Shown here: positions 1 to 64,000 of the stretch, piece after piece
Position numbering within the stretch: the stretch's first letter is position 1
How the letters are laid out: the number at the start of each line of letters is the position of its first letter
NCBI GenBank assembly: GCA_963702415.1
Contig: CAVPCP010000008.1
Span: 199,732-263,731 of the forward strand
Source of the DNA: an uncultured Bacteroidales bacterium
Lineage (GTDB): Bacteria; Bacteroidota; Bacteroidia; Bacteroidales; VadinHA17
Length of the DNA: 64,000 nt
Direction of reading: 5' to 3'
Made by a program: the position numbers and the translations under genes
The notes under the pieces: model-generated
Told to the model about the DNA's origin: nothing
Database searches by the model: none
What the model saw: the letters and a program-made list of their open reading frames with translations, nothing else

Positions 1-294
1 GCTACAATGCCAATGGATTTTGAGATGATTATTTCATCAAACCGACCACCATTAAGAGCTGTATTCCCTTTGTAGATTTGTAAATCATTGTAATTGTGTC
101 CATTTAATACCAAATTATCAAGTTGTTCAGAATAATTCAAATATTCATGATTTATGAAGATATCTGAATTATTAGCATTTCCTGAATCATAGAATACAGC
201 TTGTATTTCAATAGAATCAGAGGATAAACTCACAATATAATCGTCTACGCACGCACACATTGATAAGAATTTAATCTTATCGGTATGATTAATG

Positions 295-477
295 TTAGCC
301 GTCTGTCACAGTTAAGGTGTCCGTCTTATTTAAGCCGGTAATCATAATTTTATCCTGTAGCTTATATGGCATCCAATCGAGTATCTCTTTGTTGAATTCA
401 TCACAATTCTTATAACAACCGGCAATTAATGTTGTAAGAAGGGGAAATATTATAAATATCTTTAATGACAGCTTCAT
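295..477 (-). CDS. small putative lipoprotein; may be the 5' part of a frameshifted gene that stays open to the window edge
   Basis: N-terminus MKLSLKIFIIFPLLTTLIAGC has a signal peptide and lipobox Cys. A different minus-strand frame stays open from about 290 to position 1. Confidence 0.3.
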   Translation of the reverse strand: MKLSLKIFIIFPLLTTLIAGCYKNCDEFNKEILDWMPYKLQDKIMITGLNKTDTLTVTDG

Positions 478-1135
478 TGACTTGTACTTAAAATCATCAA
501 TCTGTTTAAGTAATTCAAGTTGCTAGTTGCTGGGTACTTGTTCCTGGTTAATTGCTGATTAATAGTGTGATACATTATTCCGTCTCCAATCAATCAAATT
601 TTTTTGCCTATTACTAATGCACATTTTCAAACAACTAGCAACCAGTACCCAGTAACTAACAACTTAGGTTAAGTAGTTGGTAGAAATAGGTTTAACGCCA
701 AACATTTACTTTAAATAAAGAAACAAACCAAAAATTATTTTTAAGTATTGTAATAATTCCATATTAACTTCTAAAATAGAATCCGGCATCAAGTAAGAGT
801 TTATTCCAACATCAAAACTAAGCAGAATAAGGACCAAAGTCAAGTTTATTTTGCAGGGGATTGCCTGGAAGGTAAGTCAGACCACAGGGGATTACCTGCT
901 CTTCAGGCTTAAACCATGATTGTGGATGATCCCTGCCAGGGAAGCTTTAAAAGCAGGCGGGATTAGTACATGCAAAGTAGAAAAATATTCACAGGTATTA
1001 TTATTTATTCCCGATAGTCAATTAACTTTAATATGAATTATTAAAGGCAGTCAGTCTGTATTACACCGCCCTGTATTTTAATACCCTTTTGTTAAATTCT
1101 TTTGTGACTGACGGGGCTGTGCTTACTTTGGCGCA

Positions 1136-1177
1136 GGGCAAAGGGCAAAGGGCAAGGGGCAAAGGGCAAAGGGCAGA
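1136..1177 (+). repeat. tandem heptamer repeat (GGGCAAA)x6 upstream of the recombinase locus
   Basis: gggcaaa gggcaaa gggcaag gggcaaa gggcaaa gggcaga, read directly. Confidence 0.95.
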
Positions 1178-1266
1178 AAATAAGCAAAAAAACAATCTTT
1201 TTTTTAGAAGGATAAGCAGATTATTATTATATTTATTATCTGTTTTCCCGTGCTAAGTCATATTTT

Positions 1267-1914
1267 ATGAAAAAGAAGGTTGCCCTGAAAAGGATCTTTC
1301 ATCGTGACAGATGGCGTATCGCCATTATATTCGATTATGATGCGAAGCTGAAGGAGATTGTCAGGTCGATAAGCGGATCTGCATTCAGCGGTACCAACAG
1401 GTGTTTTTATGTTGATGATTCGGAGGAGAATCTCAGGATTGTATTAAAAATGCTGAAAGATGATGCCGATATTGATATTTCGCAGATTGTTAAACAGGGT
1501 GAAGAGGAGCGGAAAGAGGCCGTTACGGAAAAGCCTGTGCCGGAAGTGATCAGGCAGGAGGTGATTTATCAAAAAGAATCTGAACCTGAATATCCTAACT
1601 ACAGGAATTCCGGTCCGGTGGAATTCAGGATAAGCGAGAATGAGGGACTCCTTGTAATAAAATTTCTGGGAAGGTATGACCCTGAGTGGATCGATGAGAT
1701 GATGACATATGGCAGATGCTATTACGACAAAAAGAGGAGGGAGTGGATGCTTCAGTGGTCGAAGCTTACATGTGATTCGCTGGCCGATTATTTTGCCGGG
1801 AAAAGGATTAAGGTAAATGTAAAGAAGCAGGTTGTAAGCAATGAGCTGATAGCGGAAAGGAAGGAGACAGGGGAGGAGATACAGGTCGAAGGAGATTGGG
1901 AAGAAGGCGCTTGA
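1267..1914 (+). CDS. N-terminal module of the recombinase locus, with two tandem beta-rich putative DNA-binding domains; ends at a TGA in frame with 1927-2745
   Basis: Two similar segments: HRDRWRIAIIFDYDAKLKEIVRSISGSAFSGTNRCFYV and LLVIKFLGRYDPEWIDEMMTYGRCYYDKKRREWML. Both ORFs are in the same frame (1927-1267=660). The TGA is at 1912-1914. Confidence 0.6.
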   Translation: MKKKVALKRIFHRDRWRIAIIFDYDAKLKEIVRSISGSAFSGTNRCFYVDDSEENLRIVLKMLKDDADIDISQIVKQGEEERKEAVTEKPVPEVIRQEVIYQKESEPEYPNYRNSGPVEFRISENEGLLVIKFLGRYDPEWIDEMMTYGRCYYDKKRREWMLQWSKLTCDSLADYFAGKRIKVNVKKQVVSNELIAERKETGEEIQVEGDWEEGA

Positions 1915-1926
1915 CGGGCTGATTCG

Positions 1927-2745
1927 ATGGCGATGTATCTTGACGAAAACCGTTACAGTCCAAGGACCAGGGAGTCATATCTTTCGATGCTTGAGTTTTT
2001 CTTCAGGTATTTCAGTCCAAAAGAACCATCGGAGATTACTGAGGATGAGATCTCGCGGTTCATTTATGACTTCATAATAAGGCTGGGTTATTCAGCGGCC
2101 TATCAGAACCAGATGGTATCGGCCATAAAGACCTATTATACAATTTCAGGGAAGGGAAAGGTAAATCCGGAGTTTTTTGAACGTCCGCGCAGGAGAAGGG
2201 CGCTTCCTAAGGTTTTTTCGAAGGAAGAAGTGAGCCAGATCCTGAATTCGGCCCGTAACATTAAGCACAAGATGTTATTATGGATGATATACTCATGCGG
2301 ATTAAGGAGGTCGGAGGTAACGAATATCAGGCTTACGGATCTTGACCGCGACAGGGGCATTCTGCATGTCAGGGAAGGCAAGGGAAAGGTTGACAGGATA
2401 GTACCGGTATCGGCGAAGGTATGGGAAAAGATAGATGAGTATACGCGGGGTTACCGGCCGAGGGAATATCTGTTTGAAGGTCAGACAGGAGGGAGGTATT
2501 CATCGGAGAGTGTGTACAGGGTTTTTAAGGATGCACTTTTAAAGGCTGGTATTCATAAGGATGTAGGGGTTCACTGTTTGCGTCACAGTTATGCGACGCA
2601 TCTTCACGAGAGCGGGTTGGACATAAGGTATATCCAGGAGTTACTGGGGCACAAGAGTACGAGGACGACGGAGATTTACACGCATGTAAGCCGGAGGAAT
2701 CTGATAGCGGTAAGGAGTCCGATTGAGGATCTGGATGTGAAGTAG
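1927..2745 (+). CDS. tyrosine site-specific recombinase, catalytic domain (Xer/IntI-related, without the IntI-specific extra domain)
   Basis: Catalytic signature: GLRRSE (Arg I), GKGKVDR (Lys), LRHSYATH (His-x-x-Arg), LLGHKSTRTTEIYTHV (His and the Tyr nucleophile). The C-terminal VRSPIEDL resembles the IntI VRSPLDAL tail. Only about 60 aa lie between KDR and LRHS, versus about 100 aa in IntI1. Confidence 0.9.
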   Translation: MAMYLDENRYSPRTRESYLSMLEFFFRYFSPKEPSEITEDEISRFIYDFIIRLGYSAAYQNQMVSAIKTYYTISGKGKVNPEFFERPRRRRALPKVFSKEEVSQILNSARNIKHKMLLWMIYSCGLRRSEVTNIRLTDLDRDRGILHVREGKGKVDRIVPVSAKVWEKIDEYTRGYRPREYLFEGQTGGRYSSESVYRVFKDALLKAGIHKDVGVHCLRHSYATHLHESGLDIRYIQELLGHKSTRTTEIYTHVSRRNLIAVRSPIEDLDVK

Positions 2746-2749
2746 CTAA

Positions 2750-2775
2750 GGGCGAAGGGCGGAGGGCGGAGGGCA
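2750..2775 (+). repeat. tandem heptamer repeat (GGGCGRA)x3-4 immediately downstream of the recombinase stop
   Basis: gggcgaa gggcgga gggcgga gggcac. Same orientation and G3 phasing as 1136-1177. Confidence 0.9.
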
Positions 2776-2890
2776 CTATCCTTTGCTAAAATTGCTTAAA
2801 AATCCGAGCGTTTTAGAAAGATACGGCTGGTAAAACTGGCTGGTGCTTCAAACGAAAAGTTAACAAAGGTATCATAAATTGTGATACCCT

Positions 2891-3412
2891 ATGAATATGA
2901 ATAAGTTACCTGTTTTAAGAGAAAGTGATATAGCAAGTTTAATTTACATCATCCGCGGAGAGAAGGTAATGCTTGATGCTGATATTGCAAGGCTATATAA
3001 TGCAGAAACAAGGATATTAAAGCAAGCAGTCAGGAGGAATTTGCCGAGGTTTCCGGATGATTTTATGTTCGAACTTAACAATCAAGAGTTTGGTATCTTG
3101 AGGTCACAATTTGTGACCTCAAGTTGGGGTGGTGTAAGGTATCTTCCTATGGCTTTTACAGAACAGGGTGTAGCCATGTTATCAAGTGTACTTCGTAGTG
3201 AAACAGCGGTTCAAGTCAATATAGCAATTTTGAGGATATTCGTAAAGTTGAGACAATTAATTCAGGGTCACAAAGATCTTTACGAGAAAATTGAGAAACT
3301 GGAGCAGAAATATGATGATCAATTCAAGATTGTATTTACTGCCTTACGACAAATGTTAAGGGAAAATAATGAACCCCGACAAAAAGTAGGTTTTAAGCTA
3401 TCCAATGAATAG
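2891..3412 (+). CDS. ORF6N-domain DNA-binding protein (KilA-N/Rha-like)
   Basis: IRGEKVMLDADIARLYNAETRILKQAVRRNLPRFPDDFMFEL...LRSQFVTS..GGVRYLPMAFTEQGVAMLSSVL matches the ORF6N domain pattern. Confidence 0.85.
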   Translation: MNMNKLPVLRESDIASLIYIIRGEKVMLDADIARLYNAETRILKQAVRRNLPRFPDDFMFELNNQEFGILRSQFVTSSWGGVRYLPMAFTEQGVAMLSSVLRSETAVQVNIAILRIFVKLRQLIQGHKDLYEKIEKLEQKYDDQFKIVFTALRQMLRENNEPRQKVGFKLSNE

Positions 3413-3518
3413 AATGTCTAAAATTTGGATGATGTAGAGAAAAGTTGTTCGGAGTAAAACATACTGCTATCTGCTCAAATGCAGGGAAATTCGTTAATTT
3501 TAATACTTCTATAAACAA

Positions 3519-3737
3519 GTTAGCACAAATATTTCAGTATGTGACGATTATGCCTTCGCGCTTTATTTAAAATATTTCGCCTTAATAAGATAGTTACTGC
3601 ACTTTTACCGGGACCTGCCATCACGCGACAGACAAAAAGCCCTCCCGCCGTCACCTGCCAGTCTCTGTTAATATATCAACAATGCTGCTTTTTATCGGGA
3701 CTCGCCCCTCGCTCGACGAATAAATACTTGTGCTAAC
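3519..3737 (+). repeat. type-C 215-bp cassette-leader element, copy 1 (starts the array)
   Basis: Begins GTTAGCACAAATATT and ends AATACTTGTGCTAAC (terminal inverted repeat). The interior is homologous to 49689-49903. Confidence 0.75.
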
Positions 3738-3833
3738 AGCTAAAATCCAAATAAATGTAACCGGACAGATTTGACTCATAACTTATTTAATTCTTATATT
3801 GTTTAAGAATTTGATTTCAGATAGAGACAATAC

Positions 3834-4550
3834 TTGGTTACAAAAATGACTGTAATGAAAAAACTCTTTCTCTTACTTTTTAGCCGGCTATTCTTATTCC
3901 TGTCATTTCAAATATTTATCGCTCTGTTTCTTAACTCATGGGAAGGATCAGTAAAATATTGGGCTCTCTCAGCTTCATTAGCAAACATTGTAGGGATTGT
4001 TCTTCTGGCTATATTATTTAATCAGGAAAACATTTCTTTTTTCTCCATATTCCGCTTCCAAAAAGGAAATTTGAAAGGTGATTTAATATGGTTTCTTATC
4101 CTTCTGCTGATAAGTGTACCAATTGCAATAATACCCAGTCTAGCTCTAAGTACATTGTTATGGGGGAATACTGAGTACTATCATCAGGTTTTATTTCAGT
4201 CATTAAATCGGACGTTGGTTTATTGCCTTCTCTTTGTATATCCTCTCACTACCGGATTGGCTGAATTGGCTACCTATTTTGGGTACATAATGCCTAGATT
4301 AAAAGGGTACTTTAAATCGCAATGGATTGTTATAGCACTACCGATTCTTGCCTTTTCTCTTCAACACTGTACACTACCTTTGGTTTTTGAAACAAAATTT
4401 ATTTTTTTCAGAGGAGTAATGTACCTGCTTTTTGCTTTCATTTATGGCATTGCATTATATAAGCGTCCTTCATTACTTCCCTGGCTTGCTATTCTGCAAA
4501 TACTTATTTACATCCTGCCAATGTCGACGCTACTAACCATAAGTCAGTAG
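3834..4550 (+). CDS. multi-pass membrane protein, weakly CPBP/CAAX-protease-like
   Basis: Several hydrophobic helices. The AELATYFGY and SLQHC motifs only loosely resemble CPBP motifs. The real start may be the ATG at 3846 or 3855. Confidence 0.5.
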   Translation: MVTKMTVMKKLFLLLFSRLFLFLSFQIFIALFLNSWEGSVKYWALSASLANIVGIVLLAILFNQENISFFSIFRFQKGNLKGDLIWFLILLLISVPIAIIPSLALSTLLWGNTEYYHQVLFQSLNRTLVYCLLFVYPLTTGLAELATYFGYIMPRLKGYFKSQWIVIALPILAFSLQHCTLPLVFETKFIFFRGVMYLLFAFIYGIALYKRPSLLPWLAILQILIYILPMSTLLTISQ

Positions 4551-4631
4551 AACAAATGTAGCTCAGCTTTTTTTACAATTAAATTACTAATCCTTTGATA
4601 ATTAATTTTTCACTAAACTAACAAAAACAAA

Positions 4632-5117
4632 ATGGACGAAAAAATTATTTGGAGTATCGGTTTCGTACTGGTTGTCATGATATTATGTTATGTAAAACCT
4701 AATATTGGCAGGATTTTCCTCGGGTTTTTCTATATAATTATGGCCTTAGGAGTTAACGCTGTACTTGCATTTACCAATCCACAGTCTATAGTTCAGATGG
4801 GAGAAAATTCTCTCATAGAATACTACAGGATTTTTTTCTCAAATGTAGTATCACTAGCCCCTATTCCATTTATCCTGGTTGTGGCAATATTTGAAATAAC
4901 AATGGGCTTATTGATTCTTAATAAGCACAGAAAAGTAAAAATGGGACTGATTGGCACAACAATCTTTTTATGCTTAATAACTCCGTTTGGTTTTATCCAG
5001 TTGCCATGGCTGGGAATCGCATTAATACAGTTATACTTAATGAGGAAGGACTTTGATAAAACATTTATTGAAATCATTGGAACAATTTTCATAAAGTCAA
5101 AAACTAAAACTGGCTGA
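4632..5117 (+). CDS. small integral membrane protein, unknown function
   Basis: 161 aa with about 4 hydrophobic helices. Second ORF of cassette 1. Confidence 0.5.
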   Translation: MDEKIIWSIGFVLVVMILCYVKPNIGRIFLGFFYIIMALGVNAVLAFTNPQSIVQMGENSLIEYYRIFFSNVVSLAPIPFILVVAIFEITMGLLILNKHRKVKMGLIGTTIFLCLITPFGFIQLPWLGIALIQLYLMRKDFDKTFIEIIGTIFIKSKTKTG

Positions 5118-5163
5118 CAAATAATCAATTGATAATCTTCGTCTTGACTAAATTAATACTTGT

Positions 5164-5438
5164 GCTAACACGGACGGTTGGGGTAATAAACTTGTCACAA
5201 TTTTTGCTCGCCACCTAGACAGCTTTATCTTGACAAATAACTTTTCAATCATCTATCAAACTCGTGATTTCGGCTCTGGACAGATCCAGCCATTGGACAA
5301 CTTTATCTTTCGCCGGGATTTGCAAAAATTGCGCCATACCCTCCTTGCACCGTGACAGCTTACCGGCTAAAGTATCAGGATCGTGACCGGATGCTGCGTC
5401 GGGTAACGTTTACTCCCTCAACCGCCGGGCCGTTATGG
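5164..5438 (+). repeat. mega-attC-like site 1 (275 bp, hybrid B/A)
   Basis: GCTAAC-ACGGAC-GGTTGGGG ... CCCTCAACC-GCCGGGCC-GTTATGG. The L-box pair is compensatory relative to the common AATATGGG/CCCATATT. Confidence 0.8.
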
Positions 5439-5629
5439 GCAAGCATGTGCCTGCACCCATTATTGTAAAATTACACACACTAATGAACCTAATCAAACAA
5501 CAATTGTTTTAAAACCAAAAATAAGGACTGAATGAAAAAGACGAACTTTATCGTCACAACTGGGTTAGAAGGCAAAGTCTAGCTGAAGCAATTGTTAAAA
5601 TAAAAATTAAACTAAAATCAAAAAAAACT

Positions 5630-6622
5630 ATGAAGGCACTTTCAGTAAAAATCAGGATTACAGTAACGGTTTTATTGATTACTATATTGGGAATAAGCGA
5701 ATCTTCTTTGGCCCAAAGCGGTGAAAAATTAAAAAAGAATGACATCACACCCATTGATTCAACATATTTCTCAAAAGATCGCCTCAAAGGTCGAGTCATC
5801 GTGATAACAGGTGGCGCAAGAGGCATCGGACGTGCCACAGCAATAAGAGCCGCCCGTGAAGGAGCGGCGGTTGTTATTGGCGATTGGCTGCCGGTGCAAG
5901 GTGAAGCCACCGCCCGGTATATCCGCAATGAGGGTGGCAAGGCTCTGTTTGTTAAAACTGATATTCGCAGTACAGAAGATTCCTACAACCTAATTGCCCA
6001 GACAGTGATTACATTTGGCAAAGTAGATGGTGCTGTCCTAAATGCCGGAGTAATGGACGGCACCTTCTCGGGAGACCCCTTCGATTACGACAAGCAGAAG
6101 GATTTATTGCCAGCACCGATTGACGCTGCCTCAGACAAATATTGGGACAACGTAATGGACGTAAACGTCACCGGAACATTCAAATCGATGCGTGCAGTAC
6201 TCAAACAACTTCTCATACAGGGTAATGGAGGTGCAATAGTAACTGTTGGATCAATTGCCGGACTGACTGGACTAGCTGGCAATCCAGCTTATGTGGCGAG
6301 CAAACATGCAGTGAACGGATTAACCAGAAATGCAGCAATCGATTATGCACCTTATGGCATCCGTGTTAACTCTGTAAATATGGCAGCTACCGAAACTCCA
6401 ATGACGGATAAAGCATTTGAGTATGTAAAAGAGGTAAAAAAACGCGGAATACAAGGTATGGGAGGAGCTAAAACAGAGAGCCTGCTAATGATGAATGACA
6501 GCCGACACCGCATGGCTACTGTATGGGAGCAGGCATCCGTTATCCTGTTCCTGCTTTCTGATGAAGCATCGAATCTGACAGGGGCACTTTATCCTACAGA
6601 TGGAGGTTGGACGTCATTCTAA
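5630..6622 (+). CDS. short-chain dehydrogenase/reductase (SDR) with an N-terminal signal-like extension
   Basis: TGGARGIG (the TGxxxGxG NAD(P) motif), NAG, and YVASKHAV (YxxxK). Confidence 0.9.
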   Translation: MKALSVKIRITVTVLLITILGISESSLAQSGEKLKKNDITPIDSTYFSKDRLKGRVIVITGGARGIGRATAIRAAREGAAVVIGDWLPVQGEATARYIRNEGGKALFVKTDIRSTEDSYNLIAQTVITFGKVDGAVLNAGVMDGTFSGDPFDYDKQKDLLPAPIDAASDKYWDNVMDVNVTGTFKSMRAVLKQLLIQGNGGAIVTVGSIAGLTGLAGNPAYVASKHAVNGLTRNAAIDYAPYGIRVNSVNMAATETPMTDKAFEYVKEVKKRGIQGMGGAKTESLLMMNDSRHRMATVWEQASVILFLLSDEASNLTGALYPTDGGWTSF

Positions 6623-6847
6623 CAGAATTAGAATGCGAATAGCAAAAGTATTTCTTCTCTTGCTTTGCCTTATGGCTGGCAATAATATTATTGCCCAGGT
6701 GAGTCAGGCTTTTTACGAAGGTGAACGAATTACTGCTGTAAATTACATTTTGAGAATCAACCTACAGACTCCCTGGCAGCGAGAAATATTGAACAGTCTG
6801 TAAAACGAGCATTTCCTGTTTTTCCGCAATCGACCATTCGCATCTTA

Positions 6848-8344
6848 TTGCTAGATGCATACACCAGCAAAGTGCAAAAACTGGAACAAATAGCCAGTGC
6901 CCAATACGAAGTGCGTCCATCTCAATTGGGTGGTATTGAAATTACACTTACCGTTGTTATAAGTGACAAGGCTAAAGAGCAAAAAAGCAAAAGTGGCTTA
7001 CTGGCAGGTGAAAAGGATTTTCCTGTGCTCTATCTGGATAATAAGTCGTTGCTAACGGTAAAGCTTGCAGCAGCAGAGATGATTTATACCAATAATAACG
7101 CATGGTATGCCAGAGAAGATACAATGCTTAGTGGAAACCCTTTGGCAAACAATCCGGCGGGTATTGGTTACACTGGTTGGGCAGAAGGTTGGCTCTCGGG
7201 TGGCTTATACGGAATTACAACCGTTTCAACAAAATATAATATGTATGTCTATGGCGGAGTCAGCTATATTGTAAGCGGCTCGGCAGGAAGGGAACTTTTC
7301 ACTGATCAGTCGCGAGTATATGGAGCCTTTGACGATGCTTATTTCGGATTTTTGGGAACAGCAAGCTACCCCTCCGGCAATAGGTTGACATACAATCTCT
7401 CAATTGGAAGGCAACAGTTCTCTGTTGGCAAAGGTTTTATCATCCGAAACACCGCTTCGAATGGCGACAACCGGGGTGCACTACAACTAAATCCGCGTTG
7501 GGCAGCGGATTATTTAGGCCTGGCGGGCATACGGTTTAATAACATCCTGCTGCAGGCCTTTCAGCTTGATCCTGACGAATTGGACGTTGTAGACTCACGA
7601 ACGATCTACCGAGGTATCAATGCCGAATGGGGAGACCTTTACTCCAATCAAGTTGGCATCATGTTTTTGGGTGTTCCACAGTCTTCGTTCAACTACTATA
7701 CCCCTGCAGGCGATGTTTTGGGAAGAGAAGGGCTGAGATTATATAATATTCGCTATTATGGCAGCAAGCCCCCTGGTGTTCCAGGTCTATTTTATAAAGG
7801 GGAACTAGCTTACCAGCAGAATGTCAATTTCAAAATGGCTGCTTTTGCCGGATACGGAGAGATAGGTTGGAATTTCGCTAAAAGCCCTGGCACTCCTGCC
7901 CTTCGTTACAGGTATGCATATTTCTCAGGCGATAACCCTGACACAGAGCGTTACGAGCGCTGGGATCCTCTTCTTACAGGGGGCAACGGAGAGGAGTGGG
8001 TGATTGGTGCCAATCATTTCAAAGTGGTTCAGAATAGCAATATGATAGTTCACCAGTTGCAGGCTAATATTCGGCCCTGGCCCAAAATCGAATTCGTTCC
8101 CCAGGCTCTTTATATGTACGCCGCACAAAACAATAATATTGGAGGAAACCCTGCTCTGGGGAATATGCCAAAAAAAGAATACGGAACTGAATTCAATATC
8201 AGCATAAAGTATTTTCAGTCAAGACGGTGGTACTGGCATGGTCATATAGCATATACAATCCCTGGTGCAGGCGTTCAGGAGGCTCTTGGCAATGATGGTA
8301 AACCGTGGTTAAGTGTAATGATGTTTTTCAGGTATGCACTATAG
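6848..8344 (+). CDS. putative outer-membrane beta-barrel protein (porin or alginate-export-like); N-terminus appears split off
   Basis: Alternating aromatic/Gly-rich pattern with a C-terminal ...MMFFRYAL. TTG start and no signal peptide. A signal-peptide ORF (MRIAKVFLLLLCLMAGNNIIAQ, about 6633-6803) lies just upstream in another frame. Confidence 0.45.
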   Translation: MLDAYTSKVQKLEQIASAQYEVRPSQLGGIEITLTVVISDKAKEQKSKSGLLAGEKDFPVLYLDNKSLLTVKLAAAEMIYTNNNAWYAREDTMLSGNPLANNPAGIGYTGWAEGWLSGGLYGITTVSTKYNMYVYGGVSYIVSGSAGRELFTDQSRVYGAFDDAYFGFLGTASYPSGNRLTYNLSIGRQQFSVGKGFIIRNTASNGDNRGALQLNPRWAADYLGLAGIRFNNILLQAFQLDPDELDVVDSRTIYRGINAEWGDLYSNQVGIMFLGVPQSSFNYYTPAGDVLGREGLRLYNIRYYGSKPPGVPGLFYKGELAYQQNVNFKMAAFAGYGEIGWNFAKSPGTPALRYRYAYFSGDNPDTERYERWDPLLTGGNGEEWVIGANHFKVVQNSNMIVHQLQANIRPWPKIEFVPQALYMYAAQNNNIGGNPALGNMPKKEYGTEFNISIKYFQSRRWYWHGHIAYTIPGAGVQEALGNDGKPWLSVMMFFRYAL

Positions 8345-8663
8345 TCTGGATTTAGTTCTGTTGTATTTATGCTAATACTCAATATAAGAGAGCTTTTTCA
8401 TTTTAAAAAAACATTATAATACCTTCTACCGCAAATTGTGGAAGGATTCTCTATCAAAGATTCATCAAAAACATTATTGACATTGAAAGGATTTCTTACA
8501 CTTGTACTAGAGTATGATCCTTGTAAAAAAGGCAGAAAAGAAACTATTAAATTAGAAATATTATCGATGCGAAAAGTTGATACATAAAGCGGAATTATTT
8601 ATAATTTGAGCATCTTAATAAGCGGACATCTAAAAAAGAATTCGATAACAAAAACAAAAGAAT

Positions 8664-9113
8664 ATGGAAAAGATACTTAAAATCGTAATTTCCACTTTAA
8701 TTATTCTCTTAACAGGAATAATGATTTATTCACTGTTGGAAATAATCCTAATTACCATAAGAACGATGATTTTTAAAAATGAAATTTTAAACTTTCTTAG
8801 TCCAACTATCAACAAAGAAAATTTCTTTATAGCATCAGTACAAGGCTTTATCTCGGCTGCCTTGTTAATAACGATACTTATTGAAATAATTGAATCCTTG
8901 CGTGAATACTTAAGAAAAAACAAGATCAACTACACAAAAGTGATAATTGAAATTGCAATTATTGCCGTAATAAGACACATTTTGATATTAGATTATGAAC
9001 ATGTAAGTTCTGGCTCGCTGATTGGCCTTTCATGCTTGATTTTGGTATTGGGATTATTTTATCTCGTTATGAACGACAAGATTATGCTTGGCAAAAAAAA
9101 TAATATTTCCTGA
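8664..9113 (+). CDS. PsiE-like small membrane protein
   Basis: 4 TM helices. IEIIESLREYL...VIIEIAIIAVIRHILILDYEH resembles the PsiE family core (YFEFIALIVKYF...ITAIVRLIIVDH). Confidence 0.5.
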   Translation: MEKILKIVISTLIILLTGIMIYSLLEIILITIRTMIFKNEILNFLSPTINKENFFIASVQGFISAALLITILIEIIESLREYLRKNKINYTKVIIEIAIIAVIRHILILDYEHVSSGSLIGLSCLILVLGLFYLVMNDKIMLGKKNNIS

Positions 9114-9329
9114 TCATGAAAACTTACAAACAAAGAATTATAAGAAAAGGATTGTTTGATGAGAAAAAAGCTTAGCCTAAAAATCACAAATTAAGAGCAA
9201 TCAAAGTCGATTTTATAAGACCAATCAACTATTTCCTTATCACATTTACAATATTCGTTTTAATCAAAATGTAAAAACTTGCATTCCGAGGCACTTTTCT
9301 ATCTCCAATAAAAATAAAAATGCCTAGCC

Positions 9330-9719
9330 CATAACACGGACAATATGGGTAAGTTGTTTGTCACGGTTTTTGCTTTTGTTTCTGCACCTAAGACAATTTT
9401 GTAATAGTTATTACACCCGGACACGCACATCTGCACGCAATTAAAATCTTGCACCGTGACAAATTTCTGGCTTCGAGATAGGTTGTACCGCGACACTGCG
9501 CCAGTGTCCGCCACCAAATTTGTAACCGGGGACAAATTTGCGGCTCCGATCGAATTTGTACCGCGATCGCGCCAGAACGCAATAAAATTTGTACCATGAC
9601 GGCAAAAACACGTGCCATACCCTCCTTGCACCGTGACAACTTTCTGGCTAAAGTACCAGGATTCTGCCCGGTGCTTGCGTCGGGTAACACAACCTCCCCA
9701 TATTGCCGGGCCGTTAGTG
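9330..9719 (+). repeat. mega-attC-like site 2 (390 bp, subfamily A1)
   Basis: CATAAC-ACGGACAATATGGGTAAGTTG ... CCCCATATTGCCGGGCC-GTTAGTG. Confidence 0.85.
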
Positions 9720-9915
9720 GTAATGCTCGTTGCGGCACAAAGCTTAATGCAAATACGTTATAACATATTTGTGTAGCAAGATCAATCCTAAACACAAGAC
9801 AATCTGTGAATCTCGGCAAGATTGAAATCAACAATACCTGTACCTGGATAGCAACTGATTTTAAAAAGCTTTGTGCCTTTACTAACATTTGTAATTCTAA
9901 AACAGGCACTACCAC

Positions 9916-10315
9916 ACTAACACGGACAGTATAATTAAAAAGCTTGTCACGGTTTTTGCTTTAGCTCCCGGTACCAAGACAAATTCGTAATACGAGCTAA
10001 ACCTGGACACGCGCATCTGCATTCAATCAACATCCTGCACCAGGACATACTTCCGGCTTGGAGACAAATTGTGCCGCGACACTGCGCCAGTGCCCATTTA
10101 CCAGCTTCCTGTAACCGGGATAACTTTTCGGCCACTTATCAAACTTGTACCGCGACACGCGTAAAGTCCATAAAGCTCTGTACCTTGACTGCAAAAACAC
10201 GCGCCATGCTTCACTCATTACGGCCTCATAAGGATTGTCGCCCGATGCCGGGATACTACTCGCGGCCTACATTCGTTCAGCAACGCTTTCTAATTATACT
10301 GCCGGGCCGTTATAT
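9916..10315 (+). repeat. mega-attC-like site 3 (400 bp, alternative right arm)
   Basis: ACTAAC-ACGGAC-AGTATAATTAAAAAGC ... GCTTTCTAATTATACT-GCCGGGCC-GTTATAT. The right arm is shared with site 41. Confidence 0.85.
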
Positions 10316-10754
10316 GTAAGGTTTGCAGCACAATACCGAGATACCTAACGCGCAGGCAAGAGTTTGGCAGTCCGTCCCTGCAACCATACCCGCGCTACCA
10401 AACACATGCTTTTTTGCCAGCGCTGGAATTCAACGAGACAACTCCTGCCCATGTACCGGGACTGATAAACGCCACAAGTCAGAAATAAACACCACTATTG
10501 CTTTTATACAAACTTTATAGCCAATTTGCTTTACAATGATAAGGTGAAGAAATTGGACACAGGGACAATAATTATATATAAAGACCAGCCGCATTTGACT
10601 AGCGAAATAATTATGGCGCTAAGGGTGATTTATTTTAGTTTAACAAAAGAAATTCCGAAATTTGAAATCAGGATTTCTTTATGATTATGAAGACAAAATT
10701 GTTAACCTGGACATGACATGTATATTCGATAGCAATTACATATTTAAAAGCATC

Positions 10755-12065
10755 GTGAAAAAATCAGACTTCTCTTTTAAATCAGAGTTCTCCTTAACCG
10801 TTATCCTCCTTATATTTTTTGCCTGCAGCAAAAAAGACAACCCTGAGTCCTTACCGGTTATTAGGAGTTTTTATCCTACCTTCGGATTAGTCGGATCTTC
10901 TGTGACTATTTATGGCGATCAATTTATCCCTACAGTCCCTCCCGAGAAAGGTGTAGGCCCCTTCACAAATACAAGTATCGTAGCATTCAATGGGACTGTA
11001 GCCGAAGCAGAATACGTATACCAGGACAGTATTGGTAAGCAGTACATCTATCCAGCCAAAGTGCCCGCAGGAGCTACCAGTGGTAAGATCACTGTGACAG
11101 CAAATGGCAAAACGGTATCATCATTGGATGATTTTATAGTTTGTGTTCCAATCTACCTGCCAAATGTAGAAGTCACTTCAGTTCCTGCCTCAGGGGCCTG
11201 GGGGAATGACGTTGCGATCGATAGTGAAGGAAGTTTATATGTTACTCAAGACAACAGAATTGTTAGAATAACTCCGGATGGGAATGCACACACCTTATGG
11301 TCCTCGGTATGGGGTGATATACCATTGGGAATAGTGGTGGATGCAAATAAAAATGTTTTTGCTACAATTTATAGTTCATATATTTTAAAAATTAGTGCAG
11401 ATGGGAAGGCTACCATTCTGGCAGGAAGTGCTGAAAGTGGAGATGTGGATGGTCAGGGGGCCAGTGCCCGGTTTAATTTATCCTATGGCATTGCTGTGGA
11501 CAATGATGGAAATGTTTATGTCGCTGATACATTTAACCACAAAATCCGCAAAATCACCCCTGATGGGACAGTCAGCACATTGGCAGGTAGTACCAGTGGT
11601 TATAAAGATGGCACTGGAACCAAAGCTCAATTTGGGAGTCCCTGGGACGTAGCCACGGACGGGGAAGGAAATGTGTATGTAGCTGATGGAGTTCGTATCC
11701 GAAAAATTACCAGTGACGGCCAGGTAAGTACAGTAGCTGGCAGTACACCAGGCTATCTTGACGGAACAACTGCCAATGCCCGGTTCGGTCAACTAATAGG
11801 TATTGCAATAGATACTGCGGGCAATTTATATGTATGTGATGCAGATAACAATATGTTAACATACCTTGTAGTTCGTAGAATTGCACCTGATGGCACTGTA
11901 GTGACGGTGACTGGAAGTACCGCCGGGCGTACCGCCGGGCAACTCGATGGTCCGGGATCAGTTGCCAAATTTAATAGGGTTACGGGTATTTCGACGATTT
12001 CAAACGGGACCTTTTATATAGCACAATCTGACGACGGACCTATTCGCAAAATTGTAATCCATTAA
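10755..12065 (+). CDS. NHL-repeat beta-propeller lipoprotein with an N-terminal IPT/TIG-like domain
   Basis: Recurrent G.AVD..GN.YVAD..NH.IRKITPDG.VST.AG units. The GTG at 10755 gives VKKSDFSFKSEFSLTVILLIFFAC (lipobox). The track ORF starts at 10662. Confidence 0.8.
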   Translation: MKKSDFSFKSEFSLTVILLIFFACSKKDNPESLPVIRSFYPTFGLVGSSVTIYGDQFIPTVPPEKGVGPFTNTSIVAFNGTVAEAEYVYQDSIGKQYIYPAKVPAGATSGKITVTANGKTVSSLDDFIVCVPIYLPNVEVTSVPASGAWGNDVAIDSEGSLYVTQDNRIVRITPDGNAHTLWSSVWGDIPLGIVVDANKNVFATIYSSYILKISADGKATILAGSAESGDVDGQGASARFNLSYGIAVDNDGNVYVADTFNHKIRKITPDGTVSTLAGSTSGYKDGTGTKAQFGSPWDVATDGEGNVYVADGVRIRKITSDGQVSTVAGSTPGYLDGTTANARFGQLIGIAIDTAGNLYVCDADNNMLTYLVVRRIAPDGTVVTVTGSTAGRTAGQLDGPGSVAKFNRVTGISTISNGTFYIAQSDDGPIRKIVIH

Positions 12066-12217
12066 TCCACCACATCCCGTAAGCCACACAAACAAATGCA
12101 ATTAAAACACCTAAGTTTGCGGGAAGAGGTTTACAGCCCATCCTTGCCTGTTTGACTTTATTACGAACTGGACGAAAGAGTTAAGTACATCTTGACAATT
12201 TTAAAATTAACCCTACA

Positions 12218-12572
12218 TATAACACGGATGGTATGGGTAATTGCCTTCAGCAGCCCGGACAGCCTAGTAATCAGCTCCATAAGTCTATGCGATCAACATT
12301 AAACCAACTTCTAAAAATTTGTATACCGCAACTAATTCTGCTAACGTGACAATGTCAATAGGGCTGCTGGCCGACGCGCCATTGTCATGGTTTTTGCATC
12401 GACATCTGGACAATATTATCATGACGTGACAAATTCGCGCCGTTTATCGGGACTAAGCCATCTGGACAACTTTATCGCGACAGGGAAATCCTGCCCATCT
12501 ATCGGGACTTTGCAAAAACGCATGCCAACCCTGACACAGACGGCAACTACCCATACCACCGGGCCGTTAGCT
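12218..12572 (+). repeat. mega-attC-like site 4 (355 bp, subfamily B)
   Basis: TATAAC-ACGGAT-GGTATGGGTAATTGCC ... GGCAACTACCCATACC-ACCGGGCC-GTTAGCT. Divergent interior. Confidence 0.8.
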
Positions 12573-12723
12573 ATAATTCTCCCCACGATTTTAAATCGTT
12601 AAATTCGCTAGCAAACGATAAAAATTGATACTATGACAATCCCAGAATAAATGATAATTTCGTAACACCTTAATTATTAACAACAATTTTTGCCGTCAGT
12701 CAAGATTAAACACTCACGAATAA

Positions 12724-13068
12724 ATGATTATAATTCTAAAAAATACTTTTTTTGTTCTTCTTTTAATCATTTGTATTCCAATAAATGGTCAAAATCGAAC
12801 ATATCAATTCAGATATAAAATTGATTCACTTTCGAAGCTAAAATTCAACTCTAAAATCGATACAAATACTAAAAAACTTGAAAAGCCACCACTTATTATA
12901 ATTGATGGTATTATAGTGGATTATAATGATTTGACAAGGTTTGACTCTATAAAAATAAAATCAATAAAGACAATTCTCGATAACGAAAAATCTCCATTAT
13001 ATGAAAAACAAACATATAAAGGGATGATCTTGATTGAAACAGGACTTAAAAAAAAGAAAAAACTATAG
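12724..13068 (+). CDS. small secreted protein with a TonB-receptor-plug-like C-terminal motif
   Basis: Signal peptide. PPLIIIDGIIVDYNDL...IKSIKTILD...YKGMILIETG resembles the plug motif PLyvVDG...Iesi..LKd...GVI.ItT. The stop TAG overlaps the R'' box. Confidence 0.55.
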   Translation: MIIILKNTFFVLLLIICIPINGQNRTYQFRYKIDSLSKLKFNSKIDTNTKKLEKPPLIIIDGIIVDYNDLTRFDSIKIKSIKTILDNEKSPLYEKQTYKGMILIETGLKKKKKL

Positions 13069-13456
13069 CTAACACGGACAATATGGGTAAGTTGTTTGTC
13101 ACACTTTTTGCTTTTGCTCCTGCACCTAGGACAGATTTGTAATGGCCATTGCACCCGGACACGCGCATCTGCCCGCAATTAAAAGCCTGTATCATGACAG
13201 ATTTCTGGCTCCGAGACAAATTGTACCGCGACACTGCGCCAGTGCCCGCCACAAACTTTGTAACCGGGGACAGATTCGTGGCTCCGATCATACTTGTACC
13301 GCGACACGAATAATGCTCAGAAAAATTTGTACCCGGACGGCAAAAAGTGCGCCATACCCTCCTTGCACCGTGACAGTTTTCTGGCTAAAGTACCAGGATT
13401 CTGCCCGGTGCTTGCGTCGGGTAACACAACCTCCCCATATTGCCGGGCCGTTATGG
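13068..13456 (+). repeat. mega-attC-like site 5 (389 bp, A1; reference copy used in the findings)
   Basis: GCTAAC-ACGGAC-AATATGGG-TAAGTTGT ... ACAACCTC-CCCATATT-GCCGGGCC-GTTATGG. Confidence 0.9.
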
Positions 13457-13610
13457 GCAATTGCGCTGATAACATGACAGTTACCTGATAAATTTAACAA
13501 GACAATTTGATGATAAATATTCTGCTTGATTTTTATTCAGCGCAACTAGCCTATAACGGATCTGTTTTAACTAAAAATAATATCTTAGTCTAACCATAAA
13601 AATAGGATTA

Positions 13611-14252
13611 ATGGACTATCTAAAATGCACCAATTGCGGACACTTTAATGAAGTAAAGACTGAGTACTTGACTTTTTGTAAGAACTGTAATAAAGTTTTA
13701 AAGAATAATTTCTCCGACTGGAAAAAAGCCAATCCCAATAAGTCATTCGATGACTTTAAGCAACTATTATGTACTACAAATACAAGTGAAAAATCAAATG
13801 AAAATTCAAAAACAAAAAAATCAAGGGGATTAAAATACTGGGTTGGATTCACCATTGCTTTTGCGCTCTTTTATGTAATTGGACAATTTGGTGGTGATAA
13901 GATCACTTCATATTTCAGAAAGCCATCTATCGATAAAAATCTAATGGAAATAGCTAGTGAGTTAAATAAAACCTGTCCGGTTATGGTGGATAGTCTGACT
14001 CGACTTGATAACACAGTTGCTTTGCCTAATAAAGTATTTCAATATAACTATTCTCTAATCCCAGCGACCAAGGGATCTATTGATTTTGAAGGTCTTAAAG
14101 CCTACCTTACACCCAGAATATTAAATGATGTAAAAACAAATCCTGGCATGAAGTATGTCCGTGACAAAAAAGTTACTGTCAATTATAGTTACAAAGACAT
14201 GAATGGAGAATTCTTATTCCTGATTTCAGTAAAACCAGAAGACTATCAATAA
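13611..14252 (+). CDS. zinc-ribbon / single-TM protein, unknown function (copy 1 of 2)
   Basis: CTNCGH...CKNCNK zinc ribbon and one TM helix. The protein is identical to 25499-26140. Confidence 0.7.
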   Translation: MDYLKCTNCGHFNEVKTEYLTFCKNCNKVLKNNFSDWKKANPNKSFDDFKQLLCTTNTSEKSNENSKTKKSRGLKYWVGFTIAFALFYVIGQFGGDKITSYFRKPSIDKNLMEIASELNKTCPVMVDSLTRLDNTVALPNKVFQYNYSLIPATKGSIDFEGLKAYLTPRILNDVKTNPGMKYVRDKKVTVNYSYKDMNGEFLFLISVKPEDYQ

Positions 14253-14299
14253 TAGTAACATTCACAACCTTACAGTTCAAAAAAAAATAAACAACAGCC

Positions 14300-14692
14300 C
14301 ATAACACGGACGGTATAATTAATAAGCTCGTCACAGTTTTTGCTTTTGTTTCTGCACCCAAGACAGATTCGTAATGGCCTCTAAACCCGGATACGCTCAT
14401 CTGGACTTTATTTAAATCCTGTACCACGACAAATTACTGGCTTCGAGACACATTGTACCGCGACACTGCGCCATTACCCATTTACCAACTTTCTGCAAAC
14501 GAGACTAATTTCCGGCCACTTAGCTGGCTTTGTACCGCGACACGCGTAATGCTAAAGTTAAATTGTACCTGGATGGCAAAAACTGCGCCGTACTCTCCTC
14601 GCACCGTGACAGTCTTCTACCTAAAGTACCAGGACTCTGGTCGGATGCTTTGTCGAGTAACGCTTACTAATTATACCGCCGGGCCGTTGTGC
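14300..14692 (+). repeat. mega-attC-like site 6 (393 bp, A4)
   Basis: CATAAC-ACGGAC-GGTATAATTAATAAGC ... GCTTACTAATTATACC-GCCGGGCC-GTTGTGC. Copy of site 16. Confidence 0.85.
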
Positions 14693-14712
14693 ATAATTAT
14701 TAAAAGAACAAC

Positions 14713-15306
14713 ATGACCAATAAAATTACTCCGACTTTTATTATTTCCTTGACTATTTTCTTATTGTTTGGTTGTAATTCAAAACCGATTAGTAGGGAGA
14801 CAAAAATTATCTGGCCAGACTCTATTACAAATTCATTAATCAGGTATGTAATAAATTCAAATCATAACCAAGATTGCCTATTATATTCAGACAAGGCTCC
14901 CTTGTGGTTTAGTGACTCAAACCTTGACAGATTTATTAATGATAAGACTGGATTTACTTTTCTTGACTCGTCAGTTGTTCGAAAACAACTTGATTTTAAT
15001 AAGAAATTTGAATTTCAAATAGATACATTAAATTTCCCGAAAATTCAATTTATATCCTATGACACATTAGTGAGCTGGGGTTTTGGGACAATGGATACGC
15101 CTCAATTTTGGGAAAAATATAGACAAAGGATTCACAGATGTTTTTGTATGATCTTTTGTCCAATTTATAACGACAATAAGACTTTTGCAGTTATTCAATT
15201 TTCGCATTTATGTGGGGGTGATTGGATTGAATGGTATGAAATACTCTACAAAAGAAAAGGGACTACTTGGCAAATGGTAGATACATTATCTCAAGGTGGT
15301 TCGTAA
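14713..15306 (+). CDS. lipoprotein, unknown function
   Basis: The signal ends in the lipobox LLFGC. Occupies a whole cassette. Confidence 0.6.
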   Translation: MTNKITPTFIISLTIFLLFGCNSKPISRETKIIWPDSITNSLIRYVINSNHNQDCLLYSDKAPLWFSDSNLDRFINDKTGFTFLDSSVVRKQLDFNKKFEFQIDTLNFPKIQFISYDTLVSWGFGTMDTPQFWEKYRQRIHRCFCMIFCPIYNDNKTFAVIQFSHLCGGDWIEWYEILYKRKGTTWQMVDTLSQGGS

Positions 15307-15317
15307 ATAATAACTAT

Positions 15318-15612
15318 GCACAACAGCGGGTATGTGTAATTGCCTGCGTCAGGCCTTGACAAGTTGGTAATTATCCCAACATCTCACGAGCTGCATTTCA
15401 ACAATTTAGCTAGGTTATCTACCTGGACAACTTACTGCCACCAAGACAGGATCATAGGCCTGCCGGCCAGCGCGCATGCTTCCATGGTTTTTTGCCGCTG
15501 CCCTTTAGCAACTTTATCGTGACAAGACAATTTCTGCCCTTTACCTGGATTTGGCAAAAAACCATTCCAGCGCTAAACAGACGGCAACTACACATACCCG
15601 CAACCGTTATAC
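15318..15612 (+). repeat. mega-attC-like site 7 (295 bp, subfamily B, divergent core)
   Basis: GCACAAC-AGC-GGGTATGTGTAATTGCC ... GGCAACTACACATACCC-GCAACC-GTTATAC. Confidence 0.7.
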
Positions 15613-15659
15613 GTAATTAACAACAAAACTGATAGTTGCGTTTTCAATTATAGTTTCAG

Positions 15660-15905
15660 GTGAGTTCGAAATCTATACTTAGAAAGATTCCTTTAAATTT
15701 TGAGAGAACCTTTATCTCAAATAGTTCTGCAGCCTTAGCCAGATCTCATCGTCTAATGCGAATTGAACATGAAAAGGAGATGGTCTTTATGTGCATTTGC
15801 TCTCAAATTCATCTGGACGATTTCCGAAAATCCCGATCTGAAAAACAGAGAGGGGATCGCAGGCAAAAAAGAGAAAAGACTAATGTGACTAAATATTCCA
15901 ATTGA
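15660..15905 (+). CDS. hypothetical small basic protein (copy 1 of 2)
   Basis: Only ORF in this cassette. The paralog at 43400-43645 differs by two conservative and two synonymous changes, which suggests coding constraint. Confidence 0.4.
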   Translation: MSSKSILRKIPLNFERTFISNSSAALARSHRLMRIEHEKEMVFMCICSQIHLDDFRKSRSEKQRGDRRQKREKTNVTKYSN

Positions 15906-16091
15906 TATTATTGACTGTATAAAATATCAGAGCGAGACCAGCTCGTTAAAAACGGACTACTGCTTCATATAAATTGTTATTACCCTAATTCATCCCGAAG
16001 CATTAAATTCAGGGGATAACTTTGTTTTGCTGTGATAGCAGGACCTATTCCATAAGATCTCTACCCTGTAGAAAGAAACAAAAAAACTACG

Positions 16092-16409
16092 TATAACACG
16101 GACGGTATAATTAATAAGCTTGTCATGGTTTTTGCTTTTGGCATCAGCTTTAAAGAGAGGAGTAGGGTAGGAGACAAATCCGGATCGCACCATTACCGTT
16201 AATAAAATAACAATACCGGGATAGCATCCCGACCACTTAGAAGCCTTGTACCGCGACACTCGTAAAGTCGATAAAGCTCGGTACCATGACTGTAAAAACA
16301 CATGCCATACTCTCCTCGCACCGGGACAAATTTCTGTCTAAAGTACCAGGACTCTGCTCGGTTGCTTCGTCGAGTAACGCTTACTAATTATACCGCCGGG
16401 CCGTTAGCA
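16092..16409 (+). repeat. mega-attC-like site 8 (318 bp)
   Basis: TATAAC-ACGGAC-GGTATAATTAATAAGC ... GCTTACTAATTATACC-GCCGGGCC-GTTAGCA. Copy of site 32. Confidence 0.85.
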
Positions 16410-16551
16410 TTCAGGCCTAGTGCGCGCACATTAAGACAATTTCCAAATGACATGATGATTCTGCTACAAAAACAAATGGCCCGAAATGCTAACAGAAAAG
16501 CATCAAAATTTATGGATTTGAGCAGACGGACTGAATATATTTGGTAGAGTT

Positions 16552-17277
16552 ATGGAAGGAGACTTTAAATCATATTTGCCTTACATAAAGTGGATTCCTC
16601 TTTTAATATTTCTAGTTCTATGTTTCCTTACCATATTTAGAAAAATACGTGACAAAAGGTTAATAGAAACTGTTACAAACCTGTATAGAGGAACAAGATC
16701 AGAAAGAGAATTAGTATTAAAACTTTTAAAGCACGGAATACCAGCACATACGATCTTTCATGACTTATATGTAAAAAAGACTGGCAGTGGATTTTCACAG
16801 ATTGATTTAGTAGTTGCCACAAAGGTGGGGATAATAGTCTTTGAAGTAAAAGATTACAGTGGTTGGATTTTTGGAAATGGGCAACATAGAGAATGGACTC
16901 AGGTATTAGCATATGGAAAGGAATATTATCACTTCTATAATCCAATCATGCAAAACAATAAACATATAGCAGAATTAAAAAAAAAACTTAAGCAATTTGA
17001 GAATATCCCTTTCTATTCAATAATTGTGTTCTTTGGCAATTGTGTTTTGAATGATATAAATTTTGTCCCTCGCAAGACATATATAGTAAAGTCAGATAGT
17101 GTTTTAGAAGTTGTTGACATCATATTGATCAACAATGAATTAGCTCCTTTCACTGACAAATTTGAAGTAGTCAAGATACTCTCTGAAGCCGTCCAAAATG
17201 GTAAAAATAAAGCCATACAAACTCAGCATATAGAAAATATTGAGCAAATGTTGGGCAAGCATAAAATATATAATTAA
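16552..17277 (+). CDS. NERD (nuclease-related domain) protein with an N-terminal TM helix
   Basis: RGTRSERELVLKLL...FHDLYV....FSQIDLVVATKVGIIVFEVKDYSGWIFG....W.....YHFYNPIMQNNKH matches the NERD pattern. Confidence 0.8.
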   Translation: MEGDFKSYLPYIKWIPLLIFLVLCFLTIFRKIRDKRLIETVTNLYRGTRSERELVLKLLKHGIPAHTIFHDLYVKKTGSGFSQIDLVVATKVGIIVFEVKDYSGWIFGNGQHREWTQVLAYGKEYYHFYNPIMQNNKHIAELKKKLKQFENIPFYSIIVFFGNCVLNDINFVPRKTYIVKSDSVLEVVDIILINNELAPFTDKFEVVKILSEAVQNGKNKAIQTQHIENIEQMLGKHKIYN

Positions 17278-17356
17278 GAGGTTAAAAATCAACTCCAAAC
17301 ACAAAGAAAAAAGGACAAGCAAGTATAAGTAACAGTATTAAAATTTGGCCCGAAAT

Positions 17357-17745
17357 GCTAACACGGACAATATGGGTAAGTTGTTTGTCACACTTTTTGC
17401 TTTTAATCCTGCACCTAAGACAAATTCGTAATGTCCGTTGCACCCGGACACGCGCATCTGCCCGCAATTAAAATCCTACATCGTGACAGTTTTCTGGCTC
17501 CGAGACAACATGTACCACGACACTGCGCCAGTGCCCCCAACAAACATTCTGTAACGTGACAGTTTACCGGCTCCGATTAAACTTGTACCGCGACACGCGT
17601 AATGCTCAATAAAACTTGTACCATGACGGCAAAAAGTGCGCCATACCCTCCTTGCAACGTGACAGTTTTCTGGCTAAAGTACCAGGACCCTGCCCGGTGC
17701 TCGCGTCGGGTAACACAACCTCCCCATATTGCCGGGCCGTTGGCG
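17357..17745 (+). repeat. mega-attC-like site 9 (389 bp, A1)
   Basis: GCTAAC...GTTGGCG. The interior is identical, by eye, to site 12. Confidence 0.9.
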
Positions 17746-17807
17746 GTAATACCGAACCATGGACACGCAACCAAACATCAATAATAATCATCAAATAAAT
17801 ACTGGAA

Positions 17808-18809
17808 ATGAGAAAAATAGCCTTCATATTAATTATTCTGATTCCTCTCTATTCATGTGAGAAGACAAATTACATTGACAGAACACCGGGCAATCCGAAT
17901 ACCAGTTTTAAATTAAAAATATTAGAAAGCTATTTTGTTACCTCCATTGCATTTGATAGCAAGGGCAATGCCTGGATAGGGACCTTTAAACAAGGATTAA
18001 TAAAATACAATCCTAAAGAAACTGTAGTTTACAATTCAACCAATTCACTTCTCCAATCCAATATAGTCATTTGGGATATTGCTGTTGATAGCAAGGATAA
18101 TGTTTGGATTGGCTGCGATGGAATCATTAAATATGATGGTAATAAGTTTACCCAGTACAATACTTCAAACAGTCCTATTCCCGAGGATTTTGTTTACTCC
18201 ATCGCTATTGATTCAAAAGATAATGTTTGGTTTACCTCTTGCAGGTTTAAGGAAGGCGGATTTGTCAAATTTGATGGTACTAATTGGAAAGTTTATACTC
18301 CGGATAATTCAGATTTACCAGTCAATTCTGTTAAAAGCATTGCCATTGATAATTATGATAATGTCTGGCTGGCTTTATCAGAAATTGTAAATAACACTTA
18401 TCTGATAAAAATTTCAGGAACAAGCTGGAAGACATATACAAGTGAAGATTTGGGTTTTGTCCCCTATTATTTTGCCAACATTGATATTAATTCGCAAAAT
18501 GAAATATGCGGCGCAATTGATTATTCGCTATCAAGCTTGTGGGTAAATCCTGGGCCACAGGTGTTCGTATTTGATGGTCATAATACAGAACAATTAAGGA
18601 TCAATGATATGGCAAGAATCAAATCTTTGACAGTGGATAATGAGGATAACCTTTGGTGTGCGATCTCTAGTGGATATGCAGTATACAACGGTGAACTGTG
18701 GATTATCGATGATTCAACCTATAGAGAATCTAGTGTATTTACAATCAAACAAGCAAATGACAAGAGGATTTGGCTTGGCACCGGTGATGGGATCTACATC
18801 AATGATTAA
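17808..18809 (+). CDS. beta-propeller lipoprotein with Reg_prop (two-component regulator propeller) repeats
   Basis: Repeated V.SIA.DSKGN.WIGT...GL.KY units. Lipobox LIPLYSC. Confidence 0.8.
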   Translation: MRKIAFILIILIPLYSCEKTNYIDRTPGNPNTSFKLKILESYFVTSIAFDSKGNAWIGTFKQGLIKYNPKETVVYNSTNSLLQSNIVIWDIAVDSKDNVWIGCDGIIKYDGNKFTQYNTSNSPIPEDFVYSIAIDSKDNVWFTSCRFKEGGFVKFDGTNWKVYTPDNSDLPVNSVKSIAIDNYDNVWLALSEIVNNTYLIKISGTSWKTYTSEDLGFVPYYFANIDINSQNEICGAIDYSLSSLWVNPGPQVFVFDGHNTEQLRINDMARIKSLTVDNEDNLWCAISSGYAVYNGELWIIDDSTYRESSVFTIKQANDKRIWLGTGDGIYIND

Positions 18810-18824
18810 TAAAAAAGTACTGCC

Positions 18825-19141
18825 GCCAACACGGACAATATGGGTAAGTTGTTTGTCACATTTTTTGCTTCTGCTCCTGCTAACTAGACAGGATAGTACC
18901 GCTTGACAAACCCTGACCGCTCCACTACCCCCAATTAACTTAACTATACCTGGATAGTTGACTAACACCTTGACATCTCTGTACCGCGACGCTCGTAAAG
19001 GCCATAAAACTCTGTACCCGGATGGCAAAAAATGCGCCATACCCTCCTTGCACCGTGAAAGCTTTCTGGCTAAAGTACCAGGACCCTACCCGGTGCTTGC
19101 GTTGGGTAACACAACCTCCCCATATTGCCGGGCCGTTATAG
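18825..19141 (+). repeat. mega-attC-like site 10 (317 bp, A2)
   Basis: GCCAAC-ACGGACAATATGGG ... CCCCATATTGCCGGGCC-GTTATAG. A2 interior (GACAGGATAGTACCGCTTGACAAACC). Confidence 0.85.
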
Positions 19142-19349
19142 GGCATTTCCCCCACCGAGAAACTCAGTTAAATCCGTAAGCGAATGGCAAAAATTGATTA
19201 AACTTGACAAAATACTGGACTATTGTGAATTCTGTAACACTTTAATTATTAATACCAATTTTTGCCATAAGTCGATATCTTGCACAATTGAGGTAATGAC
19301 ATAATACTCATGATAATCTTTAAAAACAACTAATAAATGAACGAAGCTT

Positions 19350-20030
19350 ATGGGTGACTGGAATGAAAAGATAGATGGAAATGACACTTTTCTAGACATT
19401 TATGAAAATTTTTATGAACAATACAATGCAGGTAATGATCCTATTGAAATTTCAAATAAAATTCTGAGCGACTATAAAGAAATGTTTGCTGATCATGACG
19501 ATCGATATAATTGTCTTTTTGCACTATCACTGGCTCAATGGGAAACAAAATGCCTAGATCAGAAAATCTATAATGAAGTAAAATCGATTATTGAAAATGG
19601 GGATGATCTCAAATTGTGGAAAGACCAAGGGGCAAATGAAAAATTGTTAGGAAAGCGAAAATTAGCCTTGGAAAGGTTTCTCAAAAAAATCTCCACGTTA
19701 AAAGAAAAAGCTAAACGAAGAATCAAACCTAAATTCGAATTTTATTCAATTGAACTCATTAGACTATTTGCGCCTGATAATAAGAAGCATATAAGAATTA
19801 GTGAAGAGTTTACAAACAAAAATTACATCCATACTGGCGGACTACTCATGTGGGAACATGGAGGAGGAGGCATTCTATATTATTCAGGTCAAGGAAAATC
19901 GATTTCTGCCGAATGGATTGATAATCAAACGTTGCAAATTCAGCATGATAGAGATATTGTGTTCTCAAAACAAGAATTTAAATTTTATTTTTTAGGCGAC
20001 GAAGTAAAAATTCTATATAAACCAATTTAA
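19350..20030 (+). CDS. DUF4259-like protein (immunity-protein-like N-terminus)
   Basis: MGDWNEKIDGNDTFLDIYENF resembles the MGxWGxGxFDNDxAxD start of DUF4259. This is my recollection of the family, not a search. Confidence 0.45.
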   Translation: MGDWNEKIDGNDTFLDIYENFYEQYNAGNDPIEISNKILSDYKEMFADHDDRYNCLFALSLAQWETKCLDQKIYNEVKSIIENGDDLKLWKDQGANEKLLGKRKLALERFLKKISTLKEKAKRRIKPKFEFYSIELIRLFAPDNKKHIRISEEFTNKNYIHTGGLLMWEHGGGGILYYSGQGKSISAEWIDNQTLQIQHDRDIVFSKQEFKFYFLGDEVKILYKPI

Positions 20031-20040
20031 CATAACGCCC

Positions 20041-20429
20041 TATAACACGGACAATATGGGTAAGTTGTTTGTCACACTTTTTGCTTTTACTCCTGCACCC
20101 AAGATAAATTCGTAATGGCAGTTGTATCCGGACACTCGCATCTGCCTGCAATTAAATTCCTGCACCATGACTAATTTCTGGTTCCGAGACAAATTGTACC
20201 GCGACACCGCACCAGTGTTCCCAACAGAATTTTTAACCGGCGATAAGTTCGCGGCTCCGATCAAACTTGTACCGCGACACGCGTAATGCTCAATAAAATT
20301 TGTACCCGGACGGCAAAAAGTGCGCCATACCCTCCTTGCACCGTGACAGATTTCTGGCTAAAGTACCAGGACCCTGCCCGGATGCTACGTAGGGTAACAC
20401 AACCTCCCCATATTGCCGGGCCGTTATGG
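20041..20429 (+). repeat. mega-attC-like site 11 (389 bp, A1)
   Basis: TATAAC...GTTATGG. Standard termini. Confidence 0.9.
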
Positions 20430-20466
20430 GCAATGCGATTCAAAACTTACAGATAAATATATAATA

Positions 20467-20934
20467 ATGAAACAAAAAATTTCCTGGATTTTGGTATTAG
20501 TCTTTCCGTTGGTTACTTGCCAAAATCAAAATACAAAGACAACCGAAAAAACGAGCGAGAACAAAATGGTTGCTTATGGATACAATAGTCAAATGCTTGA
20601 ATCTGTTGACACTGTCACAACAAAACTTGTAAGTGGGATAAATGAAGATTTCATATTTAGTTTGAGATTTGATCGAGACTCGGATACTTTATGGGGAGAG
20701 TTTCATTTAATTCCAGGTTCAGCCTCAAATTCTTATTACAAAGATGGTCAAGAGGTTACACCTTTAGAAATTATTGATATAAAAACTGTAGTATTAGATG
20801 CACCTGATAAACAGCACTTTCATATTTATAAAGTGCTTAATAGAGGCAAGGGAATTGACAGTGGGGATCTATTCTTTCTTTACCAAAGAATTTGGATTAA
20901 TTCTTCAAAAACCATTGTATTGGAGGTCAATTAG
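20467..20934 (+). CDS. lipoprotein, unknown function
   Basis: The ATG at 20467 gives MKQKISWILVLVFPLVTC. The track ORF start at 20413 lies inside the preceding repeat. Confidence 0.6.
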   Translation: MKQKISWILVLVFPLVTCQNQNTKTTEKTSENKMVAYGYNSQMLESVDTVTTKLVSGINEDFIFSLRFDRDSDTLWGEFHLIPGSASNSYYKDGQEVTPLEIIDIKTVVLDAPDKQHFHIYKVLNRGKGIDSGDLFFLYQRIWINSSKTIVLEVN

Positions 20935-21074
20935 AAGAGTGGAATACCTTAATGACAATAGGAAAAACAATATTATTCGTCATTTATGTTTTCTCATAAT
21001 GAGAGATACAGATTTTTTTAATAACTCGGTATCAACTGATTCAGCGAAGATCGAGATTGTAAAAAAGCACATCC

Positions 21075-21463
21075 CATAACACGGACAATATGGGTAAGTT
21101 GTTTGTCACACTTTTTGCTTTTAATCCTGCACCTAAGACAAATTCGTAATGTCCGTTGCACCCGGACACGCGCATCTGCCCGCAATTAAAATCCTACATC
21201 GTGACAGTTTTCTGGCTCCGAGACAACATGTACCACGACACTGCGCCAGTGCCCCCAACAAACATTCTGTAACGTGACAGTTTACCGGCTCCGATTAAAC
21301 TTGTACCGCGACACGCGTAATGCTCAATAAAACTTGTACCATGACGGCAAAAAGTGCGCCATACCCTCCTTGCAACGTGACAGTTTTCTGGCTAAAGTAC
21401 CAGGACCCTGCCCGGTGCTCGCGTCGGGTAACACAACCTCCCCATATTGCCGGGCCGTTAGCG
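21075..21463 (+). repeat. mega-attC-like site 12 (389 bp, A1)
   Basis: CATAAC...GTTAGCG. Interior identical to site 9. Confidence 0.9.
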
Positions 21464-21497
21464 TTCAGTTGGGGCATCCTACACATAAGATAAATAT

Positions 21498-22196
21498 ATG
21501 AAGACCTGCTACTTAATTTTAATTGTATTCGTTTTTCTGGCACCCATAAATTTGGAAGCTCAGAGATCAAATAATAATAAAGTGTATGGAACATTTAGTC
21601 AACAACATTTTTACCGATTCATAATAATTGAATTTAAAAAAGACATGACTTTCAACTTCCATATTATGTCTGAAAGAGCTCATAAAAATACAATGGGATC
21701 ATTTAAACTAAATGGAGACACCATATTTTTAAACTCAACTACTGATAAAACAGAATTTGATTTTAAAAACACAAAATGGTTGGTATTATCTCCAAAGAGG
21801 ATATTAATGTCAAACAATAAATCAGTTAGTAAAGAGAGTTGGTCGGTACTTGAGAAAGATAAGAGTTATGAATTTGTCCCAAACGAATTAAGTGATTTGA
21901 AAATTAAAGTTGACAGCATTAAAAAAAACTCACTCGGTTGGAAAGTAGACACTACAAATTATGATTCTGAACTTAAAGTAATAATTCATGAGCCCTTGCC
22001 TCCAAAAGAACCTGTCGTCATTATGGATGGATTACCTGTTAAATATGAGTTCCTATTAAACTATTACACTTTAGCTGATATTCATTCTATCACTTACACA
22101 ACAGCTGACAATTTAATTAATAATGGAATTCATGGTGGCCAAGCAGAATATGGAGTAATAATTCTGACAACAAATAAAAATAAACCGAAACGCTAA
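21498..22196 (+). CDS. secreted protein with a TonB-plug-like C-terminal motif
   Basis: Signal peptide. PVVIMDGLPV...IHSITY...GQAEYGVIILTTNK. The stop TAA is the TAA of the R'' GCTAAC. Confidence 0.6.
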   Translation: MKTCYLILIVFVFLAPINLEAQRSNNNKVYGTFSQQHFYRFIIIEFKKDMTFNFHIMSERAHKNTMGSFKLNGDTIFLNSTTDKTEFDFKNTKWLVLSPKRILMSNNKSVSKESWSVLEKDKSYEFVPNELSDLKIKVDSIKKNSLGWKVDTTNYDSELKVIIHEPLPPKEPVVIMDGLPVKYEFLLNYYTLADIHSITYTTADNLINNGIHGGQAEYGVIILTTNKNKPKR

Positions 22197-22505
22197 CACG
22201 GACAATATGGGTAAGTTGTTTGTCATGGTTTTTGCTTTTGCTCCTGCTCCCAAGACAGATTTGTAATAACTTGTACCGCGACCGCGCCAGTGCCCACCAT
22301 AAAATTTTGTGTACCTTGACTTGTTTCCTGCTTCCTATCAACCTTGTACCGCGACACTCGTATAACTCAGCCAACCTGTACCCGGACGGCAAAAACCACG
22401 CCATACCCTCCTGGCACCGTGACAGCTTTCTGGCTAAAGTACCAGGACTCTGCCCGGATGCTGCGTCGGGTAACACAACCTCCCCATATTGCCGGGCCGT
22501 TAGGC
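22192..22505 (+). repeat. mega-attC-like site 13 (314 bp, shortened A1)
   Basis: GCTAAC...GTTAGGC. The left-central modules are missing. Confidence 0.85.
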
Positions 22506-22585
22506 AATATTTGAGAAGATTTCTAAACTCAAATTTCTAGAAAAATGACAATATTTACTCAGTTTTAGTTTTAAACAGAAATCAT

Positions 22586-23722
22586 ATGAAAAGAATCCCG
22601 ATCTTAATATTTATTATAACTCTGAATCAATACGCAAATTCTCAAGATTATAATGTTATATACTACAATTCTAACTGGGAAGTGACCTCAGTCAAATTTG
22701 GAAAGTATTATCGAATATCAGGATTTGACCAAACTAAAATGACCTTTGATAGTCTTGTACTTGATCACTACATGTATGGAGGTTTGGAAATGACCGGTAA
22801 TTATTCAACTGGTCTAAAGGAGGGAGAATTCATTTATTACTACCCAAATAATACCTTAAGACTTAAAACGTACTATAAGAACAATATGAGATCAGGTTCT
22901 TGGACAGAATATTTTGAAAATGGAGAAGTGCATGTTGATATTTCTTATGACAACAACAAAGAAAGGTTAATGCAATATAAAGATACAAATGGCATAAGTA
23001 TGTTTAAAAATGGAAATGGTAAATTTACTATGATCCGATATTATAATCCATATTTCGAATCATTTGCATCTGTTGACACGAATAGGTTATCAACAAAACA
23101 AATTCTAAGAGGAAATATAAAAAATGGTTATAAAAATGGTATCTGGACATTAACTGAATATAATAAAGTAAACTGGTTATCTGGAAATGAATGGATTACT
23201 AAAGAAGAACCTAGGAAAATCTGCATTATTAAATATAAAGATGGAGAATTCTTAGAGGGCACATATTTTCTTCAAGATGGAATTAAGAAAGATATAATCA
23301 CAGATATTTTTACATATTTGATTCTTGAGCCTGATAAAATAGTAAGGACTGAATCTATATTTTTTGAGCCAGGACAACTAATTAAACACAACTACTTGAT
23401 CGAGACTGTTCAAAACAAGCTAAATAAGAATGAATCAAAGACTGTAATAGATGATGAATCTCAAATAATTGATTTTTTTAATTCAAAGTATTCACTAACA
23501 GTTAAAAATTGTACAGATACTTTCAGAATAAACCTTTCCTTGAAAATTGACTCCTTAGGTAAAGTAACATTAGGTTCAATAAATCCAAAAATTCCTTCAG
23601 CATTTGAAAAGGAAGTTAATATTGTAATCAATAAAATTGATAGGGTTAATCATTTTACCAAACGAACTCTGGATTTTGTATATCGTGTTTGGTGCACTGA
23701 AGAACTAGATTATAAAAAATAA
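22586..23722 (+). CDS. MORN-variant repeat protein (YwqK-like)
   Basis: GNYSTGLKEGEFIYYYPNNTLRLKTYYKNNMRSGSWTEYFENGEV repeat units. Signal peptide. Confidence 0.7.
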   Translation: MKRIPILIFIITLNQYANSQDYNVIYYNSNWEVTSVKFGKYYRISGFDQTKMTFDSLVLDHYMYGGLEMTGNYSTGLKEGEFIYYYPNNTLRLKTYYKNNMRSGSWTEYFENGEVHVDISYDNNKERLMQYKDTNGISMFKNGNGKFTMIRYYNPYFESFASVDTNRLSTKQILRGNIKNGYKNGIWTLTEYNKVNWLSGNEWITKEEPRKICIIKYKDGEFLEGTYFLQDGIKKDIITDIFTYLILEPDKIVRTESIFFEPGQLIKHNYLIETVQNKLNKNESKTVIDDESQIIDFFNSKYSLTVKNCTDTFRINLSLKIDSLGKVTLGSINPKIPSAFEKEVNIVINKIDRVNHFTKRTLDFVYRVWCTEELDYKK

Positions 23723-23728
23723 AACATT

Positions 23729-24120
23729 GCCTAACACGGACAATAAACTGCATTTGTTTGTCATGGTTTTTGCTTTTGCTCCTGCTACCAGGACAATTCC
23801 TGCTGACCGCGGTACCCGGACTTCGCGCCAGTACTTCCATTTAAACTTCTGCATCTTGACCAATTTCTGGCTCCGTTCCAGCTTGTACCGCGACACTGCG
23901 CCAGTGCTGTTAATAAAATAACAATACCGTGATAGATTCCCGTCAACTTATAAATTCTGTACCGCGACACTCGTAATGTCTACAAAGCTCTGTACCCGGA
24001 CTACAAAAACGCATGCCATACCCTCCTTGCACCGGGACTAATTTCCGGCTAAAGTACCAGGACTCAAACCGGTGCTTACGTCGGGTAACACAAACGCCCT
24101 TTATTGCCGGGCCGTTACGT
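23729..24120 (+). repeat. mega-attC-like site 14 (392 bp, A3)
   Basis: GCCTAAC-ACGGAC-AATAAACTGCATTTGT ... ACAAACGCCCTTTATT-GCCGGGCC-GTTACGT. Confidence 0.85.
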
Positions 24121-24142
24121 GGCCATTAACAGCATCCTGCCC

Positions 24143-24904
24143 ATGAAAGTAATACTGTGCTCCATACTGATTGTTCTGTTAATTAATTCACATATCTACT
24201 CACAAGAGAATGACTCAACAGATATTATCATTGATTATATTGAGGAAATGCCAATATTTCCTGGAGGCATAGATTCGATATGGTGCTTCCTTGAGAACAA
24301 CTTTAAATTTGATATCTTAAACTCAGATAGTGAATCCGTTAGATATATTATAAAATTCGTAATAGATACATCCGGTAAAGCAAAAGATTTCAACTTCATA
24401 GGTTCAATTCCAAAAGATAAAATCACTATAAATGATAGTCTTAAGAAGATGGAGATCCTAAGAGTCCTTGACCTTATGCCTCATTGGGAACCCGCAAAAC
24501 AAAACCTTAAAAAAGTTCCTTGCGGCTTTGTTCTCCAAATTAATACGCCTGTATATTTCAGATGCAAAAAATTCATAGCTAAAGGAAAAATCGAACAACA
24601 ACCTGACAGGTTAGCTCAGTTTATTGGAGTTGGCATCACGAATCAAGAAAGAATAAACAATTTTGTTAAAAACAAATTAAAATGGATCGATGAAATTGAA
24701 TGTTATGGGAAAGTTGTTATTAAATGCATTGTAGAAAAAAACGGTGAGCTTACTAATTTCCAATATCTTAAAAATCTATGCCCTGAATATGACCAAGAAG
24801 CGTTACGTGTCATAAAAATAATGCCTAAATGGACTCCAGCCTTTAAAAATGGACAGCCTGTTCGATCTTATGTTGTAATCCCAATAATATTTAAACTACA
24901 ATGA
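24143..24904 (+). CDS. secreted protein with two TonB C-terminal-like domains
   Basis: EEMPIFPGGIDSIWCFLENNF and GKVVIKCIVEKNGELTNFQYLKN..PEYDQEALRVIKIMPKWTPAFKNGQPVRSYVVIPIIF. The ATG at 24143 follows the repeat. Confidence 0.7.
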   Translation: MKVILCSILIVLLINSHIYSQENDSTDIIIDYIEEMPIFPGGIDSIWCFLENNFKFDILNSDSESVRYIIKFVIDTSGKAKDFNFIGSIPKDKITINDSLKKMEILRVLDLMPHWEPAKQNLKKVPCGFVLQINTPVYFRCKKFIAKGKIEQQPDRLAQFIGVGITNQERINNFVKNKLKWIDEIECYGKVVIKCIVEKNGELTNFQYLKNLCPEYDQEALRVIKIMPKWTPAFKNGQPVRSYVVIPIIFKLQ

Positions 24905-24924
24905 ATTAATTTAAAAATAACAGC

Positions 24925-25344
24925 CACTAACACGGACAATATGGGTAAGTTGTTTGTCACACTTTTTGCTTTTGCTCCTGCCCTCAAGACAAATTTGTAA
25001 TGGTTATTGCACCCGGACACCAGCCTTCGCTGAAGCTACGGCTGTCGAAGCGCGCATCTGCCCGCAATTAAAATCCTGCACCTTGACAAATTTCTGGCTC
25101 CAAGATAGTTTGTACCGCGACACTGCGCCAGTGCTCATAACAAACATTCTGCACCGTGACAGTTTACCGGCTTCGATCAAACTTGTACCGCGACACGCGT
25201 ATAGCTCACAAAACTTGTACCCTGACAGCAAAAAGTGCGCCATACCCTCCTTGCACCGTGACAGTTTCGCGGCTAAAGTATCAGGACTCTGCCCGGTGCT
25301 CGCGTCAGGTAACACAACCTCCCTTTATTGCCGGGCCGTTATGG
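24925..25344 (+). repeat. mega-attC-like site 15 (420 bp, A1 plus TTCGCT hairpin insert; mismatched L boxes)
   Basis: CACTAAC...GTTATGG. Left AATATGGG versus right CCCTTTATT. Insert at 25021-25052. Confidence 0.85.
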
Positions 25345-25498
25345 GCAATTGCGCTGATAACATGACAGTTACCTGATAAATTTAACAAGACAATTTGATG
25401 ATAAATATTCTGCTTGATTTTTATTCAGCGCAACTAGCCTATAACGGATCTGTTTTAACTAAAAATAATATCTTAGTCTAACCATAAAAATAGGATTA

Positions 25499-26140
25499 AT
25501 GGACTATCTAAAATGCACCAATTGCGGACACTTTAATGAAGTAAAGACTGAGTACTTGACTTTTTGTAAGAACTGTAATAAAGTTTTAAAGAATAATTTC
25601 TCCGACTGGAAAAAAGCCAATCCCAATAAGTCATTCGATGACTTTAAGCAACTATTATGTACTACAAATACAAGTGAAAAATCAAATGAAAATTCAAAAA
25701 CAAAAAAATCAAGGGGATTAAAATACTGGGTTGGATTCACCATTGCTTTTGCGCTCTTTTATGTAATTGGACAATTTGGTGGTGATAAGATCACTTCATA
25801 TTTCAGAAAGCCATCTATCGATAAAAATCTAATGGAAATAGCTAGTGAGTTAAATAAAACCTGTCCGGTTATGGTGGATAGTCTGACTCGACTTGATAAC
25901 ACAGTTGCTTTGCCTAATAAAGTATTTCAATATAACTATTCTCTAATCCCAGCGACCAAGGGATCTATTGATTTTGAAGGTCTTAAAGCCTACCTTACAC
26001 CCAGAATATTAAATGATGTAAAAACAAATCCTGGCATGAAGTATGTCCGTGACAAAAAAGTTACTGTCAATTATAGTTACAAAGACATGAATGGAGAATT
26101 CTTATTCCTGATTTCAGTAAAACCAGAAGACTATCAATAA
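25499..26140 (+). CDS. zinc-ribbon / single-TM protein (copy 2 of 2)
   Basis: Identical in translation to 13611-14252. The whole cassette is duplicated. Confidence 0.7.
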   Translation: MDYLKCTNCGHFNEVKTEYLTFCKNCNKVLKNNFSDWKKANPNKSFDDFKQLLCTTNTSEKSNENSKTKKSRGLKYWVGFTIAFALFYVIGQFGGDKITSYFRKPSIDKNLMEIASELNKTCPVMVDSLTRLDNTVALPNKVFQYNYSLIPATKGSIDFEGLKAYLTPRILNDVKTNPGMKYVRDKKVTVNYSYKDMNGEFLFLISVKPEDYQ

Positions 26141-26187
26141 TAGTAACATTCACAACCTTACAGTTCAAAAAAAAATAAACAACAGCC

Positions 26188-26580
26188 CATAACACGGACG
26201 GTATAATTAATAAGCTCGTCACAGTTTTTGCTTTTGTTTCTGCACCCAAGACAGATTCGTAATGGCCTCTAAACCCGGATACGCTCATCTGGACTTTATT
26301 TAAATCCTGTACCACGACAAATTACTGGCTTCGAGACACATTGTACCGCGACACTGCGCCATTACCCATTTACCAACTTTCTGCAAACGAGACTAATTTC
26401 CGGCCACTTAGCTGGCTTTGTACCGCGACACGCGTAATGCTAAAGTTAAATTGTACCTGGATGGCAAAAACTGCGCCGTACTCTCCTCGCACCGTGACAG
26501 TCTTCTACCTAAAGTACCAGGACTCTGGTCGGATGCTTTGTCGAGTAACGCTTACTAATTATACCGCCGGGCCGTTATGG
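26188..26580 (+). repeat. mega-attC-like site 16 (393 bp, A4; copy of site 6)
   Basis: CATAAC...GTTATGG. Confidence 0.85.
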
Positions 26581-26653
26581 TTAACTTGTGGCATTCTGCA
26601 CGTGAGACAATTACCTAAGTGAATTTCTATATAATTAAGATTAACTGTTTGTT

Positions 26654-27211
26654 ATGAATATTCCCGATGACATCAAAGTAACAAATGAAATTCTCTGGAA
26701 AGGAGCGATGTTTTTTGCCCTGATCGATGTTATTCTAATAACCATCTTGACTCGACTCGTAAAGCCTAAGGATCTTTTTAATATGAAATGGAGACTGATA
26801 ATTTTCATGGCTATATTCTTTTGTATTCTATTTGGATCAATAGTGAGCATAATCTTCTGGGATTCCGTTTATAGCTATGTTTTCCCTTCCTGGGTAAGAT
26901 GGATAATTCCTCCTTCTTACGGACTATTATTTTCTTTGATAGGTCTATTCTTCTGGTGGCTTGCTTTTCATTTACCAACAAATCCTGTGATGAATTTTTG
27001 CATCTTAGGTGGATTTTGGGGCTTTTTAACTCATATTTTGGCTATTCAACGCGGGATTCTGGAAAAACCTCCTATGTTGCAAGGTACCAGCTCAATATCG
27101 GCTTTGACAATCGCAACTTTTGAATTTATATTTTATTGGAGTATATGTTTGGGATTCACCTTTCTAATAGAACATCTTAGATCAAAATTTTTTAAAAACG
27201 CCAATCAGTAA
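26654..27211 (+). CDS. integral membrane protein, unknown function
   Basis: 185 aa with 5-6 hydrophobic helices. Confidence 0.55.
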   Translation: MNIPDDIKVTNEILWKGAMFFALIDVILITILTRLVKPKDLFNMKWRLIIFMAIFFCILFGSIVSIIFWDSVYSYVFPSWVRWIIPPSYGLLFSLIGLFFWWLAFHLPTNPVMNFCILGGFWGFLTHILAIQRGILEKPPMLQGTSSISALTIATFEFIFYWSICLGFTFLIEHLRSKFFKNANQ

Positions 27212-27253
27212 ACTCACCTTAATTAATTCAATTAAACAAAAATAAAAGCTAAC

Positions 27254-27644
27254 CATAACACGGACAATATGGGTAAGTTGTTTGTCATGGTTTTTGCTTT
27301 TGCTCCTGCTACCAGGACAATTCCTGCTTATAGCGGCACCCGGACTTCGCGCCAGAACTCACAATCAAACTTCTGCACCTTGACCAATTTCTGGCTCCGA
27401 GACAAATTGTACTGCGACACTGCGCCAGTGCTGTTAATAAAATAACAATACCATGATAATTTCTCAGTCACTTTGAAAGTCTGTACCGCGACACGCGTAA
27501 TGTTAAGCCAACTCTTTACCTGGACTGCAAAAACACATGCCATACCCTCCTTGCACCGGGACCATTTTCTGGCTAAAGTACCAGGACTCTACCCGGTGCT
27601 GTCGTCGGGTAACACAACCTCCCCATATTGCCGGGCCGTTAGCA
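27254..27644 (+). repeat. mega-attC-like site 17 (391 bp, A3)
   Basis: CATAAC...GTTAGCA. Confidence 0.85.
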
Positions 27645-27776
27645 TTCATGCTGGGCTGAATTTTCGGATACAAATCACTTAAAACGAGACAGATACTGAG
27701 ATAAATTGGCACTAATGCTGGCTTACTGGTAATTTTATTAAACTTGTATTAGAATTAACAATCTAAACTTAGACAA

Positions 27777-29135
27777 ATGCATCAAAGGTTAAAAGTACTT
27801 CCTTATTTATTGGTTTTTGTTTTTTTAAGTCAGTGTAAAAAAGAGGAAACAGGCATAGTAAATATCCCTGATACCTTTCTACAAGTACTGATCCAAAAAG
27901 GAATTGATGCAGATGGTGATGGTACCATTAGTCATTCAGAAGCCGCAGCTATCAGGACCTTAGATATTAGTGGCAATAATCTTTCAGATATTACAGGCAT
28001 CGAATCATTTGTAAATCTTGATACACTCAATTGTTCTTTTAACAATCTATCTTCTTTGGATATATCAAATAATAAAAGATTAGTGTTTCTTGACTGCGGA
28101 CGGAACAAATTATCCACTTTAAATGTTTCAAAAAACCTCACTTTGACCACCTTAAAATGCGGAACTAATAAATTTAAAAGTTTGGATCTGACCAGAAATA
28201 CCAGGCTTAAGGAATTGATCTGTTGGCAGAATCAGCTTACATCACTGGATGTTTCAAAAAATCCGGCACTTTCTATATTATATTGCAGTGATAATCTATT
28301 GACAAGCATAGATGTCTCAAAAAATCCAAATATAACCTCTCTATTTTGCGGTAACAATCAAATAACAACAATTAATATATCAAACCATAAAGTATTGGAG
28401 TACTTGTCGTGTGGTAGCAATCAACTTACTGAGCTTAATATATCTGGTTGCAAAGCATTAAAGTACTTGAGTTCAGCGGGGAACTGGTCACTTACTTCAC
28501 TTGATCTGTCGTCCAATCTGCAGCTTGAAATATTACTTTGCGGAGAACAACTGCTGACCACTTTGGATGTTTCAAACCAACATTTTTTAAAAGAACTGAA
28601 TTGTTCTGACAGCGGATCATTAGAGACATTATCTCTTGCCGGTGATAACTCACTGATGTATCTGGATTGTTCAGGACAGAAAATTTCCAATCTGGATGTT
28701 ACGAGCTGTCATGAATTACTCTATCTTCATTGCGAGGGTCTTAAAATGACAAGCCTTGATCTCTCTCATAATACAAAACTGATTGGAATTCTGTGCAACT
28801 TTAGTGATCTGACCAGCCTTGATCTCTCAAAAAATCTCGCCTTAGAATCGTTGGCATGCAATAATTGTCAATTGACCAATCTCGATCTTTCTCACAATAC
28901 TGCTCTTGGAGTTCTTAATTGTGGAAACAACCTGTTCACCAGCCTTGATCTTACTAACAATACTGGTCTGGTAGATTTAACAAATCTTTCTCCTTACAAC
29001 GTAAGATTATTTATTAATGATATGCCATCTCTTTACAAGGTGTGTGTATGGGTCATACCTTTCCCTCCAACTGGACTTACAATAGATGCATCAGGAAGTC
29101 CCAACGTTTATTTTTCTATTGACTGTAGTAAATAG
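27777..29135 (+). CDS. leucine-rich repeat (LRR) lipoprotein
   Basis: About 18 tandem L..L.C..N.LTSLD.S.N units. Lipobox FLSQC. Confidence 0.85.
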   Translation: MHQRLKVLPYLLVFVFLSQCKKEETGIVNIPDTFLQVLIQKGIDADGDGTISHSEAAAIRTLDISGNNLSDITGIESFVNLDTLNCSFNNLSSLDISNNKRLVFLDCGRNKLSTLNVSKNLTLTTLKCGTNKFKSLDLTRNTRLKELICWQNQLTSLDVSKNPALSILYCSDNLLTSIDVSKNPNITSLFCGNNQITTINISNHKVLEYLSCGSNQLTELNISGCKALKYLSSAGNWSLTSLDLSSNLQLEILLCGEQLLTTLDVSNQHFLKELNCSDSGSLETLSLAGDNSLMYLDCSGQKISNLDVTSCHELLYLHCEGLKMTSLDLSHNTKLIGILCNFSDLTSLDLSKNLALESLACNNCQLTNLDLSHNTALGVLNCGNNLFTSLDLTNNTGLVDLTNLSPYNVRLFINDMPSLYKVCVWVIPFPPTGLTIDASGSPNVYFSIDCSK

Positions 29136-29169
29136 AGATTCTATCACATGATTTAAAAAAGCACGAAAT

Positions 29170-29485
29170 GCTAACACGGACAATATGGGTAAGTTGTTTG
29201 TCACACTTTTTGCTTTCTGTTCCTACTTCCTAGACAGGATAGTCCCGCTTGACAAACCCAGACCACGCCACTGCCACTAACAAACATCCTGTACCATGAT
29301 AGTTTACCGGCTCCGATCAAACTTGTACCGCGACACGCGTAATGCTAAATAAAACTTGTACCTGGACGGCAAAAAGTGCGCCATACCCTCCTTGCACCGT
29401 GACAGTTTTCTGGCTAAAGTACCAGGATTCTGCCCGGTGCTTGCGTCGGGTAACACAACCTCCCCATATTGCCGGGCCGTTAGCA
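29170..29485 (+). repeat. mega-attC-like site 18 (316 bp, A2)
   Basis: GCTAAC...GTTAGCA. Confidence 0.85.
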
Positions 29486-29692
29486 CACATGGATGTAAGA
29501 ACTAATTGGCCTCGCGCCGTAACTTAGATTATTTATCATGACAGTAATATATTCTAACATCTAGACTGAAAAGCCATCGCTCAGCTGCACCATGACAAAT
29601 TCTTCTTTTAACGAAATTTTGTTTACCGTGACTAATTCATGCGCCGGCCAATACTTGACAATTCCTGATATTAAGACCTCACGTGTGCTAAC
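29479..29692 (+). repeat. type-C 215-bp cassette-leader element, copy 2
   Basis: GTTAGCACACATGG ... CACGTGTGCTAAC. The left third is homologous to 49689-49770. Confidence 0.7.
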
Positions 29693-29816
29693 GGTTAAAT
29701 GTTATATTAGTTAAACGACGACAAACTTCTAGATATCAATGGATTCAATCATTTTACTATAACCAGACAATTCCGAACAGATTTAAAAACTTAATAATCT
29801 TAAAGTGATTAATACA

Positions 29817-30401
29817 ATGAAAAAAACACTGGCTCTTTTAATTCTTAGCTGCTTAAATAGCACTATTATTAATTGCCAACTACTTAGTAATCCTTCTTTG
29901 ACAGTTGAAGACTTTGAAATAGCTTTAACAAATACCTCTCAGCTAATTAATATCCTAGAAAAGCATAAATTTGAATATTCTATTGTCGGTGAAACCAAGG
30001 TAATCACACCTGGGACTATGCCAAATCCTTTAGTCCCTGATCTTAGGGCTTTCAAGTCGGTAAAATGGGAACCTAAAAAACAGGGGGAGCAACCTATTGT
30101 GGAGATAGACATGTATGAATGGGAGCCAAATTATGCTCCACATTCAGAGGTCATTAAAACAATAAGAGTCCTGATAAGACGAGATTCAACTTATGCTGAT
30201 AGAACAAACAAATTCCTTGAAGAAATTAAAAATAAATATCCGAATAGCAGCAAAAGATATTTTCGCAATAGTGAACAATTTAAATCATATGGAGAATCCT
30301 ATAATGTTTTTACCAATGATTCCAAAATTGAAGTCCGAACAGAAACAGAAAAACCAATTTCTGATCGATTTTACATTGTTAACTTTGATTTAATCAAGTA
30401 A
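29817..30401 (+). CDS. secreted protein, unknown function
   Basis: MKKTLALLILSCLNSTIINCQ signal. Sole ORF of its cassette. Confidence 0.55.
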   Translation: MKKTLALLILSCLNSTIINCQLLSNPSLTVEDFEIALTNTSQLINILEKHKFEYSIVGETKVITPGTMPNPLVPDLRAFKSVKWEPKKQGEQPIVEIDMYEWEPNYAPHSEVIKTIRVLIRRDSTYADRTNKFLEEIKNKYPNSSKRYFRNSEQFKSYGESYNVFTNDSKIEVRTETEKPISDRFYIVNFDLIK

Positions 30402-30451
30402 CCTTCTATCGGACAATTCTGCAAACTTGACAATTATAAAATACCACGCGT

Positions 30452-30841
30452 GCTAACACGGACAATATGGGTAAGTTGTTTGTCACGGTTTTTGCTTTTA
30501 CTCCTGCACGCAAGACAGCTTTGTAATGGTATATGCACCCGGACAGGCTCATCTACCCGCAATTTAAACCCTGCACCTTGCCAAATTTCTGGCTCCGAGA
30601 CAATTTGTACCGCGACACTGCGCCAGTGCACGCCACCAACTTTGTAAACGGGGATAAGTTCGCGGCTCCGACTAAATTTGTACCGCGACACGCGTAATGT
30701 TCAATAAAATTTGTACCATGATCGCAAAAACACGTGCCATACCCTCCTTGCACCGTGACAGCTTCTCGGCTAAAGTACCGGGACCCTGCCCGGATGCTGC
30801 GTCGGGTAACACAACCTCCCCATATTGCCGGGCCGTTAGGT
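30452..30841 (+). repeat. mega-attC-like site 19 (390 bp, A1)
   Basis: GCTAAC...GTTAGGT. Confidence 0.9.
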
Positions 30842-30933
30842 TTCATAGCAGGGTCCCTTCGAACGATTCCTAGACATAAATAAATTGATTATTTCTTAAG
30901 TTTGTTCTCTTTCATAATTAAATACTTAAAGCA

Positions 30934-31641
30934 ATGATAACAAAAATGAAACTACAAGTTCCCATAACCTTTATGATTATGCTTTTAGTGATTAATATGA
31001 TCAGCTGCGAGAAAGAAAATAAACCATTATTTACAGTGGATGAGCCAGTCACAGATATTGATGGAAACGTCTATAATACAATCAAAATAAACAATCAGAT
31101 ATGGATGGCGGAAAACTTAAAAACTAAGAAATTCAATAATGGTGATTTGATTGGGACAACCATTCCTCCAGATGCAGATATCAGAAGTGAAACATCACCA
31201 GTATATGAATGGGCATATAATGGAAATGCTACCAATATGGATGTATACGGTTTATTATATACATGGTATGTTGTAAATGACAATCGGAAACTATGCCCTA
31301 CAGGTTGGCATGTTCCATCTGACAATGAATGGAAGATACTTACTGATTTTCTTGGAGGTGATTCAATTGCAGGAGGCAAACTTAAACAAACCGGTACTTC
31401 ATATTATTTTACACCAAATTTAGGCGCCACAAACGAAAGTGGTTTTACTGCTCTTCCAAGTGGCCTTAGATATCCTATAGGCAGTTTCAATAGTATGGGA
31501 GATGGACCAGTTTGGTGGACCTCAACCGAATATGATAATAATAATTCGATTTTCAGGTCTCTTGGCTATTCGGGTAAATCAATAAGACGTGATTATTACC
31601 CAAAAAATTCAGGTTTTGCTGTAAGATGCATTAAAGACTGA
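30934..31641 (+). CDS. FISUMP-domain lipoprotein (Fibrobacter succinogenes major paralogous domain)
   Basis: DGNVYNTIKINNQIWMAENL, YGLLYTW, LCPTGWHVPSDNEW, GGKLK, TNESGFTALPSG, WWTST and GFAVRCIKD are the hallmark FISUMP motifs. Confidence 0.85.
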   Translation: MITKMKLQVPITFMIMLLVINMISCEKENKPLFTVDEPVTDIDGNVYNTIKINNQIWMAENLKTKKFNNGDLIGTTIPPDADIRSETSPVYEWAYNGNATNMDVYGLLYTWYVVNDNRKLCPTGWHVPSDNEWKILTDFLGGDSIAGGKLKQTGTSYYFTPNLGATNESGFTALPSGLRYPIGSFNSMGDGPVWWTSTEYDNNNSIFRSLGYSGKSIRRDYYPKNSGFAVRCIKD

Positions 31642-31677
31642 TTATATTCGCGAAAAAGGTATTAAAAGCTACGAAAA

Positions 31678-32070
31678 CCTAACATGGACAATATGGGTAA
31701 GTTGCTTGTCACACTTTTTGCTTTTGCTCCTGCACTCAAGACAGATTCGTAATGGTTCTTACACCCGGACACGCGCATCTACCAGCAATTAAAATCCTGC
31801 ACCGTGACAGTTTTCTGGCTCCGAGACAAATTGTACCGCGACACTGCGCCAGTACTCATTTTGTAACATTTGTTACATATTGACAGATCCGTTTCACTTA
31901 TCAAACTTGTACCGCGACACGCGTAATGTTCAATAAAATTTGTACCATGACGGCAAAAACTCGTGCCATACCCTCCTTGCACCGTGACAGATTTGTGGCT
32001 AAAGTATCAGGACCCTACCCGGTGCTTGCGTCGGGTAACACAACCTCCCCATATTGCCGGGCCGTTAGCA
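31678..32070 (+). repeat. mega-attC-like site 20 (393 bp, A1)
   Basis: CCTAAC-ATGGAC-AATATGGG ... GTTAGCA. Confidence 0.85.
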
Positions 32071-32083
32071 ACAACATGACAAC

Positions 32084-32659
32084 ATGAGAGTTACCCTGAA
32101 ACACATCGGATTTCTTATTGGACTAATTTTGGTAATTATAAGTCCGATGTTCAATGCAAGACAACAATCAGTTTATCTGATTTTACTTCTATCTGGATTA
32201 TTAATCGCAGGTATTTGCTTTTTAATCATCCTTTTAACAAAAAGTTCGAAAAAAAGCAAAATTCTATGGTTCTTAATTCTCTTGTCAGCAATTGCAATAC
32301 AAATATTGATAGAACCGATCTTCAATAGAATATCCTTTAGACTCTTTCTTTCACAAAATGAAAAAGTAATGGATCAAATAAACAGAATATTACTGCCAAA
32401 GGAATTCGAAATTCAGATTTTAAAAGATTCTATTTATGATAAAAATCAATTGTCTGCAAATGATAAAAAGCTGCTCAAGGACTTGATTTTGAAAGTTGAT
32501 TCCTACTACATTTCGAAATATGATAATCAAGTCTATTATGAAATATATGGATTTCTTGATTTCAGAATTGGCATAACGTATAAGCCTACACGATCACCAA
32601 ATGATAATAATCTAAAACATCTTAAAAATAATTGGTATATCCAGATGACAAACAATTAA
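32084..32659 (+). CDS. membrane protein, unknown function (copy 1 of 2)
   Basis: 3 TM helices followed by a soluble tail. Identical to 37850-38425. Confidence 0.6.
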   Translation: MRVTLKHIGFLIGLILVIISPMFNARQQSVYLILLLSGLLIAGICFLIILLTKSSKKSKILWFLILLSAIAIQILIEPIFNRISFRLFLSQNEKVMDQINRILLPKEFEIQILKDSIYDKNQLSANDKKLLKDLILKVDSYYISKYDNQVYYEIYGFLDFRIGITYKPTRSPNDNNLKHLKNNWYIQMTNN

Positions 32660-32669
32660 CAATGCAGTT

Positions 32670-33087
32670 GCTAACACGGACAATATGGGTAAGTTGTTTG
32701 TCACACTTTTTGCTTTTGCTTCTGCTTTCTAGACAGCTTTGTAATGATATATGCACCCGGACACCCACCTTCGCTCCGCTTCGGTGGGCAAAGCGCGCAT
32801 CTACCCGCAATTGAAATCCTGCACCGTGATAAATTACTGCCTTCGAGATAGTTTGTACCGCGACACTGCGCCAGTGCCCGCTACCTACTTTGTAACCGGG
32901 GATAAATTCGCGGCTCCGATCAAACTTGTACCGCGACACTCGTATAGGTCATCAAGTTTGTACCCGGACGGCAAAAAGTGCGCCATACCCTCCTTGCACC
33001 GTGACAGCTTTCTGGCTAAAGTACCAGGACCCTGCCCGGTGCTGTCGTCGGGTAACACAACCTCCCCATATTGCCGGGCCGTTATAG
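32670..33087 (+). repeat. mega-attC-like site 21 (418 bp, A1 plus TTCGCT hairpin insert)
   Basis: GCTAAC...GTTATAG. Insert CCCACCTTCGCTCCGCTTCGGTGGG at 32764-32788. Confidence 0.9.
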
Positions 33088-33196
33088 TGCATTTGGAGCA
33101 ACTGCCTGACATCAAGATGGACATAACAAACCCACTATAACGGACAAAAAGTTCTTTTCAAATTGCAATTGAAAATCTTCTTTAAAATAATGCAAC

Positions 33197-33541
33197 ATGA
33201 CTGATCTAAGCCGTATAAAAGCTGCTCTTGAATTCTTGAAAGACAACCAAGGATTCAATGTTGGTGGATTATTTGTAAGTCGCACGGATAATGTTATTCA
33301 TGTTGCTGGATCTACAAATTATAGTTTTGTAGAAAATCTCAACAAGAGAATTGCTATTAAAGAATTGGAAAACACTAAAGCAGAATTTAATGAGTATGTA
33401 GAAGCATTACCAGAATTCAAGGATTTTATGAAAAACAAGGAAATATATTACTATCTTATCTTAGATTACGATAAAGATAGTATCCCGATTTGCAGTGAGA
33501 AAAATGGTCAAATTTCTTGGGATTGCCAAATTGCTAATTAG
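33197..33541 (+). CDS. hypothetical cytoplasmic protein
   Basis: 114-aa ORF that fills its cassette. I recognise no motif. Confidence 0.45.
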   Translation: MTDLSRIKAALEFLKDNQGFNVGGLFVSRTDNVIHVAGSTNYSFVENLNKRIAIKELENTKAEFNEYVEALPEFKDFMKNKEIYYYLILDYDKDSIPICSEKNGQISWDCQIAN

Positions 33542-33629
33542 ATATCAGTCAGCACACCATGACATTCTAACAAGAAAAAATTTACCAAGATTTATCTAAG
33601 GATAATATAAAAAATTAATAACAACGCAC

Positions 33630-34018
33630 TATAACACGGACAATATGGGTAAGTCGTTTGTCACGGTTTTTGCTTTTGTTCCTGCACCCAAGACAAATTC
33701 GTAATGGTTCTTGCACCCGGACACCCGCATCTGCGCGCAATTTAAATCCTGGACCGTGATAAATTGCTGCCTTCGAGATAGTTTGTACCGCGACACTGCG
33801 CCAGAACCCGCAACCAAATTTGCAACCGGGGATAAATTCGAGGCTCCGAATAAACTTGTACCGCGATCGCACCAGCACGCAATAAAATTCGTACCATGAC
33901 GGCAAAAACACGTGCCATACCCTCCTTGCACCGTGACAGTAGACTACCTAAAGTACCAGGACACAACCGGTGCTATCGTCGGGTAACACAACCTCCCCAT
34001 ATTGCCGGGCCGTTATGC
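33630..34018 (+). repeat. mega-attC-like site 22 (389 bp, A1)
   Basis: TATAAC...GTTATGC. Confidence 0.9.
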
Positions 34019-34158
34019 TTAAGCTGTCTGGTATCTAAAGATAGTTTTAAAAGAAGCAATAATGCCTTTCACCTAAACTAACATTTGCATATCAGCTCAT
34101 TTGGAATAGAATTTGATCTTAATTAAAAAAAACAATAATCTCAATTAAAACTCTTTAT

Positions 34159-34896
34159 ATGAAAAGGATAACTTTAATAACGGCTTGTCTCTTGCTTTCT
34201 TATAAAATTTATTGCCAAGATTTCTCCACACTGATTGTTGAAGGCAAAGCAATTGTCAAAGAAATTCCAGAAAATATTCTGATCTCTATAAATCTAGCTT
34301 CCAAAGCTCCTGACTATTCAGTTTGCTCAGATAATCTGACAAAAAATTCAAATAATTTTCAAAAAGAACTAACTTCTCAAGGGATTGATCCCAAAATAAT
34401 TAAGACAAGCGGCTTTAACATTGAAGAAGACATAGAATATCAGAACAACACACGAAAGAGAATAGGATTTAAGGGAACCATGAACCTTTCAATTGAAAGT
34501 CCATTCTCCAACAAAGTCGTTTCCACTGTAATGGAGATTATTAAAAAGAATCCATACCAATTCACATATACGGTAAATTTTGTTCTTTCAGAATCTCAGA
34601 AACAAGACATAATAAATCACGCTATAGAGAAATCCATTGCTGATGCTAAATTGAAAGCCGAAATTATTGCAAAAGCATCAGATCTTGAATTAGTAAGAAT
34701 TAACTCCATAAAGTATTCAAAGGATTATTTCAGTTATGAAACTAACAATGATGTGATTAGCCTAGTAAATCAAAGGATACGGTATAATGAACCCATGTTA
34801 ATGGTAATGGCTCCAACAGATGAAATGACTATCAATCAAGAAGAATTGGCAGTTGAGAAAACTGTAACTGTAGAATGGATCACAAGATCAAAATAA
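34159..34896 (+). CDS. SIMPL/DUF541-like secreted protein
   Basis: Signal peptide. The start (VEGKAIVKEIPENILISINL) and the overall length resemble the SIMPL family. This is my recollection only. Confidence 0.5.
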   Translation: MKRITLITACLLLSYKIYCQDFSTLIVEGKAIVKEIPENILISINLASKAPDYSVCSDNLTKNSNNFQKELTSQGIDPKIIKTSGFNIEEDIEYQNNTRKRIGFKGTMNLSIESPFSNKVVSTVMEIIKKNPYQFTYTVNFVLSESQKQDIINHAIEKSIADAKLKAEIIAKASDLELVRINSIKYSKDYFSYETNNDVISLVNQRIRYNEPMLMVMAPTDEMTINQEELAVEKTVTVEWITRSK

Positions 34897-34905
34897 AAGC
34901 CTAAG

Positions 34906-35219
34906 CATAACACGGACAATAAAATTAATAGGTTTGTCACAAGTTTTGCTTTTGCTCCTGCACAAAAGACAGCCTTGTGAACGGGGATAAACCCGGACCG
35001 CGCCACTGCAACGCATAAAAATTCTGCACCGTGACTAATAAATCGTTCGCATCAACTTTGTACCTCGACACGCGTAATGCCCAGCTAGCTTTGTACCCGG
35101 ACGGCAAAACTTGCGCCATACCTTCCTTGCACCGCGACAAATTTCTGGCTAAAGTACCGGGACCCAATCCGGTGCTGCGTCAGGTAATACCTACTAATTT
35201 TATTGCCGGGCCGTTAGTG
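34906..35219 (+). repeat. mega-attC-like site 23 (314 bp, A5)
   Basis: CATAAC-ACGGAC-AATAAAATTAATAGGT ... ACCTACTAATTTTATT-GCCGGGCC-GTTAGTG. Confidence 0.85.
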
Positions 35220-35262
35220 GTAATGCCTGCCTATCAACTACATAAGAAAACTGAAAAATCAA

Positions 35263-35598
35263 ATGATTACAAAATCAGAAAGAAATAACCTAATACTCTC
35301 CATTGTTTCTGTCGGTTCATTAGCCGTCGCCTTATTACTTAATCTTTTCCGAGCTGAGTGGTTTGGAGTCATTAAGGGATATGCACCCCATAATGCTGGT
35401 TTTAATTTTTTATACTTCTTCCCATTAATTTTTCTACATTTTATAACTGCATTAATTTCTTTAATTTGGTTATTATTAAAATGGGATTCAAGGCAAAATA
35501 AAAGAATAAAGCGGATAACATTCGTACTTATACTTCCATCAATGATTTTCTTTATAATATCAATAGCAAAAATAATAAGCATACTACGAATTAATTAA
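35263..35598 (+). CDS. small membrane protein
   Basis: 111 aa with 3 hydrophobic helices. Confidence 0.5.
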   Translation: MITKSERNNLILSIVSVGSLAVALLLNLFRAEWFGVIKGYAPHNAGFNFLYFFPLIFLHFITALISLIWLLLKWDSRQNKRIKRITFVLILPSMIFFIISIAKIISILRIN

Positions 35599-35653
35599 TA
35601 AACATTTTTAAGAGTTGGTTATGTTCTTAAACTATGATTGAAAAAGCACTAAC

Positions 35654-36044
35654 CACTAACTCGGTCAATATGGGTAAGTTGTTTGTCACGGTTTTTGCTT
35701 TTGCTCCTGCACCCAAGACAAATTTGTAATGGTTGTTGTACCAGGACACGCGCATCTGCTCGCAATTTAAATTCTGCACCGTGATAAATTTATGGCTTCG
35801 AGACAGTTTGTACCGCGGCACTGCACCAGTGCCCGCCACCAACTTTGTAACCGGGGATAAATTCGCGGCTCCGATAAAACTTGTACCGCGATCGCACCAG
35901 CACGCAATAAAATTTGTACTCGGACGGCAAAAACACGTGCCATACCCTCCTTGCACCGTGACAGTTTCTCGGCTAAAGTACCAGGACCCAACCCGGTGCT
36001 TGCGTCGGGTAACACAACCTCCCCATATTGCCGGGCCGTTAGGT
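35654..36044 (+). repeat. mega-attC-like site 24 (391 bp, A1)
   Basis: CACTAAC-TCGGTC-AATATGGG ... GTTAGGT. Confidence 0.85.
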
Positions 36045-36249
36045 TTCATGCTCGGGGCGACCGACGCTAACGTCACTTATCAAATTCGTCATGACTGATA
36101 ATTTTCGTCCATCTATCAGGACTTCTCCACCTACCAGATTTTGCATGATAAGACCGGCTTGGCCAAAACACCTTGCAAATGATAATTCCCGGTAAAAATA
36201 GGAACGAGATTTGTTGCCTCTAAGAATATTAAATTTAATAAACTAAATC

Positions 36250-36525
36250 ATGAAAACACTTTTCAAGTCTTTATTAATACTTATTGTAAGTACCGAGTTT
36301 CTTGCGTGCAACCACCAGATTCCAGTATCAAGAGTTAGTCCTGAGAACAACAAAACGTATAGAGTTGATTTTCTTTTTGAACACGATGGTTGTAAAGTTT
36401 ATCGTTTCCGTGATTATGGAAATTATGTCTATTTCACTAACTGTAATGGTGATGTAACAAGTATCAGATCCGATTCCACCGAAATGCGTACTATAAACGC
36501 TATTAGTATTGACGATAGAAATTAA
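36250..36525 (+). CDS. small lipoprotein
   Basis: MKTLFKSLLILIVSTEFLAC lipobox. 91 aa. Confidence 0.5.
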   Translation: MKTLFKSLLILIVSTEFLACNHQIPVSRVSPENNKTYRVDFLFEHDGCKVYRFRDYGNYVYFTNCNGDVTSIRSDSTEMRTINAISIDDRN

Positions 36526-36602
36526 TTATTGGTGTTTATAATGGACTGAGCCATGATGAATATAACGCAATTCTTAGGATAAAAAAAATAAATGCACGAA
36601 AA

Positions 36603-36918
36603 CCTAACACGGACAATATGGGTAAGTTGCTTGTCACATTTTTTGCTTTTGTTCCTGCTACCAAGACAGGATAGTACCACTTGACAAACCCAGACCGCTC
36701 CACTGCCCCCAATTAACTTAACTGCACCTAGATAGTTGACCAATAACTTGACAACTCTGTACCGCGAAGCTCGTAAAGTTCATAAAACTCGGTACCCGGA
36801 TGGCAAAAAATGCGCCATACCCTCCTTGCACCGTGACAGTTTTCTGGCTAAAGTACCAGGACACAACCGGTGCTGTCGTCGGGTAACACAACCTCCCCAT
36901 ATTGCCGGGCCGTTAGTG
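36603..36918 (+). repeat. mega-attC-like site 25 (316 bp, A2)
   Basis: CCTAAC...GTTAGTG. Confidence 0.85.
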
Positions 36919-36994
36919 GTCAGTTTGTACCTAGAATTATATCCTCGCAACCAATTAAAAAGTCCTATATTCAAGTTTTTCAATTACGATAGAA

Positions 36995-37504
36995 ATGGCA
37001 ACAATCTTAAAATGTGAAGACAGAAATTTTCAAGAAGACCCAAATAAGATTGAAAATTTCAAGTTATACTCAGATGTTTCAAGGAAGAAAAAAGGTCTGA
37101 ATCCCAAAAATTTAAACTTCGATTTAAGGCTACTTAATCCTGGACTGTATTCTGCTCCATATCATTCTCACAGGTTTGCGGAAGAATTATTCTTGATTAT
37201 CTCAGGATCTTTGACGTTAAGAACTCCTAATGGACTTGATATTGTTTCCTCAGGTGATATGGTGTTTTTCGAAATGGGAGATTCTGGTGCACATCAGTTT
37301 TACAATCACACTTTAGAACCTTGCACATATCTGGATATTAGATCCTTTGTAGGATTCGATATTTGTGATTACCCAGACTCCGGAAAGATTCTAATCGCTC
37401 CCTCATTCGAGATTTTTAATAAGGAGGACCAAACAACTTACTTTGAGGGAGAAACAAATGTCAGGAAAAAATGGGATGACTTAAAAAATAAACCGAACCA
37501 CTAA
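36995..37504 (+). CDS. cupin-domain protein
   Basis: PYHSHRFAEELFLIISGSLTL....G......GD.VFF.....GAHQFYN matches the cupin motifs G(X)5HxH...E and G(X)5PxG..H..N. The stop TAA lies inside the R'' CACTAAC. Confidence 0.75.
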   Translation: MATILKCEDRNFQEDPNKIENFKLYSDVSRKKKGLNPKNLNFDLRLLNPGLYSAPYHSHRFAEELFLIISGSLTLRTPNGLDIVSSGDMVFFEMGDSGAHQFYNHTLEPCTYLDIRSFVGFDICDYPDSGKILIAPSFEIFNKEDQTTYFEGETNVRKKWDDLKNKPNH

Positions 37505-37836
37505 CACGGACAATATGGGTAAGTTGTTTGTCACACTTTTTGCTTTTGCTCCTGCTCCCAAGACAAATTTGTAACGGGATTGCACCCGGACGCGCGCATC
37601 TACTCGCAATTAAAATCCTGCATCGTGACAGTTTTCTGGCTCCGAGACAGCTTGTACCGCGACACTGCGCCAGTGCCCCCAACAAAAATCCTGTATCTTG
37701 ACAGTTTACCGGCTTCGATCAAACTTGTACCGCGACACCCGTAATGCTCATAAAAATTTGTACCCGGACGGCAAAAAGTGCGCCATGGCGCTTGAAGGCG
37801 CCAACACAACCTCCCCATATTGCCGGGCCGTTAGCA
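37499..37836 (+). repeat. mega-attC-like site 26 (338 bp, A1 with the right arm replaced by a mini-hairpin)
   Basis: CACTAAC...GTTAGCA. GGCGCTTGAAGGCGCC (37787-37802) stands where other copies carry an arm of about 83 nt. Confidence 0.85.
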
Positions 37837-37849
37837 ACAACATGACAAC

Positions 37850-38425
37850 ATGAGAGTTACCCTGAAACACATCGGATTTCTTATTGGACTAATTTTGGTA
37901 ATTATAAGTCCGATGTTCAATGCAAGACAACAATCAGTTTATCTGATTTTACTTCTATCTGGATTATTAATCGCAGGTATTTGCTTTTTAATCATCCTTT
38001 TAACAAAAAGTTCGAAAAAAAGCAAAATTCTATGGTTCTTAATTCTCTTGTCAGCAATTGCAATACAAATATTGATAGAACCGATCTTCAATAGAATATC
38101 CTTTAGACTCTTTCTTTCACAAAATGAAAAAGTAATGGATCAAATAAACAGAATATTACTGCCAAAGGAATTCGAAATTCAGATTTTAAAAGATTCTATT
38201 TATGATAAAAATCAATTGTCTGCAAATGATAAAAAGCTGCTCAAGGACTTGATTTTGAAAGTTGATTCCTACTACATTTCGAAATATGATAATCAAGTCT
38301 ATTATGAAATATATGGATTTCTTGATTTCAGAATTGGCATAACGTATAAGCCTACACGATCACCAAATGATAATAATCTAAAACATCTTAAAAATAATTG
38401 GTATATCCAGATGACAAACAATTAA
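37850..38425 (+). CDS. membrane protein (copy 2 of 2)
   Basis: Identical in translation to 32084-32659. Confidence 0.6.
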   Translation: MRVTLKHIGFLIGLILVIISPMFNARQQSVYLILLLSGLLIAGICFLIILLTKSSKKSKILWFLILLSAIAIQILIEPIFNRISFRLFLSQNEKVMDQINRILLPKEFEIQILKDSIYDKNQLSANDKKLLKDLILKVDSYYISKYDNQVYYEIYGFLDFRIGITYKPTRSPNDNNLKHLKNNWYIQMTNN

Positions 38426-38435
38426 CAATGCAGTT

Positions 38436-38853
38436 GCTAACACGGACAATATGGGTAAGTTGTTTGTCACACTTTTTGCTTTTGCTTCTGCTTTCTAGAC
38501 AGCTTTGTAATGATATATGCACCCGGACACCCACCTTCGCTCCGCTTCGGTGGGCAAAGCGCGCATCTACCCGCAATTGAAATCCTGCACCGTGATAAAT
38601 TACTGCCTTCGAGATAGTTTGTACCGCGACACTGCGCCAGTGCCCGCTACCTACTTTGTAACCGGGGATAAATTCGCGGCTCCGATCAAACTTGTACCGC
38701 GACACTCGTATAGGTCATCAAGTTTGTACCCGGACGGCAAAAAGTGCGCCATACCCTCCTTGCACCGTGACAGCTTTCTGGCTAAAGTACCAGGACCCTG
38801 CCCGGTGCTGTCGTCGGGTAACACAACCTCCCCATATTGCCGGGCCGTTATAG
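38436..38853 (+). repeat. mega-attC-like site 27 (418 bp; copy of site 21)
   Basis: GCTAAC...GTTATAG. Confidence 0.9.
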
Positions 38854-38934
38854 CCAATTCTCACTAAATGTGACAGTTTGGTAATTTCCAATAAATTTTA
38901 CCATGACAATTTTCTAGTTAACCCAATATTCAGA

Positions 38935-39429
38935 ATGGAAATGAAAATTACAATAGCCTTTTTCTTTGTTACCCTTAGTCAAATCACTCTTTGCCAAGGA
39001 GTAAAATCAGAGATTCAACTTATTGGAGATGTAAAGCTCATAAGTATCGCTAAAGTTTTTACTGCATCGGAGCATAAGCTTGATACCTGCGATACAGGCT
39101 TAGGATGGTTGAATATCTGCAGAATCGATGGTAAGCCATGGTTCGGTGGTGATGCTGGTCTTGATTTACCTAAGTACCAATTATCAAGCTTAATTTTAGA
39201 ATTCAAGAATAAATCTATAAAGTTGGATGTTTCCCAAATGTTTGAACCTGCTTATAATGGTATTTTACAAAGGGATCAGCTTAAGATTACCAAGACAAGG
39301 GACGGATTCGTCTTAGATGCATACTTTTCAGATGGAGCAGGAACATATGTAGCACAATGGAAAATTAAAAATGGGATCTCAAATAGGACTGTTTTAACAA
39401 AGGACGAATCTCAATTTTGGATGAATTGA
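38935..39429 (+). CDS. secreted protein, unknown function
   Basis: The ATG at 38935 gives MEMKITIAFFFVTLSQITLCQG. The track start is 38878. Confidence 0.5.
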   Translation: MEMKITIAFFFVTLSQITLCQGVKSEIQLIGDVKLISIAKVFTASEHKLDTCDTGLGWLNICRIDGKPWFGGDAGLDLPKYQLSSLILEFKNKSIKLDVSQMFEPAYNGILQRDQLKITKTRDGFVLDAYFSDGAGTYVAQWKIKNGISNRTVLTKDESQFWMN

Positions 39430-39439
39430 ACAAACTGGC

Positions 39440-39830
39440 TATAACACGGACAATATGGGTAAGTTGTTTGTCATGGTTTTTGCTTTTACGCCTGCTACCA
39501 AGACAGCTCCTGCTGACCGCGGCACCCGGACTTCGCGCCAGTGTTTCCAATCATACTTCTGCACCTTGACCAATTTCTGGCTCCGAGATAATTTGTACCG
39601 CGACACTGCGCCAGTACTGTTAATAAAATAACAATACCGTGATAATTTCACAGTTACTTTGAAAGTTAGTACCACGACGCGCGTAATGTTAAGCCAACTC
39701 TTTACCTGGACTGCAAAAACACATGCCATACCCTCCTTGCACCGGGACCATTTTCTGGCTAAAGTACCAGGACTCTACCCGGTGCTGTCGTCGGGTAACA
39801 CAACCTCCCCATATTGCCGGGCCGTTATGC
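39440..39830 (+). repeat. mega-attC-like site 28 (391 bp, A3)
   Basis: TATAAC...GTTATGC. Confidence 0.85.
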
Positions 39831-39885
39831 GTCATGACCAACCAGACATATAATTATCTGAATAAATAAATTCAACTCAAAAACA

Positions 39886-40731
39886 ATGAAACTGAGAGAA
39901 TTTTTTATCCTAAGCATTGCATTTTTGATGAATACTCAAAAAGCAGTAAACCAAGATCTCCCATTGGCTAAGTCTCTTGATACCACCTATCACTCGGTAG
40001 TAGCAATATTACGCGCGGACTCAACTGGGAAAACCTATGTTACAGGATCTGGTGTGCTTATCCACCCTAATATTGTTTTAACAGCTGGGCATGTTAACTT
40101 TTTAACACTCAATAGTTGGGATTCTAAATGCTCAACGACTGGATATGTTTCTTTTTCTAATAATGCAAATGAGCCTAATGATCGAATTCCTTTTGATTGG
40201 TTGAATAGTGTTGAAACACATCCGGATCAGTTTAAACTTATGATATATGCTGTAGCAGGGAAGACGAACCGGATTATTGTTGACCTTGGCTTGATTTTTT
40301 TAGATCGCCCAGCGTTGCACAATCCTCTAGTACGACTTCCAGATTCAAATGTGCTTTCCAAAATAAGAAAGGATGATCTTCTTATCGGTGTTGGATACGG
40401 ATATCACAAAGTAGATACAATATATCACAGAATCCCAGGATTAGTTGACGGTCAGAGACGGAAATGGCAACTTTCTCAAATTTCTTTAATAAATGACCTA
40501 TGGTTAAAAACAGGTTGCGATTCAATTACCAACTTACCTTTCATAGGATTGTTTGATTCTGGCGCACCACTTTTACTAAATGATACATTGGTAGTAGGTA
40601 TCTGGGTAGAAACTGAGAAAGCACTTAAACCATGTCTATCTTCAAGTCTTGCAGTTCGAGTTGATAATCCAAGTGTACTCAAATGGATTCAGGATTGTAT
40701 CAAAATGCGGCTTGGAACCAAATCCAATTAG
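39886..40731 (+). CDS. trypsin-like (S1) serine peptidase, secreted
   Basis: GSGVLIHPNIVLTAGHV (catalytic His) and the FDSGAPLL variant of GDSGGP (Ser). Signal peptide. Confidence 0.75.
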   Translation: MKLREFFILSIAFLMNTQKAVNQDLPLAKSLDTTYHSVVAILRADSTGKTYVTGSGVLIHPNIVLTAGHVNFLTLNSWDSKCSTTGYVSFSNNANEPNDRIPFDWLNSVETHPDQFKLMIYAVAGKTNRIIVDLGLIFLDRPALHNPLVRLPDSNVLSKIRKDDLLIGVGYGYHKVDTIYHRIPGLVDGQRRKWQLSQISLINDLWLKTGCDSITNLPFIGLFDSGAPLLLNDTLVVGIWVETEKALKPCLSSSLAVRVDNPSVLKWIQDCIKMRLGTKSN

Positions 40732-40768
40732 AACATAATCTATAACAGGAAAAATAAAATCACGAACG

Positions 40769-41157
40769 CATAACACGGACGGTATAATTAATGGGCTTGT
40801 CACACTTTTTGCTTTTGTCCCTGCTCCCAAGACAGATTCGTAATGGTTCTTGCACCCGGACTCGCACATCTGCTCGCAATTTAAATCCTACACCGTGATA
40901 AATTTCTGGCTCCGAGATAGTTTGTACCGCGACACTGCGCCAGTGCCCGTAACCAACTGTATAACCGCTGATAAATTTGCGGCTCCAATAAAACTTGTAC
41001 CGCGATCGCGCCAGCACTCAATAAAAATTGTACCATGACGGCAAAAAGTGCGCCATACCCTCCTGGCACCGTGACAGTTTTCTGGCTAAAGTACCAGGAC
41101 TCTAATCGGTGCTTGCGTCGGGTAACGCCCACTAATTATACCGCCGAGCCGTTATGG
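40769..41157 (+). repeat. mega-attC-like site 29 (389 bp)
   Basis: CATAAC-ACGGAC-GGTATAATTAATGGGC ... GCCCACTAATTATACC-GCCGAGCC-GTTATGG. Confidence 0.85.
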
Positions 41158-41285
41158 GTCATTCACCCCATCGAAAATTCAGTTTTATCCTCAAGACAAC
41201 TATTAATTGACAATTCAAGAATAGATTATTAATTGTAACATTTGTTTTACTATTTAACCGTTAATCCATATAAAATGAAAACGTT

Positions 41286-41936
41286 ATGAACAAAAAGCTC
41301 ATCATATTAATATCAGTCTTGTTTCTTATTCCACCCATTGTAAGAGCAGATGTATGGGATACTCCTAAAGAGAAAGTATATTATTCTGAAAACAAGAGTT
41401 TTAAATTGATTGTTATCCCAACTTTTATACCTGAAAAGTATTACCAATGGGACTATTTTAAGAATAGCCAGGTGCCTTTTAATAAAGCCGGTCAAAGAAG
41501 AAAAAAACGCCTTCTTGAATCCATCACGGAGAGTGATACAATCTTAATCCCATGCCACGGTAAATTCTATAGCATTTCTGGAGCTGACACGGTATTAATG
41601 TGGGACAGAAAACTCTTAAATGACAATTGTCCAGTGCATGCAATTGTATCTAATGAGGGTTCATCAGTTATAACTTTTGATAATTGGTATTCAATGGGAT
41701 ATGGCGTTAATGTAATGGTGGTATATAATGAAAAAGGTGATGCAAAACGAACCTACAAACTTGAAGAAATTACTCCTTACCCCTTAAATGACTACTCCAG
41801 ATCAATATCTTCTATTGGGTGGAGATCAGGGGAGAGATATATTGATAATGATAAAGTTGAAATTGATTTCATAAACGAAAAAGACATCATCACAAAAAGA
41901 ATCTTTAATACAAGACTATTGATTTTTGAAAAATAA
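41286..41936 (+). CDS. secreted protein, unknown function
   Basis: Signal peptide MNKKLIILISVLFLIPPIVRA. 216 aa. Confidence 0.5.
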   Translation: MNKKLIILISVLFLIPPIVRADVWDTPKEKVYYSENKSFKLIVIPTFIPEKYYQWDYFKNSQVPFNKAGQRRKKRLLESITESDTILIPCHGKFYSISGADTVLMWDRKLLNDNCPVHAIVSNEGSSVITFDNWYSMGYGVNVMVVYNEKGDAKRTYKLEEITPYPLNDYSRSISSIGWRSGERYIDNDKVEIDFINEKDIITKRIFNTRLLIFEK

Positions 41937-41941
41937 CGCCC

Positions 41942-42370
41942 CATAACACGGACAATATGGGTAAGTTGTTTGTCACGGTTTTTGCTTTTACTCCTGCACG
42001 CAAGACAGCTTTGTAATGGTATATGCACCCGGACACGCTCATCTACCTGCTATTTAAACCCTGCACCTTGACAAATTTCTTGCTCCGAGACAAATTGTAC
42101 CGCGACACTGCGCCAGTGCCCTCCATCAAATTTGTAACCGGGGATAATTTCGCGGCTCCGATCAACTTTGTACCGCGACACGCGTAATGCTCAATAAAAT
42201 TTGTACCTGGACGGCAAAAAGTGCGCCCCCGCTTTCGCTGCGCTACTGCGGGGCAGGCTCCCCCTCCTTGCACCGGGACAGTTTCGTGGCCCCGCTAAGG
42301 CGGGGTACCTGGACCCTGCCCGGTGCTACGTCGGGTAACACAACCTCCCCATATTGCCGGGCCGTTAGCA
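41942..42370 (+). repeat. mega-attC-like site 30 (429 bp, A1 plus two hairpin insertions)
   Basis: CATAAC...GTTAGCA. Inserts at 42227-42253 and 42290-42305. Confidence 0.85.
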
Positions 42371-42398
42371 GTAACCATCCACCGATATCAAAACTAAC

Positions 42399-42890
42399 AT
42401 GACGAAGATGACTGACCAAAGCAATATTGTATTCAAGGTTGCTAACACTTTCCAAGAATTTGAAGATGGAAGAAATTTGTTTCAACAATATGCAAATTCT
42501 CTAAACATAGACTTATCTTTTCAAGATTTCCCTAATGAACTAAAGACAATAGACAAACAATACAACAAGCCCAATGGTTCTTTATTGATTGCTTACAGTG
42601 ATAAAATTGCTGTAGGTTGTGTTGGAATTAGAGAATTTGACAAAGACACTGCTGAACTAAAACGAATGTTTGTTAAGATAGAATATAGAGGATATAAAAT
42701 AGGAGTTAAATTGTTAGAACTAGCCATTGATATTATTAAAAAACTCGATTATAAAAAAATCAGACTTGATACTTTATCAACTATGACTCAGGCACAAAAA
42801 CTTTATCGTTCATTTGGTTTTCATGAAATACCTCCCTATCGTTTTAATCCAATTAAAGGGTCTGTTTTTATGGAAAAAGAATTGATCTGA
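42399..42890 (+). CDS. GNAT family N-acetyltransferase
   Basis: VGCVGIREFDKDTAELKRMFVKIEYRGYKIGVKLLE...A....Y..I.LDT...M..A..LY...GF matches GNAT motifs A and B. Confidence 0.85.
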   Translation: MTKMTDQSNIVFKVANTFQEFEDGRNLFQQYANSLNIDLSFQDFPNELKTIDKQYNKPNGSLLIAYSDKIAVGCVGIREFDKDTAELKRMFVKIEYRGYKIGVKLLELAIDIIKKLDYKKIRLDTLSTMTQAQKLYRSFGFHEIPPYRFNPIKGSVFMEKELI

Positions 42891-42959
42891 TACTTAATTT
42901 AAATCAAATGCTCATTCACCAGACACAGTACACTCTCATTAAATTAAAAAAGGTATACT

Positions 42960-43352
42960 GCTAACACGGACAATAAAGGTAAGTTGTTTGTCACGGTTTT
43001 TGCTATTGCTCCTGCTACCGAGACAAATTCGTTATGGGTGCTAAACCCGGACACGCGTGTCTGCACGCAATCAAAATCCTGCAACATGACAAATTTCTGG
43101 CTCCGAGACAACTTGTACCACGACACTACGCCAGTGCCCATTTATCAACCTTCTGCTACCGAGACAATTTACCGGTCACTTATCAACTTTGTACCGCGAC
43201 ACTCGTAATGCTCAATAAAGTTTGTACCCGGACTGCAAAAACGCGTGCCATACCCTCCTTGCACCGTGATAGTTTATCGGCTAAAGTACCTGGACCCTGT
43301 TCGGTGCTTTCGTCGGGAAACACAACCTCCCCATATTGCCGGGCCGTTATAC
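42960..43352 (+). repeat. mega-attC-like site 31 (393 bp)
   Basis: GCTAAC-ACGGAC-AATAAAGGTAAGTTGT ... GTTATAC. Confidence 0.85.
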
Positions 43353-43399
43353 GTAATTAACAACAAAACTGATAGTTGCGTTCTCAATTATAGTTTCAG

Positions 43400-43645
43400 A
43401 TGAGTTCGAAAACTATACTTAGAAAGATTCCTTTAAATTTTGAGAGAACCTTTGTCTCAAATAGTTCTGCAGCCTTAGCCAGATCTCATCGTCTAATGCG
43501 AATTGAACATGAAAAGGAGATGGTCTTTATGTGCATTTGCTCTCAAATTCATCTGGACGATTTCCGAAAATCCCGATCTGAAAAGCAGAGAGGGGATCGA
43601 AGGCAAAAAAGAGAAAAGACTAATGTGACTAAATATTCCAATTGA
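43400..43645 (+). CDS. hypothetical small basic protein (copy 2 of 2)
   Basis: Paralog of 15660-15905 in a duplicated cassette. Confidence 0.4.
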   Translation: MSSKTILRKIPLNFERTFVSNSSAALARSHRLMRIEHEKEMVFMCICSQIHLDDFRKSRSEKQRGDRRQKREKTNVTKYSN

Positions 43646-43830
43646 TAATATTAGCTGTATTAAATATCAGAGCGAGACCAGCTCGTTAAACACGGACTAC
43701 TGCTTCATATAAATTGTTATTCCCCTAATTAATCCAGAAGCATTAAATTCAGGGGATAACTTTGTTTTGGTGTGAAAACAGAACCCATTCCATAGATATC
43801 TACCCTGTAGGAAGAAACAAAAAAACTACG

Positions 43831-44148
43831 TATAACACGGACGGTATAATTAATAAGCTTGTCATGGTTTTTGCTTTTGGTATCAGGTTTAAAGAGAGGA
43901 GTAGGGTAGGAGACAAATCCGGATCGCGCCATTACTGTTAATAAAATAACAATACCGCGATAGCATCCCGACCACTTAGAAGCCTTGTACCGCGACACTC
44001 GTAAAGTCCATAAAGCTCGGTAAGGTGACTGCAAAAACGCATGCCATACTCTCCTCGCACCGGGACAAATTCTCGGCTAAAGAACCAGGACTCTGGCCGG
44101 ATGCTTCGTCGAGTAACGCTTACTAATTATACCGCCGGGCCGTTAGGT
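43831..44148 (+). repeat. mega-attC-like site 32 (318 bp; copy of site 8)
   Basis: TATAAC...GTTAGGT. Confidence 0.85.
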
Positions 44149-44371
44149 GGCATAGCGCGCCCCGGTGGACAACAAAAAGTTATCCCATGACAGTTCAGCT
44201 TGACAGATAAATTCTGCTTTCTATTATATCTTGACTTTGCATTTACCTAGACAAGTAACTCTACGCCACCTAACGGCATTAATTTTATCAAGGACTAAAG
44301 ACTTCTTTCTAACCTGGACTTAAGATTCTACCAATTTCAAGTTATCTTTACAAAACAAACTTTGCTATAAT

Positions 44372-45133
44372 ATGACTGATATAGAAATCATTGACCTCAC
44401 ACCAGAGAATATTGCAGATTATGGTGTTTGTGGATACAAAGACGTTGAAAAGCATTTGGAGTTAAGAAGAAAGATTGATTGGTTTAAGGAGTATTATCCA
44501 AAAGGATTAAGAATAAAAGCAATTCTATCAAAGACAGGCGGATATCAGGGTATGCTCGAGTATATTCCTGGTAAATATGCTCATCGACCTGTTGACGCTG
44601 TGGGCTATATGTTTATCCATTGCATATTTGTTGGCTTCAAAACACAATTCAAAGGAAAAGGTTATGCTTCATCTCTTATTGATTCCTGTATTCAAGAGGC
44701 AAAGAGCCTTAATATGTATGGTGTGGCAGTAGTTACCAGAAAAGGATCATTTATGGCAAACAAGGATATCTTCATTAAAAAGGGATTCAAGTCTATTGAT
44801 ACAGCAAAACCAGATTTTGAGTTATTAGTTTTAAAATTCGATAAAGCTGCAACTGATCCAAAGTTTAAAACCTTCTCGCTTGATAAATACGATAACGGTC
44901 TGACTATTATACGCTCTGCACAATGTCCCTATTCGGTAAAAAACGTGGACGCAATACTCAAGACTGCAAAAAAACTTAAAATAAAAGCTAATCTGATAGA
45001 AATAGAGGATTCCGAATCAGCTCAACAAACTCCCTCTGCCTTCGGGACTTTTTGTATAATTCATAACAATGAGGTAATAAGCCATCACCCAATCAGTAAC
45101 ACAAGATTTGAAAATATAATGGCCAAAAGGTAG
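44372..45133 (+). CDS. GNAT acetyltransferase with a YoaP-like C-terminal domain
   Basis: FIHCIFVGFKTQFKGKGYASSLIDSCIQEAK...GVAVVT is a GNAT core. The C-terminal part (CPY...FGTFCIIHNNEVISHHPIS) resembles the YoaP-like domain. Confidence 0.65.
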   Translation: MTDIEIIDLTPENIADYGVCGYKDVEKHLELRRKIDWFKEYYPKGLRIKAILSKTGGYQGMLEYIPGKYAHRPVDAVGYMFIHCIFVGFKTQFKGKGYASSLIDSCIQEAKSLNMYGVAVVTRKGSFMANKDIFIKKGFKSIDTAKPDFELLVLKFDKAATDPKFKTFSLDKYDNGLTIIRSAQCPYSVKNVDAILKTAKKLKIKANLIEIEDSESAQQTPSAFGTFCIIHNNEVISHHPISNTRFENIMAKR

Positions 45134-45199
45134 ATTCAACCTTCTGGACATTGACCTTATAAACAAGACATTACCAAGACAAAATAATTGCTACGACCA

Positions 45200-45545
45200 C
45201 CTAACACGGACAATAAAATTAATAGGTTTGTCACAAGTTTTGCTTTTGCTCCTGCACCCATGACAGCTCTGTAACCGGTGATAAACCCGGACCGCGCCAC
45301 TGCACCGCATAAAAATTCTGCACCGTGGCTATTATATCGTTCGCATCAACTTTGTACCGCGACACACGTAATGCTCAATAAAATTTGTACCCGGATGGCA
45401 AAAAGTGCGCCCCCGCTTTCGCTGCGCTACTGCGGGGCAGGCTCCCCCTCCTTGCACCGGGACAGCTTGGTGGCTAAAGTACCGGGACCCTGCCCGGTGC
45501 TTGCGTCGGGTAACACAACCTCCCCATATTGCCGGGCCGTTATAA
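45200..45545 (+). repeat. mega-attC-like site 33 (346 bp, chimeric: A5 left end, A1 right end)
   Basis: CCTAAC-ACGGAC-AATAAAATTAATAGGT on the left, ACAACCTCCCCATATT on the right. TTCGCT hairpin at 45411-45437. Confidence 0.8.
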
Positions 45546-45653
45546 GCAAAGCAGCTCAAAATGGATATGATTTGTGAAGGGATTTTAATTTTACAGGTAG
45601 CCGCTCTCAAATGAATCTCATAACTTTACTAATGATAACCAATATCTAATAAA

Positions 45654-46034
45654 ATGAAAAGATCAAAGTATTTTTTAATCATTACCGTTCTAGTAATGGT
45701 TACCAATGCATTGAATGCCCAGGACAAAGTTAAGAACATCATTCTTCCAGGTTCATGGATGGGTAAACTCTCAGCGGACGGTATGGAATTAAGGGTAGTC
45801 TTTAATCTTAAGCTAGTTCAGAAAGACAGCCTCACAGTTACACTCGACAGTCCTGATCAGAACGCAAAGGACATTCCTGCCGGACCCGTTATAGTGGAAA
45901 ATAAGAAAGTTATAATCAAAGCTCCCGGGATAAACGGGCAATATGAGGGAACTGTGATAAGCGATTCAACGATCACAGGAACATGGTCGCAGAATGGTGG
46001 TACGCTACCACTGGATATAAAGAAGCAAAAATAG
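45654..46034 (+). CDS. small secreted protein
   Basis: Signal peptide. 126 aa. Confidence 0.5.
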   Translation: MKRSKYFLIITVLVMVTNALNAQDKVKNIILPGSWMGKLSADGMELRVVFNLKLVQKDSLTVTLDSPDQNAKDIPAGPVIVENKKVIIKAPGINGQYEGTVISDSTITGTWSQNGGTLPLDIKKQK

Positions 46035-46086
46035 ATCTAAAAACTGGCTGTTTTACCTTGTCTCGATAAATATCAACAGCTCAGCT

Positions 46087-46433
46087 TATAACACGGACAA
46101 TATGGGTAAGTTGCTTGTCACGGTTTTTGCTTTTGCTCCTGCCACCTAGACAGAACCGTAATGCTTGACAAATCCAGACCGCGCCACAACTGTTAACAAA
46201 ATAACAATACCTGGATAGTTCCCCATTCGTAAGATAACTTGTACCGCGACACTCGTAATGCTCAGCCAAATTAGTACCCGGACTGCAAAAACACGTGCCC
46301 CCGCTTTCGCTGCGCTACTGCGGGGCAGGCTCCCCCTCCTTGCACCGTGACAGCTTTCTGGCTAAAGTATCGGGATCGTGACCGGATGCTGCGTCGGGTA
46401 ACACAACCTCCCCATATTGCCGGGCCGTTAGCG
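46087..46433 (+). repeat. mega-attC-like site 34 (347 bp, A2 plus hairpin)
   Basis: TATAAC...GTTAGCG. Near-copy of site 45. Confidence 0.85.
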
Positions 46434-46549
46434 GGCATTATCAACATCCTACTAACCAGACACTTTAATAGACAAACAGAAAAAACGCCCGCTAACTCCT
46501 AAAGAGTCATATAGCAGCACGAACACAAGCTCTTCTCAAACAAACTCAA

Positions 46550-47026
46550 ATGCGAGATAAAAGATTTATAGCTGAACATAGAGGGGGACTTCTTAATAAA
46601 GACCATCACCGACTATTAATGATATGGGCTTGCTTATGCGCTGAACATGTTCTGCCACTCTTTAGCGAAACATTAGATGAGCGCTTGACAAATGCCTTAT
46701 TGATCGCAAAAGAGTGGGCAAATGGAAATACAAATGTTGGAGAGGCAATGAAAGCATCTGTAGATGCGCATGCTGTCGCAAGAAAATCAAATAATCCGAC
46801 ATCGATTGCGGTGGCTCGTTCTGTTGGACAGGCTGTTGCCACTGCTCATATGGCTGACCATTCATTAGGAGCAGCGATATATGCTTTAAAAGCCATTAGA
46901 AACACTGGTAAATCGATAGATGCAGAAAGAAAATGGCAAAATGAACAGCTGCCATCAGAAATAAGGGAGATTGTCTTGACTGCAAAAACTAGTAAAGAAA
47001 AAGCTTTAAAACTAGCATTCAGTTAA
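46550..47026 (+). CDS. helical putative immunity-type protein (Imm5-like)
   Basis: AKEWANGNTNVGEAMKASVDAHAVARKS..PTSIAVARSVGQAVATAHMADHSLGAAIYALKAI resembles putative immunity protein families. This is my recollection only. Confidence 0.4.
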   Translation: MRDKRFIAEHRGGLLNKDHHRLLMIWACLCAEHVLPLFSETLDERLTNALLIAKEWANGNTNVGEAMKASVDAHAVARKSNNPTSIAVARSVGQAVATAHMADHSLGAAIYALKAIRNTGKSIDAERKWQNEQLPSEIREIVLTAKTSKEKALKLAFS

Positions 47027-47050
47027 TGGGCAAGAACTATAACAACGCTC

Positions 47051-47508
47051 CGCTAACACGGACAATATGGGTAAGTTGTTTGTCACACTTTTTGCTTTTG
47101 CTTCTGCTCCCAAGATAAATCCGTAATGACTGTTGCACCCGGACCCTTCGCTCCGCTCAGGACAGGTACGCGCATCTGCCCGCAATCAAAATCCTGTACC
47201 TTGACAAATTTCTGGCTCCGAGACAGCTTGTACTCCCGAGTACTCGGGACCAGTGCCCGCAACCAACTCTGTAACCGGGGATAAATTCGCGGCTCCTATT
47301 AAACTTGTACCGCGACCGCGCCTTCACCCAATAAAATTTGTACCATGACGGCAAAAAGTGCGCCCCCGCTTTCGCTGCGCTACTGCGGGGCAGGCTCCCC
47401 CTCCTTGCACCGTGACAACTTTCTGGCCCCGCCTGAGGCGGGGTACCAGGACACAACCGGTGCTATCGTCGGGTAACACAACCTCCCCATATTGCCGGGC
47501 CGTTAGCC
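47051..47508 (+). repeat. mega-attC-like site 35 (458 bp, A1 plus four small insertions)
   Basis: GCTAAC...GTTAGCC. Inserts near 47145-47171, 47234-47249, 47364-47390 and 47427-47443. Confidence 0.85.
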
Positions 47509-47617
47509 TTAATGAGAAACGTGCTGTCGACTATAGACATCTTCAAGAAAACCTTGTAATAATTTGGAAATTGTTGTCTAATTAGGTAACTTTGCAATCA
47601 GTATAAAAGTCAATATT

Positions 47618-47971
47618 GTGGCAGAACGACATATACGTGACACATTTGTCTACAAAAACTACTTCTGGGACTTTTATGACTCCCAGAAACAAAATGTTCA
47701 AGACAAAATTGATTTTGTAATTGGATTAGTAAGAACTCTAAGAATAGTCCCTGAAAGATTTCTCAAACATCTGGAGGGGACGAACGGATTATATGAGTTG
47801 CGTATCAAAGTTGGGAATAATATTTTCAGGATATTTTGCTTCTTTGATGAAGGCAATTTAGTGATTCTGCTAGGTGGGTTTCAAAAAAAGAGTGAAAAAA
47901 CTCCACGCAGAGAGATTATTAATGCAGAAAGAATTAAAGATGAGTACTATCATGAAAAACAAAGTAAATAA
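47618..47971 (+). CDS. RelE/HigB-type toxin (Gp49-like, DUF891)
   Basis: FLKHLEGTNGLYELRIKVGNNIFRIFCFFDEGNLVILLGGFQKKSEKTPRREI. Overlaps the downstream HTH antitoxin gene. Confidence 0.8.
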   Translation: MAERHIRDTFVYKNYFWDFYDSQKQNVQDKIDFVIGLVRTLRIVPERFLKHLEGTNGLYELRIKVGNNIFRIFCFFDEGNLVILLGGFQKKSEKTPRREIINAERIKDEYYHEKQSK

Positions 47972-48260
47972 AAATCTGACCTCCTGGGATGATCACCTTG
48001 ACAAGAAGTATGGAAAAACAGGTACTCCTTCAAGAGACAAATACGAACAGGAATTTGAAGCATTTAAGCTTGGAGTTCTCCTTCAGGAAGCCCGTAAGAA
48101 AAAACATATGACTCAAGAGGAACTTGCATTAAAAGTCGGGACTACAAAAAATTACATTTCCAGGATTGAAAACGATGCAAGTGACATAAGACTTTCTACC
48201 CTTATGAGAATAATAAACGAGGGACTTGGAGGCCATCTTAAGCTGACTCTAGAGGTTTAA
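47952..48260 (+). CDS. XRE-family HTH antitoxin (HigA-like)
   Basis: LLQEARKKKHMTQEELALKVGTTKNYISRIENDASDIRLSTLMRII. The start overlaps the toxin 3' end; an alternative ATG is at 47940. Confidence 0.8.
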   Translation: MKNKVNKNLTSWDDHLDKKYGKTGTPSRDKYEQEFEAFKLGVLLQEARKKKHMTQEELALKVGTTKNYISRIENDASDIRLSTLMRIINEGLGGHLKLTLEV

Positions 48261-48278
48261 AAATAAAAAATCACTAAG

Positions 48279-48679
48279 GCTAACACGGACAATAAACGGC
48301 ATTTGTTTGTCATGGTTTTTGCTTTTACTCCTGCTACCAAGACAGCTCCTGCTGACCGGGGCACTTGGACTTCGCACCAGTACTCACAATTTAACTTCTG
48401 CACCTTGACCAGTTTCTGGCTCCGAGGCAAATTGTACCACGACACTGCGCCAGTGCTGTTAATAAAATAACAATACCTGGATAGATTCCCCTCAACTTAT
48501 AAAGTGTGTACCGCGACACTCGTGATGTCTACAAAGCTCTGTATCCGGACTGCAAAAACACATGCCATACCCTCCTTGCACCGTGACAGTTTTCTGGCTA
48601 AAGTACCATCCCGAGTACTCGGGATGCCCGGTGCTCGCGTCGGGTAACACAACCTCCCCATATTGCCGGGCCGTTATGC
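48279..48679 (+). repeat. mega-attC-like site 36 (401 bp, A3 plus palindrome; mismatched L boxes)
   Basis: GCTAAC-ACGGAC-AATAAACGGCATTTGT on the left, CCCCATATT on the right. ATCCCGAGTACTCGGGAT at 48608-48625. Confidence 0.8.
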
Positions 48680-48765
48680 TTAAGCGGGCGGGGAGCCTAT
48701 TTGCAGGACATTTGTAATAAAGAATAACAACTCTCGGATACTTCTAACCCTAAAACAGAATTACT

Positions 48766-49197
48766 ATGAAAAGGACAATTTCGATCTTAGCGTTTTTGAT
48801 TTTATTAATCAATGTTTCTAATTCAGGGTTCGGACAAGTAAGTATGTCTTTTCAATATTCTTCACTTAGCAAAATTGGAATCGCCTACAACTTTTCTCCA
48901 AAGGTCTGGACTGAGTTAAGAATTTACAGCAACACTTTTATTGAAGATATCACCGCAGAATTAGCCGTTTTTTATAATGTTTCTGTAAAAGACCAGCATG
49001 AATTCTATATCGGGATTGGAGCTGTAGCTAATTACTTTTCAGGAATAATTATCCCTATTGGATTGCAATTCAGACCTATTGAGAACTTTAAAAGATTTTC
49101 TCTGCAGATAGAGTTTGAGCCAACAATCGATATTGGAAATGAAAATCTTGCTCTTCAAAGTTCTGCAGGAATAAGATACACATTTGGAAAAAAGTAA
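48766..49197 (+). CDS. small secreted protein, possibly an outer-membrane beta-barrel
   Basis: Signal peptide, alternating hydrophobic pattern, C-terminal ...GIRYTFGKK. Confidence 0.4.
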   Translation: MKRTISILAFLILLINVSNSGFGQVSMSFQYSSLSKIGIAYNFSPKVWTELRIYSNTFIEDITAELAVFYNVSVKDQHEFYIGIGAVANYFSGIIIPIGLQFRPIENFKRFSLQIEFEPTIDIGNENLALQSSAGIRYTFGKK

Positions 49198-49241
49198 GAG
49201 CAGGAACCATGACAACTAAATTACCAAATAAAATGCCTAAG

Positions 49242-49695
49242 CATAACACGGACAATATGGGTAAGTTGTTTCCCGCTTTTTTATTGAAAAAGCGGGACAG
49301 GTCGTCACGGTTTTTGCTTTTGCTCCTGCTCCCCAGACAAATTTGTAATGGTTGTTGCACCCTGACACGCTCATCTGCATGCAATTAAAATCGTGCACCG
49401 TGACAGATTTCTGGCTCCGAGATAGTTTTTACCGCGACTCTACGCCAGTGCTGTTAATAAAATAACAATACCTTGATAATTTCCCAGTTACTTTGAAAGC
49501 TTGTACCGCGACACGCGAAATGTTCAATAAAATTTGTACCATGACTGCAAAAACACGCGCCCCCGCTTTCGCTGCGCTACTGCGGGGCAGGCTCCCCCTC
49601 CTTGCACCGTGACAGTTTTCTGGCTAAAGAACACAGGACGTGGCCGGTGCTGTCGTCGGGTAACACAACCTCCCCATATTGCCGGGCCGTTAGCA
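49242..49695 (+). repeat. mega-attC-like site 37 (454 bp)
   Basis: CATAAC...GTTAGCA. Left-arm hairpin at 49272-49296 and TTCGCT hairpin at about 49561-49587. Confidence 0.85.
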
Positions 49696-49903
49696 CATAT
49701 ATTTGTGGCTGTGAGACTTAACCCTCGCGCCGTGTTAATAAAGTTTCATCATGACAACATAAATTCAGCACTTTTACCGGGACCTGCCCTCGCACGACAA
49801 ATAGCTGGCCCTCCCGCCGTCACCAGAAACATCTGTTATTTAATTAACAATTCTGCTTTCTGCAGGGACTCGCCCATCGCGCGACGAAAAAACATGTGCT
49901 AAC
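49689..49903 (+). repeat. type-C 215-bp cassette-leader element, copy 3
   Basis: GTTAGCACATATATT ... AACATGTGCTAAC. The right two-thirds are homologous to 3590-3737. Confidence 0.75.
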
Positions 49904-50009
49904 AGCAAAGGCCAATTTAAGATATCCGGACAAATTTGATATCCATTTAAAACAAGACACCAGCATTGTTGAATGATCATTTTTTGATAGATTTGTAAAA
50001 ACATTCTAA

Positions 50010-50294
50010 ATGGACCAATCAGAGATTAAAAATATAATCTTGAGTCACTTAAAAGGATTTAATCCGATTAAGGTTGGTATCTTCGGCTCTTTTGCCAGAG
50101 GAGATAATAAAAAGGGCAGTGATATCGATATCTTAGTAGAGTTCAAAGAGGCTCCTTCTTTATTGACACTTATTAAATTAGAGAATGACCTTTCCGAAAT
50201 TATTGGTGTTAAGGTTGACCTTGTGACAACTGGTGCCTTGAAAAATAAGAGAATCAAAAAGAGCATTAAGAAAGACCTCATTAGCATATTGTAA
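50010..50294 (+). CDS. nucleotidyltransferase (MNT-type antitoxin)
   Basis: GIFGSFARGDNKKGSDIDILVEF matches the minimal NTase motif GS...D.D. Confidence 0.85.
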   Translation: MDQSEIKNIILSHLKGFNPIKVGIFGSFARGDNKKGSDIDILVEFKEAPSLLTLIKLENDLSEIIGVKVDLVTTGALKNKRIKKSIKKDLISIL

Positions 50295-50626
50295 TGATTA
50301 AGGACGATCTCGCTTACATAGAGCATATTATTGATTGTATCAGAAAAATCAATGAGTTTAGTAACGGACTGTCCTTGAAAGAATTTAAGACAAATGAGAT
50401 GGTTCAGGATGCCATCATTAGAAATATTGAGATAATTGGGGAGGCTTCAAAAAAAATCTCTAAAGACACAAAGCAAACTTATTATAAAATCCCTTGGAAA
50501 GAGATTGCAGGTATGAGGGACAAACTCATCCATGACTATTTAGGGGTTGATGTTACTGTTGTTTGGAAGACTATCCATCAAGATATTCCTACACTTGAGA
50601 AACTTATCAGTGAGATAGAAAAATAA
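50294..50626 (+). CDS. HEPN/DUF86 toxin
   Basis: 4-nt overlap with the NTase gene. RNIEIIGEA and MRDKLIHDY (the HEPN Rx4-6H motif). Confidence 0.85.
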   Translation: MIKDDLAYIEHIIDCIRKINEFSNGLSLKEFKTNEMVQDAIIRNIEIIGEASKKISKDTKQTYYKIPWKEIAGMRDKLIHDYLGVDVTVVWKTIHQDIPTLEKLISEIEK

Positions 50627-50637
50627 TCTATACATGT

Positions 50638-51017
50638 GCTAACACGGACAATATGGGTAAGTTGTTTCCCGCTTTTTTATTGAAAAAGCGGGACAGGTCG
50701 TCACGGTTTTTGCTTTTACTCCTGCTACCAAGACAGGATCGTAATGCTTGACAAAACCGGACCGCGCCACTGCTGTTAACAAAATAACAATACCGGGATA
50801 GATCCTCGTTCATTTAGTAACCTTGTACCGCGACACTCGTATAACTCATATAACTTAGTACCTTGACTGCAAAAACACATGCCCCCGCTTTCGCTGCGCT
50901 ACTGCGGGGCAGGCTCCCCCTCCTTGCAACGTGACAGTATCGCAGCTAAAGTACCAGGACCCTGTTCGGTGCTCGCGTCGGGTAACGCTTACTAATTATA
51001 CCGGCGGGCCGTTAGCT
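50638..51017 (+). repeat. mega-attC-like site 38 (380 bp, chimeric ends)
   Basis: GCTAAC-ACGGACAATATGGG on the left, GCTTACTAATTATACC-GGCGGGCC-GTTAGCT on the right. Confidence 0.8.
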
Positions 51018-51060
51018 TGCATTCAACACGAGCACCGAGATTATTCATTTCTTAAGCAAT

Positions 51061-51936
51061 TTGGAAACACAAACTAAATCAATCAACCCTATGGCTAAAA
51101 CAATTCTTGTATCTGTATCCTTCATCATAATAAGATGCAGTTTACTAATTTCACAAGTTACCACTTCAGGTTATATTAAGACAGGTAACGATAGTATCTT
51201 TTATGAAATTTCAGGCTCTGGACCAACAATTGTCCTTATTCATGATGGATTAATTCACCGTGAAGTTTGGGATGCTCAATTTTCTTACTTCTCAAAAAAT
51301 TATAGAGTAGTTAGATATGACAGAAGAGGCTATGGAAAATCATCTCCGGCAACTGGCAAGTACTCTAACCTTGAGGATTTAAATACTTTGTTTACACAGT
51401 TAAAAATTGATAGAGCATGTTTAATTGGTGCTTCATCAGGAGGAAGGCTTGCTATTGATTTTGCATTAAGTTATCCTCAAAAGACTTGTTCAATGATTCT
51501 TGTTGGAGCTGTTGTAGGGGGATTTTCTTATACCAAACACTTTAACACACGTGGAGGACATTTGCCATCTGATTTGAAAGACGACCAGGAAGAATCATTG
51601 TACTATGCATCCGATGATCCTTATGAGATCTACTTTGAAAATACAGCCGTTAGAAATAAAATAATAGAATTAGTTAAGAATAATCCTATCAGGATTTATG
51701 GCTCTCAAATTAATGCCTCTCAAAAAACTCCTGCATACAAAAGACTAAATGAAATAAATATCCCTGTATTAATCCTATGTGGTGAATTCGACATTCCTGA
51801 CGTTCATGCCCATGCTGGGGCTATTAATGCAGGTATCTCGAATTCCAGAAGAATTATTATTCCGAAATCAGGACACATAATCCCAATGGAACAACCGGAT
51901 TTATTTAATGAGACAGTTGCAAATTTTTTAAAATAA
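51061..51936 (+). CDS. alpha/beta hydrolase, secreted
   Basis: HDG oxyanion region, nucleophile elbow LIGASSGG (GxSxG), and a C-terminal SGHIIPMEQP with the catalytic His. The start is more likely the ATG at 51091. Confidence 0.8.
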   Translation: METQTKSINPMAKTILVSVSFIIIRCSLLISQVTTSGYIKTGNDSIFYEISGSGPTIVLIHDGLIHREVWDAQFSYFSKNYRVVRYDRRGYGKSSPATGKYSNLEDLNTLFTQLKIDRACLIGASSGGRLAIDFALSYPQKTCSMILVGAVVGGFSYTKHFNTRGGHLPSDLKDDQEESLYYASDDPYEIYFENTAVRNKIIELVKNNPIRIYGSQINASQKTPAYKRLNEINIPVLILCGEFDIPDVHAHAGAINAGISNSRRIIIPKSGHIIPMEQPDLFNETVANFLK

Positions 51937-51979
51937 ATTGATAACCAGTAAATTACAAGTAATAATTAAAAAAACGCAA

Positions 51980-52338
51980 GCTAACACGGACAATATGGGT
52001 AAGCTGTTTGTCACATTTTTTGCTTTTGTTCCTGCTTCCAAGTCGGAATTGTACCATCTGACAAACCCGGACCGCGCCACTGCCCTCAATAAACTTAACT
52101 GTACCTGGATAAATGACAAACACCTTGACATCTCTGTACCGCGAAGCTCGTAAAGGCCATAAAACGCTGTACCCGGATGGCAAAAAATGCGCCCCCGCTT
52201 TCGCTGCGCTACTGCGGGACAGGCTCCCCCTCCTTGCACCGTGACAGCTTTCTGGCTAAAGTATCATCCCGAGTACTCGGGACTACCCGGTGCTTGCGTC
52301 GGGTAACACAACCTCCCCATATTGCCGGGCCGTTAGGT
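51980..52338 (+). repeat. mega-attC-like site 39 (359 bp, A2 plus inserts)
   Basis: GCTAAC...GTTAGGT. Palindrome TCCCGAGTACTCGGGA at 52267-52282. Confidence 0.85.
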
Positions 52339-52404
52339 TTCAGGCTGTGGTCATAAGAAACAATTAAACATAAAAATCTGTTATCTTTGTAAAAAATTCG
52401 CACC

Positions 52405-52650
52405 ATGACAGTTTCAGATTTAAAGCTCAAAATATTCAGACAAATCGATTCCCTTGAAAAGAGCCGGCTTGAGGAGTTTTATGGATTTTTGCTTAACTAC
52501 ATTAATGGTAAAAAAGATATTTCTGACTGGGAAGGACTTAGTCCTGCTCAAAAGCAAGGTCTCATGGAGGCTATCGACCAATTGGATTCAGGAAAAGGTG
52601 TTTCCCACAAGGATGTAATAGATAATCTTCGAAAGAAATATAATGCCTAA
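52405..52650 (+). CDS. putative antitoxin (addiction-module component)
   Basis: 81 aa. Its 3' end overlaps the ParE-like gene by 8 nt. Confidence 0.55.
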   Translation: MTVSDLKLKIFRQIDSLEKSRLEEFYGFLLNYINGKKDISDWEGLSPAQKQGLMEAIDQLDSGKGVSHKDVIDNLRKKYNA

Positions 52651-52939
52651 ACATATTACTTGGTCACCTCTAGCTGAGCATGACCTTTCAATTATTCTGA
52701 ACTATCTTGATCAAAACTGGGGGAAAAAAGTTGCCGCAAATTTTATTGACTTGACAGACAGTTTTATTATTCAAATCTCCATTAATCCAAAACAATTTCC
52801 ATTCATCCAAAAAAGAAAAGGCATTCGTAAATGTGTCTTGACCAAACATAATACTCTTTTCTACCGTGACCGAAGATCCATGGTGGAAATTTTAAGAATT
52901 TACGACACAAGACAGGACCCAAATACTCTGACTTTTTAA
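52643..52939 (+). CDS. ParE/RelE-family toxin
   Basis: ITWSPLAEHDLSIILNYL...NF......I.....NP..FP.......IRKCVL.KHNTLFYR......VEILRIYDTRQDP. Confidence 0.75.
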   Translation: MPKHITWSPLAEHDLSIILNYLDQNWGKKVAANFIDLTDSFIIQISINPKQFPFIQKRKGIRKCVLTKHNTLFYRDRRSMVEILRIYDTRQDPNTLTF

Positions 52940-52952
52940 ACGGGCCCGAAAA

Positions 52953-53480
52953 CCTAACACGGACAATATGGGTAAGTTGTTTCCCGCTTTTTTATTGAAA
53001 AAGCGGGACAGGTCGTCACGGTTTTTGCTTTTGCTCCTGCTCCCCAGACAAATTTGTAATGGTTGTTGCACCCTGACACCAGCCTTCGCTGAAGCTACGG
53101 CTGTCGAAGCGCTCATCTGCATGCAATTAAAATCGTGCACCGTGACAGATTTCTGGCTCCGAGATAGTTTGTACCCCCGCTTTCGCTTCGCTTCTGCGGG
53201 GCACGGCGCGACTCTACGCCAGTGCTGTTAATAAAATAACAATACCTTGATAATTTCCCAGTTACTTTGAAAGCTTGTACCGCGACACGCGAAATGTTCA
53301 ATAAAATTTGTACCATGACTGCAAAAAGTGCGCCCCCGCTTTCGCTGCGCTACTGCGGGGCAGGCTCCCCCTCCTTGCACCGTGACAGCTTTCTGGCTAA
53401 AGTACCAGTCCCGCGTACGCGGGATGCCCGGTGCTGTCGTCGGGTTACGCCTACTAAAACATACCGCCGGGCCGTTATAA
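52953..53480 (+). repeat. mega-attC-like site 40 (528 bp, the longest; five small insertions; chimeric ends)
   Basis: CCTAAC...GTTATAA. Inserts near 52983-53007, 53080-53111, 53175-53201, 53334-53360 and 53409-53424. Confidence 0.85.
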
Positions 53481-53693
53481 GCAAGCCGATGGAACATCAG
53501 GAGACTACTTATCGACATTTTTTAAGTACAATATTCCGCATGAAATCATGGTTACATTTACTTGCATTTTGTTGCACACCATTGACTTGAAAGCCTTTTA
53601 TATGTAAATTTACTCTATTGATAGACCCGGATATTAAGTTCCTAAAAAGACTAATCGTTAATAATCAGTGTTTTAAATTTAATAATAATTAAA

Positions 53694-55607
53694 ATGGCAA
53701 TCTGGTCTGCTGAAGTTAAAGAGCTTGAGAAGCTATCTAAAACTTTAAATGACAATTTACCAATGATCGGTAAGGAGTTAGAACCACTTATAAAAACGAA
53801 TGATGCAAATGTTGTGTTGCTTTATGCCCGGCGATGTCTTGAAGTGATGTTAACAGAGCTTTGTGAAACTGAGTTGAAAAGACCAAGAAAAACTGAACCA
53901 CTAAAAGGAATAATAGACAAACTGAACAGTGAGGATAAAGTACCTTCAAATATTATTGCTTCCATGCATGGCCTTAATAGTCTTGCTACTTTTGGCACAC
54001 ACCCAAAAGATTTCGAACCTGAACAGGTTAAGCCCGTATTAAATAACCTTTTAATTGTTACCAGGTGGTATCTTAAATTCAAAGGAATTGAAGTATCGCT
54101 CCTTTCCACTACCGAAAATGCATTGATTACAAAAGCTAAAGCAGAATCTGAAAAGCCTGACACTTCACAGATTGAAAAATCCGTTGCCATCCTTCCCTTC
54201 CGCAATGATAGTCCCGATGAGGAGAACGCATATTTCATTAATGGGGTGATGGAAGAAATCCTCAATAATCTTCAAAAGATCAGGGTTTTAAGGGTAATTT
54301 CCCGGACTTCTGTTGAACAGTATCGGAATCAGACGAAACCAATACCTGAGATTGCAAGAGAACTTGGTGTGAATTACATTTTGGAAGGCAGCGCGCAGCG
54401 ATACGGAAATAATTTTCGTTTAAGAACTCAATTAATACTGGCTGATAAAGAGACTCATCTCTGGGGAGAATCATTTCAAAAACAAATAAATGAAACTGAG
54501 GATATTTTTGGAATCCAGAACCAGATTGCTGAATCAATAGCTACAGAATTAAAAGTTATTATCACACCAGAGGAGAAAAAACGCATTGAGACAATTCCTA
54601 CCTCAGATATGGCAGCATATGATGCTTATCTAAAGGGCAAATTTTATGCATATAAATCTACGTTGGATGATCTGGAAATTGCAATGCACCATTTTGAGCT
54701 GGCAAAAGAACGAGATCCTGAATTTGCCCTTCCTTTTGCAGGAATTGCCATGGTATGGATGGTCCGTCAGCAATTAGGGATGGCATCACCTGAGGAGGCA
54801 GGCCCAAAAATAATGGAAGCTGTCGGAAGAGCCCATGAACTGGACAACACATTGGCGGAAGTACATTTTATATCAGCTGCGATGAATGTTTTGGGGATGT
54901 GGGACTGGGAAGCTGGCGAGGCAGCATATAAAAAAGCCATTGAGATCAATCCCAACCATACAGATGCACATGCAATATATTCACAATTGCTGATAATACT
55001 TGGCCGGCCGGAAGAAGGAATGGAACATGCTAATCTGGCATTTAAGCTTGATCCACATAATCCAATGGTAAAGGTGTGGTATAGTGCAGATCTTTTATTT
55101 GTGCACCGTTATGACGATTGTATTTCCATAAGTCGTGAATTATTGGAAAAGAATCCAACTATGTTCCTGGCCTTAGCTAATCTATTTCCGGCTCTTCACA
55201 TGAAAGAAAGATATGATGAGGCATTTGAAGCGACGAAGTTGTATATATGCAATTTCTACACAGATTTTGACCATGTTTTTGATCAGTATGAACATTTAGG
55301 TTATGCAGGTACATTGAATCTTGAAGCCGATGTCCTCCTGGCGCAGTCAGAATCTAAATATATCGTACCATTAGATATTGCTCTTTTATATATCCATGCA
55401 GGTAATAAGGAGCGGGCTCTGGAATGTCTGGAAAAATCTTACGAAATGCATGATTCTAATGCCATTTATTTAGGAGTATATCCTGAATTTTCAATTATTC
55501 ATAATGAGCCCCGCTATAAGGATCTGTTAAAAAAATTGAACCTGCCCGATAACAATTATTTTATTTCTCATGAATATGGTGCAGGTGATATAAACTCTGT
55601 GATTTAA
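53694..55607 (+). CDS. TPR-repeat protein with a TolB-N-like domain and an N-terminal DUF4145-like region
   Basis: KSVAILPFRNDSPDEENAYFINGVMEEILNNLQKIRVLRVISRTS...IARELGVNYILEGSAQRYGNNFRLRTQLILADKETHLWGESF is the SIAVLPF.N.S type module. TPR-like helices follow. Confidence 0.7.
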   Translation: MAIWSAEVKELEKLSKTLNDNLPMIGKELEPLIKTNDANVVLLYARRCLEVMLTELCETELKRPRKTEPLKGIIDKLNSEDKVPSNIIASMHGLNSLATFGTHPKDFEPEQVKPVLNNLLIVTRWYLKFKGIEVSLLSTTENALITKAKAESEKPDTSQIEKSVAILPFRNDSPDEENAYFINGVMEEILNNLQKIRVLRVISRTSVEQYRNQTKPIPEIARELGVNYILEGSAQRYGNNFRLRTQLILADKETHLWGESFQKQINETEDIFGIQNQIAESIATELKVIITPEEKKRIETIPTSDMAAYDAYLKGKFYAYKSTLDDLEIAMHHFELAKERDPEFALPFAGIAMVWMVRQQLGMASPEEAGPKIMEAVGRAHELDNTLAEVHFISAAMNVLGMWDWEAGEAAYKKAIEINPNHTDAHAIYSQLLIILGRPEEGMEHANLAFKLDPHNPMVKVWYSADLLFVHRYDDCISISRELLEKNPTMFLALANLFPALHMKERYDEAFEATKLYICNFYTDFDHVFDQYEHLGYAGTLNLEADVLLAQSESKYIVPLDIALLYIHAGNKERALECLEKSYEMHDSNAIYLGVYPEFSIIHNEPRYKDLLKKLNLPDNNYFISHEYGAGDINSVI

Positions 55608-55620
55608 AATAAGGCCTGCT

Positions 55621-56080
55621 TATAACACGGACAATATGGGTAAGTTGTTTCCCGCTTTTTTATTGAAAAAGCGGGACAGGTCGTCACGGTTTTTGCTTTT
55701 GCTTCTGCTCACAAGACAGCTTTGTAATGGTATATGAACCCGGACACCAGCCTTCGCTGAGGCTAAGGCTGTCGAAGCGCACACCTGCCCTCAATTAAAA
55801 TCCTACACCGTGACAGATATCTGGCTCCGAGACAGATTGTACCTCGACACTGCGCCAGTGCCCGTCACCAAATTTGTAACCGGGGATAACCTCGCGGCTC
55901 CGATCAAACTTGTACCGCGACACGCGTAATGCTCAATAAAATCTGTACCATGACTGCAAAAACACGCGCCATGCTTCACTCATTACGGCCTCAGAAGTAT
56001 TATCTCCCGATGCCGGGACACCACTCTCGGCCTCCATTCGTTCAGCAACGCTTTCTAATTATACTGCCGGGCCGTTAGCA
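55621..56080 (+). repeat. mega-attC-like site 41 (460 bp; right arm as in site 3; chimeric ends)
   Basis: TATAAC-ACGGACAATATGGG on the left, GCTTTCTAATTATACT-GCCGGGCC-GTTAGCA on the right. Confidence 0.8.
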
Positions 56081-56226
56081 TTCATGCTGTGCCGATTTTG
56101 GAAGACAATATAATGGTAGACCCATACGTAATATTATAAACTAACACGGGATCTAACTATCTAGATCAAATTATCAAGAATTACCGTTTGTTATCTTAAA
56201 ATTTAATTCAATTATTGCAGCACTAT

Positions 56227-57786
56227 ATGAAAAAACTACTTCTAATTGGACTTATAAGCTTTACTGTATTGACAATTTATCCTCAGTCTAACTTATTGAT
56301 AATAAAGAATGAAAAAGTAAGTGGGAAAAACTACAAAACCAATAACGATATACAAGCTAAGGAGTATATTTTCCCCGATAGGATAGATAATTCATTTATT
56401 GATACAACAACTAATTTATTGACAGTTCAGCTTCGAGGGACAAGTAAAAATGGTAAATGGTTAAATAATTCCGGAGATGTCGTATTGTATGACTTGACAA
56501 ATAACAAAATTAAATGGACCAAGAAAATCTTTTATCAACAAGGTAGTATTGAGCAGTTTGATAATATTATTATTCAAACAATTGCAAATAAAAGCTACTG
56601 TCTGAACATTGAAAATGGAGAGAATCAATGGGAAGTGAAAAATACAATTTACTATGTTGAGCCGTTTCAGAAAATTGGGATTGGATATAAATTCAAAACA
56701 TCAACAGGCTATACAAATACTTTGGAAGGAATAGATTTGAATAATGGAAATACAATTTGGAAAAGGGAGTTAAATCGTGAATACAGTTGGAATAACATTT
56801 TTCATTTGAACGATTCGGTCATTATTGTTGCAGCAGCTGGTTTACATTCTATTAATCTTAAAAATGGAACAGGTTGGGATTATAATACAATTACTGGGGA
56901 AAAAGACTATACTGAAACAGCTTTAGCTAATGCTGCCGGAGTAGCCTTAGGGGTACTGACAGGGGCATTTATGATGTCAACGGGTCATAATTTAGTAAGA
57001 GATGTTGTATCAAATATTCTAAGAGATAGTTCAACTATTTATTTTGCATCAAAAGAAAAAATAACGAGGTTAGATTTTAGTGGACAAATAAAATGGTCTT
57101 CTCCTCTACCAGAAGATATGACAAGTAGTTCTTCAATCTTTACAAAAGATAGTCTTCTTTATATGATAAATAAAGGCTTTGCTTTTATGGGTTACAGACA
57201 ATTAGATTTTGGCAAGCCTTTTTTTGCGGGATTTAATCGTAATACTGGGAAACAATTATTTTTAAGTACCATAGGCGAGAAAAAAGACCAAATTACCGGA
57301 TTTAAGATATATTATGATACGGTATTATTAGTATTTAAAGACAGAGTATCAAAGTATTCTATGTCAGACGGTTCGTTTATATCAGAAAAAACATTTGATA
57401 TTCAAACGTTAGGTGAATTAAGATATTTCATTGGCGGACAGGTCTATCTTAAGACCGACTCTATTTATAATAACTTAATATTTATAGATTCGACTAGCCA
57501 TTATCTTTTTACAAAAACTGGGAAAATACTTGTTATCAATGACAATCTAGATGTTTTGAATCAGATTGAATATAACCAAATATACCTGTATTATCTTAAA
57601 ACAAAGAATTACAAATTCTTGGCAAAGGATAATGAAACAACTGTAATAGACAATGAGAATAAGAAAGTCGCTGATTTTAAAGCATCAAATAATTCGATAT
57701 TAATTGGGTCAACGCTTTATGATATGCAAGAAAAGAGTTTCCTAGAAATCGATCTCAATGAATTAATAAATAGCACACCCAAATAA
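56227..57786 (+). CDS. PQQ-like beta-propeller repeat protein, secreted
   Basis: Recurrent G...W units (NKIKWTKKI, GENQWEVKN, GNTIWKREL, GQIKWSSPL). The signal peptide starts at the ATG at 56227. Confidence 0.6.
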   Translation: MKKLLLIGLISFTVLTIYPQSNLLIIKNEKVSGKNYKTNNDIQAKEYIFPDRIDNSFIDTTTNLLTVQLRGTSKNGKWLNNSGDVVLYDLTNNKIKWTKKIFYQQGSIEQFDNIIIQTIANKSYCLNIENGENQWEVKNTIYYVEPFQKIGIGYKFKTSTGYTNTLEGIDLNNGNTIWKRELNREYSWNNIFHLNDSVIIVAAAGLHSINLKNGTGWDYNTITGEKDYTETALANAAGVALGVLTGAFMMSTGHNLVRDVVSNILRDSSTIYFASKEKITRLDFSGQIKWSSPLPEDMTSSSSIFTKDSLLYMINKGFAFMGYRQLDFGKPFFAGFNRNTGKQLFLSTIGEKKDQITGFKIYYDTVLLVFKDRVSKYSMSDGSFISEKTFDIQTLGELRYFIGGQVYLKTDSIYNNLIFIDSTSHYLFTKTGKILVINDNLDVLNQIEYNQIYLYYLKTKNYKFLAKDNETTVIDNENKKVADFKASNNSILIGSTLYDMQEKSFLEIDLNELINSTPK

Positions 57787-57835
57787 TTGGGAGTAAACTT
57801 TCACTTAATATTATAATAACAAAATTTGCACGAAC

Positions 57836-58123
57836 CACTAACACGGACAATATGGGTAAGTTGTTTCCCGCTTTTTTATTGAAAAAGCGGGACAGGTCGT
57901 CATGGTTTTTGCTTTTGTTCCTACTCCCAAGACAGATTGGTAATAGTTTTTGTACCCGGACACCAGCCTTCGCTGAAGCTACGGCTGGCAAAACGCGCAT
58001 CTGCCCGCAATTTAAATCCTGCACCGTGACAGCTTTCTGGCTAAAGTACCAGTCCCGCGTACGCGGGATGCTCGGATTCTTCGTCGGGTAACACAACCTC
58101 CCCATATTGCCGGGCCGTTATGG
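57836..58123 (+). repeat. mega-attC-like site 42 (288 bp, central modules deleted)
   Basis: CACTAAC...GTTATGG. Confidence 0.85.
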
Positions 58124-58239
58124 TTAATTCGTTATAAAAGTGACCATTAGAAAAATCACTCAAAGAACTAACCATAACTGAAAAAGCGATGTGCTTTTCT
58201 GAAACAAATATTTCGCAGTTATCAGGACTTACAAGTATT

Positions 58240-59082
58240 ATGACAGTTAATCTTTTATTTAAAATATTTTGTTTTACTCCTTTGGTTTTTCTTTTCCATT
58301 CATGTAATAGTAACAAGCCAAAACCCTTCTCAAATTGGCAAGAACCTATTACAAGAATAGAGTTTGTTTTAATACCAGAAGGAAGTTTTCTTATGGGAAA
58401 TCCATCAGCAGAACGAGACACCAACAATTTAGAATCTATACATTTTGTGACTCTCACTCAAGATTTCTGGTTGTCTAAAACAGAAATAACACAGGAACAA
58501 TGGCAAAAAGTTATGGGAGTTAGAGAACTTCATCCGGATAAACCTAATCCATTTCGTTATGACAATTCAAAGTATCCAGTTGTAAGCAAATCTTATTATG
58601 ATGTACAGAATTTTCTACAAAAATTAGAAACGCTATCTCCAGGAAATCACTTCCGCCTTCCTACAGAAGCAGAATGGGAATATGCATGTCGTGCAAATAC
58701 TTATACTAATTTTTCCATTGGACAAAAAATTTCTGATTCTTTGAGTAATTACAATGCTGAAATTACTTCGAAATATTCGATCATTGGAATAAATGTGGGA
58801 CATCCAACATCAGTGGGTAGCTATTCCCCTAATCCTTGGGGATTATTCGATATGCATGGTAATGTTTGGGAGTGGGTCTCAGATTGGTATGCACCTTATT
58901 CTTCGCAACAAACAGTAGATCCCCAAGGACCTCAAAATGGAACTCTCAAAGTTATCCGAGGTGGTAGTTGGTATTTTGGTGCAGATAATGCTCGATCATA
59001 TTCTCGTGGGACACATTCGCCTCAATCATGGGGATTCTCAATAGGATTTCGCATAGTTCGGGAAAAAATCGACTTCAAATAA
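58240..59082 (+). CDS. formylglycine-generating enzyme (SUMF1/FGE-sulfatase domain) family lipoprotein
   Basis: RLPTEAEWEYACRA, NPWGLFDMHGNVWEWVSDWY and RGGSWYFGADNARSYSR. Lipobox FLFHSC from the ATG at 58240. Confidence 0.85.
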   Translation: MTVNLLFKIFCFTPLVFLFHSCNSNKPKPFSNWQEPITRIEFVLIPEGSFLMGNPSAERDTNNLESIHFVTLTQDFWLSKTEITQEQWQKVMGVRELHPDKPNPFRYDNSKYPVVSKSYYDVQNFLQKLETLSPGNHFRLPTEAEWEYACRANTYTNFSIGQKISDSLSNYNAEITSKYSIIGINVGHPTSVGSYSPNPWGLFDMHGNVWEWVSDWYAPYSSQQTVDPQGPQNGTLKVIRGGSWYFGADNARSYSRGTHSPQSWGFSIGFRIVREKIDFK

Positions 59083-59144
59083 AAAATGATACAAGATTAA
59101 GTCTAATCTCGTTTTCTGATGATAATAATAAAAAAAGAACTAAC

Positions 59145-59388
59145 CATAACACGGACAATATGGGTAAGTTGTTTCCCGCTTTTTTATTGAAAAAGCGGGA
59201 CAGGTCGTCACGGTTTTTGCTTTGCTCCTGCTCCCAAGACAAATTCGTAATAGCCTTTGCACCCGGACACCCTCACCTGCTCACAATTATAATCCTGCAC
59301 CGTGACAGATTTTTGGCTAAAGTATCGAGACCCTAACCGGTGCTGTCGTCGGGTAACACAACCTCCCCATATTGCCGGGCCGTTAGCC
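59145..59388 (+). repeat. mega-attC-like site 43 (244 bp, the shortest)
   Basis: CATAAC...GTTAGCC. Confidence 0.85.
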
Positions 59389-59473
59389 GTAAGCGGTTAG
59401 CTTCCAGTACACTAGAGAAAGTTTAACATGACAATTCCTTCTAAAGTATCAAGCTTCTAAAACAATTTCAGTA

Positions 59474-59854
59474 ATGAAAAAAATGAGACTGGATCATGAA
59501 CTCCCTATTTCAACCTCTGCATGGGGATGGAAATACCATCACTTGGGCATCCCGACTAAAAAGAAAATGCCAGGTGAGACATATCTTAAAAAGTTCAAAT
59601 TCTATGTCTCCGGCTTTTCTTCTTGTCCCTTCGGCATTGAATGGATGAGATTCGAAAAGGATAGCCCAGTTTACAAACTAATTCAATCAGTGCCTCACAT
59701 AGCATTTGAGGTAAGCAGCATAGACTCTGAGCTATCGACACATGACTTTAACGTGATCTCTAAACCAGAATCAAACTTTGAAGGTATAAAAGTCGCGATG
59801 ATTGAATACAATGGAGCTCCAATAGAACTTATCGAATTTGAAAAAAACAAATAA
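59474..59854 (+). CDS. VOC/glyoxalase-fold-like protein
   Basis: HHLGIPT...and PHIAFEV...APIELIEF are paired beta-alpha-beta-beta-beta-like motifs. Weak call. Confidence 0.45.
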   Translation: MKKMRLDHELPISTSAWGWKYHHLGIPTKKKMPGETYLKKFKFYVSGFSSCPFGIEWMRFEKDSPVYKLIQSVPHIAFEVSSIDSELSTHDFNVISKPESNFEGIKVAMIEYNGAPIELIEFEKNK

Positions 59855-59857
59855 AAC

Positions 59858-59890
59858 GCCTTCGGCTAAAAACAAGTTAGCCGCAAGCGA
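59858..59890 (+). other. minimal cassette junction: R'' and R' half-sites abutted, with no mega-attC interior
   Basis: acgccttCGGCTAAaaacaaGTTAGCCGcaagcg. The left half pairs with 59382-59395 and the right half pairs with 60464-60478. Confidence 0.6.
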
Positions 59891-59961
59891 ACCAGCGACA
59901 GTGCGATGGTCAATGAAATAGAATATTGAATTAAAACATAAAAATAAAAGAAGGAAATCTC

Positions 59962-60459
59962 ATGCAGAAAAAGTCTTTAGTGGTAATTGACATTCAAAAT
60001 GACATTACCAAAAACTACAAAGAAATCATTGACAATGTTAATCGGTCAATAGATTGGGCAGTGGAAAATGAAATTCATGTCGTTTACATAAGGCATTATA
60101 ACTTATCTGACGGTACAAGGACTTTCAAACCTAATACTCGTGGGTCTGAATTAGTTTCGGACATGAAATTGGTTTCCAAAAACATTTTTGAAAAATCCAA
60201 AGGCAACGCATTGACCAGCGAAGATTTTGCTGACTTTATCAAAAAAAATGAAATAAGCGAATTTTACATTACAGGAGCAGACGCCATTGCCTGCGTGAAA
60301 TCAACCGTATTTAATATGTGCAAGGAAAACTACAAAGTTACAGTCTTATCAGATTGTATTACGAGTTATGATAAAAGAAAAATTGACGAAATGCTGAATT
60401 ATTACGAAAAAAATGGCAGTAAAATAATTAAATTGAATGACTTGATAGATTCTAAATAA
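59962..60459 (+). CDS. isochorismatase-family cysteine hydrolase
   Basis: LVVIDIQND (Asp), a conserved Lys region, and ITGADAIACVKST (Cys). Confidence 0.8.
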   Translation: MQKKSLVVIDIQNDITKNYKEIIDNVNRSIDWAVENEIHVVYIRHYNLSDGTRTFKPNTRGSELVSDMKLVSKNIFEKSKGNALTSEDFADFIKKNEISEFYITGADAIACVKSTVFNMCKENYKVTVLSDCITSYDKRKIDEMLNYYEKNGSKIIKLNDLIDSK

Positions 60460-60472
60460 AAACACGCCTTCG

Positions 60473-60759
60473 GCTAACACGGACAATATGGGTAAGTTGT
60501 TTCCCGCTTTTTTATTGAAAAAGCGGGACAGGTCGTCATGCTTTTTGCTTTTGCTCCTGAACTCAAGACAGCTTTGTAATGGTTCTTGCACCCGGACACC
60601 AGCCTTCGCTGAAGCTACGGCTGTCGAAGCGCGCACCTGCCCGCAATATAAATCCTGCACCGTGACATTTTTCTGGCTAAAGTACCAGTCCCGCGTACGC
60701 GGGATGCCCGGTGCTTGCGTCGGGTAACACAACCTCCCCATATTGCCGGGCCGTTATGT
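60473..60759 (+). repeat. mega-attC-like site 44 (287 bp, central modules deleted)
   Basis: GCTAAC...GTTATGT. Confidence 0.85.
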
Positions 60760-60873
60760 GCAAATTTGACCACACTAATCAATGAACCAGTAATATGAAT
60801 ACAACAAACAGTAATTTGACTATTTACTGTTACTTCAAGATTGATTTCCTTTGTACAAATATTTTGAGTAATT

Positions 60874-61803
60874 ATGAAAGATATTGTTTATAGGGTAACG
60901 ACAATTAACGAATTACACGCAATTGCAGGATTTGAAAAGCCTAAACATCCCTTGATTTCTGTTATTGACTATTCAAAAGTAAATGTTGTTGATGCTCCAG
61001 AATCGGGAAGTTTTGTTTGTAGTTTTTACACTGTCAACTTCAAAAAAAATTGTCATTTCATGTATGGAAGACAGCCTTTTGACCACCAAGAAGGAACTTT
61101 AATTTGTACAGCTCCGGAACAAATTATTACATTCGACCGGAAAAGAGATACAGGAAGTTCAGAAGGCTGGGGATTATATTTTCATCCCGAATTAATAAGA
61201 AACTCAAATCTTGGAAAGAAAATACATGAATATTCTTTTTTTTCTTATGAAGAAAATGAAGCATTGCATCTATCAGACGAAGAAAAACAAACCTTGCTTT
61301 CCATAATAAAGCAAATGGAAAATGAATATAATACAAACATTGACCAATACTCCCATGAGTTAATAATATCAAATATTGAGTTATTTCTAAATTATTGTAA
61401 GCGTTATTATGGAAGACAGTTTATCACACGAACCAATCAGAACAAAGATTTGATTGTAAATTTTGAGAACTTTTTATCTGAATATGTTAATTCTGACAAA
61501 CTGAGAACTTTAGGAATTCCTTCTGTAAAGCATTGTGCTGAAGCCATGAATTTGTCAGCCAATTATTTTGGCGATTTACTTAAAAGCGAAACTGGCAAAA
61601 ATGCACAGGAACATATTCACTATTTCTTATTGGAGCAGGCTAAAAACTTGTTGGTAAGCTCAGAAAAAAGAATCAACGAAATAGCTTATGTCTTAGGATT
61701 TGAATATCCGCAAAATTTCAGTAAACTATTTAAAAAGAAAGTTGGTTTATCACCAACAGATTTCAGAAACGAAAAAGTATTAAAACAAATTAATATCAAT
61801 TAA
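60874..61803 (+). CDS. AraC-family transcriptional regulator
   Basis: C-terminal double HTH: SVKHCAEAMNLSANYFGDLLKSETGKNAQEHIHYFLLEQAKNLL...INEIAYVLGFEYPQNFSKLFKKKVGLSPTDFR. Confidence 0.9.
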   Translation: MKDIVYRVTTINELHAIAGFEKPKHPLISVIDYSKVNVVDAPESGSFVCSFYTVNFKKNCHFMYGRQPFDHQEGTLICTAPEQIITFDRKRDTGSSEGWGLYFHPELIRNSNLGKKIHEYSFFSYEENEALHLSDEEKQTLLSIIKQMENEYNTNIDQYSHELIISNIELFLNYCKRYYGRQFITRTNQNKDLIVNFENFLSEYVNSDKLRTLGIPSVKHCAEAMNLSANYFGDLLKSETGKNAQEHIHYFLLEQAKNLLVSSEKRINEIAYVLGFEYPQNFSKLFKKKVGLSPTDFRNEKVLKQININ

Positions 61804-61820
61804 CAAATCAATATAAAATC

Positions 61821-62252
61821 ATGAATAGGAATTTTTTTATTTCCGGAATAATTACTTCAGTAGTCAACCTTATACTTCAGGCAAGTATCTACTTCATTTT
61901 TTTAAAAAAGTACTTTACTACTCATCCTGCGGGTTCTGATGAATACATGAAACAACTTAACCGACCACCAGAAGAACTTGTAATCTGGGCATTGCTTATC
62001 TCAGCCCTAGCATTTGGTTTTTTTATTACTACCACAATAAAATGGTCTGGTGCTAAAAGCTTTAGCTCGGGTTTGAAGTATGGATTTATACTCGGAGTGC
62101 TATTTTGGACTGCTATGAACTTTGGACTTTATTCTGCACAAAATATTTTCTCACTACCAAGTGTTTTAGCTGATTTGGTATGTAGCGCATTTTCAATGAC
62201 GATTTCTGGAGCAGTTTCAGCTTGGATTCTTGGAAAAGCAAATTCAAATTGA
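61821..62252 (+). CDS. small membrane protein (4 TM)
   Basis: Hydrophobic helices. Follows the AraC gene in the same cassette. Confidence 0.55.
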   Translation: MNRNFFISGIITSVVNLILQASIYFIFLKKYFTTHPAGSDEYMKQLNRPPEELVIWALLISALAFGFFITTTIKWSGAKSFSSGLKYGFILGVLFWTAMNFGLYSAQNIFSLPSVLADLVCSAFSMTISGAVSAWILGKANSN

Positions 62253-62377
62253 GATTAAATATAAGCTTACATATTTACAAAAAAATCGAGGTGAATACTA
62301 AAAAGATAAAAGCAACGAACCGACACCAAGACCTTAAACAATAGAGTAATGAACAACAAAAATTAAACACCTAAACC

Positions 62378-62806
62378 TTGAAAAACTCTTTAGTAAAAAT
62401 ACTTGTAACTATTGGTAGTATTATTTCAATAGGTTTTGGACTCTGGCACTTTTTTGTTCCGAGCATTTGGAATTGGTATTTATATTTTGACAAGGCTGCA
62501 ACTGAACTTATTTTAGCAGTTCGGGCAATAAATATATTTTTTTCCTTATTACTTGTTTTGCTTGGGATTGCCAATATACTATTTGTATTTAGAAAGCTAC
62601 AAGACAGATTTTCTACGATGGTGATACTCTCAATATCAAACATCTTATGGACAACTCGAATAATTCTTCAGTTAGTGTATCCGCAAGGTTCTCAAAACTC
62701 AATCATTCAATACAGTATGCTTTTGACTTTTTTGGTTGTTTTGGCTTGTTTTGCCTTAGCATTATTATTAATATTGTTTAATAAAGAGATAGTTGAAACA
62801 AGATAA
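62378..62806 (+). CDS. small membrane protein (4 TM)
   Basis: TTG start, hydrophobic helices. Third ORF of the AraC cassette. Confidence 0.5.
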   Translation: MKNSLVKILVTIGSIISIGFGLWHFFVPSIWNWYLYFDKAATELILAVRAINIFFSLLLVLLGIANILFVFRKLQDRFSTMVILSISNILWTTRIILQLVYPQGSQNSIIQYSMLLTFLVVLACFALALLLILFNKEIVETR

Positions 62807-62822
62807 AAAACAAAAATCTGCA

Positions 62823-63168
62823 CATAACACGGACAATATGGGTAAGTTGCTTGTCACGGTTTTTGCTTTTGCTCCTGCCACCTAGACAGAACCGTAATGC
62901 TTGACAAATCCAGACCGCGCCACAACTGTTAACAAAATAACAATACCTGGATAGTTCCCCATTCGTAAGATAACTTGTACCGCGACACTCGTAATGCTCA
63001 GCCAAATTAGTACCCGGACTGCAAAAACACGTGCCCCCGCTTTCGCTGCGCTACTGCGGGGCAGGCTCCCCTCCTTGCACCGTGACAGCTTTCTGGCTAA
63101 AGTATCAGGATCGTGACCGGTGCTTGCGTCGGGTAACACAACCTCCCCATATTGCCGGGCCGTTAGCG
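62823..63168 (+). repeat. mega-attC-like site 45 (346 bp, A2; near-copy of site 34)
   Basis: CATAAC...GTTAGCG. Confidence 0.85.
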
Positions 63169-63355
63169 GGCATTTTTGCCACTATAGTACTCCGATATAA
63201 TGACAGTCTTCTTGATTTCCTTTCCCATTTAAATTTAATAAATAAACATCCTTAAAATCATATTAACATAAAAAAATTATTATTTATTAACTATTATTTA
63301 TTGTTTATCAATATTTTTTTATTATCTTTGCATCATAACTTAAAATTCAATTGTC

Positions 63356-63892
63356 ATGTCAAAGAAAAATGATGTAATTCTTAAAGTATTAAATGTAGTT
63401 TCTTGGGTTATTTTCATAGGATTATGTATTGAGGCAGGAGCCTTAATTTTTAATTTTATTTTGACCCTTTTCAAACCAATTGCTTCCCATGACATTTACA
63501 AAGGATTAAACCTTTCAGAAATGTATGAAAACAATTTTTCTCATTTCATTGGGATAATGAGTTTTGTCGTTGTTTTATCTATCCTCAAGGCCTATTTATT
63601 TTTTCTTGTTGTAGAGATCTTCATGAAATTAAATCTAGTTAAACCTTTCAATTTAAAGATTGCTAAACTGATAGAAAAGATAAGCTATGAGGCATTTGCT
63701 ATTGCCGTTGTTAGTATTATAGCACATCAGTACACAAAAAGACTCATTCAATCCGGATACGAGGTAGGACATGTAGAAAAATACTGGAATGACATGGCAG
63801 CATTTCTTATGATGGGAGCTATCATATTTGTAATATCACAGATATTCAACAAAGGCATAGAGTTACAAAACGAAAACGATTTAACAGTTTAA
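63356..63892 (+). CDS. DUF2975-family membrane protein
   Basis: 4-5 TM helices. Followed immediately by a YozG-type HTH gene, the usual DUF2975/YozG pairing. Confidence 0.65.
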   Translation: MSKKNDVILKVLNVVSWVIFIGLCIEAGALIFNFILTLFKPIASHDIYKGLNLSEMYENNFSHFIGIMSFVVVLSILKAYLFFLVVEIFMKLNLVKPFNLKIAKLIEKISYEAFAIAVVSIIAHQYTKRLIQSGYEVGHVEKYWNDMAAFLMMGAIIFVISQIFNKGIELQNENDLTV

Positions 63893-63895
63893 GCC

Positions 63896-64000
63896 ATGCC
63901 AATCATTGTAAACTTAGATGTAATGATGGCAAAGCGAAAGATTTCGCTTAATGAGCTATCCCAAAAAGTTGATTTAACTCTTTCTAACCTTTCCATCTTG
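63896..64000 (+). CDS. YozG-like XRE HTH transcriptional regulator (partial, runs off the window)
   Basis: MPIIVNLDVMMAKRKISLNELSQKVDLTLSNLSIL closely resembles the YozG N-terminus. Confidence 0.8.
   Translation, partial: MPIIVNLDVMMAKRKISLNELSQKVDLTLSNLSIL

Follow-up and report, generated by a model that had tools for sequence, protein, structure and literature searches.

The 64,000-nt stretch of Bacteroidales DNA that was analyzed (the window) contains short, GC-rich hairpins inserted into the giant recombination sites of a cassette array. As the best explanation of these inserts, held with about even confidence, we propose that they are GC-rich hairpin modules of single-strand DNA that form a REP-like family. 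The inserts are secondary additions to the long, variable interior of the sites. They occupy about ten hot spots there, mostly avoid the helices that covary and have a single orientation. Identical copies are found in scaffolds that have diverged, the stems covary and the inserts also occur outside arrays. As far as the databases searched show, the hairpin family is new but is of a known kind, i.e., small palindromic repeats; its unusual parts are the confinement to giant attC-like sites and the strict orientation.

The scaffold that hosts the hairpins is a giant attC-like site of an integron-like cassette array. In the window, which has a G+C content of about 38%, about 44 copies of a conserved element, TAAC...GTTA, are found on the + strand between about 5.2 kb and about 63.2 kb. 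The canonical length of these sites is 384-388 nt (range 239-523 nt), and each is located 3' of one + strand ORF, occasionally two. The cassette contents are varied and include a GNAT acetyltransferase, a HepT toxin, an immunity protein, hydrolases and many ORFs without a Pfam match. The two ends of a site pair with each other to form helix P1 (TAAC-A-CGG-A-CAATATGGG-TAA-GTTGT with ACAAC-CTC-CCCATATTG-C-CGG-GGCC-GTTA). Covariation of this pairing is seen in 15 window sites as well as in a larger set of 237 unique sites, taken from the window, MAGs and metagenomes; at position 16:368, for example, GC is found in 143 sites and AT in 46. Across the 237 sites, the R box is 100% Watson-Crick, and 95-99% pairing is seen in helices P1a-c, where each position shows 2-3 pair types. 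Helix P2, in which GTCACGGTTTTTGC pairs with GCAAAAAC-CGTGCC, covaries as well, with GC in 90 sites and AT in 118 at position 34:280. The helices that RNAalifold predicts in the site interior are weak, with P3 and P3a being only 65-78% paired in the 237 sites, and a helix candidate (model positions 94-96 with 105-107) beside the scaffold position that A- and B-type inserts share shows no covariation. As the interior helices are weak, our reading of the fold is based on P1 and P2 only.

The decisive evidence comes from the boundaries of the cassettes. The 5 nt that follow GTTA and the 5 nt that precede the TAAC of the next site show a mean complementarity of 4.46 out of 5, as compared to 1.5 within one site and 1.7 for random pairs, which is the signature of cassettes that circularize and recombine at G|TTA, as in integrons. 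The sites thus resemble attC sites in their TAAC/GTTA inverse cores, in their bulged imperfect inverted repeats and in this cassette-boundary complementarity, but differ in length (384-388 nt, versus about 55-141 nt in attC); they are about three times longer than the attC sites that we know to have been described. A description of integron-like arrays in Bacteroidota or Bacteroidales was not found in the searchable literature, and the array that hosts the hairpins deserves no less interest than they do. When the two strands were compared, the predicted DNA folding energy was lower for the bottom strand in 42 of 42 sites, and the folding z-score relative to shuffles was better for the bottom strand in all eight sites tested. 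The strand clues within the scaffold conflict, with a P2 A.C pair in 172 sites speaking for the bottom strand and an H3 T.G pair in 165 sites for the top strand.

Upstream of the array lies its tyrosine recombinase (1267..2745, + strand), which is composed of an N-terminal domain ORF at 1267-1914 and a catalytic ORF at 1927-2745, split by an in-frame TGA at 1912-1914. The N-terminal ORF matches the N-terminal domain of homologues of about 470 aa. The best family for the recombinase is XerA/integron-integrase NF040815 (223.5, relative to a cutoff of 220). The match to the integron-integrase model TIGR02249 reaches 185.7 bits, relative to a cutoff of 265, and comes in two pieces that skip the insertion, so that the recombinase lacks the IntI-specific insertion. 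It thus differs from IntI both in missing the IntI-specific additional domain and in having an added N-terminal domain of about 200 aa, which has no Pfam match yet is conserved in the 470-aa homologues.

A preliminary description of the window had placed 18 hairpins at three scaffold positions, namely after GGACAC, after GTGCGCC and inside TTGTACC|GCGAC. All 18 are present, on the + strand and at most one base off, and the three positions are correct. The hairpins are 24-27 nt long and the inserts 30-35 nt. The module can be summarized as a GC stem of 5-7 bp, a loop of 13-15 nt and a short C-R-N-R-G tail, amounting to about 31 nt. The loop had been given as TTCGCT-NN-GCT; the A loop contains three variable bases rather than two, and a loop built from GCTNC pentamers fits better.

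The A-type hairpin, CAGCC-TTCGCTGAAGCTAC-GGCTG, is found at 25021, 53080 and 60600 (inserts at 25020..25050, 53079..53109 and 60599..60629, all + strand). The first of these is the copy named in the finding; its hairpin proper spans 25021-25044 and is followed by the tail TCGAAG, and, when compared to sites without the insert, it is a clean 31-nt insertion after CCCGGACA, within an attC-like host site at 24928..25341 (+). Two further A-type inserts vary from this form: the copy at 57963..57993 (+) has a stem that is one pair longer (CCAGCC/GGCTGG) and the tail CAAAA, and the copy at 55747..55777 (+), with its hairpin at 55748, carries two changes in the loop (GAGGCTAA). The B type, CCCACC-TTCGCTCCGCTTC-GGTGGG followed by CAAAG, lies at the same scaffold position as A (32764..32793 and 38530..38559, + strand). 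These two copies should be considered one event, as both are in a duplicated cassette, with sites 32672-33084 and 38438-38850 being identical. A B-type insert is also seen at this scaffold position in a MAG locus (L022). The weak-stem module CCTTCGCTCCGCTCAGG at 47145..47161 (+) likewise occupies the A/B position.

The C type, CCCCGC-TTTCGCTGCGCTACT-GCGGGG followed by CAGGCTCC, sits at the 3' foot of helix P2 and was confirmed in each of the nine places listed (42227..42261, 45411..45445, 46299..46333, 47364..47398, 49561..49595, 50883..50917, 52193..52227, 53334..53368 and 63035..63069, all +), with the 3' arm of the copy at 52193 reading GCGGGA. The single listed copy of the D type, CCCCGC-TTTCGCTTCGCTTCT-GCGGGG followed by CACGG (53175..53206, +), is a clean 32-nt indel within the box TTGTAC|CGCGAC; D-type inserts are also found in this box or its paralogue in loci L011, L035, L037, L040 and L042. 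The same sites contain three hairpin families that had not been listed. The E type, TCCCGCTTTTTTATTGAAAAAGCGGGA, is located at the P1/P2 junction at 49271..49297 (+), with further copies at 50667, 52982, 55650, 57866, 59174 and 60502, seven in total. The F family, CCCCGC-TAAG/CTGAG-GCGGGG, is a small GC clamp, one copy of which (CCCCGCTAAGGCGGGG, 42290..42305, +) stands in place of the apical loop CTAAAG; a second copy lies at 47427-47443. The G family consists of perfect palindromes centered on GTAC (TCCCGAGTACTCGGGA and TCCCGCGTACGCGGGA), the latter at 53409..53424 (+) and also at 58053 and 60689, and the related CCCGAGTACTCGGG is found at 47235, 48610 and 52268.

Short GC-rich motifs might be thought to arise by chance or as an assembly artefact, for which the shortness of the motif speaks and nothing else. 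The counts argue strongly against this, and we consider the chance that it is correct to be practically negligible. TTCGCTNNGCT matches the window 13 times, all on the + strand, when 0.34 matches are expected from shuffles, and TTCGCTNNNGCT matches five times, with 0.27 expected. When the window was scanned for perfect hairpins rich in GC, with stems of 6 bp or longer and loops of 3-18 nt, 34 were found, all of which fall within the conserved intergenic sites that make up 28% of the window. The same inserts are, moreover, found in many independent metagenome assemblies and MAGs. The inserts are therefore not random GC-rich fragments, one of the outcomes that the preliminary description had named as its refutation.

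That the hairpins were added secondarily is seen by comparing the sites at 49244-49692 and 52955-53477. These are identical over about 330 nt, apart from one substitution and two clean indels, the latter being the 31-nt A insert (53079..53109), missing from the former site, and the 32-nt D insert. No target duplication is found at either indel, with the junction ambiguity being at most 1 nt. Indels of 31 and 32 nt between otherwise identical sites also led us to reject a coding reading of the inserts, in agreement with the earlier proposal that they are homologous to each other and non-coding. The C insert behaves differently in one respect, as it replaces 3 nt and is not a clean insertion. 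Its 35 nt are identical in eight of the nine sites, with one substitution in the ninth, while the 85 nt located 5' of it are only 73% identical on average (minimum 58%), and four of the sites that carry C have a closest scaffold relative without it. Given these diverged flanks and relatives without C, the insert must have reached at least five site lineages that had already diverged. It is always found at one position and is clustered in neighboring sites.

The hairpins are distributed unevenly along the array. A TTCGCT-type hairpin is found in 12 of the 16 sites beyond 41.9 kb but in only 2 of the 25 sites before this point (Fisher p = 1.6e-5), and the number of inserted bases correlates with array position (Spearman rho 0.62). 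If the array is integron-like and cassettes enter beside the recombinase, hairpins would accumulate with residence time, in which case the gradient may allow cassettes to be ordered by the time that they have spent in the array. The same distal enrichment would equally be expected from local conversion between neighboring sites.

To place the inserts on the consensus fold, a metagenome scan was performed with the conserved 3' arm, which yielded at least 120 loci; the 237 unique sites from these metagenome loci, the MAG loci and the window were aligned to a profile of insert-free sites. Inserts of 10 nt or longer are found at about ten hot spots. In model coordinates, these lie at 26-28, between helices P1 and P2; at 42-45, just 3' of the 5' strand of P2; at 87-93; at 158 and 231, within the paralogous boxes TTGTAC|CGCGAC; at 285-288, at the 3' foot of P2; at 294-301, within the box TTGCAC|CGTGAC; at 307-310; at 319-322, where a local hairpin has its apical loop and inserts are commonest; and at 327-332. 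Only a handful of inserts touch P1 or P2 strands, including two exceptional ones that split helix P1c. The suggestion that the inserts are expansions tolerated by the fold is thus borne out, as mapping places them mostly at helix junctions and hairpin tips and largely outside the two covarying helices. Orientation is strict: in all 39 cases, the TTCGCT motif lies on the top strand of the site, and no bottom-strand case was seen. Oriented inserts at junctions and tips, with compensatory stems, indicate that the 385-nt sites are selected as folded single strands, and this evidence of folding supports the integron-like reading of the array. In integron attC sites, the region between the conserved arms tolerates variation, and mobile elements that target attC include IS1111-attC and the group IIC-attC introns. 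The inserts described here likewise sit in the region between conserved arms, and colonization of attC thus has precedent, although the colonizers there are insertion sequences and introns rather than 30-nt hairpins.

Stems and loops vary in two opposite ways among these sites. Around one loop core, ten Watson-Crick inner stems were found (CCGC, AGCC, CACC, CAAC, CGCC, GGCC, CCCG, CCCA, CCGT and ACCC); this tally was made outward from the loop, as the hairpin alignment A2 mixes two pairing registers. Equally common is the reverse pattern, in which a conserved YCCCGC/GCGGGR stem carries unrelated loops, along with perfect palindromes. The conserved loop on compensating stems that had been described is thus real, but it is only one of two patterns. 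Individual types are also found at more than one position. In another MAG (L035, L037), the A-type hairpin occupies model position 26; the D type uses one or the other of two paralogous boxes; and other arrays carry the weak-stem CCTTCGCTCCGCTCAGG at model positions 88 and 307.

Several of these observations would also be in line with structural expansion segments that form in situ and never move. Here, selection on folding would make GC clamps at tips and junctions, gene conversion would homogenize them, and lookalikes elsewhere in Bacteroidota would be convergent or unrelated. At the commonest hot spot (model 319-322), at least 15 different small GC clamps stand in for the apical loop CTAAAG. 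In the local hairpin GTAC-CGCGACACTGCG-CCAGTGC, the tip has been swapped for a GC clamp while the outer stem, GTAC...GTGC, was kept (site at 47054; L037), and in L035 the whole 3' domain is replaced by a 17-nt hairpin. The single position of C and its clustering in neighboring sites could be explained by gene conversion alone, and all copies in array-bearing genomes are inside sites. Against this stand the presence of the A-type hairpin at two non-homologous scaffold positions, 26 and 93, and the exact ends of the shared segments, with neighboring polymorphisms not being co-converted despite flanks that are 58-100% identical. The copies outside arrays, discussed below, weigh further against an origin in place, which we therefore regard as possible but doubtful.

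A scan of a genome collection for the C/D stem-loop returned 42 loci. In the array-bearing genomes among them, 11 of 11 exact C/D matches are inside sites, and array loci totalling 504 kb contain the motif 51 times within sites and five times elsewhere, these five being without a stem. Such confinement does not support free transposition in these genomes. Outside arrays, the 27-mer CCCCGCTTTCGCTGCGCTACTGCGGGG is found, identical but with another tail (CGCGCCTCCGGTCGG), in the ordinary intergenic DNA of a Lentimicrobium MAG (four contigs) and of a further Bacteroidales MAG, and a close variant is found on four contigs of the 55% G+C Bacteroidetes MAG SH-MAG12, once as a tandem pair. The site HMM gave no match in these Lentimicrobium, Bacteroidales and SH-MAG12 loci, and neither a site nor a recombinase is found near the non-array hairpin loci examined. 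The hairpin pairs in Lentimicrobium are direct repeats. In locus L016, an AAA-ATPase gene is bordered by direct repeats, 94% identical, of a 143-nt composite with two hairpins, and the hairpins are oriented opposite to the flanking gene. An identical stem-loop outside arrays means that the hairpin is a free-standing repeat module of Bacteroidota and not a part of the site; its occurrence in unrelated intergenic contexts of other genera is hard to reconcile with segments that arise in place. As to the earlier question of whether the pattern occurs outside the array, it does so in Lentimicrobium and other Bacteroidota MAGs, although the C/D copies of array-bearing genomes are all in sites. The hairpins thus define a small repeat family that is spread across Bacteroidota and, as far as searched, was previously undescribed; descriptions of REP-like repeats in Bacteroidota were not found in the searchable literature.

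The comparison to REP elements, already raised in the preliminary description, stands in part. Like the REP, BIME and REPIN elements of Proteobacteria, which are mobilized by the RAYT Y1 transposase, the modules are non-coding imperfect palindromes of 20-40 nt, present in many near-identical copies, with stems that covary within the family. They also share with these elements an intergenic dispersal (here in Lentimicrobium and other MAGs) and tandem composites (here the double-hairpin repeat of L016). They differ in that no GTAG/CGTC tag adjoins the stem: the flanks vary between positions, and GTAG is restricted to the loop of the A and C types, where it reads on the bottom strand. They further differ in having a conserved loop of 13-15 nt, in the absence of inverted doublets, the orientation being 39:0, and in that hairpins in array-bearing genomes are confined to recombination sites. 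A search for a RAYT/IS200-type Y1 transposase had been proposed; no RAYT/IS200 Y1, HUH or other transposase is encoded among the roughly 48 ORFs of the window or the eight neighboring ORFs of other loci.

Other classes of small elements are less similar. MITEs have terminal inverted repeats and a target-site duplication, from which the modules differ in showing at most 1 nt of junction ambiguity at the clean A and D indels. IS200/IS605-derived palindromes insert strand-specifically, without a target duplication and 3' of a fixed short target; here, there is no duplication, the orientation is strict and several inserts follow TTGYAC or GGACA, but the C and E inserts follow other sequences. Yeast mitochondrial GC clusters and Rickettsia palindromic elements are GC-rich palindromes of AT-rich organelle or endosymbiont genomes. 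The modules resemble them as GC-rich hairpins in AT-rich DNA that occupy tolerated positions of folded sequences, often with filled and empty alleles, and differ in lineage, sequence, strict orientation and in having a recombination site as host. Rfam covariance models gave no match in the window at the gathering score, and a permissive search of 52940-53560 (E up to 10) returned noise only.

The downstream placement of the hairpins also raises a role at the RNA level, in which they would stabilize or terminate the 3' ends of cassette transcripts, much as REP protects upstream mRNA. Hairpins with GC-rich stems are found downstream of every cassette ORF, on the coding strand, and those of Lentimicrobium are intergenic. 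An intrinsic terminator was nonetheless rejected, as the hairpins have no T run, with tails such as CAGGCTCC, CACGG and TCGAAG, and none was called by a terminator scan. The lack of an Rfam match, the copies of L016 that run opposite to the flanking gene, and a conserved core that is far more stable as DNA than as RNA likewise speak against such a role, which we consider very unlikely.

In the REP-like reading that we prefer, the module would act on the bottom strand, which, by analogy with integrons, would be the recombining strand. Once single-stranded, it may fold rapidly into a compact knot that might resist single-strand binding protein, and may be recognized in this single-stranded form. 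The knot would be tolerated in the variable region of the site, and there only at junctions and tips, where it may even be favored for the stable local folds that it gives to so long a site. Spread within arrays would have occurred mainly by copy-choice or short-patch conversion between paralogous sites, and spread between unrelated contexts by a putative strand-specific activity.

The loop core that is shared by these modules, GCTT(T)CGC, reads GCGA(A)AGC on the bottom strand, where the loop overall reads GCGNAGC/GCGAAAGC. The bottom strand of the C loop reads GCGCAGC followed by GCGAAAGC, that of the D loop GCGAAGC followed by GCGAAAGC, and that of the B loop GCGGAGC; in the A loop, the exact motif is missing. 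Oligonucleotides of the d(GCGNAGC)/d(GCGNNAGC) type form exceptionally stable mini-hairpins that melt at 71-76 C (76.5 C given) as DNA but at 39 C as RNA, and at the phage G4 origin such mini-hairpins mark a hairpin that is not bound by SSB (PMC13037366). The B, C and D loops carry this motif on the bottom strand, where it would fold into the mini-hairpin. The known mini-hairpins differ in belonging mainly to single-strand phage origins and synthetic uses, and we know of none from dispersed repeats or recombination sites. Over the whole window, GCGNAGC and GCGNNAGC are barely more frequent than in shuffles, and their counts should not be considered independent evidence.

Extending this, one could propose a strand-specific, single-strand DNA mobile module with tandem d(GCGNAGC) on the recombining strand. 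Such a module would insert without target duplication, often after GNAC, by means of a putative single-strand enzyme that could be the N-terminally extended tyrosine recombinase of the array, and would tune the folding of the attC-like site and hence cassette excision. We consider this more detailed proposal to be unlikely. If the mini-hairpin idea is true, a well-studied DNA curiosity would gain a natural role in the folding of recombination sites. In imperfect insert stems, 30 G.T and 30 A.C mismatches were counted, i.e., with no strand bias.

A conserved loop on covarying stems is also known from rolling-circle origins, and the hairpins might accordingly be protein-recognition elements, in which the stem-borne loop is bound or nicked by the recombinase, an HUH nuclease or a host factor that regulates site folding or excision. 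The conservation of the loop core over ten covarying stems, the strict 39:0 orientation and the extra N-terminal domain of about 200 aa in the recombinase would fit this role. As most sites are without such a hairpin, it is not required for site function, and many companion hairpins combine the same stem with unrelated loops. The hairpin is, furthermore, found in loci with no site or recombinase nearby, and we thus judge recognition of this kind to be quite unlikely.

Beyond cellular genomes, a BLAST search with a hairpin-rich site gave no match in plasmids or phages, and a viral scan with the C/D pattern returned one match, which is coding-like and was taken as chance. With the A pattern, the viral scan returned two related high-GC contigs containing CCGCC-TTCGCTGAAGCTAC-GGCGG, that is, the A loop on another compensated stem, which, relative to about 0.7 matches expected by chance (a rough estimate), has low statistical weight and is suggestive at most.

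Taken as a whole, the array (5166-63165) shows the behaviour of an integron whose attC sites are giant, at 384-388 nt. At the cassette boundaries, the 5 nt lying 3' of each GTTA and the 5 nt lying 5' of the next TAAC are complementary at 4.46 of 5 positions, the terminal helices of the array sites show covariation, and the cassettes in the window share one strand with the tyrosine recombinase. As in chromosomal integrons, where toxin-antitoxin cassettes are typical, such genes are found here: a two-gene cassette (50010-50626) encodes a HepT-like toxin (50294-50626), preceded by a gene that is probably its antitoxin (50010-50294), and the first cassette of L170, a long contig with a recombinase homologue, carries HigB-like and HTH genes. 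Sites of 384-388 nt would escape a standard attC search with a length limit of about 200 nt.

Two cassettes are duplicated together with their sites inside the array (13611-14689 and 25499-26577; 32084-33084 and 37850-38850), which shows that cassettes are copied or rearranged within it. The sites themselves also vary in length. Short classes, comprising the sites at 57839-58120, 59147-59385 and 60475-60756 as well as sites of about 310 nt (e.g., 22194-22502), are missing one or more 73-nt double units. The interior of a site can thus drop entire repeat units while its arms are retained.

Within every site, a box of 12-13 nt, TTGYACCNNGAC(A), loosely TGT-N6-ACA, is present in several copies (e.g., 25075-25262), with 119 occurrences window-wide and a spacing in sites of mostly 33-36 or about 73 nt. 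These boxes could serve the extra domain of the recombinase as arm-type binding sites. In its homologues, the recombinase is one continuous protein of about 470 aa, whose N-terminal domain (about 200 aa) has no Pfam match. In the window, one in-frame TGA (1912-1914) interrupts the gene (1267-2745); this stop could mark a pseudogene, stem from a sequencing error or be subject to regulated read-through. Directly upstream of its N-terminal ORF lies a tandem heptamer, GGGCAAA, of about six units (1128-1175).

Three long contigs with recombinase homologues (L167, L170 and L171) stop within about 3-4 kb of the gene on its downstream side, at the point where sites begin to appear. Repeated sites seem to break assemblies, and MAGs therefore probably under-represent such arrays.

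Several of the hairpins in the sites are inserted exactly 3' of TTGYAC. A further insert type consists of CCTGCC/GGCAGG repeats forming long perfect palindromes, such as CCTGCCTGCCGGCAGGCAGG; it is found on the minus strand of the array-bearing locus L037 (4522-4562 and 1713-1749), as well as in L035 and metagenome sites, with two hot spots at positions 45 and 292 of the insert-free site model. In a Lentimicrobium MAG (L016), a 143-nt composite of two hairpins forms direct repeats (328-470 and 1944-2086) around an AAA-ATPase (DUF4143) gene and is adjoined by 19-nt tandem repeats, TTGTCCCGAAACTTCGGGA (65-137); together these may represent a different cassette-like or BIME-like arrangement. Two viral contigs of 62-66% G+C carry CCGCC-TTCGCTGAAGCTAC-GGCGG (L044:13742-13761 and L045:40-59), with a loop identical to that of the CAGCC/GGCTG hairpin (A type) and a compensated stem; the L044 copy lies directly 3' of an apparent stop codon.
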